From positions 2,108,001 through 2,172,000 of the forward strand of contig OX597833.1 of assembly GCA_951406725.2 (NCBI GenBank): a stretch of 64,000 bases of DNA. Reading direction: 5' to 3'. The translations under genes were made by a program, and so were the position numbers. Below are positions 1 through 64,000 of this stretch, in pieces. The notes beneath the pieces are model-generated. The model saw only the letters and a program-made list of their open reading frames with translations. It had not been told where the DNA came from and made no database searches. The stretch comes from Octopus vulgaris (Eukaryota). Position 1 is the stretch's first letter; each line of letters begins with the position of its first letter.

Positions 1-726
1 CGTCTCTCTCACTTTCACTCCTTCTTCCTTTGCTACTCTCTCTCTCTCTCTTTCTTACTCTCTTTCTTTCTCCCTCTTTGCTCGTTCTTTATCTCTCTAT
101 CTCCCTCTTCTCCTCTCACTCATTTCTACCTTCCTCTGCCTCTCTCTCATTCCTGTTCTCTCCCTCCGTCTCTCTCACTTTCGCTCCTTCTTCCTCTGCC
201 ACTCTCTCTCTCTCTTTCTCTCACTCCATCTCGCCCCCCTCCCCACCACCACCAACCTGCCTCTCCACGTCGTCATCGTCGTCGTCGCCGTCGCCACAGC
301 CGCCGCCGTCGTTATCAGCGCCGCCATCTCCAACAACACCATCATTCACATTAAACAATAAATAACACTGTAAGAACAACAACATCAGCATCACCATCAC
401 CATCATCATTATCAATGCCTTCATCACCATCACCATCACCATCACCATCACCATCATCGTCGTCGTCGTCGTCATCATCATCTTCTAGGCGCAGCTTCTT
501 CTTATAAGCTTATAATACTTACCCCGAAGAAAGGGTGCGAGCGAAGTCTGCGAAAGAAAGAGATCGCCGTACGTTCAAAATCAAGAGGAATATAGTTTAC
601 TTTAGCGTCGGGACTTATTTTCATCACTCCTTTCCATTTGGCTTTCACTGTGACAACTACTATTACTACTATTAACACCACCACTACTACTGCCATACAC
701 GCATACTGGTACAGAAACTTCAGGTT

Positions 727-775
<49 letters not shown>

Positions 776-1774
776 GATTACTATTACTACTACTAGTACT
801 ACTACTACAGTTTGTGTTACTTTTAGCGTCTTCAGATGTGTACCACGTACTCCAGTTTACTATGACTATTGCAGGTAATGGTTAATGGCTTAATTATCAC
901 TAACTACAACAACAATAACAACAATTACAAACACTACTACTAGCTATAATAGTAACAAACATCAACAAACAATATCACTAACAATTGTTGACACTACAAA
1001 CCAAACACTAACTACCGCAATAGTTACCAACCACAAATACTAAAACAAAAACTACTACCGCCCACTCTACAACGCCACGACAACAAAAACACAACCACTA
1101 CGAACTACATCAGTAGCAACAACAACAATTTAATCATCATCACTGCTACTACCTCCACCACAATTAACAACGAGTGTGGTGAACATAATAATGAAAACAC
1201 CGGTTCCGTAGTCGAGAATCCAAACACTACAGCCATCACCGTCGGCTCCGTCGCCTCGTCTGAAATCACTACCACCACCAACACCACCACCACTACCACT
1301 ACTACTACTACTACCAGCTCCCGTACTATCTCAGTGTCTGTCGTCAATAGCACCACCACCACTACCACCACCACCACCACCACCATTTCATCTCCGGATA
1401 GCCCGCGGCTGTTCGCTTCCGGTGACGGCAATGGTGTTGCAGGTAGCAAACATGTCGCCGACACCGCGACCGACGTCACCACCACCACCACCGCCGCCGC
1501 CACCACCACCACTACTACCACCGTAGCTGCATCCACCAATGGTGATGGTGGTGGTAGTAGTGGTGGCGAGAGCGGTATAGGTTCGGGCGGTGGTGGTGGC
1601 GGTGGTGGTGAAGTTGTTGGTGGTGATAGTGGTAGTGGTGATGGTGGTGGTGGTAGTAGTAGTAGTAGCGGTGGTGTTGGTGGTAGTAGTGATAGTAGTT
1701 GCGATGATGCCATCGAGAGTGGTGGTGGTGGTGGTGGTGATGGTAGTGGCGGTGATAGTTTAGCCAGAGGCGGG
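1..1774 (+). repeat. Low-complexity upstream/5'-leader region: (CT)-rich tract, then (CAT/CAC/CGT), (TAC), (CAA), (ACC) and (GGT) trinucleotide runs
   Basis: Direct reading: pyrimidine tract 1-240, CAT/CAC runs ~390-482, (TAC)n ~727-810, ACC/GGT runs 1270-1755. Confidence 0.85.
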
Positions 1775-2091
1775 ATGGATGTCGGCAACAGAGTCGATAG
1801 TAGTCGCAATAACAACAACAATCTTGATAATACTACTACCGCTACTACTACTACTACTAATGATTGTAATACTAGTAAAGGTAGCTATAGCAACGGTATA
1901 AATAGTAGTATTAGTAGTAGTAGGAGCTGCAGTGGCAAAAGCACCGCGACAAGTGGTTTCCGAATTGGCGGGTGCCCGTTCTCAAGACTCGGAGGAAGAG
2001 GTAGGGTAGAGTATGGGGGTGGCGACGGAGTTGGTGGTGGCGGCGGCGGCGGTGTTGGTAGCCCACCCGACGACGAGTATTTGCCCTCACT

Positions 2092-2125
<34 letters not shown>

Positions 2126-2716
2126 CGACAATCATCATCAACAACAACAACAACTACAACATCAACACCAACAACATTGAAACTACATATTCACTCGACA
2201 GCGACAACAACGGTGACCACCACGACGACGACAATGACAAGCACGACAACAGCAACAACACCAACAACAACAACAACAACAACAACAGCAACAAAACCGA
2301 CGACACCGACACTACAACAACAACACCAACAACAACAAAAGCCGCACGTGGCCGGGTTGTGTATGTGGGCCACAGGATCTCACAAAAGCACATCGCCCTT
2401 CTCATCTCAGTCATCAACGACTTCGGCAAATTCTTCTTCTTCGTCGTCGTCGTCGTCATCTATGGTCCCTACGGCCGGTATGGGTGGTAGTGGTGGTGGT
2501 GGTGGTGGTGGTGGTGGTGGTGGTGGCGGCGGTGGCGGGGGCTGTAGCCCCACGGTCACCAGCCCCGGTAGTAAGAGACAGCGCAAGATCAGTAATATAT
2601 CGACGACCTCGTCTTCGGCAGGGTCTGACTCGGAAGGAGTCCAGGATGTTTACACGGAGAGACGAGTCGAGTTACGCGGACTCATCGAAGCAGTTGGCAC
2701 CCTTATTTTACCCACG
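1775..2716 (+). CDS. GUCY1A: First coding exon (314 codons, phase-0 end) of a probable soluble guanylate cyclase alpha subunit with homopolymer-expanded N-terminus
   Basis: First in-frame ATG in strong context (GGCGGGATGG). Motifs GCPFSRL (cf. recalled GECPFSLL/ECPLSRL of vertebrate sGC alpha1/alpha2), RKISNISTTSSSAGSD (cf. RKISSESFSSLGSD) and RRVELRGLIEAVGTLILPT (cf. RRVNLDSLGESISRLTAPS), ending exactly at a consensus donor. No catalytic domain in the window, so the call rests on short motifs. Confidence 0.7.
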
Positions 2717-2722
2717 GTAAGT
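2714..2722 (+). other. 5' splice donor ACG|GTAAGT
   Basis: Perfect GTAAGT at 2717-2722, directly after the conserved LILPT motif; the ORF hits a stop 13 codons later. Confidence 0.85.
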
Positions 2723-2949
2723 AAACCCCACTTTCAACGCATTGTAGTTTTGTAGTAATTGTTGTTGTTGATGATGGTGACCACGATGATGGTGTTATTA
2801 TTTAACCCCAGGTGGACCCCGATCCAGCACTTCTAAGAACAAAGGATCCAGTAGCACCTGTCACCTTGGCCTTATATATATCTGTGTGTGAATATGTATA
2901 TTGTATTATAAAGAGAAAAAAAAATGGATCAAAGGTCTACCTGGGGCTC

Positions 2950-3110
2950 CCTTGCAGGATTGCTCATTTTCTACTAGCTGAGTGGACCGGTACAAAATAA
3001 AATAAGGGTTCTTACTAAAGAACACAACGTGTCGCCCGGTCCAGGAATCGAAACCAGAATCTTACGATTACGAGTGTAACGCCCTTAGCCACTAAGCCAA
3101 ACGGCTTCAC
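2950..3110 (-). mobile_element. Degenerate tRNA-derived SINE
   Basis: Minus strand reads TGGCTTAGTGGCTAAGGGCG (A-box-like) ... GGTTTCGATTCCTGG (B-box-like); a similar relic lies at ~60190-60360. Confidence 0.6.
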
Positions 3111-3149
3111 ATATCTGTATGCGTCTGTGTATGTATGTTTACATATATA

Positions 3150-3193
<44 letters not shown>

Positions 3194-3229
3194 AATATCT
3201 ATATATGTGTGTTTGTAAACATACATATC

Positions 3230-3800
3230 TATATATATGTGTCTGTGTGTTTACATACATATCTATATGTGTGTGTCTGTGTGTATACATACATATCTAT
3301 ATATATGTGTCTGTGTGTTTACATATATATATATGTGTGTATACATACATATCTATATATATGTGTCTGTGTGTATACATACATATCAATATATATGTGT
3401 CTGTGTGTTTACATACATATCTATATATATATGTGTCTGTGTATTTACATACATATCTATATATATGTGTCTGTGTATTTACATACATATCTATATATAT
3501 GTGTCTGTGTGTTTACATACATATCTATATATATGTGTCTGTGTGTATACATACATATCTATATATATGTGTCTGTGTGTTTACATACATATCTATATAT
3601 ATGTGTCTGTGTGTATACATACATATCTATATATATGTGTCTGTGTGTATACATACATATCTATATATATGTGTCTGTGTATTTACATACATATCTATAT
3701 ATATGTGTCTGTGTGTTTACATACAGATGTATATGTGTGTATACATGCATATCTATATATATGTGTCTGTGTGTTTACATACATATCTATATGCGTGTGT
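3230..3800. repeat. 34-bp minisatellite GTGTCTGTGTGTTTACATACATATCTATATATAT (about 15 units) inside TG/TA microsatellite
   Basis: Period 34 seen at 3501/3535/3569/3603, with variants GTTT/GTAT/ATTT. Confidence 0.9.
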
Positions 3801-3873
3801 GTGTATAAATATCTATATGCATGTGTGTGTGTATACATACATATCTATATGTGTGTGTGTATACATACATATT

Positions 3874-3911
<38 letters not shown>

Positions 3912-4122
3912 CATACATATCTGCACGTGTGTGTATGTTGTACGTATGATTCTCCATGCATGTGTGTGTGTGTGTGTACATACATGCCTGTACGTGTGTG
4001 TGCATGCTGTGCGTATGTTTCTCCTTGCATGTGTGTGTATGCCTGTGTCAATGTGTGTGCACATACATATCTGTGTGTGTGTGTGTGTGTTGTGTGTATG
4101 TTTTTTTTCTAGCATGCGTGTA

Positions 4123-4197
<75 letters not shown>

Positions 4198-4697
4198 TTG
4201 TGTGTCTGTGTGTCCACGGAACACAGGCTTTACATTATCCGAAATGTCCACTCTCCATAAAAGAGTTTAGACGGTGTAATTATGACACAGCTAGGGTTAT
4301 TTGACTGCTATTTCTAGGAGATCGATTGACCACGTTCAGGCCCCTTCCTTGTTTCCATGTAACGGCATGGGAGAGGGGGGGAGGCGGTGCGGAAGCCGAA
4401 TGTTGACCCATTTATTTATTTATTTATTTCTGTATTTTTATAATTCATATTTGTTTTTATTATTTAGATTTATTTATTTGTTTATTTATTTTGCATTTTT
4501 TTTTTTCAATAATGTTGAGCAATAACGGAGTTCGGCTTGCAAACGACGTGGTTCCAAGTTCGGTCCCACTGCGCGTTACCTTAGGCACATGGACTTTTAC
4601 TAAAGCCCCGGGATGGCAAATAACTTGTAATCGAATTTACCACACGCGGAAGTCAGTCCCCCCGCCTCTCTCTCTCTCTCCTCCTGTATATATAACT

Positions 4698-5118
4698 GGA
4701 GGGGTTGTGTTGGTAAGTAGCTTGCTTACTAACCACATGGTTCCGGGTTCAGTCCCACTGCGTGGCACCTCGAGCAAGTGTCTCCTACTATAGCCTCGAG
4801 CCGACCAATGCCTTGTGAGTGGATTTCGTAGACGGAAACTGAAAGAAGCCCGTTGTATATATATATATATATGTGTGTGTGTGTATATGTTTGTGTGTGT
4901 ATGTGTGTTATGTTTGTGTGTCTGTGTTTCTCCACCATCGCTTGACAACCGATGTTGGTGTGTTCACGTCCCCGTAACTTAGCGGTTCGGCAAAAGAGAC
5001 CGATAGAATAAGTACTACGCTTACAAAGAATAAGTCCTGGGGTCGAGTTGCTCGACTAAAGGTGGTGCTTCGGCATGGCCACAGTCAAATGACTGAAACA
5101 AACGAAAGAATAAAAGAA
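4698..5118 (+). mobile_element. SINE family A (tRNA-derived head, CORE-like CCTTGGGCAAGT segment, internal TA/TG microsatellite, AAAAGAG/T tail)
   Basis: GTGGTAAGTAGCTTGC..GGTTCAGTCCC head and GACTGAAACAAGTAAAAGA tail shared by about 18 copies in this window. Confidence 0.85.
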
Positions 5119-6006
5119 TGTGTGTGTGTATATGTGTGGGGGTTAGATGGGCGTGTGTGTGTGTTAACGTGTGTCAGTCATGGCAGCCGGTGCTGGTTTA
5201 TTTACATCCTGTAACTTAACGGTTTGGCAACGGATTAAAAGCGTAACAGTTAACTATCAAACTGTAAAGGTAAATACTGGGGGTAGATTTGTGTGGCTGC
5301 CCCAGCATGACCGCAGCCTCAAAGGCTGAAAGCAGGTAAAATAATTAAGGGCAAAATATAGAAAGGGAGAAAATCCGAAGATACACACACACACACATAC
5401 ACACACACACGTACACACACGTAAATACACGCACATACATATACACACATACACACATATATACATGCACACATATATACATACCTACATACATATATAC
5501 ATACATATGTATATATATATACATACACGTGGATGCATACACACATACATACATATACATACATATATATATACACACACGTATACATATATATATATAC
5601 ATACATACATATATATAATATACATATATACATTTATGTCTACACATATGCATGCATATATTATATATATTATATATATATATGCATGCATATATTAGAG
5701 AGAGAGAGAGAGAGATACACACACATGCACATGCGCACATGCACCCCCCCCCCCGACACACCTACACACGCGTACATACGTACAGGATAGCGGGCTTCCG
5801 CGCGGTTTCCGTCAAGAAAGTTCCCTCATATTAATCAACCTGGATCGGTGAAAGAAAACATTTGTCCGAAGTGCCATGCAGTGGGGTTGAACCCGAAACG
5901 ATCCTTTTTGCAATCCTTTTGCGAAGCAAACTTCCGACCCCCCCACGCACACGCACACCCACCCAGGTTTGCGCTCATGCTTACGTCCTACGCAATGAAC
6001 ATACAC

Positions 6007-6076
<70 letters not shown>

Positions 6077-6398
6077 AGTAGTAGTAGTAGTAGTAGTTAT
6101 GTTGTTGGTGGTGGTGTTCTGAGGGTGGTGTATTGGTATCGTCACTTGTGCGTCGAACAAAGGGACATTCTCGCACGCTTAGTTACGTTCACCCCGAGTT
6201 CAAATCTTGTCCGCGCTGTGTGTACTTTCACTTTCATCTTTGTGTGTGAGGCGATGGTGAGGGCGACAGATACATGAAATACATGAAGCGGGTAGTTTGT
6301 ATACAGGTGTATATAAACGGGTACTATTCAATGTTTCATGCACGGTACCCCATCAATTTAAACCCTTTACTTGACCAAAGCAATTTGATAACATTGTT

Positions 6399-6992
6399 GG
6401 TGAGCTGGCAGAAACGTTAGCACGCCGGGCGAAGTGCTTAGTGGTATTTCGTCTGCCACTACGTTCTGAGTTCAAATTCCGCCGAGGTCGACTTTGCCTT
6501 TCATCCTTTCGGGGTCGATTAAATAAGTACCAGTTACGCACTGGGTTGATATAATCGACTTAATCCGTTTGTTTGTCCTTGTTTGTCCCCTCTGTGTTTA
6601 GCCCCTTGTGGGCAATAAAGAAATAGGTATTTCGTCTGCCGCTACGTTCTGAGTTCAAATTCCGCCGAGGTCGACTTTGCCTTTCATCCTTTCGGGGTCG
6701 ATTAAATAAGTACCAGTTACGCACTGGGGTTTGATATAATCGACTTAATCCGTTTGTTTGTCCTTGTTTGTCCCTTCTGTGTGTATCCCCTTGTGGGTCG
6801 TAAAGAAATAGGTATTTCGTCTGCCGCTACGTTCTGAGTTCAAATTCCGCCGAGGTCGACTTTGCATTTCTTCCTTTCGGGGTCGATTGAATAAGTACCA
6901 GTTACGCACTGGGGTCGATATAATCGACTTAATCCGTTTGTCGGTCCTTGTTTGTCCCCTCTGTGTTTAGCCCCTTGTGGGTAATAATGAAG
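6399..6992 (+). mobile_element. SINE family B tandem array (head plus about 3 units of ~184 bp)
   Basis: A-box TGGCAGAAACGTTAG, B-box GAGTTCAAATTCC, central CTTTCATCCTTTCGGGGTCGAT..AAGTACC (Meta/Sauria-type domain, from memory); units rejoin at AAAGAAATAG|GTATTTCG. Confidence 0.85.
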
Positions 6993-7270
6993 TAGGTATA
7001 CCCATAATGTTGGATTGTCTTTGGCGAGAGATCGACTTGATCAGAACTGACCTGGATGTAAACGAGGTCAGCAACAACAACAAGCACAACAACAACAACG
7101 GGAAGAACAGCGATGACGAAGGCCGCTGACGGCAATAACAAGACGGACAGCTGCAGCAGAAGCAACGACAATAGCATCGCTGACAAAGAGCAACGTCGAA
7201 AATGACCGAAATAATAACAACCAAGGCAACAATAATAATGACAACGACATCAACAACAACAGCCTTTTCG

Positions 7271-7314
<44 letters not shown>

Positions 7315-7542
7315 TGTCTCGTTTCCACCCCCCACCCCACTATCCTCCATTGGTGTTTTCGTCTTTCGGCAGTTGAAGCATTTTCGCTATAAATAGAACC
7401 ACATGTAGCAGCGGAACGGACACACAGACAGACACATACTCGCACAGATACACAGATGCAAAGACACGTGGAGGCTCGGTAACGTACACTCACCGAAAGA
7501 TAAACACGCCTACACACATATATACGCTCACATGCATGCACG

Positions 7543-7630
<88 letters not shown>

Positions 7631-7708
7631 TATATATATGTATATATATATGTATATATATGTGAATATGACTGTATATTTATATTTGTGTATATTTATG
7701 CATGCATG

Positions 7709-7803
<95 letters not shown>

Positions 7804-7817
7804 CGTATGTATGTATG

Positions 7818-7873
<56 letters not shown>

Positions 7874-7943
7874 TGTACATATATACACCTACATACAAGT
7901 GTATATTTGTATTTGTGTGTGTGTGTGATATAGACAGATAGAT

Positions 7944-7992
<49 letters not shown>

Positions 7993-8012
7993 TAAATAGA
8001 TAGATAGATACA

Positions 8013-8046
<34 letters not shown>

Positions 8047-8346
8047 CATAAAATATATGTAAGATTCGGGTGAATATGGTACATGAGTTGGTGCACCTAG
8101 TTAAGTTTGAATAATACACACACAGTAATTTGCAAATATTAACCTCGGTATAGAATTGCCGACAGAATTAAATTTCTGTTGCGTTTGCAGAGAATTAGAT
8201 TCAGTTCGAATATAGAATCCCCTGTTCAGCTTTTCAGACAGGTGCACTTAATTAAATGCGCAGTCCGTAATAAAGTTCAGAATATGGAAAGGACACGTTG
8301 TGTGGTTGGTGTATAACATATAAATGAATGAAAAGTGAAGGATATA

Positions 8347-8511
8347 GGCGCAGGAGTGGCTGTGTGGTAAGTAGCTTGCTTACCAACCACATAGTTTCGG
8401 GTTCAGTCCCACTGCGTGGCACCTTGGACAAGTGTCTTTTGCTATAGCCTCCGGCCGGCCGAAGCCTTTTGAGTGGATTTGGTAGACGGCAACTGAAAGA
8501 AGCCCGTCGTA

Positions 8512-8559
<48 letters not shown>

Positions 8560-8829
8560 CATACATACACATAAAAACACACACAAACATATATGTGTTT
8601 GCATGTGGTTGTATGTTTCTGTGTCTGTGTTTGTCCCGCCACCATCGCTTGACAACCGATGCTGGTGTGTTTACGTCTCCGTAAACTAGCGGTTCGGCAA
8701 CAGAGACTGATAGAACAAGTGCTAGGCTTACAAAAATTGAGTCCTGGGGTCGATTTGTCCGACTAAGGGTGGTGCTCCAGCATGGCCGCAGTCAAATGAC
8801 CGAAACAAATAAAAGAGTAAAAGAATAAA
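8347..8829 (+). mobile_element. SINE family A, full length
   Basis: GGCGCAGGAGTGGCTGTGTGG head through AAAAGAGTAAAAGAAT tail. Confidence 0.9.
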
Positions 8830-8978
8830 AAAAAATATTTTAAAAAATTACCAACCAAGAAGATGGAATGAACAGGATTTAATTATGAAATGCAACAATC
8901 GTCTCTGCGCCGTAGTCTCAGCTTCTAAATACTGAGCCTTGCATATCATACTATCGCTATTGTAGTATTATGTGGAAA

Positions 8979-9309
8979 GTGGAGGCGCAATGGCCCAGTG
9001 GTTTGTGAGTGTTTATTGAGCGAAAACACCTAAAGCTCCACGAGGCTCCGGCAGGGGATGGTGGTGATCCCTGCTGTACTCTTTCACCACAAATTTCTCT
9101 CACTCTTACTTCCTGTTTCTGTTGTACCTGTATTTCAAAGGGCTGGCCTTGTCACTCTCTGTGTCACGCTGAATATCCCCGAGAACTACGTTAAGGGTAC
9201 ACGTGTCTGTGGAGTGCTCAGCCACTTACACGTTAATTTCACGAGCAGGCTGTTCCGTTGATTCGGATCAACCGGAACCCTCGTCGTCGTAACCGACGGA
9301 GTGCTTCCC
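8979..9309 (+). mobile_element. SINE family C (tRNA-Arg-like) with 54-bp deletion in the head; 12-bp TSD
   Basis: TSD ATTATGTGGAAA at 8967-8978 and 9310-9321; body nearly identical to 25525-25909. Confidence 0.9.
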
Positions 9310-9429
9310 ATTATGTGGAAAAACTGAGCGACGAAACAATTGTTGTGTTCTATAGTTAAAGATTAAAATCAATATCTATTCAGAAATGTACAAAAAATGA
9401 TTGTATTTTTTGTTGACCTTTATCGACAT

Positions 9430-9970
9430 TAATGGTAAATATCACCTCCCACATTTTTGTCACCAAAAGTTCCGACTGTGTCACGTGCTACAAAGGAAGG
9501 AATGCGGTAAAGACCGTAGAGCTGACGTATTCTTGGGAAGCGAACATCGAAGGCGATTTCCTCCGGAAAGACAGAAAGTACGAAGAACTGGTTGAAATCT
9601 GTGAATACAATGGATGGGAAGTAATATGCTTTTCTGTAGAGATCTGTCAGAGGAATTTGTTGGAACAAGGGTTCAGTTGATACCCAGGTATCTTGGACTA
9701 GTTGCGAAGAAGAAAAGAGAAGCTGTCAGGAAATCGTCGAAAGCTGACAAGAAAGCAATATGGCACGTGTGGTACAGTAAGAACGAGCAATGAGGATGGT
9801 AGGGACATCTGGCCCAGAGTTGCAGCTTCTAGTTCAACAAAGCTCGAACTGTTGTATAGAAGTTTTGTCACTTATATCGGTGGGTGACTCTGGTCAGCTG
9901 TAGAGTCGTGGTGGAAGCGGTCGAAACGCCTACAGACCTACTTCACTGCCTGATGTGACTTCGACTCCTA
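9430..9970 (+). mobile_element. Degenerate 3' end of a HERO-like RLE non-LTR retrotransposon
   Basis: VELTYSWEANIEGDFLRKDRKYEELVEICEYNGWEVICFSVEI matches the ELTVPWE..E....K..KY..LV..C...GW....PVEVG restriction-like endonuclease pattern. Confidence 0.75.
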
Positions 9971-10666
9971 CATTCTCCTTTGAACAGAAATGTTTACCCT
10001 CAAGGTTTATTCAGTAATGACTAAAAGAAATCGATAAATAATGTATTATAAAGTTTGTTTAACAATGAGAAAAGCATTGTCAATGTTAGTTTAACATTTG
10101 ATAAAAAAAAAGAAGTTTGTTCATATCGTTTTTTAATAATGAAGAACATGTGTACATTATGTTCGATCAGTATTGATCAGTATTTCTCGATAATGATATT
10201 TCAGCAATGGACAAAAAAAAAGCCAATATGTGTTCCGTAATAAAGGAAACATTTAATAATGTTAGCATTTCGCCAGTCGCTACGTTCTGAGTTCAAATTC
10301 CGCCGGGGTCGACATTGCTTTTCAAACTTTCGAGGTCGATAAATTAAATACCAGTTACGCACTGGGGTTGAGGTAATCGACTGGCCGCCACTCCCAAAAT
10401 TTCAGACCTTGTGCCTATAGTAGAAAATATTTAATAATGTTAGCTCAATGATGATTGAAATATTAATAGTGTTAGTTCAATAATGACCAAGACAGCGATA
10501 ATGGTCTTTTAGTAACGAGTCCTAAATATCTATTATTTTACCAAAAAAAAAACAAAGAAAATATTGATTCTGGGTATTTTTATTCAGCAATGAACGAGTC
10601 ATAATAATAATTCTTTCGGTGATCAAACAAGGAAAATATCTAAATAACTGGTAATGTGCATAATAT

Positions 10667-11088
10667 TACTCTTACTCTTTTACTTGTTTCAGTCATGTGA
10701 CTGTGACCATGCTGGAGCACCGCCTTTTAGTTGAGCAAATTGACCCCAGGACTTATTCTTTGTAGGCACAGTACTTATTCTATCGATCTCTTGTTCCGAA
10801 CCGCTAAGTGACGGGGACGTAAACACACCAGCATCGGTTGTCAAGCGTTGTTGTGGGGGACAAACACAGACACGCAAACACACCCATATATATATGTATA
10901 TATATATATATATATATACACATATATACGACAGGCTTCTTTCAGTTTCCGTCTACCAAATCCACTCACAAGGCTTTGGTCGACCCGAGGCTATAGTAGA
11001 AGACACTTGCCCAAGGTGACACGCAGTGGGACTGAACCCGGAACCATGTGGTTGGTAAGCAAGTTACTTACCACATAGCCACTCCTGG
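10667..11088 (-). mobile_element. SINE family A, full length
   Basis: Reverse complement of family A head and tail. Confidence 0.9.
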
Positions 11089-12366
11089 GGCAATATTGTG
11101 CCTGTGTTTGTCCACCACCAACACTTGACAACTGGTGTTGGTTTGTTTATGTCCCTGTGACCTTGCTGTTTGGAAAAAAATGCCGGATAGAATTGCTTAC
11201 TGTTTAAAGTTGTTCGTCAATGAGGACGACGACGTTGTCCCCCTAGGAGTCTTGTCCTAGATTTTGTGAGTTTGATAGATGTGAAAATAGTCCCATCCTG
11301 GAAATGGCATGTTCTTGCACAAAGATGCTGTTTCCTAAGATGGGTCGGCCACGTTATCAGGATGTCTGACAATCGTCTCCCGAAAATGGTCCCCTTGGGA
11401 GGGCTATCAACCCTTGTTTGCACGCACTGTTTGCAGTGGGACTGAACCCGGAACCATGTGGTTGGTAAGCAAGCTACTTACCACACAGCCACTCCTGCGC
11501 CCGTAACAGAATAAGTAACAGAATTAGAAAGAAAAAAAAACCTCCCAGGTCACCATTCTTGATAAATGACTTCAATAGCAACCACAAGGTGTGCATCGAT
11601 CCGAAGTATACTTTCAAGCGAACAACAATAATAATTTTGTTTTCATCTTTTTTTATTTCTCGCCTTTTCTTTTTTCATTACATTTTATACTCCGCGGTTG
11701 ACATCAAACATTCGACACCGCCTATTTTTCACAGACTTTCGGTTTGTTTACAGTCAACAAACACTCGAATACCAACGAGAAAATACGAAATAGAAACACA
11801 GACAACACCCAATCATACGCATACATATCTATCAAATTTAATAAAACAATGTTTTATAAAATGTTATTCCGAAGTAATATACATTTTTCTTTCGAAAATC
11901 ACTTTTCTATTCATTATTTTTATATAAGCACCAACAAATTTCACAAAAGTTATATCATAATTATCGTACGTACACCATATTTCTAGATATTATTCGTCAG
12001 AGGGTGGGTGGAAATCAAGTTCAATAATATACAAATTGTGATAATGTTTTCCTTTTTTTTTCTTTTCATAATAATGTCTATAATATACTCAATATTTATT
12101 TAATAATGAGAGAATTCTCGGTAACTCTTTTTAATTTAATAACGTACAAAATATCGATAAAATTTGTTAAGTAATTATTAAATTATTTCATATTTTTATG
12201 CCGTGAGTAGAAGAGCAAACGAACAAGTTTTGATAGTTTGACAGATTTCTTTTTTCAATAACGAAACTCTGTTCTTCATATGTGTTTTAATAGCGAAGAG
12301 TGCAGCCATGGCTGTGTGGTTAAGGTACTTGTTTCGGAAACGGTGTGAGCAAAACGTTTCATACTA

Positions 12367-12576
12367 CATTAATCCGTCACCCTATCGCAGTTCACTTAAC
12401 GCGCACTCGGTACATCGCGGATTTTTCTAGTTGATATATGTATGTTTATATCGCGGACTCCTCAGTATATCGCGGGTTTCTGCTGCCGATAGGTATTTAT
12501 ATATTTTTTTAAAGATTTTAATTATTTCTGTGGGAGGTTTTGGAATCTAACACCCGCGATAGTCGAGGTGTTATTG
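12367..12576. mobile_element. Tigger/pogo-like MITE (about 210 bp, TA-flanked)
   Basis: Degenerate TIRs CATTAATCCGTCACCCTATCGC / GCGATAGTCGAGGTGTTATTG, flanked by TA; relatives at 14609-14818 and 50482-50671. Confidence 0.65.
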
Positions 12577-12797
12577 TATAGTCAAGGACCAACCAATACT
12601 TTGTAAGTGAAATTGGTAGACAGAAACCGAAGCCGATCGATCGATCACCAGCTAGATATATCGATGGGTAGATAGATCGATAGATAGATGGATGGACGGA
12701 CGGACAGACAGACAGACAGACAGACGAACGAATGGACGGACTGACGGACGGACAGACAGACAGACGGACGGATGGATGGACGGGCGGACGGACGGGC

Positions 12798-12828
<31 letters not shown>

Positions 12829-12845
12829 TAGATAGATAGATAGAC

Positions 12846-12882
<37 letters not shown>

Positions 12883-12998
12883 AGCAGACAAGTAAGTAGG
12901 CAGCTAGGTAGGTAGGTAGGTGGATGCATGAATGGATAGATGGACGGATTTTTGTTGAAAATCATATGTGCGTGTGCTTGTTTGTGCATGTAAGCATG

Positions 12999-13062
<64 letters not shown>

Positions 13063-13235
13063 TACAAAATTAGAAAATGGAGAAACATACTTAAATCAAT
13101 CAAACATCAACCATCAGATGATACCCAATCAATACTTTATTACATCATTACATAACAGCAAAGACATTATACAAAATATATTGTAAATATAATTAGACAA
13201 GGAAATAGAATGAATTTTCAACCCCTATCTCATTT

Positions 13236-13285
<50 letters not shown>

Positions 13286-13409
13286 CATGTGTGTGTGTGT
13301 GTGTGTATGTGTGTGTGTATGTGTGTCTACAGGTTGCTACGTGTGAAATCTCAATGCTTATATACGTATGTTTTCATTATATATAAGACTTTATCGTTCA
13401 AGTGCGCAC

Positions 13410-13700
13410 GCGTATGCATATGGCATCTTCTTGCTCTTTCACTTCCTGTAGAATCAGATCTCTCCTCATCATCACCCTGGCCTCTGACCACCATTCCATT
13501 TGTGCTACACCCAGTCCCTGCCTATGAGCCTTACTGTGTCCCATTGTTTCTCCGAAGGCAAGGTTTTTCTTTACTGCATCCACCGCCTCCTGGACTTTCT
13601 ACTTCCTGCCTATCTTCAGTTTCAGCCGGTTCGACCTCACAGGGACGTCGATCTTGTTAGGTTGGTATCTGTCTGAAGCCGAAGCGTTTATGCTGCTGTT
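13410..13700 (-). mobile_element. HERO-like non-LTR retrotransposon internal fragment
   Basis: AVDAVKKNLAFGETMGHSKAHRQGLGVAQMEWWSEARVMMRRDLILQEVKEQED resembles the HERO post-RT segment (..VG....GR.GLG.....WSKA...ERR.LV..EVR..EEE). Confidence 0.65.
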
Positions 13701-13712
13701 TCTACAGAAGTA

Positions 13713-13883
13713 GGCGCAGGAGTGGCTGTGTGGTAAGTAGCTTGTTTACCAACCACATGGTTCCGGGTTCAGTCCCACAGCGTGGCACCTTGGGCAAGTG
13801 TCTTCTACTATAACCTCGGGCCGACCAATGCCTTGTGAGTGGATTTGGTAGACGGAAACTGAAAGAAGCCCATCATATATATG

Positions 13884-13924
<41 letters not shown>

Positions 13925-14139
13925 CTGTGTTTGTCCCCCTAGCATTGCTTGACAACCGATGCAGGTGTGTTTATGTCCCCGTTACTTAGCAGTTCGGCAA
14001 AAGAGACCGATAGAATAAGTACTGGGCTTACAAAAAGAATAAGTCCCGGGGTCGAGTTGCTCGATTAAAAGTCGGTGCTCCAGCATGGCCGCAGTCAAAT
14101 GACTGAAACAAGTAAAAGAGTAAAAGAGATTAAAGAGTA
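13713..14139 (+). mobile_element. SINE family A, full length
   Basis: Head and tail as in other copies. Confidence 0.9.
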
Positions 14140-14608
14140 AGTGTACGTGTGTGTGTGTGTGTGTGCGTGTTTGTGCGTGTGTGTGTTGTACATCCCCACG
14201 CACATTATTAAGACACTCTTAACACCAGATATACACCTTAAGCCACTCAAATCCGTAGACGTCCACTAATAGCTAAGTAGGTGTTTCCGCAATAAGCGAG
14301 AGGAAATACCAGTAAGGGGCCATATTTTATACGCAAAGTTTACTGAACAGGACGACACACGACTCCCCGATTTCAACGGAAATGCGTTTGTGGAGACAAA
14401 ACCTAATTTTGTCGTTCTGTATTTATCTTACTTTCTTTAGTCATTGGATTCCGGCCAAGCTGGATCACCACTTTGAAGTTTTACAGATTTCTTTTTTCAA
14501 TAACGAAACTCTGTTCTTCATATGTGTTTTAACAGCGAAGAGTGCAGCCATGGCTGTGTGGTTAAGCGACTTGTTTCGGAAACGGTGTGAGCAAAACGTT
14601 TCATACTA

Positions 14609-14818
14609 CATTAATCCGTCACCGTATCGCGGTTCACTTAACGCGCACTCGGTACATCGCGGATTTTTCTAGCTAATATATGTATGTTTATATCGCGGAC
14701 TCCTCAGTGTATCGCGGACTTGTGTTGTCGATAGGTATTTATATATATATTTTTAGATTTTAATTATTTCTGTGGGAGGTTTTGGAATCTAACACCCGCG
14801 ATAGTCGAGGTGTTATTG
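14609..14818. mobile_element. Tigger-like MITE, inside a local duplication of 12241-12597
   Basis: Near-identical to 12367-12576 including both flanks. Confidence 0.65.
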
Positions 14819-15230
14819 TATAGTCAAGGACCAACCAATGAACAAATTAACCCCATTATCCAATATTTAATATTTCAAAGTGTGGTACTTGTTCTATCGG
14901 AATCTTTGGCGGAAATCTAAGCTATGGTGACGTAAGCAATCCAATAGCGGTTGCCATGTGGTGCTGGACAACTACAAAGACACAAATACACACACACACA
15001 CGCAACATATATGTACACATAAGCGCGCGCGCATTTATGGTGTACGTGTATATTTCAAACACACACACCTGTCTGTGTATGTGTGTGTGTGTTTGTACAC
15101 AGGTGAGCACATAAGTGCAAGACAAGGTGGAAAAAATAGTACTCGAATACCAAAGGTAGAGTAATATAATTTTTATGAAATTTTGCAGCTTTAATAAAAA
15201 GTATATATATATATACATATATACATACAT

Positions 15231-15272
<42 letters not shown>

Positions 15273-15542
15273 ATAAGAGTAAATAATTTCTATAAAGGTT
15301 TTTAAAAAACCACAATTATTTACTGGTAGAATTCGGTATGTAAATATAGCCGATTACCGGCAGGAACTTCTGTAAAGTTCAGTATATATATTGTATATAA
15401 GAAAAAGGGACAAGCAACAGGTTGCTTGACCGCATACCGAAAAAATAGAAATAGCAGTCAAGAATGCTTATTTCTATCAAAGTGGGACTCCGGGCACGAC
15501 AAACCCTGTAATTCACATGTAATAGCATATGTTTTGCATATG

Positions 15543-15586
<44 letters not shown>

Positions 15587-15828
15587 CATACACACACACA
15601 GAACATGTGTGTATGTATATATGTAAATATGTTTGTAAGTGTATATGAGTATAGATAATATGTATGTGAATATTTATGTATACGTATATATATATATTAA
15701 TGCATACATATACTGTACTTACAACGTATGTATATATATATATGCACATATATGTACATATACATACAACGTCTGTATATATATATATATATATATATAT
15801 GCACATACATGTACATATACATACAACG

Positions 15829-15865
<37 letters not shown>

Positions 15866-15905
15866 CATACATACATACATACATACATACAGAGAGAGTG
15901 ATAAG

Positions 15906-15985
<80 letters not shown>

Positions 15986-16332
15986 AAAACAGGCAGGCAG
16001 GCTGGCAGACGGACAGACAGATAGATTGACTGATCCCCTGCTCGAAAGATAGTGAGCAAAGCAGAGTCTAACATGTGAAATAACAACATCATGGAATGTC
16101 CAGATTGTAATTTTGAAAGAAATAACAAAAAGACGTTTTTTTCCTCATCACAAGTTGCTGTTGTTCTTGTTGCTGTCGATCTTAGTTTCAACGAACGTCG
16201 AAAGTGTAAATATACTCCGGATAGTAATTAGCAGATCTTAATTAATTAGAGGACTGTCTTGTAATAAAGACTGACACTGGTTATTGGAAAATTGTTGAAT
16301 CTAACGCACGAACAGGAAAGAAAAGTAGTAAA

Positions 16333-17059
16333 AGGCGCAGGAGTGGCTGTGTGGTAAGTAGCTTGCCTACAAACCACATGGTTCCGAGTTCAGTCCCACT
16401 GTGTGGCATCTTGGGCAAGTGTCTTCTGCTATAGCCTCGGGCCGACCAATGCCTTGTGAGTGGATTTGGTTGACGGAAACTGAAAGAAGCCTGTCGTATA
16501 TATGTATATAGGCGCAGAAGTGGCTGTGTGGTAAGTAGCTTGCCTACCAACCACGTGGTTCCGGGTTCAGTCCCACTGCGTGGCATTTGGGCAAGTGTCT
16601 TCTGCTATAGCCTCGGGCAGACCAATGCCTTGTGAGTGGATTTGGTAGACGGAAACTGAAAGAAGCCCGTCGTATATATGTATATAGGTGCAAGAGTGGC
16701 TGTGTGGTAAGTAGCTTGCCTACCAACCACATGGTTCCGGGTTCAGTCCCACTGCGTGGCAACTCGGGTGAGTGTCTTCTGCTATAGCCTCGGGCAGACC
16801 AAAGCCTTGTGAGTGGATTTGGTAGGCGGAAACTGAAAGAAGCCTGTCGTATATATGTATACGTATGCATTGCTTGACAACCAATGCTGGTGTGTTTACG
16901 TCCCCGTCACCTAGCGGTTCGGCAAAAGAGACCGATAGAATAAGTACTGGGCTTACAAAAAGAATAAGTCCCGGGGTCGAGTCGCACGACTAAAGGCGGT
17001 GCCCCAGCATGGCCGCAGTCAAATGACTGAAACAAGTAAAAGAGTAAAAGAGTAAAGAG
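16333..17059 (+). mobile_element. SINE family A with triplicated 5' half
   Basis: Heads start at 16333, 16511 and 16687 (about 177-bp period); only the third continues into the tail. Confidence 0.9.
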
Positions 17060-17564
17060 AGAGAGAGTGGGGGACCAAGAAGCGGATGTTTTATGTGGTC
17101 AGCGGACAATCTAGATGCAGCAGCGAAAGGTGTGGCCGTATCGTATGAAGTTTGCTTCCCGACCACATGGATCTGGGTTCAGTCCCGCTGTGTGGCATCT
17201 TGAGCAAGTGTCCTCTGCTGTAACAGTAGTTTCTAAACTTTTTTGGGGCTGCCGCCACCTTGACCCCAGGCCACATTCCTTGCGCCCCCACCTGAACAAA
17301 CCATCACAAATACAGACCTCTTTCTGAAGCAAATTCAAAGCAACTGTGTTTCACAAATAGAACTTCACCTTATGAACCCATTATTTTCTTGTTTATACAT
17401 CAATTGTGTCACCATTATCGCTGCACTTTTACATGAATCCCTCCATCATTATCGTCTTTCTTTCTTCAATGCACCGTAGGAATTTTCAACCGCTCTCCAT
17501 TTTCAGAACCTTGTGAGTGGATTCGGCTGACAGAAACTGAAAGAGGCTGTGACATGTGTGTGTG

Positions 17565-17627
<63 letters not shown>

Positions 17628-18140
17628 CGGAATGGTCATTTTGCCAGTTTAGCCAATAAAAACACACGCACTATGTATTTGGTGTTATTTTGCTTCAGTG
17701 TTATTTATTTTTTAACATTAATCTTAATCTTATTTCGGCCAGAGTTCTTTCGTCACTGGCAAAATGACCATTCCGAAATATAACAATATCTGTTTCAACA
17801 CACGACTTCACATAAAAATCTTGCACAACAAATATATAAACGTATATATATATATATACATACAAGTATGTTCAGGACTTAGTGCTTGCTTTTTCCATTA
17901 GTATGAGTATTACATTTATGTTTTACGTATTTATCGCTGAGGAGGGGAAAATTCTTATGAATGAACTCTGAAATTGGACCCAATATGGTAATAACGGAAT
18001 TTTTTAGAAATTTCTTTCGGCTTGTTTCGAGACGCATAAATTATAATGGTTATTGACAATTTTGTCTATTTTCGGCATATTTGGCATTAGAATTTTTCTT
18101 TTGCCCTTATTTTATAAGTAATATATATATACATATATGT

Positions 18141-18244
<104 letters not shown>

Positions 18245-18259
18245 TTGTATGTATATATA

Positions 18260-18690
18260 TGATTGGTCACTAGCTCCAAAAGTTTTTTTTTTGTTCTCTG
18301 TTTATTTCCTCGTGTTCCTTTCTGTACAAGAGCGTAGGCTCGAAACGTAAAAGACTTCCTCACCTTCCCGAGCGTTAAACAAATTCACCCATTTGTTGTT
18401 TATACACCTGTATTCATCTTTTGTTTTTCTATAAATATCAACTAAATATATATGTGTGTGTGTGCATAAATATATATATATATATATATATAACGGGAAA
18501 GTTTACGAAAATAAACAAAAGACGAAGGCAGGTGGAGTACAAACAAACAAATGTATTATTATAGCGTTCAGAAATAGAAATAGAAAATATCTTTTACGTT
18601 TCGAACCTACGCTCTTTGGTAGAAAGATACACAGAAAAAAAAACAAGGAGAGAAAAAAAATGCGTGTAGGAGCTAACGATCTATCATGGC
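18260..18690. mobile_element. Two oppositely oriented copies of the ~190-bp hammerhead-like element family H2
   Basis: GAGCGTAGGCTCGAAACGTAAAAGA at ~18330-18354 (+) and its reverse complement at ~18590-18628 (-); both sit in (TA)n. Confidence 0.75.
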
Positions 18691-18699
18691 GTGTGTGTG

Positions 18700-18760
<61 letters not shown>

Positions 18761-19419
18761 ATATATATATATGTATGTATGTATGTATATATATACATAC
18801 ATATATACATACATACATATATACATACATACATACATACATACATACATACATACATACACACGCAGATTAATGCTTCGATATAGGAGTTAATTTGTTG
18901 ATGTGTTCCCCGGAGACCGCTCGTAAAGAATAATATCGTAAAGCAGAACAATAATTTCCCATAGTAGCAATGTTATAAACCGGAACTCATTCCTAGAAAA
19001 GCAGTTTACCTATAAAATGTGAAATACTCGTAAATAAATGGCAATAAAATAATAGTAGAATGTAAAGAATATTTTATGTAAAGTAAGAAACGAGTATCAA
19101 GATCATTTATAGTAAAAAACTATTATTATCATAATCGTCTTCTGAATCACTTTCACTTGCATTAGTCTCGCACACACCATCACTTGTAGACGCGATCACC
19201 GATTCACAAGCACCCGTAGTCAGACTTGTAGATTTCACTTACAAAAACAAGTCTAGATTTGTATCCTTAGAAGTTCGTTTTCGATCTCTATAAATTACTT
19301 GGTAACATACTGAAGCATTTGTTACGATAATAGAAACTTCTGCACTCCGTTCAAAATTTGGATCTTGTGTTTGAAAGATAAAACTCGTAAACTCGGGATC
19401 TCGTAAAACAGGTCATCGG

Positions 19420-19610
19420 ACGCCACGATAGATCGCTAACCACTACACATTCTTTATTTTCTCTCCTTGTTTCTTTCTGTGTTCCTTTCTGTGTAAGAGC
19501 GTAGGCTCGAAAGTTTAAAGACTTTTTCACTTCCCGAGCGTTAAACTGATACATCTGTTTGTTGTCTACACTATAGGTCTTCGACTTTTTTTTTTGTGAA
19601 TTCTCCCTAT
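19420..19610 (+). mobile_element. Family H2 element, degenerate hammerhead-like motif
   Basis: GATAGATCGCTAACC..CTTTCTGTGTAAGAGCGTAGGCTCGAAAGTTTAAAGA, ending in (TA)n. Confidence 0.7.
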
Positions 19611-19639
19611 ATATATATATATATATATACATAGAATAT

Positions 19640-20053
19640 GGCGCAGGAGTGACTGTGTGGTAAGTAGCTTCCTTACCAACCACATGGTTCCGGGTTCAGT
19701 TCCACTGCATGGCAACTTGGGCGAGTGTCTTCTACCATAGCCTCGGACCGACCAAAGCCTTCTGAGTGGATTTGGTAGATGGAAACTGAAAGAAGCCCGT
19801 CGTATATATGTACATATATATATATGTATATGTGTGTGTATATGTTGTGTATCTGTGTTTGTCCCCCCAACATCGCTTGAAAACCGATGCTGGTGTGTTC
19901 ACGTCCCCGTCACTTAGCGGTTCGGCGAAAGCGACCAATAGATTAAGTACTAGCTTACAAAGAATAAGTCCTGGGTTCGATTTGCTTGACTAAAGGCAGT
20001 GCTCCAGCATGGCCACAGTCAAATGACTGAAACAAGTAAAAAGAATAAAAGAG
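19640..20053 (+). mobile_element. SINE family A, full length
   Basis: Head and tail as in other copies. Confidence 0.9.
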
Positions 20054-20101
20054 TGAATATATATATACATACATATATGGTGTAATTGATAATTATATAT
20101 A

Positions 20102-20148
<47 letters not shown>

Positions 20149-20161
20149 TATATATATATAA

Positions 20162-20229
20162 TCAAAATAAGCAACAAGGATATCCAGAGGTAATGCATTA
20201 CCTCTGGATATCCTTGTTGCTTATTTTGA
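20162..20229. repeat. Perfect 68-bp palindrome at the start of a (TA)n-embedded element
   Basis: TCAAAATAAGCAACAAGGATATCCAGAGGTAATG|CATTACCTCTGGATATCCTTGTTGCTTATTTTGA. Confidence 0.95.
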
Positions 20230-20432
20230 CTATAATCACACCATTTTGAATTATATGGATAATACCATACTAAATTCTGGTGCCTTTAACTTAAGTACCA
20301 TATCCATCTGAATCTAAATTTTACTGGACTTATATATATATATATATATATATACTTACAACATTTAATAAAATGATGTAGTACGAAACGATCGTACCAA
20401 ATTACCGCAGTCATTCTTGTAGCTTATTTTGA

Positions 20433-20467
<35 letters not shown>

Positions 20468-20510
20468 GAGTGGGAGATAGATAGATTATAGAGATAGCTA
20501 GCTAGCTAGC

Positions 20511-20594
<84 letters not shown>

Positions 20595-21010
20595 AAGAAA
20601 AGGGTAGGCGGATGGACAGACGGATAGACAGAGAGGCATTTAGACATTAACAGGAATTGAAGTAAAGGTTTTCATCATTAGACCGCTTCTTCCGAGCTAA
20701 ACTGAGTCTACACTAACAACCAGAAAATCTAAAAAATCTTGAATCAGTTTGGAATTTCAATCTAAAAACGAACCTTTATCGTGAATTCTAGAACATCAAC
20801 GCTGTTAGCCGGGGCAGGAAAATAAACAAACAACAAGGAGATAAATAAAGGTATACTAAAATTCTTGAAAAAATTTCAGAATGTGACCTTACACTGTTGG
20901 TCTTGTCTAAAACTAAATAATGTGGCTTTTGTTTATTATTTCAAAGATCAGCTTCGTCTTCTCTATAAAAGGAATGCGGAGCAGTACATGTATATATATA
21001 TACACACACA

Positions 21011-21078
<68 letters not shown>

Positions 21079-21361
21079 TACGCGCATATATACATACACA
21101 CACATATATATATATATGTGTGTATATGTATAAGTATACATGTACATACACATAGAGGTATAAGTATATAAATATACAGTAAAAATGTATGTATATACAT
21201 ATGTATATATATATTTCTATAAATATACACATATATATGTATACATATAGTTATATGAATGCAAACGAATATATGCATATATACATGCATATAAATATAT
21301 ATATACATGCGTATATATGTATATATATATGTATGTAACTATATATACATGAATACACACT

Positions 21362-21421
<60 letters not shown>

Positions 21422-21922
21422 TGTATATACACACACACATATGTATATATGTGTGTGTGCATGTTTGTATGCAAACAGAAAACGTGTGTTTTGTAATATC
21501 AAACTCTAAAACGAGGCCGTGTAGTGTAAGGAAGGAACGCTTTCCTCAGCGACAACACACTAACCGTTATCCAAATTTCAAAGACTGGCCCTTGTTCTTT
21601 ACTAAAAGAACGCTTCCTTATATTTGTGAAGAAATACCAAGATTACACACACACACACACACACATGCATGCACAAACACATACACACAGACACATTCAC
21701 ACACACAACACACAGACATACACATAAGCTTGTGCAGTTAAAAAGGAACAAAAAAACCTTGTTATCGATGGAATTTGGTCTGGGTTTACCAAATATGTGC
21801 TCACATGAAATCCTGCAAAAACATTTCGGACGTTGTTGTTATTTTTCAGGACCGGATTCTTAGAAGAGAGCAAAGTATGTTTCTATATCTTAAGGCCTTA
21901 AGTGGATATTAGAAAAAAATAC

Positions 21923-21969
<47 letters not shown>

Positions 21970-22068
21970 TAAGCACACACACATATATATATATACATAC
22001 GTACACACACACATACATACATGCATAATTACATATATTATATTAGTCCACATTTCATAGACAGACAT

Positions 22069-22101
<33 letters not shown>

Positions 22102-22259
22102 TAGATAGATAGTTAGATAGATAGAAAAAAAATGAGGATTTTTGAGGTATCATATGGGTTATATTTCATTTTTTAATGTTCTATGTAAGAAGGCCTTCAA
22201 ATACATTTATGTGGGTTTCCCTCACCCCCCGGTGTAATCTTTTTCGAAATACGCCCAAT

Positions 22260-22346
<87 letters not shown>

Positions 22347-22556
22347 CTAGGCAAACATACAGTTGTTTCTATCATACTGACTATTTCTCTTTCTTGTCGC
22401 TCACTAATCTTCTCTCTTTCTTGTGGTGAAGAACTAACCTCCGAAACGTTCAATTATTTTTTCCTCCATGAAGGCATTAGGCTAATGTCATATATTTTAA
22501 ACTGAGTTCATTTTGTGTTGTAATTTTATTGTTCTTTGTTTTTATATTCCTACACA

Positions 22557-22597
<41 letters not shown>

Positions 22598-22809
22598 ACA
22601 TATATACATAGAAGGCAAGAAACGCAGATGAGGGCAGCAACGTCAAACTCCGTCATCCGCCCAATGTCACACATCAGAAGAGTTTTAGTGAATGTATAGT
22701 AAAGTAAATGGCTGTGCTCTAGCATGGCCGCAGGCCTTGGACTGAAACTTAAGAAGTGAAAGAATACACATGCAACTATACGTACATAGAGATATCACGT
22801 CACTTTGTA

Positions 22810-23110
22810 TGTTCCAGGATCGTAAAGAGAGTGGAAGAAAAACATAGAATACACAATCTCCCAAAATTTGAAATAGGAAGAATTTGGATCGTGCGAGCAG
22901 TAAAGGTCGTGTCTATAATAATTGGTTTGTTGGGAACAGTAAGCCAAGATATAGACAATTGGCTGAAGGAGATTGAAATAGAACGTCTGGTAGAACTCCT
23001 AGAGAAAGTTTGTCTCTTAGGGACAGCAAGTATTATCAGGAGGGTCCTAAGTACTTGAAAGACTTCTGAAAACTCTTAGATACCTAAGGTTACAGGTAGT
23101 AATCCGCCAT
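22810..23110 (+). mobile_element. R4/Dong-type LINE 3' fragment
   Basis: KFEIGRIW..VKVVSIIIGLLGTV....WLKEI....LLEKVCLLGTASIIRRVLST* is the typical C-terminus of RLE LINEs. Confidence 0.8.
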
Positions 23111-23189
23111 CCAAATAATCCCTACAGGGGATATACTGAACTCTGAGGCAAACCAAAATACAAATAATAGTAAATTGGTGCACTTGAAA

Positions 23190-23422
23190 GTACCAGCACT
23201 CAGCTACCAAAATGGCTAAAAAAAACTGATGCAAGGGTGAAGGTAGAACACCTATAAAAATTATCGTTGCTTGGAACTGCAAGAATTCTTCGCAGGATTC
23301 TTGGAGCATGACCAGTAAACAAGTGTCACCTTAGTCTGCTGGCTGTGGACAGCTGACACATTCCCTCATACCCAGCAAAATAAGCTGTGAATTTTCATAT
23401 AATAAAAAATAACAACGACTAC

Positions 23423-23496
<74 letters not shown>

Positions 23497-23511
23497 CAAT
23501 AATAATAATAA
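23190..23511 (+). mobile_element. Second R4/Dong-type 3' fragment with (TAA)n tail
   Basis: ..LLGTARILRRILGA*, short UTR, then (TAA)n ~23423-23511. Confidence 0.7.
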
Positions 23512-23513
23512 TT

Positions 23514-23735
23514 TATTTATTTGCTGCCCACAAGGGGCTAAATACAGAGGCGACAAACAAGGACAGGCAAAGGGATAAAGTCGATTACATCGACCCCAGT
23601 GCCTAACTGGTACTTATTTTATCGACCCCCGAAAGGATGAAAGGCAAAGTCGACCTCGGCGGAATTTGAACTCAGAACGTAACGGCAGACGAAATACGGC
23701 TACGCATTTCGCCCGGCGTGCTAACGTTTCTGCCA
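23514..23735 (-). mobile_element. SINE family B monomer in (TAA)n
   Basis: Reverse complement of head plus one unit. Confidence 0.85.
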
Positions 23736-24183
23736 ATAATAATAATAATGATAATAATAAGCGTATGATTTGAAGAATCTTTGAAACTAATATTGCCTGG
23801 TCTTGTCTCCACGTACAGACATCCCCGTAGTATCTACGACGTTTATTAGGCGTCAGGGGAGAGACATTTTCTTATATTTGACGAAAACCGGTCTTTCTAA
23901 ACATATATTTCTAGGATATTTAGTTGCTTTATTGAACAGCCTCTCTTCCCAGTCTACACTCTTCGCAGGGTTTTCCTGCATATATTGACTTATATAGGCT
24001 CCAAGCATAAATATGATCTGTTTTTAGTCTTTCTTAGCAAAACACTTGGGATTTGTCCCAGTTTATTTGAATAAATTACTAAAGACATGTGGGAATGTTG
24101 TTGTAGGTGTATATGTGTGTGTATATGTAGGTGTATATGTGTGACAGACGGACAGTCAGGTAAATAGAGAAATAAATGGATAG

Positions 24184-24224
<41 letters not shown>

Positions 24225-24477
24225 GAAACATGAATATATACATACATACATGCATGCATACATATATACTTACATACATATACATACATGTATACATATA
24301 TATACATACATATATACATACGTGGATGAATGGATGGATTAATGGATGGATGGAGGGAGGGAGGGGTAGTTAGTTCGATAGATATATAAATAGGCAGATA
24401 GTGATATATATATCTTAATATACATGGACAGATGACTAAAGACTCGGTGCATTTTTACCTAAACTGTGTTTCGAAGG

Positions 24478-24496
24478 AATAATAATAATAATTATA

Positions 24497-24584
<88 letters not shown>

Positions 24585-24636
24585 TGATATGATAATAATA
24601 ATAATAATAATAATTATTATAATAATTATTATAATA

Positions 24637-24695
<59 letters not shown>
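24478..24695. repeat. (AAT)n switching to (ATT)n, self-complementary microsatellite
   Basis: The polarity switch is near 24615-24640; the ATT half is the tail of the minus-strand LINE. Confidence 0.9.
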
Positions 24696-24696
<1 letters not shown>

Positions 24697-26100
24697 TTTA
24701 TTATGTTTGACTTTTGTTTTGTATTTGTACAAGTTGGCTCCAAGTCTCACCCAGAGATCACAAGAGACAAGTTAGAAGTTCATGTTGGTGTTATGCCTAG
24801 GGTGTCATATATTTGGTTTTGTACATAGTATTATTTTAGAAAATGTTTAAGAAAACAAGAAAATTATGAGTTTGTTTTAAAATTTGAGATTATATAGACA
24901 GTATTTTACGTAGGATATGGGCAGATCCCATGAGCACTATCTTTGGAATTTCTGCTATTTTGGTGTTTCCTGATATCTGAGCTAGGTAGCAATCAGCCTC
25001 TTTTGCTATCATTCCCAGGACACCTATAACAACAGGTATTGTTTTAGTCTTCAGGTTCCACATTTTGCCAATTTCTATTTCGAGATCTTTATATTTGCTC
25101 AGTTTTTGGTAAGTCTTGACAGATACGTTTATATCGATTGGGACAGTCATATCAATGAGGAGGCATGACTTTTGTCTGAAGTCTTTCAATATGATGTCTG
25201 GCTATTTGCATCTATTTTTCTGTCAGTTTGAATGGTGAAGTTCCAGAGGAGTGAGATGTGATCATTTTCATGCACTAGCGGTGATTTGTGTTCCGACCAG
25301 TTTTTATCATGGGGCAGGTCCAGGGTTTTATAAATTACCCAGTGAATATATTGTGCTGCTCTATCATGCCTGTTGAGATACTCTGTTGGCGCTAGAAGAC
25401 TGCACTTGGAGACAACATGATCAATGGTTTCATTTTGTTGTCGACATACACGACATGTTGGGCTACTGCCGTTCTTTAATATGTTGGCCTGGTAGTTTCT
25501 TGTTGGTAGGCATTGATCTTGGGTGTGGAGGCGCAATGGCCCAGTGGTTAGAGCAGCGGACTCGCGGTCATAGGATCGCGGTTTCGATTCCCAGACCGGG
25601 CGTTGTGAGTGTTTATTGAGCGAAAACACCTAAAGCTCCACGAGGCTCCGGCAAGGGATTGTGGTGATCCCTGCTGTACTCTTTCACCACAACTTTCTCT
25701 CACTCTTACTTCCTGTTTCTGTTGTACCTGTATTTCAAAGGGCCGGCCTTGTCACTCTCTGTGTCACGCTGAATATCCACGAGAACTACGTTAAGGGTAC
25801 ACGTGTCTGTGGTGTGCTCAGCCACTTACACGCTAATTTCACGAGCAGGCTGTTCCGTTGATTCGGATCAACCGAAACCCTCGTCGTCGTAGCCGACGGA
25901 GTGCTTCCATGATCTTGGGTTGCTATGATAAACCCTTCTGTCTCTGATTTTAAGCCAGAAGACACTAACCATTGATTGGTAAGGGCTTTGTCAACATCGG
26001 CACTTTTAGCTCTTTTGGGGTATTTGCAATTAAGAGGTATTTCTTGCCATTTATGTGTAAGAATATCTAAGGCAGTAGTTTTAGCAGGTACATCAGTTGT
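24696..26100 (-). mobile_element. 5'-truncated R4/Dong-type LINE (zinc knuckle plus restriction-like endonuclease), frameshifted and interrupted by a SINE
   Basis: ETEGFIIATQD|QCLPTRNY..CRVCRQQNETIDHVVSKC (CCHC)..RHD..LLWNFTIQTD..CLLIDMTVP..KLSKYKDLEIEIGKMWNLKTKTIPVVIGVLG; ends in (TAA)n. Confidence 0.9.
25525..25909 (+). mobile_element. SINE family C (tRNA-Arg-like), full length, 11-bp TSD
   Basis: A-box TGGCCCAGTGG, B-box GGTTTCGATTCC; TSD TGATCTTGGGT at 25514-25524 and 25910-25920. Confidence 0.92.
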
Positions 26101-26458
26101 TCGAACATTGTGGAGCAGACATCGTCGACATCGACCGAGATCCATTTAAGTCACGCCATTATATCTACATGTATGCGTGTAATAGTGCTTCAGTGTGCGT
26201 GTATGTAAGTTAATAGCTTGAGGAACAGGTAGGAATAAATACATCAGTTTAGGAAAGTGAAAAATCGATTGTCACAAAAGCAAGGAGCCTCGTTGTGAAT
26301 TTATGTTCTTCTGAGAGATGTCTACGCTCAGATTACACGGGAGACGCATTCGGAACATATTGTTTATAGACATTATCACAGTTAACTGGATAAAGAATGG
26401 GATAGTGTGGGGAGGAGGTAAGAGATGAAGGGTGAAAGGACACAGTGTGAGGGAACTG

Positions 26459-26490
<32 letters not shown>

Positions 26491-27085
26491 CCGCGAGAGA
26501 GGAGTGATAGAGAGAATGTGATAGCTTGACAGAGAGATAGACAGACAGATAGTTACATAGGTAAATAGAGAGACAGACAGAGGGGTGAAAGAGATAGCGA
26601 GAGATTAAAAGATAGATATGCAGATAGATTGATAGATAGATAGACAGACAGATAGATAGATAGATAGAAAGATTGATAGATTGATAGATAGATACATAGA
26701 TACATACATACATACATACATACATACATACATACATACATACATACATACATACATACATACATACATGCTTACATACACGGAAAAACATACAACTGAA
26801 TTGATAGATAATCGTTGGTTTGACAGATGAATGGAGATATAAACATATTCGCAAGTTGATAGAATTGGCAACCTGTACACGCATGCGCAGGTGCGACAGT
26901 CAGAAAAAACACTGATTATTTTTCTCTCTTCACCCCCCCCCACACACGCACACACACACATACACATATATATATATTCATGTTTATATGCATATATATA
27001 TATATATATATATGTATCCATACCTATATATATATATTTATATATTTATATATACATACATATATATATATATATATGTATGTAC

Positions 27086-27152
<67 letters not shown>

Positions 27153-27475
27153 TATATATATATATATTCAAGCGTGTATGTATATCTATATAGCTATCTA
27201 CGTATACATGTATATGCGGGCGTATGTATGTGTATATCTAAATGCATTAATGTAAATCGTTTAACCGGTTTTAATATTAAGTCGCTCTTACATTCTTTCG
27301 ACAAGACAGATTAGAGGTTGGAGAAAAGAGTGAAGCTATTATTAATTAATCTTGCTCACGCTACGTTAAATGTTTAAGATGGAACACGACGTGCAGCCTC
27401 CATTACGGGAGAAAGATGTCGCAGTAGTAGGTGATGTTGTTCTATACTGTTCTCCGTTAAGCCTATCTATCTATC

Positions 27476-27524
<49 letters not shown>

Positions 27525-27525
27525 T

Positions 27526-28049
<524 letters not shown>

Positions 28050-28051
28050 CA

Positions 28052-28085
<34 letters not shown>

Positions 28086-28221
28086 AACCGATCTATCTAT
28101 CTATCTATCTGTCTATCTGTTTATCAATCAGGCAATGGCTGACCTGGTCGAAACTTCGAAGTCATTTTCAAAAACCATTATTGTTTAAGAATAATATGTA
28201 TATAAATATATAGCTACATAT

Positions 28222-29040
28222 ATAGATTTCTTTATTGGCTACGCAGGGCTGAACACATAAGGGACAAAATACAAAGTAGAGCTTTTCTTTTTGGGAAGAA
28301 GAGGGGAGGGGGAAGGGAAAGTCGAATTCCGATCAAAAGGGATCGGGAAAAGAAAAAAAAAGTGGAGCCGATCAATAGGGATCGTGTATCACAGAAATAT
28401 CAATGTAAAAAGGGAAAATACATTAGGTTTGTCCGTGAATAGAAAAGCCTACGGAAAAGACCACGGGAACCTTGGGCAATAGTGTTTGTTATTATTACGC
28501 AGATAGACAAATATGTTTCTTTATTAGCCAGACAGGGCTGCACACAGACGGGACAGATTATAAAGTAGCGCTGTTCTTTTTTGGGGAAAGAAAAAAAATA
28601 AGGTGGGGTAGGTTTTCGATCAAAAGAGATCGTAAAAGGGAAGAAGAAAAAATGGGGGGAAACGATCAATAGGGATTGTGTATCACAGTGTCATGATATA
28701 AAGGGGGAAGCAGATAAGGTTTATCAGTGGGAAGAAAAGCCTACGGAAAAGACCACGGTAACCTCGGTCAATATTGTTACATGTTACCACATTTGTTTGC
28801 AAGTAGGTAACCCTCTGTTTTCAATTTCCGGGTTCATAGGATTATGCTCAAGGTGGGTTCGTCATTCATACGTGCCATCATTGTTACATTCACCCACCTT
28901 TTTTAAAATCATTCGCTAGACAAAACTTGCCTCTCTACTCTCACTTTCCTTTTCAAGTGATACTTGAAGAAGTTGATGAGAGATTGACCAGAGAGGAAAG
29001 TGTTTGTCTCCAATCCTTTCAGAGGCGTCCACCAGATACA
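28222..29040 (-). mobile_element. Tx1/L1-type LINE 3' end with a second 3' UTR copy in tandem
   Basis: CIWWTPLKG..LSGQSLINFFKYHLKRKVRVERQVLS..KRWV resembles a Tx1-type ORF2 C-terminus; UTR copies at ~28222-28480 and ~28500-28775, each ending AATAAAGAAA. Confidence 0.65.
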
Positions 29041-29096
29041 GATAGATAGAGACACATACACACACATATATACATACACACACACACACACACACA

Positions 29097-29127
<31 letters not shown>

Positions 29128-29170
29128 TATATATATAGAGGGCATTATTACACAAATTTTATCCTATTTT

Positions 29171-29239
<69 letters not shown>

Positions 29240-29734
29240 TGTGTGTGTGTAAAATTAAGTATGAAATCAAGGAAATTAGTTATTTAGTCGGGTCTGAGCA
29301 CTAATTAATAGTTTGTGTCTATCACACACAAACACACGCACATAGACACTCACACACACACACACAAACACGCGCGCACGCATTCACACTCCCGTGTGGA
29401 GTCATTACTGATTAACACCTTAACTTATCGCCGCCTTTTATAAAACGGGCAACAAGTTTCCTAGAACTGGTGTTTTTCCAGCTCAGCAACAGATATAAGA
29501 TTTCGTCCTAATTACTATTTACGTTCTTTTCGTTAATACGTAATTTTAATTTATTACAAGACTCTCCTTATTCACTTAATTAATTTTGGGATTTGCATTT
29601 TGCAATTAATATAGCTTCCATCAAGAATCTAATTTCTAGAAATCCACCAAAGGTATTCCGTATAAGAGTCCAGGTGCGTAATAATCTAATTATGGGAAGA
29701 AATTGTATACTTCGTTTGTCACTGAATCTTTCCA

Positions 29735-29915
29735 TCCATCTTTTGCTCCTACTTTGCGTGGGAGGGTCGTGGGTGGAAGATTCCTCAGGCACTTCCTCCT
29801 CCATAGGATCTTATCAGAAATAACCGGCATTACGTTTTCCGGTTGATTTCCCAGGCCGGACCAAATGAGACTGTAGATATTATCCAACCATCTTGGTCTT
29901 TATCTTCTCCCTATA
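29735..29915 (-). mobile_element. RTE-type LINE 3' fragment
   Basis: RPRWLDNIYSLIWSGLGNQPENVMPVISDKILWRR..LPP followed by GATGGATGG. Confidence 0.65.
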
Positions 29916-29925
29916 AGTTATGACG

Positions 29926-30075
29926 TGGAGGCACATGGCCAAGTGGTTAGAGCAGCGGATTCGCGGTCGAGGGATCGCAGGTTCGAATCTCAGACCGGGC
30001 GGTGTGTGTGTTCATGAGCGAAACACCTAAGCTCCGCGTGGCTCCGATAGAAGGTAATGGCGAACATCTGCTGAC
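29926..30075 (+). mobile_element. SINE family C-related head
   Basis: GTGGAGGCACATGGCCAAGTGGTTAGAGCAGCGG..GGTTCGAATCTC. Confidence 0.75.
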
Positions 30076-30121
30076 AATACATACATACATACATACATAC
30101 ATACATACATACATACATACA

Positions 30122-30155
<34 letters not shown>

Positions 30156-30252
30156 AATATATCACCTAAAACCAGACTGGATTATTTTATGCGCAACTCC
30201 ATTGTCACCCGAGATAGAACAAAAACAACATATATATATATATATATAAATG

Positions 30253-30310
<58 letters not shown>

Positions 30311-30420
30311 CGTTTAAATATTTGTTGTGCAAGATTTTTTATGTATATAAATATATATATATGTATATATATATCGATATAGATATAGATATAGATGTAT
30401 ATATAATATAATATAATATA

Positions 30421-30470
<50 letters not shown>

Positions 30471-30864
30471 CAAACCCAGGCATACTCAGACACACACACA
30501 CACACACACACACATTCAGACGGCTGGCTAATTACTTGGCATGTTCGCCATCTGCAATCGCCAGCTGAGAATGGGATAAACACGTCAACATATATATATT
30601 AATATCGTCCATTATTGACAAAACCAGAAATATGTTTTCTCGCATTGTGACTGAAAATTACTCGAGGACAAAATGTAGCAGCTAAAAGTACAGGAGATAA
30701 TGATCGCATGATGGGAGTTAAGAAGCACGTGCGATCAACGGTTCCCATCGACAGCCAATAAATGCATGTGCGTGCGTGCCTGCGTGTGTGTGTGTGTATG
30801 TATACAAGCGTATAAACACAAGATTATATACGCGCACATATGCATATATGTTTTTTTGGGTTTC

Positions 30865-30961
<97 letters not shown>

Positions 30962-31123
30962 ATATATATATATATATACACACAGACAGAGTGAAAGAGA
31001 GACAGAAGGAAAGAAAGAGCGAGGTATGTTGATATATTTGCGTATAATTATATATGAATGTGCGTGTACACTTTACATATATATATATGTATGTATATAT
31101 ACTACTACTACTACTACTACTAC

Positions 31124-31194
<71 letters not shown>

Positions 31195-31585
31195 GGGAAT
31201 ATCATTCCAAACTTACAAGGAAAAATTCAATTTAGATAAACTAAATCAAATTAAAGATGGGTTAGAGTATCTTCTTCTTCTTCTTCTTCATCTACCTCGT
31301 CCTCTTCTACCCCTTCTTCTTCTTCTTTGAATATATATGTATATATATATGTATATTCTTTTATTCTTTTATTTTTACTTGTTTCAGTCATTTGACTGCG
31401 GCCAAGCACTGCTTTTAGTCGAAAAAAAAAATCGACCCCAGGACTTATTCTTTGTTAGCCTAGTACTTATTGTATCGATTTCTTAGCCGAACCGCTACCT
31501 TGTGAGTTACCGTGCCTTTACTTTACATTGCTTTGGCCTTAACCGCGATCTTTTATACAATATATATATATATATAGAGAGAGAG

Positions 31586-31646
<61 letters not shown>

Positions 31647-31922
31647 TAGATATAGATATATATATATATGGGTGTGTGTGATTGTGTATAGAAGAATATA
31701 TTAATAAAAGGAATTCCAACCTTGTCTGATTTTCACGTTTTATTTACAATCTTATAATGATATAATATAAGATAATATATTAAAATAAAATAATATAATA
31801 GAATGTTAAATGTTCATTCTGATTGAACTAGTACTTTCATGCCTTAAATTATGCAATCTTCAGGTTCATGTAGTAGTGGTGACAGTCATGCTTCACAATT
31901 TTTGACTATATATATATATACT

Positions 31923-32001
<79 letters not shown>

Positions 32002-32731
32002 CAATGAGAAGAAGAAGAAGAAGAAGAAGAAGAAGAAGAAGAAGAAGAAGAAGAAGAAGAAGAAGAAGAAGAAGAAGAAGAAGATGAAGAAGAAGAATCT
32101 TTAACACATCTTTAATCATAGGTTACAACTGTACCATCTCCATTTGCAACGCGAAAATTTTAAGCGAAAAATCACGAAATATTTGCGGTGTTAGACATTG
32201 GAGAGGAGGCACAATGTAACACCCCACTTCTGACGCCAGTCTGATCAAGTGCCTCTCCAATGTCCAAAACCGCAAATAGAACTTTTTAGTGTCTGGCAGT
32301 GAGACTACTTTGTCTGGTTATAGTTTTAATTGCCCTATCAAAGATATAACAGAATTACATAACACGGAGCTATACACAAGAATATATTTATCTAAGCGAT
32401 AAAGAGCGGGAAGGACTACGGTGGGAATCCGTGGATGTAGGAGGTCTTGGATACATATTTATATATATATATATATATAGGAAGATGTAAGCCGACGCAT
32501 GCGCAAACACAGAAACACGTGCGCAGAGAGTCGTATAGGTATGGATATAGTCTGAATATATTTCGTTAATTGCATTTTATTTTCGTGCGAACTCAAACGA
32601 TGAACCAGTCAATCGCAAATTCATTAACACGTTCGCACACACAGACACACAAACATATACACACAGACACATACACACAGATATATATATATATACTCAT
32701 AGACGCAGATATATATACTCATCGATATATT

Positions 32732-32769
<38 letters not shown>

Positions 32770-32989
32770 CATATATATACACATATATACACACACATAC
32801 ATATATATATATTTATATATATTTATATGTATATATATATATTATATGGTTGTATATATATATATATATATAGATAGATAGATAGATACATGGTTATACG
32901 AGTAAGTATATATATGCATATAAATAAATGCCTACATATATATGCGTAAATATGCATTTATGTACATGTGTATATACATATATGCATGT

Positions 32990-33112
<123 letters not shown>

Positions 33113-33544
33113 CATACATACACATTCACAACCATACATACATATACATGCACACACGCTCACATCCACGCACACACACACACGTATGTACGTGTATAAA
33201 TTCGGCATTATAAATTCATACGCACGTGCACAGTGTCTCTACCTCTGTATACGTTCATGTGTGCGTGCATGCGTGTAAACGCCTGGGTGTGCCGGAACGT
33301 GAGTATACATGTGCCATACACAAGTATACGTCGATCGTCCATGCTGCAGACACAGTCCAACAGATTTGCGGCCATTAAACAAGCTCATCGTTACTCCGGA
33401 CGTGACTTTGGTGAGAATTATACCAACCAACCAACCAACCAACCAACCAACCAACCAACCAACCAGCCAGCCAGCAAGATCGTTTAGTTACGGTTGTGTT
33501 TGTGTTTGTCAATATCTTCCCTGTGGCAGCTGTTGTATTGCCTT

Positions 33545-34200
<656 letters not shown>

Positions 34201-34478
34201 AGAGAGAGAGAGAGTGATATGGGATATTACAACAACATTGTTTATTTAAAACCACTTCACTGCAAGAGATAGCATCAAGCACCCAATACATGTTAACGAG
34301 ATTTTGCATAGTGTTCAACAAAGCTTTTATCCGAATCTTAATCGTATTTAAGTAGTGTGTGTTTGCGTGTGAGTGTGTTAATGTGTTTGTATATTTATAC
34401 AGAATATACACACATATATATATATATATATTTATACAGAATATATATATATATATACAGAATATATATATGTATATA

Positions 34479-34535
<57 letters not shown>

Positions 34536-34544
34536 ATATAGTTA

Positions 34545-34760
34545 ATTCAAACATGAAAACCCAAAGAGAAAACACTACGCGAGGACGTGGAACAAGTATA
34601 GTGTTATTGGACGCTCAGGAAAGGAAAGAAAGAAGGAGGGTCTAATGTTACGGGCGGAGCTCTTCGTCAGAAACATAGGAAACATAGGAAAAGGAACGTT
34701 CCAAGAAGGGAAGACGGAGGAAAAAATCGCCAACGGTACACGCGCGGTCACATTTTGAAT
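34545..34760 (-). mobile_element. Family H3 hammerhead-bearing short element (degenerate copy)
   Basis: Minus strand GTTTCTGACGAAGAGCTCCGCCCGTAACATTAGAC; inverted partner at 35190-35400. Confidence 0.7.
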
Positions 34761-34920
34761 GACCGATATATGCATATATGTGTACAGGACGTCACCAACA
34801 GTAAACAACATGAAATATGAAAACAAATGAGTTAAATACGGAAATAACAAGAGAAAAAAAGGATAAGTAATACAAAGGATGATCCTTCATCAGTTGTCGG
34901 CTGTTCATCTAGCCTCCATT

Positions 34921-34973
<53 letters not shown>

Positions 34974-35264
34974 TTTGTATACTTTGTTAAAAGCAGCAGA
35001 AATATTACAAAACTGTTACTCAGAGTTTCTACCTTTGGTATTTGTGTACTCGAAGCTCTGAGTAACAGTTTTTGTGATAATATTTCTGCTGCTTTTAATA
35101 AAGCATATTACTCTACCTTTGCTGTTTGAGTACTCTTACTTTTCACCTTGTTTCGCATTTATGTGCTTACCCAGGTATATATATATTCAATATGAGACCA
35201 CGTGTGTATCGTTGGCAATTTTTTTTCCTCCGTCTTCATTTCTTTGGACCTTTCCTTTTCCTAT

Positions 35265-35299
35265 GTTTCTGACGAAGAGCTCCGCTCGAAACGTTAAAT
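35265..35299 (+). ncRNA. Minimal type I hammerhead ribozyme motif (family H3)
   Basis: GUUU CUGACGA A GAGC-UCC-GCUC GAAAC GUU AAAU: canonical core, 4-bp stem II, palindromic AACGUU stem III, weak stem I. Confidence 0.65.
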
Positions 35300-35478
35300 C
35301 CTCCTTTCTTTCCTTTCCCGAGTGTCCAATAACACTATACTTGTTCCATGCCCTCGCGTTGTAGCGTTTTCTTTTTATGTTTTCATGTTTGGATTAACTT
35401 TATATATATATATATATATATGATAGATCGTTAGCTCCTACACGCATGTTTTTTCTCTCCTTGTTATTTTTCTGTGTA

Positions 35479-35516
35479 TCTTTCTGTCGAAGAGCGTAGG
35501 CTCGAAACGTAAAAGA
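35479..35516 (+). ncRNA. Minimal hammerhead-like motif with CUGUCGA core (family H2)
   Basis: UCUUU CUGUCGA A GAGC-GUAG-GCUC GAAAC GUA AAAGA; stem I UCUUU/AAAGA. Confidence 0.55.
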
Positions 35517-35695
35517 CTTTTTCTATTCCTGAGCTCTATACTAATACAATTGTTTGTTTGTACTCCACCTGTCTTCGTCTTTTGTTTATTTTCGTAAACT
35601 TTCCCTTTACATATACATATATATATATACACATATTTTTTTCTCTCCACATTTTTTTTCTCTCCTTGTTTCTCTCCGTGTTTCTTTTCTGTGTA

Positions 35696-35733
35696 TCTTT
35701 CTGTTGAAGAGCGTAGGCTCGAAACGTAAAAGA
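35696..35733 (+). ncRNA. Minimal hammerhead-like motif with CUGUUGA core (family H2, tandem copy)
   Basis: Same fold, 217 bp downstream of the previous motif. Confidence 0.55.
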
Positions 35734-35830
35734 CTTGTTCTATTTATATTCCTGAGCGCCATACTAATACAATTGTTTGTTTGTATTCCACCTGCCTTCG
35801 TCTTTTGTTTATTTTCATAAAGCTTCCCGT

Positions 35831-35864
<34 letters not shown>

Positions 35865-36254
35865 TACATTGATGTACGTATGCATATGCATAGTTTATGC
35901 AATGTGTGAGTGTGTTGAGAGACATAATCTTCGGTGTTAGGAATCAGCTGGATGTTCCTGATCTGTCGGTTTCGTTCACAAATGTGTTTATAAATATTTA
36001 AATGGCCGCACATCGTTTCCGTTAAACTTGATGTAAAGTTACATGTCTTACTTACTTCGACGTTGAAGGATCGGTCACAAGTCAAGGAAGCTACACCGCG
36101 TGAAACTCATGCCCACGCACACACACACACACACACACACACGCACGCACGCACAGGTATATGTAACAATTTATATATGAGAGTTTATGCATCTTTATAT
36201 GTAGGCTTGTACTTGTATGTACTTGGATATACATACACACTTATATATATTTAA

Positions 36255-36289
<35 letters not shown>

Positions 36290-36620
36290 CCTATATATAT
36301 ATACGAAAAGAAGATGGAGATTTACAATTCACAAATATTATATTCTTCTCCTTCTTCTTCTTCTTCTTCTTCTTCTTCTTCTTCTTCTTCTTCTTCTTCT
36401 TCTTCTTCTTCTGTGTGTGTGTGTGTGTGTGTGTATTCTTTTAATCTTTTCATTGTGTCAGTCATTTTCAGTGTGGCCACGCTGGAGCAGCACCTTTTTA
36501 GCCGAAGAAATCCACCTCTGGACTTATTCTTTGTAACCTTGTGCTTTTAATAGATATATTATAATAATAATAATAAGAAGAAGAAGAAGAAGAAGAATTA
36601 TAATAATAATAATAATAATA

Positions 36621-36680
<60 letters not shown>

Positions 36681-37394
36681 AAATACAATAAAATATATCT
36701 ACAAATATTATAATCCTACAAATTGTTTATATTCAGACCCTATAAAGTAGATCGTTTTCCTTGTGTTGGATTTGAATTTATATACACACATGTCTTCTTG
36801 TTATATGTTTTGATGAGAAGAGACTATTTTGGATATGAAAGAGTTCCAATTACTATGTGTTTGAGATGTAATGAAATAAATTTCGATGGTTGTGGATTGC
36901 ACTTACTAGGTTGTATCGTCCGTTAAAGTATTTTTGTTGTTTTTAATTGTAATTGATGTATGATTCAATAATTAACTCTCACGCTCCTAACACAGACATT
37001 TGGATTAATTTTTATAATCTAGCCGTCATTTGACACGGAATTTCGTCTTTTTCTAAACCCAAGACACTGAAGTAACTTTATATATAATGGAACTGTGATT
37101 ATGTATATCAGAAAAAAAAATATATATGTATATAAGTGGAAACAATTTCATGACCTTTTATGGTTTTTATAATTATATAAGTTATATAATATTATGCTAT
37201 GTTATATATTATATTCGTAGTATTTTATATTATATTGTAATATAAATAAATTATTGAATGTCAATAGAATATCTCTAAATTAAATTTATCTTTATAATCG
37301 AATTATACCAATATTTATATGGTATCCAACTGATGTACCAGTGAATTGGATGTTTAACACACCCCCTTGAAGGATCTTTTTTCCTCAGTTTGTT

Positions 37395-37449
<55 letters not shown>

Positions 37450-37453
37450 TTTA

Positions 37454-37590
37454 AAAGCAGCAGAAAATTCAACAAAACCTGTTACTCTGAGTTTCACGTT
37501 GCCGTTCGTCGGACAGTTTAGCAAAAACTGTCCGACGAACGGTAACGTGAAACTCAGAGTAACAGGTTTTGTTGAATTTTCTGCTGCTTT
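37454..37590. repeat. 66-bp-arm inverted repeat carrying a hammerhead-like fold on each strand (family H4)
   Basis: Arms 37454-37519 and 37525-37590, loop AGCAA, one mismatch; the element spans ~37447-37670 in (TA)n. Confidence 0.9.
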
Positions 37591-37667
37591 AAATAAAGCA
37601 TATTACTCTACCACTGGTATTTGAGTACTCTTTTTTCCACCTTGTTTCACATTTATGTGTTTACTCC

Positions 37668-40196
<2,529 letters not shown>

Positions 40197-40602
40197 TATA
40201 TTATATTATATTAAATTAGAGATAAAACCACTATTAGGCAAATCATACAATGAAAAACTTAAGCCAAAACATAAGATTAATTAATTTATATTATTTTAAA
40301 TATATATCAAAATTATTAAAAAATGATAATTAGTATAACACTACGATCGTTTCATGGCTGTCCAATTCGTATATATACATACATATATATATACACACTT
40401 CATTTAAGAAGGCAACCAATGGTTTCATGCGAGGAAAATTTTCACAGTTGTTCAAGTGAGCCACACGAAAGTGTTAGTGCTCATCTGCTTCTGGAGACGA
40501 GAACCAACATTTCCATGTTGTCTTGTTAAGCAGCAAATAAAGAATATTCATTTAAAATTTCAGTGTCGAACACTCCTTCTCACTGTTCGGTATGGGTGTA
40601 CA

Positions 40603-40662
<60 letters not shown>

Positions 40663-40896
40663 TGTATGTATGTATGTATGTATGTATGTATGTATGTATG
40701 TATGTGTGTGTGTGCTTGCGTGTGTGTGTGTGTGTGTTTGTGCTTCTGTGAGTGTGCATATGTATATATGTATGTATACATCTTTCAAGATTCATCATTA
40801 CTGCAACAATAAAACCGACCATTGATGTGGTGGCTTTCACTAATGACGAAGCTTGATTTGTTGATCTTTATGCCATGTGCATTGGTAACAAATCCT

Positions 40897-40953
<57 letters not shown>

Positions 40954-41591
40954 TTCTCTCTCTCGTTGTTGCTCTCTGAGAATTATGGATTCATTCGTTA
41001 AGAATACTAATACTACAGCGTTTCAGGATAACATTCATAAGTTCATAAAGTGTACATATATATTAGTTTTGTTTAAATACCTAGATAGTTATAAATAATC
41101 ATTTCATAACACGATATCGCAGAGAAAATTATTTTTTAATTTTTTCATAGCCCACCGAAAATCAGTTACAAATATCTCGACCTGTCATACATCCGCCATT
41201 GGAGCGTTCCTAGAAAGAAGACGACCAACCGATAATGGATCTGTTGGCTATCACTAATAACCGAACTTAATGTGTGGGTATTTGGATAGGAGAAAGATAG
41301 AAAGATGTGGGAGAGGTGGAGGAAGAGAAAGGCTCTTTTTCTGAATCGGTTCAGATTTCCTGTAACAGTTTATCATTCCGACATATTGCAGTAAACATAG
41401 CAGAGATGATGCGAAAAGATGCCAGCCGACCGTGAAAAAGTTATTGGCATGGAGGGGTGTCCGGTTTCAGCAATGCCACTCACACTTACATACAAAATTA
41501 CACACGCATGCGCATCTACGAGTATGTATGTACGCCAACGTATGGATATATATATATATATATATATGTATACACACACACACACATACAC

Positions 41592-41624
<33 letters not shown>

Positions 41625-41652
41625 AACATATATATATACACACATATACATA

Positions 41653-41699
<47 letters not shown>

Positions 41700-41716
41700 T
41701 ATATATATATACTATA

Positions 41717-42182
<466 letters not shown>

Positions 42183-42205
42183 AATATATGCATAAATATA
42201 TATAT

Positions 42206-42311
<106 letters not shown>

Positions 42312-42371
42312 CCGGGTTGATTCGGGGTTAACCACAGTAAATAAGGTACTCAATACATAGCATAGTAAAAT

Positions 42372-42541
<170 letters not shown>

Positions 42542-42574
42542 TGTATATATATGTATATATATATATATATATAT

Positions 42575-42605
<31 letters not shown>

Positions 42606-42611
42606 TATCTG

Positions 42612-42734
<123 letters not shown>

Positions 42735-42946
42735 ATATATGTATATATATATACGTATATCAAACATAGACACACGTGTCCGTGTGAGAATTCAGTAAGT
42801 GGAGAAGCTGTTTTCCCCCTCCTCCGTCTGCTCGCCTGTCAGACAGTCAGACCGGCAGGCTATGGTTTAATCTACGTGGATTACTTAAATATGAAGTTTA
42901 TAAATATTTAAATAAACACACACCGCTTCTCTAGCAAAGAGAAAAA

Positions 42947-42988
<42 letters not shown>

Positions 42989-43063
42989 GATGCCGAACCA
43001 TATGTCGTGTTTATTTTTACGATCAATGAAAGGCGAAGAGTTTACAAGGCAAGATGGTAATGA

Positions 43064-43116
<53 letters not shown>

Positions 43117-43139
43117 CATAATAATAATACTAATAATAA

Positions 43140-43630
43140 CATGTACATTGTTTTGTCTTGGTATAAAAGATGGGCTACAGCAAATATTCTGCTCAATACC
43201 ACAGATTTGCTTGTCAGTTGTTTGACCTTAACCAGTTGAGCATGTCCCTTAGTGGCTGACGATATGTGCATCTCTGATCACGAGCAGAAGTAGTGGGGGA
43301 GCATCATAGCCATGTGTTGAGAGGGATTCTTTGGGGTTTGGATAATTCACCTCTGGAAACATGGGTGGTTCTTTCAACATCCTTAAACAACCCTTATTCA
43401 GGGACCTTTTGAGCGGGATGGGCTACTCAACCTGAAGAAAATTCTAACTGGGCCCCACCTGCAAGGTCATGTGCTGCTTATCTTGATATGAGATCACCAT
43501 GTCGCGCACATATGGTTGTGATGCATGTGCCTGGTGTACCCTTATCAGACGGGTAGTCATGATGGGTATATTGGGCTTCGTATATTTTACCCCAGTGTCA
43601 CTTTGATGGCATGCACTGCTCTCTCACTCA
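43140..43630 (+). mobile_element. Unclassified ~490-bp element bounded by (TAA)n on both sides
   Basis: Relatively GC-rich block ending CTCTCTCACTC(AAT)n; no recognisable ORF. Confidence 0.5.
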
Positions 43631-43645
43631 ATAATAATAATAATG

Positions 43646-43680
<35 letters not shown>

Positions 43681-43693
43681 AATAATGATGATA

Positions 43694-43764
<71 letters not shown>

Positions 43765-43779
43765 AATAATAATAATAAT

Positions 43780-44221
<442 letters not shown>

Positions 44222-45463
44222 CCATTTTTGTAAAGGGTCAAGGCCTGAAATTTGCTGCTAGTCGATTACATCCACCCGAGTGTTTCACTGGTGCTTCATT
44301 TATCGACCCCGGAAGGTTAAAAAAAGAACGAAGTCGACCTCAGCGACATCTAAACTCAGAACGTAAAGACGGACGGAATAATGCATAGCATTTTGTCCGG
44401 CATGCTAAACATTCTAAACATTCTGCCGATTTGAAATCTTGGCACAAAGCCAGCAATTTCGGGGCAGGGAGTAAGTCGACTACATGGAGCCCAATATTCA
44501 ACTGGTACTTGTCTTTTCGACCCTGAAAGTATGTAAAGCGAAGTCGACCCCGGCGATATTTCAACTCAGAGCGAAAAGCAAGAAGAAATGTCGTTTAGCT
44601 TTCGTCCCTTCTGCTGATGACTCTGTCAGCTTTCCTTCTTACAATAATGATAATAATTCTTTCTAGTATAGGCACAAGAAATGGCAGCTTTGTTTTTAAA
44701 GGAGGACTATTTATTCTGTATCGGTTACGAAAATACGAAAAACAAATTGACCTAGGCGGAATTTGAACACAGAAATGATGCGATACCGGTAAGCATTTTG
44801 CCGAACACGCTAACTATTTTACCAGCTCGCCGCCATAGAAGGTCAATAATAACAACAACATAAATAAATAAATAGATAGAAAGATAAACAAATAAAGCAA
44901 ACCGTGGCTTAAGATATATCGATCAGTCTCACAGGGAATATGAGATACCCGGCCAAACAGATGACAGACAGACAGGTAGGCGGGCAGACAGGCTAAACGC
45001 TGAAATAAATAATTGATATATTTGTATAGAGACGGGCCGAGCAGATGAGAGCAATGAAAGCTTAGCCAGGTATAAGCGATCCGTCTGTAGAATACGATTA
45101 AAAATCAGTTTATTATATACATCTGATAATAAAGTATGTTTGTATCGACTATTTCCTTACACACACACACACGCATATGTATGTATGTATGTGTGTATGT
45201 GTGTATGTATGTATGTATGTATGTATGTATGTATGTATGTGTGTATGTATGTGTGTATTTATATATGCGTGTGTGTGCGTGTGTGTGTGTGTGTGTGTGT
45301 AAACAAATAAATATGTATATGGCTGTATGGTAAGAAGCTCGCTTCCCAATCACATGGTTCCGGGTTCGGTCCCACTGCATAGCACCTTGGGCTAGTTTCC
45401 TAAGCCTTGTGACTAGGTGAATAGATATATGATTGAGGGCAAGAAGACCATTGTGTGTGTGTG

Positions 45464-45504
<41 letters not shown>

Positions 45505-45818
45505 GTGTGTGTTATTGTGTCTTCGTTCGATCCCCACCGCCGCTTCACAACTGGTGCTGGTGTGTTTGCATCACCTTAACTTAGCGTTAGGCAAAAGAGA
45601 CCGATAGAAAAAGTGCCAGGCATAGTTATATATATATATATATATATATAGCAACGAATTGCCTCACCACACACCGAATTTAGAAATAGCAGTCAAAGAG
45701 ATATAGCTATTCCTTCTACTAAAAGGGAGATCTCAGTAAAAACACAGCACTTGAAAGGCAAACACAGACAGGTAAGAGAGAATGAAATGACGGCAATCTA
45801 TCATACAATTTTAAGTCA

Positions 45819-45910
45819 CCTACGGACGTACGTTTCGAAATCAAGTTTTAGGAAAGCATAAGAATTAGAAAATTCTACCTTACACAAACTTCCTTTCTCA
45901 TCAGCGTAGG
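45819..45910 (-). ncRNA. Type I hammerhead ribozyme, canonical core, extended stem II
   Basis: Minus strand: CCUACG CUGAUGA GAAA..(long hairpin)..UUUC GAAAC GUAC GUC CGUAGG; stem I 6 bp, GUC cleavage triplet. Confidence 0.88.
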
Positions 45911-46401
45911 ATACTACAATTATGAATAATTGTATATTAAATTTTGAGATACTAGAAGGCATCATCTCAACTCAGTGTCAGAGCGAGCCAAAGCATTACC
46001 AGTACCACGAAATTCAAAGTGTGAATGAAAGTTTGTGTCACCAGCCCCTTTCCACCCGCGTGTAGCCAAGACAAGATGCTGTGGTCGTTTACTGGGATAA
46101 AATATGGTTATCAGTAACAATACAGGGTGAAATTAATTAATTTGGAATAATTATCAATTACACCAAGTAGATTTCGGCATGTAAAAGCCTCATTCGAGGA
46201 AAATTTAAGTAATACTAAGCAATTAAGGGTTTAGCAACGAATTGCCTCACCACACACCGAATTTAGAAATAGCAGTCAAAGAGTTATAGCTATTCCTTCT
46301 ACTAAAAGGGAGATCTCAGTAAAAACACAGCACTTGAAAGGCAAACACAGACAGGTAAGAGAGAATGAAATGACGGCAATCTATCATACAATTTTAAGTC
46401 A

Positions 46402-46493
46402 CCTACGGACGTACGTTTCGAAATCAAGTTTTAGGAAAGCATTAGAATTAGAAAATTCTACCTTACCCAAACTTCTTTTCTCATCGGCGCAGG
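46402..46493 (-). ncRNA. Second copy of the hammerhead (CCGAUGA core, G-U in stem I)
   Basis: Minus strand: CCUGCG CCGAUGA GAAA..UUUC GAAACGUACGUC CGUAGG. Confidence 0.7.
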
Positions 46494-46819
46494 ATACTAC
46501 AATTATGAATAATTGTATATTAAATTTTGAGATACTAGAAGGCATCATCTCAACTCAGTGTCAGAGCGAGCCAAAGCATTACCAGTACCACGAAATTCAA
46601 AGTGTGAATGAAAGTTTGTGTCAAAGTTTTAGTAGAAGGAATAGCTATAACTCTTTGACTGCTATTTCTAAATTCGGTGTGTGGTGAGGCAATTCGTTGC
46701 TAAACCCTTAATTGCTTAGTATTACTTAAATTTTCCTCGAATGAGACTTTTACATGTCGAAATCTACTTGGTGTAATTGATAATTATTCCAAATTAATTA
46801 ATTTCACCCTGTATTGTTA

Positions 46820-46872
<53 letters not shown>

Positions 46873-46873
46873 G

Positions 46874-46911
<38 letters not shown>

Positions 46912-47175
46912 CTTTATCTGTGGATTTAGGCTACTATTAGTTTCATAAAATCAGCGGTAGTCTTAATTCGCAAATACAGAGATTATATATCCACCTTAAA
47001 CGGTTTGACCACTCTTTTGATCCTTCCGCACACATACACACACACACACGGACGCGCGCGCGCGCACATACATACATATATATAAGTGCAGGGGAGCAAT
47101 TCATTCAACTAAAGCACCTCAAAGCTGTGCCCCAGCATGGCCGTAATCTAAAGACTGAAACAAGTAAAAGATAGA

Positions 47176-47209
<34 letters not shown>

Positions 47210-47237
47210 TTTATTCAAAAGCAGCAGAAAATTCAAC

Positions 47238-47284
47238 AAAACCTGTTACTCTGAGTTTCACGTTCCCGTTCATCGGACAGTTTT
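47238..47284 (-). ncRNA. Hammerhead-like motif, family H4 (CCGAUGA core)
   Basis: AAAACUGU CCGAUGA ACG-GGAA-CGU GAA ACUC-A-GAGU A ACAG-G-UUUU. Confidence 0.55.
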
Positions 47285-47465
47285 TTGCTAATATATAATA
47301 TATAATATAAAGTTACAAATTGAGATTGGGGTTGTAAGTGCAACCCTCCATGGGATAACATATATCCAATATACTGCTAATACATAAATGTTAAGAACTG
47401 CGATGCAGTTAATTCATTTACTGTATTATATGGACAAAGGTAAAATGCTTTACCACAAATAAATA

Positions 47466-47614
47466 ATACAAAATAAGAAGATGGAGAAACTCATCTTAAT
47501 CAATGATCAACTACCAGATAATACCCAGTAGTGGTTTAATAAATTATGCGATTGGGTATTATCTGGTAGTTGATCATTGATTAAGATGTGTTTCTCCATT
47601 TTCTTATTTTGTAT
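47466..47614. repeat. 62-bp-arm inverted repeat in a (TA)n-flanked element (relative at ~13060-13240)
   Basis: Arms 47466-47527 and 47553-47614, two mismatches. Confidence 0.9.
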
Positions 47615-47908
47615 AATATATAATATATATATATTATGCGTGTGTGTATGCGTATGTATGTGTATGCATGCGCACGCGCGCGCACATTCCACATATTCGC
47701 ATAAACAATATATACCCGACAAGCAGACAGGATGGCCGATAACAAAACAATTACGAACCAAACACTACCCAATTATTCATCAAAGCCAATCCCCCCCGCG
47801 AAATAAGAACACATACACATGAAAATACGTACACATCCATTAAACCTCTCGTATATAGATACATACGTACCTACCTACGTACATACATACATACAAATAT
47901 ACATACAT

Positions 47909-48290
47909 AGGCGCAGGAGTGGCTGTGTGGTAAGTAGCTTGCTAACCAACCACATGGTTCCGGGTTCAGTCCCACTGCGTGGCACCTTGGGCAAGTGTCT
48001 TCTGCTATAATGGATTTGGTAGACGGAAACTGAAAGAAGCCTGTCGTATATATGTATATATATATGTATGTGTGTGTTTGTGTGTCTGTGTTTGTCCCCC
48101 TAGCATTGCTTGACAACCGATGCTGGTGTGTTTACGTCCCCGTCACCTAGCGGTTCGGCAAAAGAGAACGATAGAATAAGTACTGGGCTTACAAAAAGAA
48201 TAAGTCCCGGGGTCGATTTGCTCGACTAAAGGCGGTGCTCCAGCATGGCCACAGTCAAATGACTGAAACAAGTAAAAGAGACAGTAAAAA
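47909..48290 (+). mobile_element. SINE family A with small internal deletion
   Basis: Head and tail intact; GCCTCGGGCC..GTGAG segment missing. Confidence 0.88.
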
Positions 48291-48429
48291 GTATACATAC
48301 ATACATACGCACATACATACATACATACATACATACAAACATACATACATACAAACATACATACATACACACATACATACATGCATACATACATCATACA
48401 TACATACATACATACGTACATACATACAT

Positions 48430-48472
<43 letters not shown>

Positions 48473-49170
48473 TACATACAGACATACATACATATATGCT
48501 TGCATACAGGCAAACGTACTTACATACATACGTCAGCCTTTTCGCTTAAAAACAAAATGGAAGCCAAATGGCGTGTTGAGATGCCGGTTTAAGAAGTCTA
48601 TGTAGAGAGATTGGAAGTTAAAGGTAAGGTCAATGCCAGTGAGAAAGGTGACCAATACTTCGCTCTTGCTCTTCCATTCCTGATTCTTTTTGTTCTGTGA
48701 TTTTTTTGTTTACTTCTTCCTGTCTTCCTTCCTTTCCTCCTTTCTTTTGCTTCTCTTGTTAGTAGTCTAGCTACAGCCTGTATGTGCGTACGTATAAACA
48801 TAATATATGTGTGTGTGTGTGTGTCTGTGTGTGAGTGCGTGTGTATGTATGTATTTATATATATACATATACTAATGTACGCGTGTTTCTGTAAGGACGG
48901 ATGTACGTATATATGTGGTTATATGTGTATACGTCTATACATACACACACATACATACATATATGCATACATATATAGATATATAGATAGATACATATAT
49001 ATATATATATATATACAGATATGTATACATATATGTATATATATATATGCATATATATATACATATACATATGTATATATATATATGTATACATATATAT
49101 ATATATATATATGATTATTTATATATGTATATATTGATGTATGTATATATACGTATGTATATATATATAA

Positions 49171-49261
<91 letters not shown>

Positions 49262-49672
49262 ATATATGTTTACCCTTTCGTGTTGACTCTCAGTGAAATG
49301 CCAAGTAGCAGACGATAGATCTCACTGAACTTTTTACCAGAAACAATATCTCACAGAATTAAACAACCACCAACAACAATACGTAGCAATAACGTCAGCA
49401 GTGTGTGTGTATAACGATATGTCTCTGTGTGTTTATACGTTGGCTTCTATATGTGTGCAGACGTGCCTGTGTCGTTCCTTGTACGTGTGTGTGAGAGTGT
49501 GTTTGTGATATACATTTGTGTAAGTGGTTTTTGAACCGGTATTGGCAATATGTACTCTTATGCTTGTAGTGTACAGACGTATGTGTTTACGTACTGTCTA
49601 ATGTGTGTATGTGTGTGGTTTTATGTGTAAGCGATTTTGACAAGTACCAACAATATGTATTATGTTTATAAG

Positions 49673-50436
49673 GGCGGCGAGCTGGCAGAAACGTTAGCAC
49701 GGCCAGCGAAATGCTTAGCGGTATTTCGTCTACCGTTACATTCTGAGTTCAAATTCCGCCGAGGTCGACATCGCCTTTCATCTTTTCGGGGTCGATTAAA
49801 TAAGTACCAGTTACGCACTGCGGTCGATATAATCGACTTAATCCGTTCGTCTGTCCTTGTTTGTCCCCTCTGTGTTTAGCCCCTTGTGGGTAGTAAAGAA
49901 ATAGGTATTTCACTCGTCGTTACGTTCTGAGTTCAAATTCCGCCGAGGTCAACATCGCCTTTCATCCTTTCGGGGGCGATTAAATAAGTACCAGTTACGC
50001 ACTTGGGTTGATATAATCGACTTAATCCATTTGTCTGTCCTTGTTTGTCCCCTCTATGTTTAGCCCCTTGTGGGTAGTAAAGAAATAGGTATTTCGTCTG
50101 CTGTTACGTTCTGAGTTCAAATTCTGCCGAGGTCGACTTTGCCTTTCATCCTTTCAGGGTCGATTAAATGAGTACCAGTTACGCACTGGAGTCGATATAA
50201 TCGACTTAATCCGTTTGTCTGTCCTTGTTTGTCCTCTCTGTGTTTAGCCCCTTGTGGGTAGTAAAGAAATAGGTATTTCGTCTGTCTTATCGTTCTGAGT
50301 TCAAATTCTGCCGAGGTCAACTTTGCTTTTCATCCGTTTGGGGTCGATAAATTAAGTACCAGTAGCGTACTGGGATCGATCTAATTGACTTGTCCCCTTC
50401 CTACAAATTTCGGGCCTTGTGCCAAGAGTAGAAAAG
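49673..50436 (+). mobile_element. SINE family B tandem array (4 units, 184-bp period)
   Basis: Junction GG at 49904, 50088 and 50272; the last unit has the alternative tail ..AAATTTCGGGCCTTGTGCC..AGTAGAAAAG. Confidence 0.9.
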
Positions 50437-50481
50437 AATTCTGCGTTATGTTTGTAATTTGTGTGTGTGTGTGTGTATACA

Positions 50482-50699
50482 CGGCAATCCCTCACCATAT
50501 CGCGGTCCAACAATCGCGGTTTATTATTTAAGCTTAGGTCGATTCCACCGTGGTGTTGTTTGGCTGTTGTAATAAAATAAATTGTATATATCAATGAATA
50601 TATACAATTTATAAAAAAAATATCGCAGGGGTTTTTGGAACGTAACACCCGCGATAGTCGGGGGATTACTGTAAGCACGCGATATCCGAGGGATTACTG
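50482..50699. mobile_element. Tigger-like MITE with duplicated right TIR
   Basis: CGGCAATCCCTCACCATATCGCGG .. CCGCGATAGTCGGGGGATTACTG|TA, then CGCGATATCCGAGGGATTACTG. Confidence 0.7.
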
Positions 50700-50734
50700 C
50701 GTGAGTGTGTCTGCATGTAAGTGATACTCTCTTT

Positions 50735-51134
50735 TTCTCTTTTACTCTTTTACTTGTTTCAGTCATTTGACTGCGGCCATGCTATGAGCACCACTTTTAG
50801 TCGAACAAATCAACCCCAGGGACTTATTCTTTGTAAGCCCAGTACTTATTCTATCGGTCTCTTTTGCCGAACCGCTAAGTGACGGGGACATAAACACACC
50901 AGCATCGGTTGTCAAGCAATGCTAGGGGGACAAACACAGACACACAAACACACACACATATATACATATATACGACAGGCTTCTTTCAGTTTCCGTCTAC
51001 CAAATCCACTCACAAGGTATTGGTCGGCCCGGGTCTATAGCAGAAGACACTTGCCCAAGATGCCACGCAGTGGACTGAACCCGGAACCATGTGGTTGGTT
51101 AGCAAGCTACTTACCACACAGCCACTCCTGCGCC
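50735..51134 (-). mobile_element. SINE family A, full length
   Basis: Reverse complement head and tail. Confidence 0.9.
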
Positions 51135-51366
51135 TATGTGTATTTTTGTCTAAGATCTTAACAAATAACTGTAATATATTGTATATGTTTGTAGAATATA
51201 TTTATAAATCTTGCATGTGTTAGCAAGTACCTCCTTGTGACAGTGAAAACTTTCGGTTAATCAAGATATCCTTGGCCAGAAGAGTAGCCAGCGGTATACA
51301 CCTCGCTTGGATATTTAGTACTTCTGAGGTTCCGATCGCTAGGAAACATAGTCCGATTCTTATATA

Positions 51367-51675
51367 TCTTTATATATAAAACTTAAGTTGTGTGTGTGAG
51401 AGTCTGTCTACTCCGATTTAGATTCCTAACTACTCCCACATTTTGCGGCGCAGTTTAACCAACAGCGGGTATCTAATAGTCGCAATTCATATCGAGCCCT
51501 TCTGGGTATTAGCGCGCGTCTACGATGGGTCTACGATTTAAAAAATAATTTACCATCATTTTTTCGTTTTTTTAATGCATTTTCTACTCGGTTTTATATA
51601 AGGCAAGTAACACTCTAAAAATGCTTATATAGTTATTTCCCTTACAAACCTGAGCAACGCCGGGCGATACTGCTA

Positions 51676-51676
<1 letters not shown>
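51367..51676 (+). mobile_element. Non-autonomous Helitron
   Basis: A|TCTTTATATATAAAA 5' end, subterminal hairpin CCTGAGCAACGCCGGG, CTAG|T 3' end, no TSD. Confidence 0.8.
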
Positions 51677-51752
<76 letters not shown>

Positions 51753-51950
51753 GTTGAAATTTATAGAAAAGCTAATGACGAAGACAAGACAGGTGCATGA
51801 ACAACAAGCGTGTTAGTTTGACACTCGGCAAAAATAATAAAGTCTTTTACGTTTCGCGCCTAGGCTCTTCAACGGAAAGAATTAAGAGGAAATAAAGAGA
51901 GAGCCTGAAAAAAAGCTTGTAGATTTCAGAGTTCCAGCATGGTGAATGAC

Positions 51951-51984
<34 letters not shown>

Positions 51985-52002
51985 GTCAAATGACTGAAAC
52001 AA

Positions 52003-52053
<51 letters not shown>

Positions 52054-52054
<1 letters not shown>

Positions 52055-52246
52055 TTGTTTCAGTCATTTGACTGCGGCCATGCTGGAGCACCGCCTTTAG
52101 TCGAGCAAATCGACCTCGGGACTTATTCTTTGTAAGCCCAGTACTTATTCTATCGGTCTCTTTTGCCGAACCGCTAAGTGACGGGGACGTAAACACACCA
52201 GCATCGGTTGTCAAGCAATGCTAGGGGGACAAACACAGACACACAA

Positions 52247-52281
<35 letters not shown>

Positions 52282-52444
52282 CATATATACGACAGGCTTC
52301 TTTCAGTTTCCGTCTACCAAATCCACTCACAAGGCATTGGTCTGCCCGGGGCTATAGCAGAAGACACTTGCCCAAGATGCCACGCAGTGGGACTGAACCC
52401 GGAACCATGTGGTTGGTTAGCAAGCTACTTACCACACAGCCACT

Positions 52445-52447
<3 letters not shown>
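52054..52447 (-). mobile_element. SINE family A in (TA)n
   Basis: Reverse complement head and tail. Confidence 0.9.
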
Positions 52448-52536
<89 letters not shown>

Positions 52537-52790
52537 CAAAATAAGCAAGAAAGGTATCCAGAAGTATTGATGTAATGATTGCATTGTTCAATTAAATGGA
52601 GTTGCATGTAACGATTTATACTGCATTACCTCTGGATATCCTTGTTGCTTATTTTGACTTTAATCACCTTATTTTGAAATTCTATGGATGATACCGTATG
52701 GATATTGTATGGATAATTCTGGTGCCTCAACTAAAGTACCATATTCATCTGAATCTCTGTCTCTCCCTCTCTCTCTCTCTCCCTCCCTTT

Positions 52791-52882
<92 letters not shown>

Positions 52883-52909
52883 GTATATATGTATGTATAT
52901 ATATATATA

Positions 52910-53258
52910 TAAACTTAGATAAACTTAGATATGTTTCGACCAAAGATTGGTCCAGGCCATGTCTAACTTAATAGCACCACCTGATAGGATTATTTGAATC
53001 CTGTTTAAGTCAAGTTTTGTTTATGGTCCATTCAAGTAGTGAGTTTTTGTTGGGTGAGTTGTATCCATTTATGGGTGGCTTATCTGGTATTCCTTGAAGG
53101 AATCTATCCAGACTCCGTTTAAAGTTGATGGGATCCTTTTCCTCTTTGATCTCTTTCGGGACAATGTTAAATATGGCAGGACCTGTTGAGGAAAAGAAAT
53201 TATGTTGCAGTGTACATGTATGCTGTGATTTTGAATTGGGCAGGGGACGTATGACACA
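52910..53258 (-). mobile_element. 5'-truncated CR1/L2-group LINE with short tandem tail
   Basis: HNFFSSTGPAIFNIVPKEIKEEKDPINFKRSLDRFLQGIPDKPPINGYNSPNKNSLLEW* (a frame not in the ORF track); tail (ATCTAAGTTT)2. Confidence 0.8.
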
Positions 53259-53289
53259 TATTTATATATATATATATATATATTGCGAG

Positions 53290-53540
<251 letters not shown>

Positions 53541-53924
53541 GGTAGGGAAGACTTACTGACTCATTAGTTTATTGATACTTTATTGGAAATCTAAATGTTG
53601 GTGTGGATCACAAATTGATCAGAAATAATCAATAATGCTCGATCGGGAATTCAGTTTTGTCTCTTTGGATTAAGCGTAACAAATACCGTTAGGCCTCGAC
53701 TTTGTTTTTCATACTTCTGAGATCGATAAAATCTGTTACGTTGGTATAATAAAATTAAGCAACGACCTGGCAGAAATCGTTAGCGATGCCGGACAAAATG
53801 TTTCGGGGGTGGTGGTCTTTTTCCAATTACTATTGTTGTTTTTATTCGTGTTGCTGTTGCGGTCGTTTTGCGCTCAATCCTTTGTTCTGTTTGTTCAGAT
53901 TCCTCTCTTTCTCTCTCTTTTCTC

Positions 53925-54327
53925 TCTTTTACTTGTTTCAGTCATTTTGACTGCGGCCATGCTGGAGCACCGCTTTTAGTCGAGCAGATCGACCCCGGGA
54001 CTTATTCTTTTTGTAAGCCCAGTACTTATTCTATCGGTCTCTTTTGCCGAACCGCTAAGTAACGGGGACATAAACACACCAGCATCGGTTGTCAAGCAAT
54101 GCTAGGGGGACAAACACAGACACACAAACATATACACACACATACATATATAAATATATACATATATACGACAGGCTTCTTTCAGTTTCCGTCTACCAAA
54201 TCCACTCACAAGGCATTGGCCGGCCCGGGGCTATAGCAGAAGACACTTGCCCAAGATGCAACGCAGTGGGACTGAACCCGGTACCATGTGGTTGGTAAGC
54301 AACCTACTTACCACACAGCCACTCCTG
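53925..54327 (-). mobile_element. SINE family A, full length
   Basis: Reverse complement head and tail. Confidence 0.9.
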
Positions 54328-54841
54328 CTTCCACCGAATTTTCGTGAATATTTCTTCCGAATTCTTCATGTTCTGAGTTCAAATGTTGCCGTGGATGACA
54401 ACGCCATTTATGCTTTCGAAATCGAAAATCTATAAAGTACCAATGGAATTTTAGGGACGACATAACTGACTTGCCCCTCCCTTCAAAATAGCCCTACCGA
54501 AGCCACAATTATAAAGTAATGATCACTAGAGTACTAAAACCAGTGAACTCTTAAAACGGTAGATGGTGTCTCAAAAACAAGTTCGACGAAATTTTAGAGG
54601 CTGGACGCTCCTCTATACAATTAATTACAGCATAATTAAATCGAAACGTGCTATGAAGATAAACGATGGATCATTTTATTACTATTAATAGATTCACTTT
54701 CTGTAATTGAAAGAATAGAAGATTTCCTGTTGGGTTTTCGGATAAATTCGTACGATTCCTTTAATTTAGAGTAACCGTGTCCTATGTTATTTCGAATAAC
54801 ACGAAGAAATATTTTATCGTTGTTTTTTTTCTCGTCTTTCT

Positions 54842-54897
<56 letters not shown>

Positions 54898-55011
54898 GTG
54901 GCTGTTCTTCTCATACAACTTTTGTTTATCGCTTTTGAAATTTGAATAAATTTTACCTCGTCTGAAATGCATGACGATGAATGTCAACTAGCCAGGATAG
55001 ATAAATAGTTA

Positions 55012-55582
55012 TTTATTTATTACCCACAGGAGACAGACAAAGGGATTAAGTCGATTACAACGACCCCAGTACGTATATGGTACTTATTTAATCGACCTCG
55101 AAAGGATGAAAGGCAAAGTCGACCTCAGCAAAATTTGAACGCAGAACGTTGCGGCAGACGGAATACCTATTTCATAACTACCCACAAGGGGCTAAACACA
55201 GAGGAACCAAACAAGGACAGTCAATTGGATTAAGTCGATTATATCGACCCCAGTGCATAACTGGTACTTAATTTATCGACCCCGAAAGGATGAAAGGCAA
55301 AGTCGACCTCGGTGGAATTTGAACTCAGAACGTAGCGGCAGACGAAATACCTATTTCTTTATTACCCACAAGGGGCTAAACACAGAGGGGACAAACAAGG
55401 ACAGACATAGGTATTAAGTCGATTACATCGACCCCAGTGCGTAACTGGTACTTAATTTATCGACCCCGAAAGGATGAAAGGCAAAGTCGTCCTCGGTGGA
55501 ATTTGAACTCACAACGTAGCGGCAGACGAAATACCGCTAAGCATTTCGCTGACCATGCTAGCGTTTCTGCCAGCTCGCCGCC
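55012..55582 (-). mobile_element. SINE family B tandem array (3 units)
   Basis: GAAATACCTATTTC-type junctions; head ends CAGCTCGCCGCC. Confidence 0.9.
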
Positions 55583-55885
55583 TTAGACCAGATAAATATT
55601 ATACTCGTAGTCAGAGATGGTCATCTTTCGCCACTTATTATTGTTTTTGTTATTCGCGTTGTTGTAGTCTTTGCGCTCATGTTGTTATATTTATTCGGAT
55701 TCCATCGAATATTCGTAAATATTTTTTTCCATTTCAGACAAGGAACGTATTATATTTCTTTCTTTCTATACAACGAACTTTGGTGACAGTTGGAGTATCG
55801 ATCGATCGCTCTCCTGGGTCGATTGTTGTTTCCACATAAAAACAAACGGATTCATTTGATAATCCACTATTTTGTTTATTGGTAA

Positions 55886-56273
55886 CTAGCAGTATCGCCC
55901 GGCGTTGCTCAGGTTTGTAAGGGAAATAACTATAAAGCATCTTTAGAGAGTTATAGCCAAAAAATAGCAAAAAAATGGAAAAAAAAATGATCGTAAATTT
56001 TTTTTTGAGAGTAAAAAAAGGTTGAGTTGCGTCCCCTAGACAGTCTGTGGTTTGTTTTTTTTTATTCTCGACCCCATGTCGAATTTATCGATTTTTTTCA
56101 GAACTGGGGGAACTTTTCAAAATTTTCGCTGCGTTAGTTTTGAATTATGACATTGGGCTATGTGTGTGTCAAGTTTCATCAGAATCGGTTGAAAGCCGTG
56201 GTCAGGGTGAGGGTACAAGCAAACAGACACACAGAAACACGCACAGACAAACTGCCGTTTATATATAGAGAGA
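55886..56273 (-). mobile_element. Non-autonomous Helitron sharing only its 3' end with 51367-51676
   Basis: Minus strand A|TCTCTCTATATATAAAC .. CCTTACAAACCTGAGCAACGCCGGGCGATACTGCTAG|T. Confidence 0.8.
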
Positions 56274-56599
56274 TATTATTAAAGTTAGCCACATGAAGAA
56301 GTCAATTTTAAAATCTCCAACGGCTATAAATTTTAGCAAGATGCAGAAAACTTGGGGAAAAATTTGCATATTTATTGATACAAGACTTTGGGGGCTTTGT
56401 GTTAATGGTCGAAATTTATTTAAATATTTTCGTTGATTGTCTTTTGGTCTTTTTCTTTTTCTTTTCTACTTTAGTTTTCTTGTTAGAGCTTGTGGCGGTC
56501 AAATCCACTCCTAATCTGATTAACACGGCCTATGATTTGTTTTTCGCGTTTTTATCACTCATTTCTCTTTTACTGACAGTGTATCTAAAACTACATTCC

Positions 56600-57591
56600 C
56601 CCATCTATCCTTTCCATTTTGGGGTTAGTTGAGTATGTTTTAGGTATGAGATTCATGTGTTACTCCTCGCATATCGTCACTGAATTTGATGGCATATAAG
56701 AAGCCTTAATTTTCCGGAATATCTCAAAAAATTACCTCGAATTATATATGTGTAGCTGGACCAATATTGCATTGTTTAATGCTTTAAAAAGGTTTTCTCT
56801 TAAATATGTGCTGCTGAAAGTGGCATGATTCATAGATGGCGCGTATTTTTCTTTCTACATATGTTGTTTCCCTCAGTTAATATAGTTAACGCGTGTTACG
56901 ATATCTTACCTGTTGGGACTACACCTGTAACTCACTTTGAAGCAGTTCCTGTTGAATAATTTTCCTTGGCTGAGAGAAATTAAGAACTGCTTTTCCTTTA
57001 GCTCCAAGAAATTTTCGGGAACGTTTGATATTACATCAAGAAATAAGGACATAAAAACCAGATAAAGCCATTATATTGTTACAAGCAAAGAGACTGTAAA
57101 AATATGTAGATTTCTCATCTTATCCACTAATTTCTAAAGAATTATTTTAATAAGCTGTTACATAATGAAATCTTACTTTGTTTTAAATTTCCCTCCTAAT
57201 GTAACAGATTAAATTCCTTTAAACCAAGAATGGGTGAGAATCAAAACAAGAGTCCATATGAATATAAGTTAGTTTTTATATTTTCTAGAATTTGACTTAA
57301 AACTAACCACAATTATTAATTTATAATACTTAGTTATTTTGTTATTTATTTAGTTAGTAAGATAAAATACTATGAGTAATTAGCGTGGTAATTTTCAAGC
57401 CAAAAAATTGTGATATGCAAAATAGGTCATTGGTAAATATATCCGTATTAAGTCCGCTGGCATGCTGAGAAACACACAACCTCACCTTTATATAAGAAGC
57501 CGGTATTTGATGTAGCATATCATAAAACATACATACAAACATAATTACATCACACGCGCGTGCACAGACAATAGTTCACACATACACACAT

Positions 57592-57659
<68 letters not shown>

Positions 57660-57928
57660 TATATAAATAAATTAAATTAGAGATAAAATCACTATTAGGC
57701 AAATCAAACAGTGAAAAACATAAACCAAAACGTTAAAATAAAAATAATTAATATAATATAGAAAATATATAAAAAATCTAAAATTTAAGTTATTTAAATT
57801 TAAAATTATTAATTTATATTTATAAATTTTTATATTTTTAAAAATATTTTTTAAAATTTAAATTAGTAAATTTTTATATTTTTAAACTTTTTTTAAATTT
57901 AAATATATATAACTATCAAAAAAAAAAA

Positions 57929-57964
<36 letters not shown>

Positions 57965-59700
57965 TATGTATATATATATATAACAGAAAGCTCGCATGCA
58001 ACTATACATTAAAGGTACCGACGTCGACCGAGCCAATGGGAATCTTTATCGAAGAACAGCAGGCTTTCTTTTTTTTTGCGTGAATCGTGATTTCTGTTTG
58101 TTTTCTATGTTATTAAAACCCATTCTCTGGCAAAATTTAGGGCATTAATGAATATTGATTGAGAAATAGGAAAATAAAAGGTAAGAATGAGACCTCGAAA
58201 GGCGAAAAGGCAAAGTCGATCTCGGTGAAATTTGAACTCAGAATATATACCTGAAGGAAATACCTATTTCTTTATTACCCACAAGGGGCTAAACATAGAG
58301 GGGACAAACAAGGACAGACATAGGTATTAAGTCGATTACATCGACTCCAGTGCGTAACTGGTACTTATTTAATCGACCCCGAAAGGATGAAAGGCAAAGT
58401 CGATCTCAGCAGAATTTGAACTCAGAACGTAACGACAGACGAATTACGGCTACGCATTTCGCCCGGCGTGCTAACGTTTCTGCCAGATCGCCGCCCTACA
58501 AACACAACAATATTATTTTCTACTCTAGGCACAAGGCCCGAAATTTTGGGAGAGGGTGCCAGTCGATTAAATCGATCCCAGTACGCAACTGGTACTTAAT
58601 TTATCGACCCCAAAAGGATGAAAGGCACAGTCGACCTCGACAGAATTTGAACTAAGAACGTAAAGACAGACCAAATACCTATTTCTTTACTACCCACAAG
58701 GGACTAAAACACAGAGGGGACAAACAAGGACAGACATAGGTATTAAGTAGATTACATCGACCCCAGTGCATAACTGGTACTTATTTAATCGACCCCGAAA
58801 GGATGAAAGGCAAAGTCGACCTCGGCGGAATTTGAACTCAGAACGTAACGGCAGACGAAATACCTATTTCTTTACTCCCCACAAGGGGCTAAACACAGAG
58901 GGGACAAACAAGGACAGACAAACGGATTAAGTCCATTACATCGACCCCAGTGCATAACTGGTACTTAATTTATCGACTCCGAAAGGATGAAAGGCAAAGT
59001 CGACCTCGGCGGAATTTGAACTCAGAACGTAACGGCAGACGGAATACCGCTAAGCATTTCACCCGACGTGCTAACATTTCTGCCAGCTCGCCGCCTAGAA
59101 GGAAAATTACAATATGATACTACTTAACGATTTTCTACCTTATTACTCCTATTTTTATTTAGCTACAATTTATAGCCAACATTTTGAAAAGCGAGAAAAA
59201 AGGAAAAATTCTCTTTATGGTCTTTAAGTGTGAAGTACATTATACTAACCTATAACTTATAGCTAAATTTCAATTTCTGAGCTACAGTTTTTGCATCAAT
59301 ATTGCTTCAAGTATTCTCACAAGCGTCTCTATAATTCTCCTTATGAAGTAGTTTTGTATTTGTTCCAGATTCTACTTGATAATAGGTTATTGTTTCTATC
59401 GGAGGAAATGTAAATAATTTTAGGTTTCTTGACAGTATAAATGTCAGAGCTAAGTCTGTAATGGAATGTGTTTGCATACTTAGGAAATTGTACGTGAGCT
59501 ATAACAGGTCGGTTTCGAATGGCACAAGCACTTTAATGTTGAGTGGGGGTCCTTTTCATATCTTCGTATTCGTAGTGTTCCGTGGCTATTTCCGTACTCT
59601 CAGATCCGTAAAAAGATGCCTTGCAGCGCATGCGCCTTAGTGTATCATCCACTGTTTCCAGGAGTCTTTCATTGTCATAGAGTGGAGATGTATTCCGATA
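56600..59700 (-). pseudogene. Fragmented fossil Penelope-like element ORF (reverse transcriptase, thumb, probable GIY-YIG remnant)
   Basis: Collinear degenerate motifs: RRMRCKASFY (~59620), VPFETDL, IYISSDRNNN, FTLKDHKENF (~59205-59231), FYFPISQSIFINALNFA..SLLF (~58050-58180), FFGLKIT (~57400), YIHMDS..SHP, IWFLCPY (~57050), NFLELKEKQF, KLFNRNCFKVSYRCSPN (~56911-56965). Confidence 0.8.
58190..59095 (-). mobile_element. Two adjacent SINE family B arrays inserted in the PLE fossil
   Basis: Heads end at ~58495 and 59095. Confidence 0.9.
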
Positions 59701-59837
59701 TGTATATGTATGTGCGTTTATGTATGTGTGTGTGTGTGTGTGTCTATGTACACACACACATGTATATATATTGTGAATATATATGTGCATATGTGTATAT
59801 ATATGTATGTATATATATATGTGTATATATATATGTA

Positions 59838-59912
<75 letters not shown>

Positions 59913-59914
59913 TC

Positions 59915-60170
59915 GAGACACAATGGCCCAGTGGTTAGGATAGCCTACTCGCGGTCGTAGGATCGCGGTTTCGATTCCCAGACCGGGCGTTGTGAGTGTT
60001 TATTGAGCGAAAACAAAAAACACCTAAAGTTCCACGGGGTTCCGGCAGAGGGTGGTAGCGAACCCTGCTGTACTCTTTCACCACAACTTTCTCTCACTCT
60101 TTCTTCCTGTTTCTGTTGTACGTGAATTTCAAAGGTGCCTGCCTTGTCACAATCTGTGTCACGCTGAGGT
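59915..60170 (+). mobile_element. SINE family C, partial
   Basis: CAATGGCCCAGTGGTTAG..GGTTTCGATTCCCAGACC. Confidence 0.8.
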
Positions 60171-60463
60171 ATATACTTTGCCTGGACGGGATGCTCGTCC
60201 ATTGTTGGATAACTCATTTCTGCCAGCTGGGTGATCTGAAGCTACGTAAGGTGACGTGGTTTGCTAAAATACACAAAGCGCTGACTGGTCAGAAATCGAA
60301 CCCACACTTTTACGATCATATGTCCAGTACCCCAAACCACTAATCCACAACCCTTCACTAATTTTTTATTTGTGAATATAAGTCCTTAAGTCGTTCCATT
60401 GTAATATCTTTTTACTACTAGTCTCTGGAACAGTCTTCTTTTTCTCTGGTGTATAATATTTAG

Positions 60464-60848
60464 TGTGGAGGCGCAATGACCCAGTGATTAGGGCAGCGGA
60501 CTCGTGGTCATAAGATCGCGGTTTTGGTTCCCAGACCGAGACTTGTGAGTGATTATTGAGCGAAAACACCTAAAAGCTCCACGAGGCTCCGACAGTGGGT
60601 GATGGCGAATCCTGATGTACTCTTTCGCCACAGCTTTCTCTCACTCTTTCTTCCTGTTTCTGTTGTACCCGTATTTCAAAGGGGCCAGCCTTGTCACAAT
60701 CTGTGTCATGCTGGTTCTGCCTTGAGAGCTACGTTAAGGGTACACGTGTCTGTGGAGTGCTCAGCCACTTGCATGTTAATTTCACGAGCAGGCTCTTTCG
60801 TTGATCGGATCAACTGGAACCCTCGTTGTCGTAACCGACGGAGTACCA
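60464..60848 (+). mobile_element. SINE family C, full length, older copy
   Basis: Degenerate TSD ATAATATTTAGT / ATGATATTAAGT. Confidence 0.85.
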
Positions 60849-61739
60849 CGATGATATTAAGTCCTTTAAACTTTCTGCCTATTAACATTCCTTAAATATA
60901 TCGGTTTCATTTTTTGACTTCTTGGTATTTATTCATTTACCTTACAAAGGCCTTAAGCTTCGTTTGGGGCAAAATCGTATAAAATGTTTTGTCGTGTTTA
61001 GGGACACATATTACGCCAGTACTATAAACATATGCTCTGATTCAATTCCATTCCTTTATTATTAGTCAACCGGTTAAATATCCAACTAACTCATCGATTG
61101 TTTGTTTAACTTGGGTTAAACAGTAAGTCGCTTGTTTTGTTGATGTTTGTCAAAGCTCTTTCGTTGCTATTTGCGACCGATTTCTATAGCATTAATCCTG
61201 GATGTTTTAGAAACATAAACACGTAAATGTTATATTCTGTCTTCCTTGGTATTTTAACATCACGTTATATCAAAATCTGCCTCAACGCACGAATTCTCAT
61301 AAAGAATCCTGCATGCCATATACGAAAAGGACGTGTAAAAAATCATATTTACTTAAAGTACAATTTGTATTTATCAATACCAAACCATGCTTTCTTATTA
61401 GTGTAACTCTGGTATTTGTAACCACACCTGGAGATAATTATATTTCATACGAACATAAATAAAATATCTTATTTAAATGGTTTTGAATACCATGAAAGAT
61501 AGAAAATAATTTATCCTTCGTTTCACATTTAAATTTGTTTATAGGTCGAAAATATTTCAAATATTACAAAAATTAATAACCCAATTTCTGTAGCAATTAA
61601 TCCTCGATATTTTAGAAAAATAAATACTTTTAAATGTGAAATAATGAAGTAATGAATTATTTTCTGTTTTTCTTGGTATTTAAAATCGTGAGATAACCTT
61701 TCGAAAATATGATTTTTAAATGTGGCATTTCCATAACTT

Positions 61740-62699
61740 TTCTATTCTAGGCACAAGGTCCGAAAGTTTTGGGGGGAGGGGGTGCAGTCGATTAGATCGA
61801 TCCCAATACGCAACTGGTAATTAATTTATCGAACCCAAAAGGATGAAGGGCAAAGTCGACCTCGACAGAATTTGAACTCAGAACGTAAAGACAAACGAAA
61901 TACCTATTTCTATTTCTTTACTACCCACAAGGGGATAAACACAGAGAGGACAAACAAAGACAGACAAACGGATTAAATCGATTACATCGACCCCAGTGCG
62001 TAACTGGTACTTAATTTATCGACCCCGAAAAGATGAAAGGCAAAGTCGACCACGGCGGAATTTGAACTCAGAACGTAAAGACAAACGAAATACCTATTTC
62101 TATTTCTTTACTACCCACAAGGGGCTAAACACAGAGAGGACAAAAAAAGACAGACAAACGGATTAAATCGATTACATCGACCCCAGTGCGTAACTGGTAC
62201 TTAATTTATCGACCCCGAAAGGATGAAAGGCAAAGTCGACCACGGCGGAATTTGAACTCAGAACGTAATGGCAGCCGAAATACTTATTTCTTTACTACGC
62301 ACAAGGGGCTAAACGCAGAGGGGACAAACAAGGACAGACAAATGGATTAAGTCGATTACGTTGACCCCAGTGCGTAACTGCTACTTAATTTATCGACTCC
62401 GAAAGGATGAAAGGCAAAGTCGACCTCGGCGGAATTTACACTCAGGACGTAGCAGCAGACGAAATACCTATTTCTTTATTACCCACAAGGGGCTAAACAC
62501 AGAGGGGACAAACAAGGAGAGACATTGGTATTAAGTCGATTATATCGACCCCAGTGTGTAACTGGTACTTAATTTATCGACTCCGAAAGGATGAAAGGCA
62601 AAGTCAACCTCTGCGGAATTTGAACTCAGAATGTAACGGCAGACGAAATACGGCTACGCATTTCGCCCGGCGTGCTAACGTTTCTGCCAGCTCGCCGCC
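61740..62699 (-). mobile_element. SINE family B tandem array (5 units)
   Basis: Head at 62699, four type-1 tails, final unit with the alternative tail. Confidence 0.9.
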
Positions 62700-62988
62700 C
62701 TGTGGCATATTTATAACTGCTACATTAAATATAATAGGATGGAGTACGAAGGCGGTGAGCTGACGGAATCTTTAGGACGCCGGACAAAATGTTTAACGGC
62801 ATTTCATTCGTCATTACGTTGTGAGTTCTAATTCTTCTTGTGGTCGACATTGCCTTTCATCGTTTAGGGGCTTTATAAAATAAGTGTCCGTTGAGCACGA
62901 GGGTCGATGTAAACGACACACCAGCATTGGTTGTGAAGCGATGGTGGTGGTGGTGGTGCTGGGGACAAATACAGACACAAAGACTCGC

Positions 62989-63039
<51 letters not shown>

Positions 63040-63040
<1 letters not shown>

Positions 63041-63262
63041 TCTTTTACTCTTTTACTTGTTTCAGTCATTTGATTGCGGCCATGCTGCAGCACCGCCTTT
63101 AGTCGAGCAACTCGACCCCGGGACTTATTCTTTGTATGCCCAGTACTTATTGTATCGGTCTCTTTTGCCGAACCGCTAAGTGACGGGGACATAAACACAC
63201 CATCATCGGTTGTCAAGCAATGCTAGGGGGACAAACACACACACAAACATACATAGACATAT

Positions 63263-63328
<66 letters not shown>

Positions 63329-63490
63329 GACAGGATTCTTTCAGTTTCCATCTATCAAATCCACTCACAAGGCATTGGTCGGCCCGGGGCTATAGCAGAA
63401 GACACTTGCCCAAGATGCCACGCAGTGGGACTGAACCCGGAACCATGTGGTTGATAAGCAAGCTACTTACCACACAGCCACTCCTGCGCC
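63040..63490 (-). mobile_element. SINE family A with expanded internal (TA)n
   Basis: Reverse complement head and tail. Confidence 0.9.
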
Positions 63491-63525
<35 letters not shown>

Positions 63526-63561
63526 GACATACTTCCTTCAGTTTCCGTCTAAGAAATCTAC

Positions 63562-63721
63562 TCGTCAACGGAAACAATTCTATGTAAATTGGACATCTCC
63601 TATACTCATTTAAATGTATGTGTGTGTATACATACACGCACACACACATACGCGCGCACGCACATGCATTTAAATGAGTATAGGAGATGTCAAATTCACA
63701 TAGAATTGTTTCCGCAGACGA
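63562..63721. repeat. About 60-bp inverted repeats around a CA/TG spacer (MITE-like fold-back)
   Basis: CGGAAACAATTCTATGTAAATTGGACATCTCCTATACTCATTTAAATGTATGTG versus CACATGCATTTAAATGAGTATAGGAGATGTCAAATTCACATAGAATTGTTTCCG. Confidence 0.85.
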
Positions 63722-63953
63722 ACGCTATTTTTGTACCATTTCTCCAATAATATTATGGAATCCATACCTGAGAGTTGTGTAGACATCCTATTTAGATGAA
63801 TCCAAGTCTTACGGATCTCCGTTTAATTTTACAATTCTACGCTAGCTAAGATCCGGCATGATGTGATAATGAGGTGATAGCCGGCAGAATTATCATAGTC
63901 TCTGTATATATATGTATATGAGTAGACCGATCTATCTATCTATTTTTCTATCA

Positions 63954-64000
<47 letters not shown>

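Follow-up and report, generated by a model that had tools for sequence, protein, structure and literature searches.

Alignment of public sequencing contigs to H2, a family of short hammerhead-bearing repeats with six copies in the 64-kb stretch of Octopus vulgaris DNA analysed here (the window), revealed that U at core position 6 is the consensus state of the family and not a product of local decay. We propose, at roughly even odds (about 0.5), that H2 is a non-autonomous element of the Penelope type, with uncut RNA as its template, a hammerhead fold that is kept and cleavage that is predicted to be slow or nil. Published cleavage by the hammerheads of Penelope-like elements (PLEs) is weak, protein-assisted and dispensable for insertion in vitro, and a family that has spread with U at a supposedly invariant position beside relatives that keep A amounts to a natural paired test of cutting versus shape. 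Should H2 cut, a large class escapes the core rule and the motif searches based on CUGANGA; should it not, a ribozyme fold has been retained without its chemistry.

A search with the 25-mer that covers stem II, GAAAC and stem I (up to 3 mismatches) yielded six matches, at 18330+, 18590-, 19497+, 35492+, 35709+ and 51843-, and none in 100 shuffles of the window, bearing out the six ~190-bp copies that the sequence-only reading had placed here. Extension by BLAST and profiles gave copies of 180-200 nt, the element ends being set by eye from alignments, at a density of 6 per 64 kb; neither method found a seventh copy in the window. The copies are given below, with the parts of the hammerhead for the upstream copy of the tandem pair.

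35423..35610, plus strand: H2 element, upstream copy of the tandem pair, about 188 nt
35479..35516, plus strand: hammerhead fold of the upstream copy, minimal type I
35479-83 with 35512-16, plus strand: stem I
35484-90, plus strand: core C3-A9, with U6 at 35487 and N7 at 35488
35491, plus strand: bulged A
35492-95 with 35500-03, plus strand: stem II
35504-06, plus strand: G12-A14
35507-10, plus strand: palindromic ACGU
35511, plus strand: N17, with the predicted cut 3' of it
35529..35533, plus strand: CYGAG motif downstream of the hammerhead, exact in 5/6 H2 copies and present in both sister copies
35611..35649, no strand: spacer between the tandem copies, (TA)n-rich and U-rich
35650..35828, plus strand: H2 element, downstream tandem copy with a shorter 5' end; hammerhead 35696-35733, core CUGUUGA
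18260..18445, plus strand: deeper-branch H2 copy with the core CUGUACA, which has lost G8
18492..18687, minus strand: H2 copy near the 35484 copy in sequence, core decayed to CUACCAA
19427..19607, plus strand: deeper-branch H2 copy with the core CUGUGUA, which has lost G8; ACGU lost
51752..51949, minus strand: H2 copy of a deeper branch, core CCGUUGA

The core heptamers read CUGUACA, CUACCAA, CUGUGUA, CUGUCGA, CUGUUGA and CCGUUGA. The normally invariant A6 is thus U in five copies and C in one, with A in none, as had been noticed before, and G8 is absent from three of the six. The five base pairs of stem I and four of stem II described earlier are also seen in the alignment fold, with 4/5 pairs in stem I, 4/4 in stem II and 92.9% of 70 cells paired; the consensus fold of the six H2 copies and two sister copies (see below) contains these two stems only. 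The ACGU of stem III, said to be common to all copies, is present in 5/6, the copy at 19489 reading AGUU. Likewise, the pattern written for the whole family fits three copies and describes the other three only loosely (18590 has no G5, 19489 no ACGU and 51843 a stem II mismatch). A full descriptor of the minimal hammerhead that leaves position 6 free is passed by 2/6 copies (35484 and 35701) and by nothing in 60 shuffles. The window, whose DNA is AT- and microsatellite-rich, gave no Rfam match at gathering score, the canonical sister hammerhead being missed likewise, and a repeat finder run over its whole length reported microsatellites and other repeats only, with no H2.

Contigs of four public sequencing runs, from at most 4 samples of 3 studies, were aligned to 35415-35625 at 80% likeness, and 7,346-23,656 contigs fitted per run. 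Change from U to A at position 6 stayed below 2% of aligned depth in all four runs, a depth that adds up short contigs, gives shared variants more weight than private ones, does not equal copy number and may be affected by trimmed alignment ends. No T>A row falls at 35487, and every T>A site of at least 2% is assigned to another place in 4/4 runs; the list holds 40 of 47 difference rows (all of them for run X6), and the per-run counts by kind leave no T>A row outside it. All four bases occur at N7 (A 22-26%, G 8-13%, U 30-45%, C the remainder) and N17 is A or U (U 16-26%, no G row in any of the four runs). These two free core positions carry the largest non-CpG variation of the motif in every run. 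The further changes within the motif are four CpG steps (1-15%), U>C in the 5' arm of stem I (14-19%) and G>U in its 3' arm (5-9%). In run X6, C3, U4, G5, G8, A9, G12-A14 and A15.1-U16.1 show CpG changes of 2-6% only, no G8 change reaches 2%, and N17 is again A or U. At the family level the core is therefore canonical except for position 6, while individual window copies are decayed. The motif was also found in 1,927, 109 and 195 contigs of three runs guessed to be RNA, none of which is recorded as RNA.

Within the window, U6 occurs in 2/3 copies of the young cluster and 3/3 deep branches, indicating that it predates the split of the subfamilies. The sequence-only reading had held that a canonical CUGANGA consensus would reduce the local copies to simple decay; the consensus found is U6, and as the motif is conserved beyond its flanks, both alternatives of that reading, an active variant and a dead fold, stay, and local decay is out.

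Two further elements carry A6 hammerheads with the stem II of H2. The first, at 35269, was absent from the earlier note and lies on the same strand, 215 nt upstream of the first H2 hammerhead.

35185..35400, plus strand: probable sister element with a canonical CUGACGA hammerhead at 35265-35299, H2 profile E 2.4e-8
34543..34760, minus strand: second sister copy, A6 kept, GAAA half decayed

These CUGACGA elements probably form a sister family of H2, as judged from the shared motif; profiles built from the flanks alone gave no significant relation (best E 0.83). A scan of a sequence collection returned four matches from metagenomes and none from viral contigs or prokaryote genomes. Two of the four, on near-identical loci (L001 and L003), are canonical A6 minimal hammerheads with the stem II of H2, and the other two look like chance matches in GC-rich DNA. 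The presence of this A6 design in an AT-rich metagenome contig supports the view that A6 is the older state. No PLE-like open reading frame was evident in L001 and L003 among frames of at least 70 aa, and the frame near their hammerhead resembles a formin-type exon. Both contigs (L001:1495-1535 and L003) are AT-rich and bear a second hammerhead-like motif on the opposite strand.

The mean pairwise identity of the six copies is 86% over the hammerhead, compared to 54% and 65% for the two flanks, in line with the expectation that the stems would be conserved beyond neutral similarity. Differences from the majority amount to 12/192 in the hammerhead and 204/871 in the flanks (p 3.5e-9, only indicative as the copies are related). 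Similarly, the summed contig depth peaks over the motif with loose ends on either side, as is expected if diverged subfamilies have only the motif block in common. Conservation is not even within the fold. The best-kept part is stem II-GAAACGU (91.7%, versus 61.9% for the CUGUNGA strand with N7 included), and in the six window copies changes are more frequent on the CUGUNGA strand than elsewhere in the fold (6/36 versus 6/156, p 0.011, post hoc). This excess hints at relaxed catalysis, but is unmatched by the run data, where G8 is stable in X6. A hand count of polymorphism in run X6 gave 0/22 in the core versus 14/110 in the flanks, which is not significant (p 0.07). Covariation of the stems is not significant either, as the 8 sequences contain one compensated pair, in stem I of a sister copy, and 67/500 shuffles reach this value.

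The copies of the tandem pair are indeed 217 nt apart, and an opposed pair does lie at 18260-18690, as the sequence-only reading stated. However, its suggestion that the tandem suits dimeric folding and the use it makes of the opposed pair are not supported, and both a tandem dimer and an inverted pair were rejected as units. The tandem copies are 88% alike, one of them is 89% alike to the dispersed 18590 copy, a (TA)n microsatellite parts them, and a shared ACGU stem III is not predicted for the 35470-35745 transcript (pair probability 0.0). The opposed copies are 67% alike and stand tail-to-tail, unlike the inverted 5'-truncated partner copy that, with a tail of 30-40 nt, is an optional feature of PLE insertions; such a tail would hardly show among six copies. 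Both pairs look like separate insertions into shared microsatellites.

A (TA)n run lies within 8 nt of the 3' end in 6/6 copies, compared to 6.5% of other positions within 12 nt of one, and the 5' end is within 3 nt of a TA run in 3/6. The 3' end falls 91-103 nt past N17 and the 5' end, set by eye, about 50-75 nt before C3. All six matches of a profile of the 3' flank have the hammerhead upstream and none begins at the cut, and among the run contigs, the only material for this count, no pile-up of ends at the cut is listed. (TA)n or otherwise AT-rich insertion is common to H2 and the PLEs, which prefer such targets (PMC8557442). A tRNA-derived SINE was rejected since ARAGORN found 0 tRNA genes and an A-box-like match occurs in 0/6 copies, and head-to-tail units of a non-LTR retrozyme were rejected since the window holds a single pair, 88% alike and split by a microsatellite. 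Of 184 candidate frames, 113 were selected for comparison with the Penelope reverse transcriptase core and GIY-YIG, and 0/113 matched, so that the basis for assigning H2 to Penelope is the design of the motif and where the copies are inserted. The 19427 copy is preceded by 540 nt that are single-copy in the window and gave no Pfam match.

Metazoan PLE minimal type I hammerheads have a design close to that of H2, with a U-rich lead-in, a short stem I, an extra base after A9, G10.1-C11.1, palindromic ACGU for stem III, H17 and mostly solo occurrence (PMC4209133). Among sequence features, H2 differs from that consensus in position 6 only, U against A6. A6 stands in 44/44 rows inspected of the 56 in Fig. 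S3 of that paper, whose search required A6. PLE hammerheads are weak alone and assisted by protein (PMC4209133, PMC11167929). In PAc, a Penelope/Poseidon element of Anolis, cleavage requires protein, ribozyme-dead mutants insert normally in vitro, the main template is uncut RNA and priming begins 111-118 nt downstream of where stem II starts (PMC11167929). Similar to PAc, H2 copies cross the hammerhead, end about 100-120 nt behind it and lie in AT-rich targets; unlike H2 with its non-canonical core, PAc is autonomous and has a canonical core with protein-assisted cleavage (PMC11167929). Naiad PLEs have spread without canonical hammerheads (PMC8557442). Animal non-LTR retrozymes, proposed to be PLE derivatives, are likewise small, non-coding, of type I hammerhead and at times solo (PMC7229834; bioRxiv 10.64898/2026.07.22.740005). 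H2 differs from these retrozymes by its dispersed monomers, near-constant ends and non-canonical core, with no near-identical head-to-tail run in the window.

A natural pyrimidine at position 6 is shared with the hammerhead of phage Bcep176, which is a single sequence with C and a measured activity below 0.1 per min (PMC3088659), whereas in H2, a high-copy animal repeat characterised by sequence, U is fixed. A6C is reported at 3.55e-6 versus 0.3 per min in 0.3 mM Mg2+ (PMC7151607); the A6C hammerhead is slow but active, and Mn2+ rescues it (PMC3088659, PMC7151607). Activity is low when the CUGA turn carries a single mutation (PMC9901934). No rate for A6U was found in the literature searched, the quoted rates being those of A6C. 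Penelope minimal hammerheads, their weak activity, U3-A8 swaps and the natural A6C are already in print. A natural U6 core throughout a family was not found in the literature searched; Lunse et al., who reportedly cover about 150,000 PLE hammerhead variants, and Arkhipova et al. 2017 may describe such cores. The O. vulgaris repeat paper (PMC13282606) contains 0 mentions of ribozymes or hammerheads.

Based on these comparisons, H2 is likely a reduced derivative of a pLTR, the end repeat of Penelope-like retrotransposons. In the copying cycle that we propose, the reverse transcriptase-endonuclease of an autonomous Penelope-like element would bind H2 RNA and nick AT-rich DNA. Priming would occur near the H2 3' end, followed by copying back through the hammerhead, and only uncut RNA would give full copies. 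A cut in an element that has a single internal hammerhead would leave its 5' half uncopied. A single founder change of A6 to U would have been neutral, or helpful as more RNA stays uncut, and the rest of the junction would be retained if the protein depends on the RNA being folded in this way. The proposal leaves room for some cleavage of H2 that is slow and assisted by protein.

The proposal is supported by the U6 consensus, the conservation of the motif relative to its flanks, the fit to the PLE consensus, the (TA)n at the 3' ends, the copies that span the cut and the parallels with PAc. The slowing of other hammerheads by changes at position 6 and the more changed CUGUNGA strand of the local copies also speak for it. 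Against it stand the missing Penelope protein among the 113 frames, the published rates, which concern A6C and not A6U, and the non-significant covariation. The run contigs retain G8 and G12, the pairing of C3 with G8 and an N17 other than G, which an active ribozyme predicts too; the core versus flank comparison in X6 stays at p 0.07, and U6 is one site. In addition, the A6 sister copies also span the predicted cut site (2/2), so spanning fails to single out U6. A stronger form, in which H2 is a natural pseudo-ribozyme, with A6U favoured as a brake, the active-site fold long held as a handle for the Penelope protein and a lineage that outgrew its A6 relatives, appears doubtful to us; here cutting would destroy a hitch-hiker with one hammerhead as a template.

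The alternative that U6 is a working natural core variant is possible, if on the unlikely side. Useful cleavage would take place in an intermolecular double hammerhead joined through ACGU, aided by the Penelope protein or Mn2+, and catalysis would conserve the motif. Concentration of variation at N7 and N17 is what a working core would show, the slow but Mn2+-rescued A6C and the protein-assisted PLE hammerheads cited above provide precedents, and two H2 RNAs can be joined on paper into a double hammerhead in which 22/22 pairs are standard. However, for the natural 38-mers this fold is 7.7-12.1 kcal/mol less stable than the predicted minimum, a comparison in which the energy models leave core contacts unscored and the A6 sister does no better. 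The loss of G8 from half of the window copies also weighs against activity, as do the absence of copies that start at the cut and the changes in stem I, where U>C and G>U break pairs unless compensated. A mixed dimer of H2 and the A6 sister has 2/20 non-standard pairs; cutting of H2 in trans by the sister may occur but is not favoured.

Distinctly unlikely in our judgement is that the 40-nt block is kept for a reason other than the fold, such as an internal promoter or recognition of its sequence by the reverse transcriptase or endonuclease, with U6 a founder accident and the hammerhead look inherited. Such a reason would accord with the spread of Naiad PLEs, with the lack of significant covariation and with the best conservation lying in stem II-GAAACGU and not in the CUGUNGA strand. 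Moreover, GCTCGAAAC is one mismatch from a B-box-like pattern in 4/6 copies, the match being exact in one of these. Yet neither an A-box-like match nor a tRNA gene accompanies it, both arms of stems I and II are kept at a distance of 20-30 nt, the free positions coincide with those of the ribozyme, and a sister copy has one compensated stem I pair. That the H2 consensus is canonical CUGANGA and the window copies merely decayed is highly improbable: several of their core sites are decayed and A6 relatives lie nearby, but A6 is nearly absent from all four runs and U6 is common to branches whose flanks are just 45-67% alike.

H2 and the sister family both retain the CYGAG motif ~15-25 nt 3' of the hammerhead, in a flank that otherwise diverges, and its GAGC could take the place of the 5' arm in stem II. 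The use of CYGAG in a split or scrambled-order core was rejected, as by eye it needs G8-A9 twice and leaves no full core.

A third hammerhead-like family has the core CCGAYGA, in which position 4 is C; its stem II is 3 bp long and begins with A-U, its stem III is near-palindromic, and it is found at 37444-37603 (motifs 37512- and 37532+) and at 47276-. At 37444-37603, two of its copies, 92% alike, stand head-to-head as in inverted Penelope insertions. A palindromic piece of this family occupies 34965-35175, its arms starting about the GAAA half and lacking the 5' core, and fragments also occur at 15102-15215. On the minus strand from 34923 down to about 34860, a GAAA half, a hairpin and then CUGAUGA follow in reversed order directly after (TA)n; a similar reversed order is seen at 44572+ and 25082-. 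Altogether, 34540-35830 forms a 1.3-kb pile in which (TA)n surrounds at least 6 nested elements related to hammerheads, belonging to four kinds; the same-strand hammerheads at 35269, 35484 and 35701 are spaced by 215 and 217 nt.

Elsewhere in the window, a DDE_1 transposase remnant lies at 38359-38952 on the minus strand (E 6.2e-18), and 25189-25629, also on the minus strand, holds the remains of a retrotransposon that match zf-RVT weakly (E 2.4e-4, below the Pfam cut-off). The plus strand at 992-2755 carries a low-complexity open frame of 587 codons with T/G/S/Q runs and a more ordinary C-terminal stretch, which is possibly a host exon.

Follow-up and report, generated by a model that had tools for sequence, protein, structure and literature searches.

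A hammerhead-like motif on both strands of an octopus palindrome, probably left by insertion of a Penelope-like element end

Layout of the palindrome and its motif

A hammerhead-like motif on both strands of one short palindrome raises the question of whether the locus is an element built to carry a ribozyme in each polarity or whether the second motif is a by-product of how the DNA was inserted. We addressed this question for a palindrome from Octopus vulgaris within a 64-kb window, by which we mean the whole stretch that was analysed, and which is AT-rich eukaryotic DNA with (TA)n runs throughout. The palindrome sits between two such runs and consists of two copies, arranged head to head, of a short and very common animal repeat, here called the H4 family. 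Its parts are the following.

37399..37446, no strand: left (TA)n target microsatellite
37444..37519, minus strand: inverted short arm with hammerhead-like motif (C3 at 37512, loop GCAA, A17 at 37483)
37520..37524, no strand: head-to-head joint; other copies have a palindromic CTAG joint that is 5 nt longer
37517..37576, plus strand: type I dimer-type hammerhead-like motif (from the fold and comparison with the Hydra table)
37517-37531/37562-37576, plus strand: stem I of the plus arm, 15 positions with 14 pairs and one A-G mismatch
37532-37538, plus strand: core CCGACGA (U4C)
37539-37548, plus strand: 3-bp stem II with GUAA loop
37549-37551, plus strand: GAA
37552-37560, plus strand: palindromic stem III (ACUC-N-GAGU), with predicted cleavage after A37561
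37585..37603, plus strand: small hairpin with AATAAA (37592-37597) and short 3′ end near 37603 (from the fold and contig loose ends)
37604..37669, plus strand: one-sided 66-nt tail, with the long 3′ end at 37669
37604-37629, plus strand: bulged hairpin opening the tail, 43 nt after A17
37670..37727, no strand: right (TA)n target microsatellite

The 66-bp inverted arms described in the first-pass annotation are present at 37454-37519 and 37525-37590, complementary at 65 of 66 positions, with a sole mismatch, 37501/37543, that falls on the N of the stem II loop. Beyond these limits the arms keep pairing as far as about 37444/37603, except for a gap of 3 nt on the left, and the fold of the palindrome is far stronger than that of shuffled sequence (z = -18.5; 0 of 200 shuffles equally good). 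The two sides are not equivalent. The left arm stops at the short 3′ end, its 3-nt gap falls at the AATAAA hairpin and the 5′ strand of its extended stem I is mostly lost, whereas the 66-nt tail is found on the right arm only.

CCGAYGA cores occur at 37532 on the plus strand and at 37512 and 47276 on the minus strand, with loops GUAA, GCAA and GGAA, just as had been reported, and the further copy at 47238-47284 indeed has a CCGAUGA core and a GGAA loop. All three intact arms of the window carry C instead of U at position 4, again in agreement with the annotation, so that the canonical core C3 U4 G5 A6 N7 G8 A9 is found in none of them. The remaining hallmarks (G12 A13 A14, A15.1-U16.1, H17 and three helices) are all present in the plus arm when it is read as a dimer. 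The assertion that the loop is always GNRA holds for the three arms, but only one position varies (G-N-A-A) and the arms are few; over 66 nt, differences among the three are confined to N7 and this loop II letter. A coding cause of the variable letter, as the third position of a GGN codon, was considered and rejected, since, read by eye, the frame in each copy stays open for no more than about 30 codons. In the left arm, stem-loop II (10 nt, 37496-37505) is identical to the tabulated loop II of Penelope-2_NV, by chance or as the remnant of a longer helix.

With a relaxed hammerhead descriptor, the real window gave 5 sites and 40 shuffled windows together gave 2 matches; 3 of the 5 are H4-family arms, which are relatives and not independent matches, and the others are a site at 35269 and a loose match at 17937. 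The match at 35269 is a canonical minimal hammerhead in a different repeat. This second family forms an inverted pair, 34540-34760 (minus) and 35185-35400 (plus), 82% identical, that flanks the H4 relative at 34978, and its plus copy carries the CUGACGA core of the hammerhead at 35269. A search of the whole window against Rfam gave no match at gathering level, and at E up to 10 the only matches were to miRNA and snoRNA models of hairpin shape, all below cut-off, with no hammerhead model among them.

The family in the window and in public runs

Besides the palindrome, the window holds three further copies, which brings the total to four.

47204..47291, minus strand: solo short arm with CCGAUGA, loop GGAA and short 3′ end, TA-rich on both sides
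34978..35178, plus strand: older relative, with an inverted arm, a tail-hairpin-like piece (35028-35051), and a direct arm with tail
15100..15203, minus strand: decayed relative, a short inverted stub and a tail with intact tail hairpin (fold z -3.07)

The relative near 34988-35100 had been said to keep the arms and to have lost the core, and both arms of the copy at 34978-35178 do start at G12. An inverted, 5′-truncated copy placed head to head is seen at 37444-37603, at 34978-35178, at 15100-15203 and at joints in run X17, and in all three fold-backs of the window the short end lies on the inverted part and the tail on the direct part. The tail hairpin of the decayed relative is at 15138-15162. 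The first-pass annotation mentions neither this relative nor the tail and the 15-position stem I of the plus arm of the palindrome.

Other repeats lie close by. Beginning 20 bp beyond the solo arm, 47311-47420 is a separate multi-copy repeat with depth in 4 of 4 runs, and 45649-46832 is a fold-back unit whose arms are 206 bp long (98%) and which contains a direct duplication of 392 bp that adjoins (TA)n; the 150-aa frame of the unit gave no Pfam match. A decayed pogo-like DNA transposon occupies 38356-39620 on the minus strand, with pieces of DDE_1 (E 6e-18) and BrkDBD (E 3e-08). On the same strand, 24890-26145 contains end fragments of a non-LTR retrotransposon with a weak zf-RVT match, and similar C-terminal pieces lie at 22753 and 43607.

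Part of the stretch is contained in 20 of 24 listed public runs. Contigs matching 37518-37675 number 8,082, 6,131 and 15,406 in runs X1, X2 and X7 and 185 in a fourth run; contig counts are not copy numbers, and the types assigned to the runs, such as DNA-type, are guesses, none being recorded as RNA. From the counts in the three DNA-type runs we infer that H4 is a high-copy repeat. The short end recurs among these contigs: behind 37603, 36 contigs of X1, 42 of X2 and 77 of X7 have (AT)n loose ends, which confirms a second fixed 3′ end.

Within 37548-37629, differences of at least 2% in the DNA-type runs fall in loop III (A to C at about 8%, A to T at 2-3%), at C37599T, which turns a G-C into a G-U pair in the AATAAA hairpin, and in the tail hairpin, both in its loop (37613, 37615) and at its bulge (37622); past this hairpin more differences appear, at 37630-37641. 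The variant tables do not cover the core or loop II, since they omit even the known variants at N7 and in loop II, and conservation of C4 and of the GNRA loop thus rests on few copies. Position 4 can be followed in loose ends, with C4 in X17, C4 together with G5A in X2, X7 and X20, and U4 in one contig of X10. Because C4-G5 is a CpG, forms with U4 and A5 are what decay of a C4 source is expected to give, and may be such decay products. The loose-end consensus also suggests that in one subfamily the outer stem I (37517-37531/37562-37576) carries compensatory changes, the two sides coming from different contigs.

At the 5′ boundary, the depth of contigs on the solo arm all but vanishes past 47286 in each of 4 runs; loose ends past this position have CTAG in common and then diverge. 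Three X17 contigs behind 47285 continue into a second, inverted arm via a perfect palindrome, of which the joint at 37520-37524 lacks 5 nt, and two more joints lie behind 47280 and 47282. The GCAA loop of the left arm recurs in another copy, a loose end of X17 behind 47280. Upstream of stem I the sequence is heterogeneous, with loose-end agreement of 0.48-0.65 in most groups. Contig ends did not pile up at A17 in the public runs, although contigs show ends poorly, and pattern scans of viral contigs, metagenome contigs and prokaryote genomes returned no related loci.

Hydra-clade ends and predicted activity

We compared H4 with the 26 tabulated hammerheads of Hydra-clade Penelope-like elements (PLEs) in File S2 of Craig et al. 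2021 (PMC8557442). In that table a 4-bp stem III with a 1-nt loop occurs in 17 of 26 rows, exactly ACUC-N-GAGU in 5 of 26, and a GNRA tetraloop II in 5 of 26, and many rows have a U before GAA, as H4 does. A type I hammerhead with a 4-bp palindromic stem III near the 3′ end is a Hydra-clade feature that H4 has, and the closest known ends are especially those of Hydra-2_Amil, Hydra-2_Ajap, Hydra-1_Ajap, Penelope-3_HM and Penelope-16_HM. Hydra-2_Amil further agrees in stem I (CUGU/ACAG), A17 and a GNRA loop II. By eye, its tail hairpin begins 43 nt after A17, the spacing of H4, Hydra-2_Ajap has a hairpin of similar build with a spacer of 38 nt, and whereas the hairpin closes these two elements, Hydra-1_Ajap opens with a similar one; no description of such a hairpin was found in the consulted passages of PMC8557442. 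Both groups insert into (TA)n, which the same source lists as the target of 26 of 27 Hydra families.

H4 departs from Hydra ends in C4, a 3-bp stem II with A10.1-U11.1, a 15-position stem I, the lack of an attached ORF and its 66-nt tail. The tabulated rows have U4 in 26 of 26, in a set collected with a descriptor that required U4 (PMC8557442). The length of the tail, 66 nt as against the usually cited 30-40 nt, counts against an origin from a PLE, as does the mixed sequence upstream of stem I, which is not expected if autonomous parents were numerous. The octopus element Hydra-1_Obim has a different hammerhead, as tabulated, and is not established as the parent, and neither the 69 ORFs of 30-52 kb nor 7 chosen others, among 241 candidates in the window, matched the RT (DKT motif) or the C-terminal GIY-YIG endonuclease expected in a Hydra-clade ORF. 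H4 is thus likely a derived end of a Hydra-clade PLE, and we do not assign it as a member.

The dimer-type reading of the motif agrees with its predicted fold. For two plus arms the free minimum-energy structure is a double hammerhead (-34.2 kcal/mol), with intermolecular stem III pairs at 0.93-0.99 and stem II at about 0.5, which bears out the proposed hammerhead-like fold, as does the occurrence of the same stem III in published Hydra-clade hammerheads (PMC8557442). The energy of the dimer is unexceptional (41 of 500 shuffles as low), and in the solo arm (47204-47291) the double-hammerhead fold lies 1.0 kcal/mol above the best structure. It had been proposed that stem III can form only intermolecularly; the dimer is indeed preferred, but a monomer with a 3-bp stem III and a 3-nt loop reaches -10.4 kcal/mol against about -12.5 for the best fold. 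In the clipped minus arm the hammerhead fold costs 8.8 kcal/mol over the best, and in the plus transcript of the full palindrome the hammerhead helices have a predicted probability of 0.00. Transcription from one side of the palindrome to the other would yield an RNA whose predicted fold is an inert duplex of roughly 70 bp, which suggests that the motif on both strands is likely non-functional.

Published PLE hammerheads of the short-stem-III type cleave weakly and act as dimers (PMC4209133; Lunse et al. 2016 as cited in PMC6765202). Minimal PLE dimer hammerheads, as described in PMC4209133, resemble H4 in an unstable palindromic stem III, a predicted dimer and mostly solitary truncated copies with some opposite-strand pairs, and differ in that H4 has U4C, a short rather than a long helix II and no G10.1-C11.1 pair. 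The core change itself has a natural precedent in a viroid hammerhead with U4C, which is reported to be much weaker in vitro and still active enough for infectivity (Perreault et al. 2011, PMC3088659); H4, in contrast, is a high-copy animal retroelement repeat with a predicted dimer-type fold and no evident tertiary contacts. Very short stems II occur in hammerheads (PMC3088659). Given that both dimer-type PLE hammerheads and the natural U4C case are weak, U4C together with a 3-bp stem II likely leaves low or no hammerhead activity here, and spread of the family need not depend on cleavage.

We also observed A-to-G differences on the hammerhead strand in the region 47244-47252 (corresponding to 37556-37564), at A17 (7.5, 9.3 and 13.3% of depth in X17, X18 and X8) and at A1.1 (3.6, 7.7 and 12.4% in the same runs). 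They are at 0 in X10 and give no row at 2% in X1, X2, X7 and X20; the difference in X20 is instead T-to-C at 37560 (8.9%). Minimal hammerheads are known to be impaired by a G at position 17 (PMC3884650). The changes at the predicted cut site may reflect A-to-I editing, for which contig data from runs of guessed type give a hint.

Origin of the palindrome and its meaning

We consider it likely, with a probability of roughly 0.8, that the two head-to-head copies arose in one insertion of the non-coding 3′ end of a Hydra-type PLE, with the enzyme encoded elsewhere. What was inserted would be the hammerhead, the AATAAA hairpin and the tail. In this scheme an endonuclease would nick a (TA)n run on both strands. 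Of the two cDNAs, one would start from the short end (about 37603) and its partner from the end of the tail (37669); both would extend to the 5′ foot of stem I, where they would join via the self-complementary CTAG, with 5 nt fewer at this locus. Insertion of two inverted cDNAs would place the motif on both strands, which is then likely a by-product of insertion. Head-to-head inverted copies are an ordinary form of PLE insertion (PMC8557442, PMC3846280, PMC4209133), and an inverted 5′-truncated copy with a one-sided tail has been described for PLEs (PMC8557442, PMC3846280). Penelope-13_HM has an inverted 5′ copy and, for that reason, a hammerhead on both strands (PMC8557442), and minimal PLE hammerheads have been found near one another on opposite strands (Cervera and de la Pena 2014, PMC4209133). 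A purified PLE enzyme has been shown in vitro to cleave AT-rich DNA on both strands and to extend both, with synthesis beginning at two positions in the RNA, one on either side of the tail; mutation of the hammerhead did not block insertion (PMC11167929). The element studied there, Poseidon of Anolis (Frangieh et al. 2024), resembles H4 in that it targets AT-rich DNA, has a tail with a start site at each end and carries a hammerhead near the end; it belongs to another PLE clade and its hammerhead overlaps the ORF start, whereas the H4 motif is crossed by no open frame.

A PLE origin could also have produced the palindrome through self-priming (snap-back) of one strand instead of the use of both target strands. 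Palindromes at head-to-head joints have been read in this way (PMC3846280), and the 65 of 66 identical positions of the arms and the perfectly palindromic joint of other copies are in keeping with it. Self-priming, however, predicts identical arms and one type of end, whereas this locus has two fixed ends and arms that differ at loop II. The differing position is one that varies among copies, and the GCAA of the left arm recurs in the X17 copy; a single random difference would fall on one of the three free positions only about 3 times in 66. That the arms differ solely at this letter, and that GCAA exists elsewhere, favors two templates, on the evidence of one locus, and we regard self-priming as unlikely. 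It is less probable still that the arms are the clipped ends of a longer non-coding retrozyme that cleaves itself, circularizes and is copied by a PLE enzyme. Animal non-LTR retrozymes are, like H4, non-coding, hammerhead-bearing and likely mobilized by PLEs; they carry type I hammerheads and have themselves been proposed to derive from PLE ends (PMC7229834; bioRxiv 10.64898/2026.07.22.740005). Against this stand the absence of direct tandem repetition from all four window copies, a unit of only about 85-150 nt, the sharp 5′ boundary with mixed DNA upstream and the lack of an end pile-up at A17, which contigs would show poorly.

The presence of the motif on both strands, and the recurrence of the joint in three X17 contigs, would fit a purpose-built element of two polarities, either a viroid-like replicon or an RNA switch with one hammerhead per strand. 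Solo arms and other joints exist, however, the viral contigs gave no match, and the predicted folds (a helix probability of 0.00 in the full transcript and the 8.8 kcal/mol gap of the minus arm) do not provide a foldable ribozyme on each polarity of one RNA, as a viroid-like element would have. We give this explanation very little credence. The implied novelty of ribozymes presented on both strands is not supported, head-to-head copies being ordinary for PLEs. Equally hard to credit is a MITE-like or fold-back DNA element whose likeness to a hammerhead is due to chance. Long inverted arms within (TA)n, the lack of an Rfam hammerhead match and the deviation at position 4 speak for such an element, but shuffling seldom produces descriptor matches (2 in 40 windows), Hydra ends agree with H4 in stem III, stem I, A17 and the tail hairpin, the tail is asymmetric and solo arms exist. 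For the T-rich/CTAG 5′ boundary a splice acceptor was also considered; Hydra ends are, in the tabulated sequences, T-rich upstream anyway.

Insertion of a PLE end into both target strands, our preferred reading, leaves room for a bolder scheme that we think improbable. H4 would be a minimal non-autonomous passenger of Hydra-type PLEs whose slow U4C dimer hammerhead pairs two template RNAs, one for each nicked target strand; the tail hairpin, found 38-43 nt after the cut site as far as coral and sea-cucumber elements, would be the recognition signal of the enzyme, and host A-to-I editing at A17 and A1.1 would stop cutting.

The head-to-head layout is known, and what is new is a U4C core with a 3-bp stem II in a PLE-type hammerhead. 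We found no paper on a U4C hammerhead in an animal retroelement, although Lunse et al. 2016 or the supplement of PMC4209133 might list C4 variants; a literature search on U4C returned the viroid case only, and one on CCGAUGA hammerheads nothing related. The H4 family did not appear in the octopus, hammerhead and Penelope literature, in Hydra-clade literature since 2021 or in the supplement of the O. vulgaris repeat paper, which is without consensus sequences, and it may already be catalogued in Repbase or Dfam. Descriptor searches that demand CUGA miss the U4C variant, and counts of the motif in animal genomes may accordingly be low. The tail hairpin may be the signal that Hydra-type enzymes recognize, and the allele difference between arms makes the use of one or two templates countable. 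With the U4C family, nature provides a small test of whether cleavage by the hammerhead is needed for a PLE to spread.

Follow-up and report, generated by a model that had tools for sequence, protein, structure and literature searches.

Metazoan non-LTR retrozymes are described as non-coding elements with a GC content below 50%, built from tandem units that each carry a type I hammerhead ribozyme with a short palindromic stem III, dispersed as monomers to multimers and co-occurring with Penelope-like elements (PLEs) (PMC7229834; 10.64898/2026.07.22.740005). In all these respects they resemble the 583-nt element described here. PLEs have been proposed as the helper or the origin of retrozymes (PMC7229834; 10.64898/2026.07.22.740005), and a 2026 preprint by Li, Clavereau and Pollet argues for a PLE origin and reports that one of nine tested dimers cleaved (10.64898/2026.07.22.740005).

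Traits listed for PLEs include partial tandems, a 5' copy in inverted orientation and a tail confined to one end (PMC8557442). The Hydra clade, which combines these traits with canonical hammerheads and insertion into (TA)n (Craig et al. 2021, PMC8557442), is likewise similar to the present element. The same applies in part to the Poseidon element PAc of Anolis (Frangieh et al. 2024, PMC11167929). The purified Poseidon enzyme nicks both strands of AT-rich DNA and extends both. Within the RNA, two sites downstream of the hammerhead, one on either side of the genomic tail, serve as its reverse-transcription starts, and the RNA it uses is mostly uncleaved (PMC11167929). For cephalopods, an octopus repeat annotation reports recently active Penelope-like families, with no mention of ribozymes in its accessible text (PMC13282606), and the corresponding text of a squid genome paper counts 235 hammerheads but does not analyse them (PMC6962438). 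Neither an octopus retrozyme nor a U4C hammerhead core in PLEs was found described in the literature searched, which covered few subscription papers and did not include Repbase or Dfam.

Architecture of the locus

The window is a 64,000-nt stretch of the Octopus vulgaris genome (contig OX597833.1, positions 2,108,001 to 2,172,000). It contains a locus that is best read as a single two-armed insertion of a 583-nt unit, with the arms head-to-head, in (TA)n. Unit position u1 was set at window position 45650, and the ribozyme-sense RNA corresponds to the minus strand. Arm 1 (45650-46623, minus strand) spans 974 nt, or 1.67 tandem units, with a variable 5' end at 46623 and a short-type 3' end at 45650, about 20 nt inside the modal short end of the family. 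Three extra bases (46624-46626) join it to the inverted arm 2 (46627-46825, plus strand), which is 199 nt long and terminates at a long-type 3' end (u460). By sequence, the (TA)n target occupies 45628-45649 on the left and 46826-46859 on the right. An unrelated interspersed repeat flanks the element at a distance in two copies that are 86% alike (45320-45399 and 47920-47999).

A first-pass annotation had described a direct repeat, an inverted copy and (TA)n at both outer ends, and all three are borne out. The direct repeat (45650-46040 and 46233-46623) has 6 differences in 391 positions and a period of 583, and the inverted copy (46109-46307 and 46627-46825) has 2 differences in 199. The 68-bp "unique spacer" of that annotation is simply the portion of the unit that occurs once at this locus. 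Its description of the element as hammerhead-bounded has to be abandoned, as insertions terminate about 190 or about 295 nt beyond the predicted cut site in the downstream direction. The predicted cut-to-cut monomer of 583 nt (45825-46407, minus strand) folds more stably than its shuffled versions (z -4.7, 40 shuffles).

Predicted hammerhead ribozymes

Type I hammerheads were recognised by a CUGANGA plus GAAA core, an NUH site and three stems. The left copy (45819-45910, minus strand) is canonical and consists of stem I (45910-45905/45824-45819), the CUGAUGA core (45904-45898), a 61-nt stem II, GAAA and a palindromic stem III (ACGUACGU), with a predicted cut between 45825 and 45824. The right copy (46402-46493, minus strand) carries the core CCGAUGA, with U4C at 46486, and a G-U pair in stem I at 46490; its predicted cut falls between 46408 and 46407. 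The two predicted cleavage sites are thus 583 nt apart, as annotated. The annotation had assigned the same CUGAUGA core and CCUACG stem I to both direct repeats, which is correct for the left copy and incorrect for the right.

Stem covariation among genomic copies had been put forward as a check and was found. In an alignment of 63 of 86 distinct hammerhead regions (the 23 dropped were mostly near-identical to kept rows), 93.9% of cells are paired, compared with 26-49% in slid-alignment controls. Changes on both sides of a pair occur in 39 cells versus 11.9 in shuffles (0/500), a figure that counts sequences and represents perhaps 3-4 independent events. Two stem II pairs change from A-U to G-C in 13 and 15 rows, and a stem I pair from C-G to U-A in 5. 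Taken by itself, the count of covarying pairs did not reach significance against shuffles (70/500). Position 7 is free to vary, and no change is seen at G5, G8 or G12.

When the isolated ribozyme was folded without constraint, the core was mispaired (-22.1 kcal/mol, versus -19.9 kcal/mol with the core open). A duplex of the stem III palindromes of two copies was calculated at -9.8 kcal/mol, which would be compatible with action as a dimer; dimeric metazoan hammerheads pair between copies via the palindrome (PMC4209133). An Rfam search of 44000-48500 gave no hammerhead match at E<=5, probably because of the long stem II. The element with this predicted self-cleaving motif is real, and it is probably functional at the RNA level.

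Copy number and coding capacity

The element is multicopy. A 19-nt hammerhead-core pattern has 1,085 exact matches in the genome and none for its reversed control, so the pattern is not due to chance, and a 3'-module pattern has 1,473 exact matches (reversed control, 0). A search with the 583-nt unit returned 2,109 candidates; scoring of 40 candidate places yielded 44 full-length matches that are 96-100% identical. Identity among copies of the family ranges from about 74% to 99%, and copies are dispersed on many contigs. Part of the unit (shares 0.25-0.75) is also contained in 20 sequencing runs under six organism labels; none of them is on record as RNA, and the material available for them consisted of contigs. 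Contigs of seven presumed-RNA runs and of one run of unspecified kind cover the unit and carry no strand, end or circle information; a few begin or end near 45820-45824, one of them with an adapter-like end, and these ends are given no weight.

The longest ORF of the doubled unit has 49 aa, and no remnant of a PLE protein was seen in it (best E 0.15). The RT plus GIY-YIG ORF of an autonomous PLE is therefore absent from it. It consists of non-coding tandem units with one hammerhead each, ending in (TA)n rather than LTRs, and at sequence level it fits the definition of a non-LTR retrozyme (PMC7229834). The repeat is young and protein-free, its hammerhead is conserved and its 3' ends fall at two fixed sites; it is likely a new family of the known retrozyme class. 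Its unit of 583 nt exceeds the 170-400 nt reported for invertebrate retrozymes and lies within the 51-972 range of a 2026 survey. The 61-nt stem II and the frequent U4C core differ from metazoan retrozymes as described. Likewise, (TA)n targeting, inverted arms and paired fixed 3' ends are absent from the retrozyme descriptions as far as these could be consulted.

Insertion ends and target

All 65 insertions on one contig (C1) that contain the exact 3'-module pattern were analysed; 86 arms carry the pattern. The 3' ends fall at u550-569 in 52 arms (short type), at u450-479 in 32 (long type) and elsewhere in 2. This defines two fixed 3' sites about 105 nt apart, at about 190 and about 295 nt from the ribozyme. 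Flanks are TA-rich in 75/86 arms, and target-site duplications are unreadable inside (TA)n. Of 33 two-armed copies, 30 combine one long with one short end and 3 have an odd end; none (0/33) has two like ends. In the window, the "tail" between the two inferred reverse-transcription start sites corresponds to 46102-46212 on the minus strand, with the modal short end at 46212 and long ends at 46102-46120.

The 5' ends range widely, from u23 to positions past a whole unit, those of diverged copies being approximate because they were taken from local alignment. Among the 86 arms, 34 end before u165, one at u174 and 51 past the predicted cut site, and a single arm lies within 2 nt of that site. The first-pass annotation had proposed that an RNA released by self-cleavage is the form that is copied, a proposal that finds no support in this single end at the cut and in the 51 arms that read through it. 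A cluster of ten 5' ends at u174-197 was considered as possible cleavage ends and rejected, since most lie at a short palindrome and the base of stem II, away from the cut site.

This family combines the traits of PLE mobilisation, having a microsatellite target, 5'-truncated copies, partial tandems, an inverted 5' arm and a tail at a single end. The use of one site per arm matches the footprint of the purified Poseidon PLE, and by analogy we infer that the mechanism in the 583-nt family is the same. Poseidon PAc differs in being autonomous, in belonging to another clade and in having its start sites inside the ORF (PMC11167929). The broader proposal of the first-pass annotation, a non-autonomous hammerhead element copied by a PLE enzyme, is well supported by the multicopy, covarying and non-coding nature of the unit, its (TA)n target, its PLE-type ends and the two start sites.

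Sister families and motif A

Upstream of the modal short 3' end lies motif A, a short conserved box common to sister families (46264-46279, minus strand; also 45681-45696 and, on the plus strand, 46655-46670). A conserved 9-bp long-range stem (46173-46261, minus strand), in which 46253-46261 pairs with 46173-46181, encloses the short end at 46212. The layout of long-stem-II hammerhead, motif A, short end and ~100-nt tail recurs in units of 594, 616-644 and 490 nt. The long-range stem is kept in 17 of 24 representative 3' modules, which were chosen by these motifs; in the same set its changes are mostly wobble, with one both-side change. The pattern of motif A plus stem has 5,230 genome matches. 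For motif A in a looser variant, 15,617 exact matches came from across the genome, many of them located in old repeats of different types.

The relative at 15.3 kb noticed in the first-pass annotation is a 5'-truncated copy of the 616-644-nt sister family (15270-15518, minus strand; 250/257 identical). Its kinship is thus upheld. Its characterisation as a type lacking the ribozyme is not, as the sister family has its own long-stem-II hammerhead and the copy stops about 50 nt short of the cut site of that hammerhead.

At the gathering threshold, Rfam returned one tRNA-like match alone for 14 loci, and motif A has no curated family there. An interpretation of motif A as a splice acceptor was dropped, as AG is absent in the 583-nt family. 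Motif A was also seen within an old, diverged repeat at window 4290-4320 (minus strand), and in each unit of a ten-unit, 213-nt tandem array (G000:C1:18331143-18333076). In one Hydra family (L319-L322), a 3' UTR microsatellite 330-570 nt past the ORF stop holds a fixed relic of a motif-A element (4/4 copies). As proof of partnership this relic was rejected: it is an inverted-plus-direct passenger in a microsatellite, and the host family has its own hammerhead.

Candidate Penelope-like helpers

The genome holds intact Neptune-like ORFs of 784, 784 and 781 aa and Hydra-clade ORFs of 717-960 aa, the latter assigned by motifs; at least eight Hydra-type families are present. Hydra-clade assignment was based on DKT, RWK-like, CxCx5C and CxxC...CxH motifs together with a C-terminal endonuclease. 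In six ORFs, DKT and CxxC...CxH were each present in 6/6, CxCx5C in 5/6 and RW[K/R] in 4/6; a seventh Hydra-clade ORF carries all four motifs.

Ribozyme-to-(TA)n distances show two modes in the 583-nt, Hydra and Neptune families alike. Distances are 95/190, 45/195, 35/105, 50/205 and 37/105 for Hydra families and 70/110, 55/90 and 65/105 for Neptune families (samples of 6-37 each, in which overlapping loci may count twice). The spacing of the ends is about 105 nt in the 583-nt family, about 70-155 nt in Hydra and about 35-40 nt in Neptune families. Hydra ribozymes have C3-G8 cores, short palindromic or near-palindromic stems III and stems II of up to 87 nt, and Neptune ribozymes are of the U3-A8 minimal type. 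In spacing, ribozyme type and target, the 583-nt family resembles the Hydra elements of the Octopus genome more than its Neptune elements. Published PLE tails are 30-40 bp (PMC8557442), a length with which the start-site spacing of Poseidon PAc was equated (PMC11167929). The Hydra tails of 70-155 nt seen here are longer, and the use of tail length as a clade marker is based on this genome.

The suggested autonomous PLE with the same pLTR did not emerge among the ten autonomous 3' ends sampled (8 Hydra, 2 Neptune), which scored z -0.5 to 3.0 against the 3' region of the element. The 3' regions of sister families scored z 11 for one and 2.8 for another. Protein, family and motif searches, in which the top candidates were scored, found many PLE families and none ending in motif A. 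The element thus differs from the Hydra clade in having no ORF and no detectable sequence link to the sampled Hydra families. This missing pLTR homology lowers the case for derivation from a particular family, not for movement by a PLE. The helper is very probably a PLE, and a Hydra-clade PLE is a reasonably likely candidate.

Two junctions were considered as proof of co-mobilisation and rejected, as shared (TA)n targeting or local fold-back explains them. In L079 (959-2649), a family copy abuts, at its short 3' end, a Neptune RT/EN ORF that is 5'-truncated and free of stops; in L309, a 27-nt sister-family end is present on a Hydra copy.

Several young PLEs were observed alongside. A very young Hydra-clade PLE (L454-L457, e.g. 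G000:C1:57207000-57216999) has a 717-aa ORF in a unit of about 2.59 kb and forms full-length tandem and inverted arrays; every ribozyme sampled from it is U4C. Three young Neptune families (L101-L146, L217-L246) carry minimal hammerheads of the U3-A8 type, placed 55-110 nt before their 3' ends, and in one of them GCAA replaces GAAA. In the window, a hammerhead-like motif with an AT-rich tail behind it lies at 31820-31870 (minus strand). This sequence is also found after GIY-YIG remnants in L220 and L309, so a Neptune-like family probably has its 3' end here. A type I hammerhead-like motif with a CUGAGGA core and a 10-nt stem III loop region lies at 17927-17992 (plus strand) and has a relative in L132.

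Arrays, template and the U4C core

Arrays of the 583-nt family comprise 2-6 units, the longest being 3,693 nt (about 6.3 units). Units differ by 0.68% within an insertion (342/50,032 compared sites, from non-independent pairs) and by 5.7% between insertions, which argues that each insertion derives from one lineage. Of the 342 differences within insertions, 62 affect positions at which both alleles are frequent in the family, three of them in the window copy, and three long arrays (L100, L075, L070) repeat their variants every 2 or 3 units, imperfectly. Differing family-wide alleles inside one insertion argue that a single monomer circle is not the usual template. Overall, the unit variants favour multimeric templates (dimer or trimer) over one monomer circle, although DNA-level duplication, RT error, CpG decay at the U4 site or later mutation could also be their source.

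U4C was found in 57/109 units from 70 loci, 29 of which are the best matches to the window unit, with older copies left out. Among 61 C1 insertions picked by core pattern, 16 are U4C, 38 canonical and 7 unclassified. Arms of at least 1,400 nt occur in 4/16 U4C and 0/38 canonical insertions (Fisher p 0.006), and arms of at least 800 nt in 8/16 and 7/38 (p 0.04); neither test is independent, because few lineages account for the U4C copies. U4C is present in each of the four long arrays that were sampled, and the canonical 594-nt sister with its five-unit array is a counter-example to this link. In Hydra families, U4C is present in 19/19 ribozymes of the young family that forms full-length tandem arrays and in 8/9 of another young family, and in none of two further families (0/28 and 0/26). 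As a natural variant, U4C is reported to have lower activity in vitro yet to allow viroid infectivity (PMC3088659). Its occurrence in about half the units, in the long arrays and in two young Hydra families suggests that slow ribozymes may supply multimeric templates, with shared lineage as a confounder.

Proposed route and alternatives

With reasonable but incomplete confidence, the window element is explained as an insertion of a 583-nt non-LTR retrozyme copied in trans by a PLE RT/GIY-YIG enzyme, likely of the Hydra clade. An RNA longer than the unit would be transcribed, and its hammerhead would cut slowly, or as a dimer through the palindrome. The enzyme would bind the structured module downstream of the hammerhead and nick both strands of a (TA)n tract. 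cDNA synthesis would begin inside the RNA, with one strand using the short site and the other strand the long one. The two cDNAs would then join head-to-head, as in the window copy, or a single arm would be completed alone. The template would likely be uncleaved or multimeric RNA, linear or circular, rather than a single monomer circle.

A helper from another PLE clade (Neptune, Naiad, Poseidon or Nematis) acting on the same element is unlikely. Three Neptune families are intact and young and also target (TA)n, one Neptune RT ORF is linked to an end of the element in L079, and Naiads prefer (TA)n (PMC8557442). However, the Neptune spacing of about 35-40 nt does not fit the ~105 nt of the element, Neptune ribozymes are minimal U3-A8 types, sequence likeness to the sampled Neptune elements is absent, and cephalopod Naiads are termed old remnants (PMC8557442). 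The classical retrozyme route, in which hammerheads cut out the 583-nt monomer, which is circularised and yields tandems by rolling-circle reverse transcription, would account for arrays of up to about 6.3 units, for the low divergence within insertions (0.68% versus 5.7%) and for the structured monomer, and retrozyme circles have been demonstrated in mussel, coral and axolotl (PMC7229834). It is nevertheless improbable here: the window units differ at three sites at which both alleles are common in the family, and the 2- or 3-unit variant periods better fit dimer or trimer templates or DNA duplication.

The existence of tandem arrays could also indicate that the unit is a satellite at the DNA level, or a pLTR left over from an autonomous PLE, and is immobile alone. 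A further possibility is movement by an R4/Dong-type LINE, since Dong-R4 LINEs are among the most recently active in the octopus annotation (PMC13282606). We regard this group of explanations as very improbable. Individual inversions and fixed paired ends mark the copies, which are scattered over many contigs. None of those sampled leads upstream into an ORF of its own orientation. A poly(A) tail is lacking, and the rule of one long and one short end is a PLE trait.

An extension of the proposed PLE-mediated route is decidedly speculative. U4C may have been selected repeatedly, in Hydra-clade elements and in their 583-nt parasite, as slower cutting leaves longer-than-unit RNA, and the motif-A/long-stem module of the 490-640-nt sisters would be the loading signal of the enzyme.

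Mobilisation of animal retrozymes by PLEs has so far been proposed from shared ribozymes, co-occurrence and pLTR homology. The retrozyme class itself was already known; here, the insertions of the 583-nt family themselves bear the footprint of an enzyme with two start sites, and young, intact candidate helpers reside in the same genome. The family provides a small, defined RNA for in vitro study of the role of the hammerhead in PLE transposition. If the selection of U4C outlined above were true, the ribozyme would determine how long arrays become and how well copies succeed, and would not delimit the unit that transposes.
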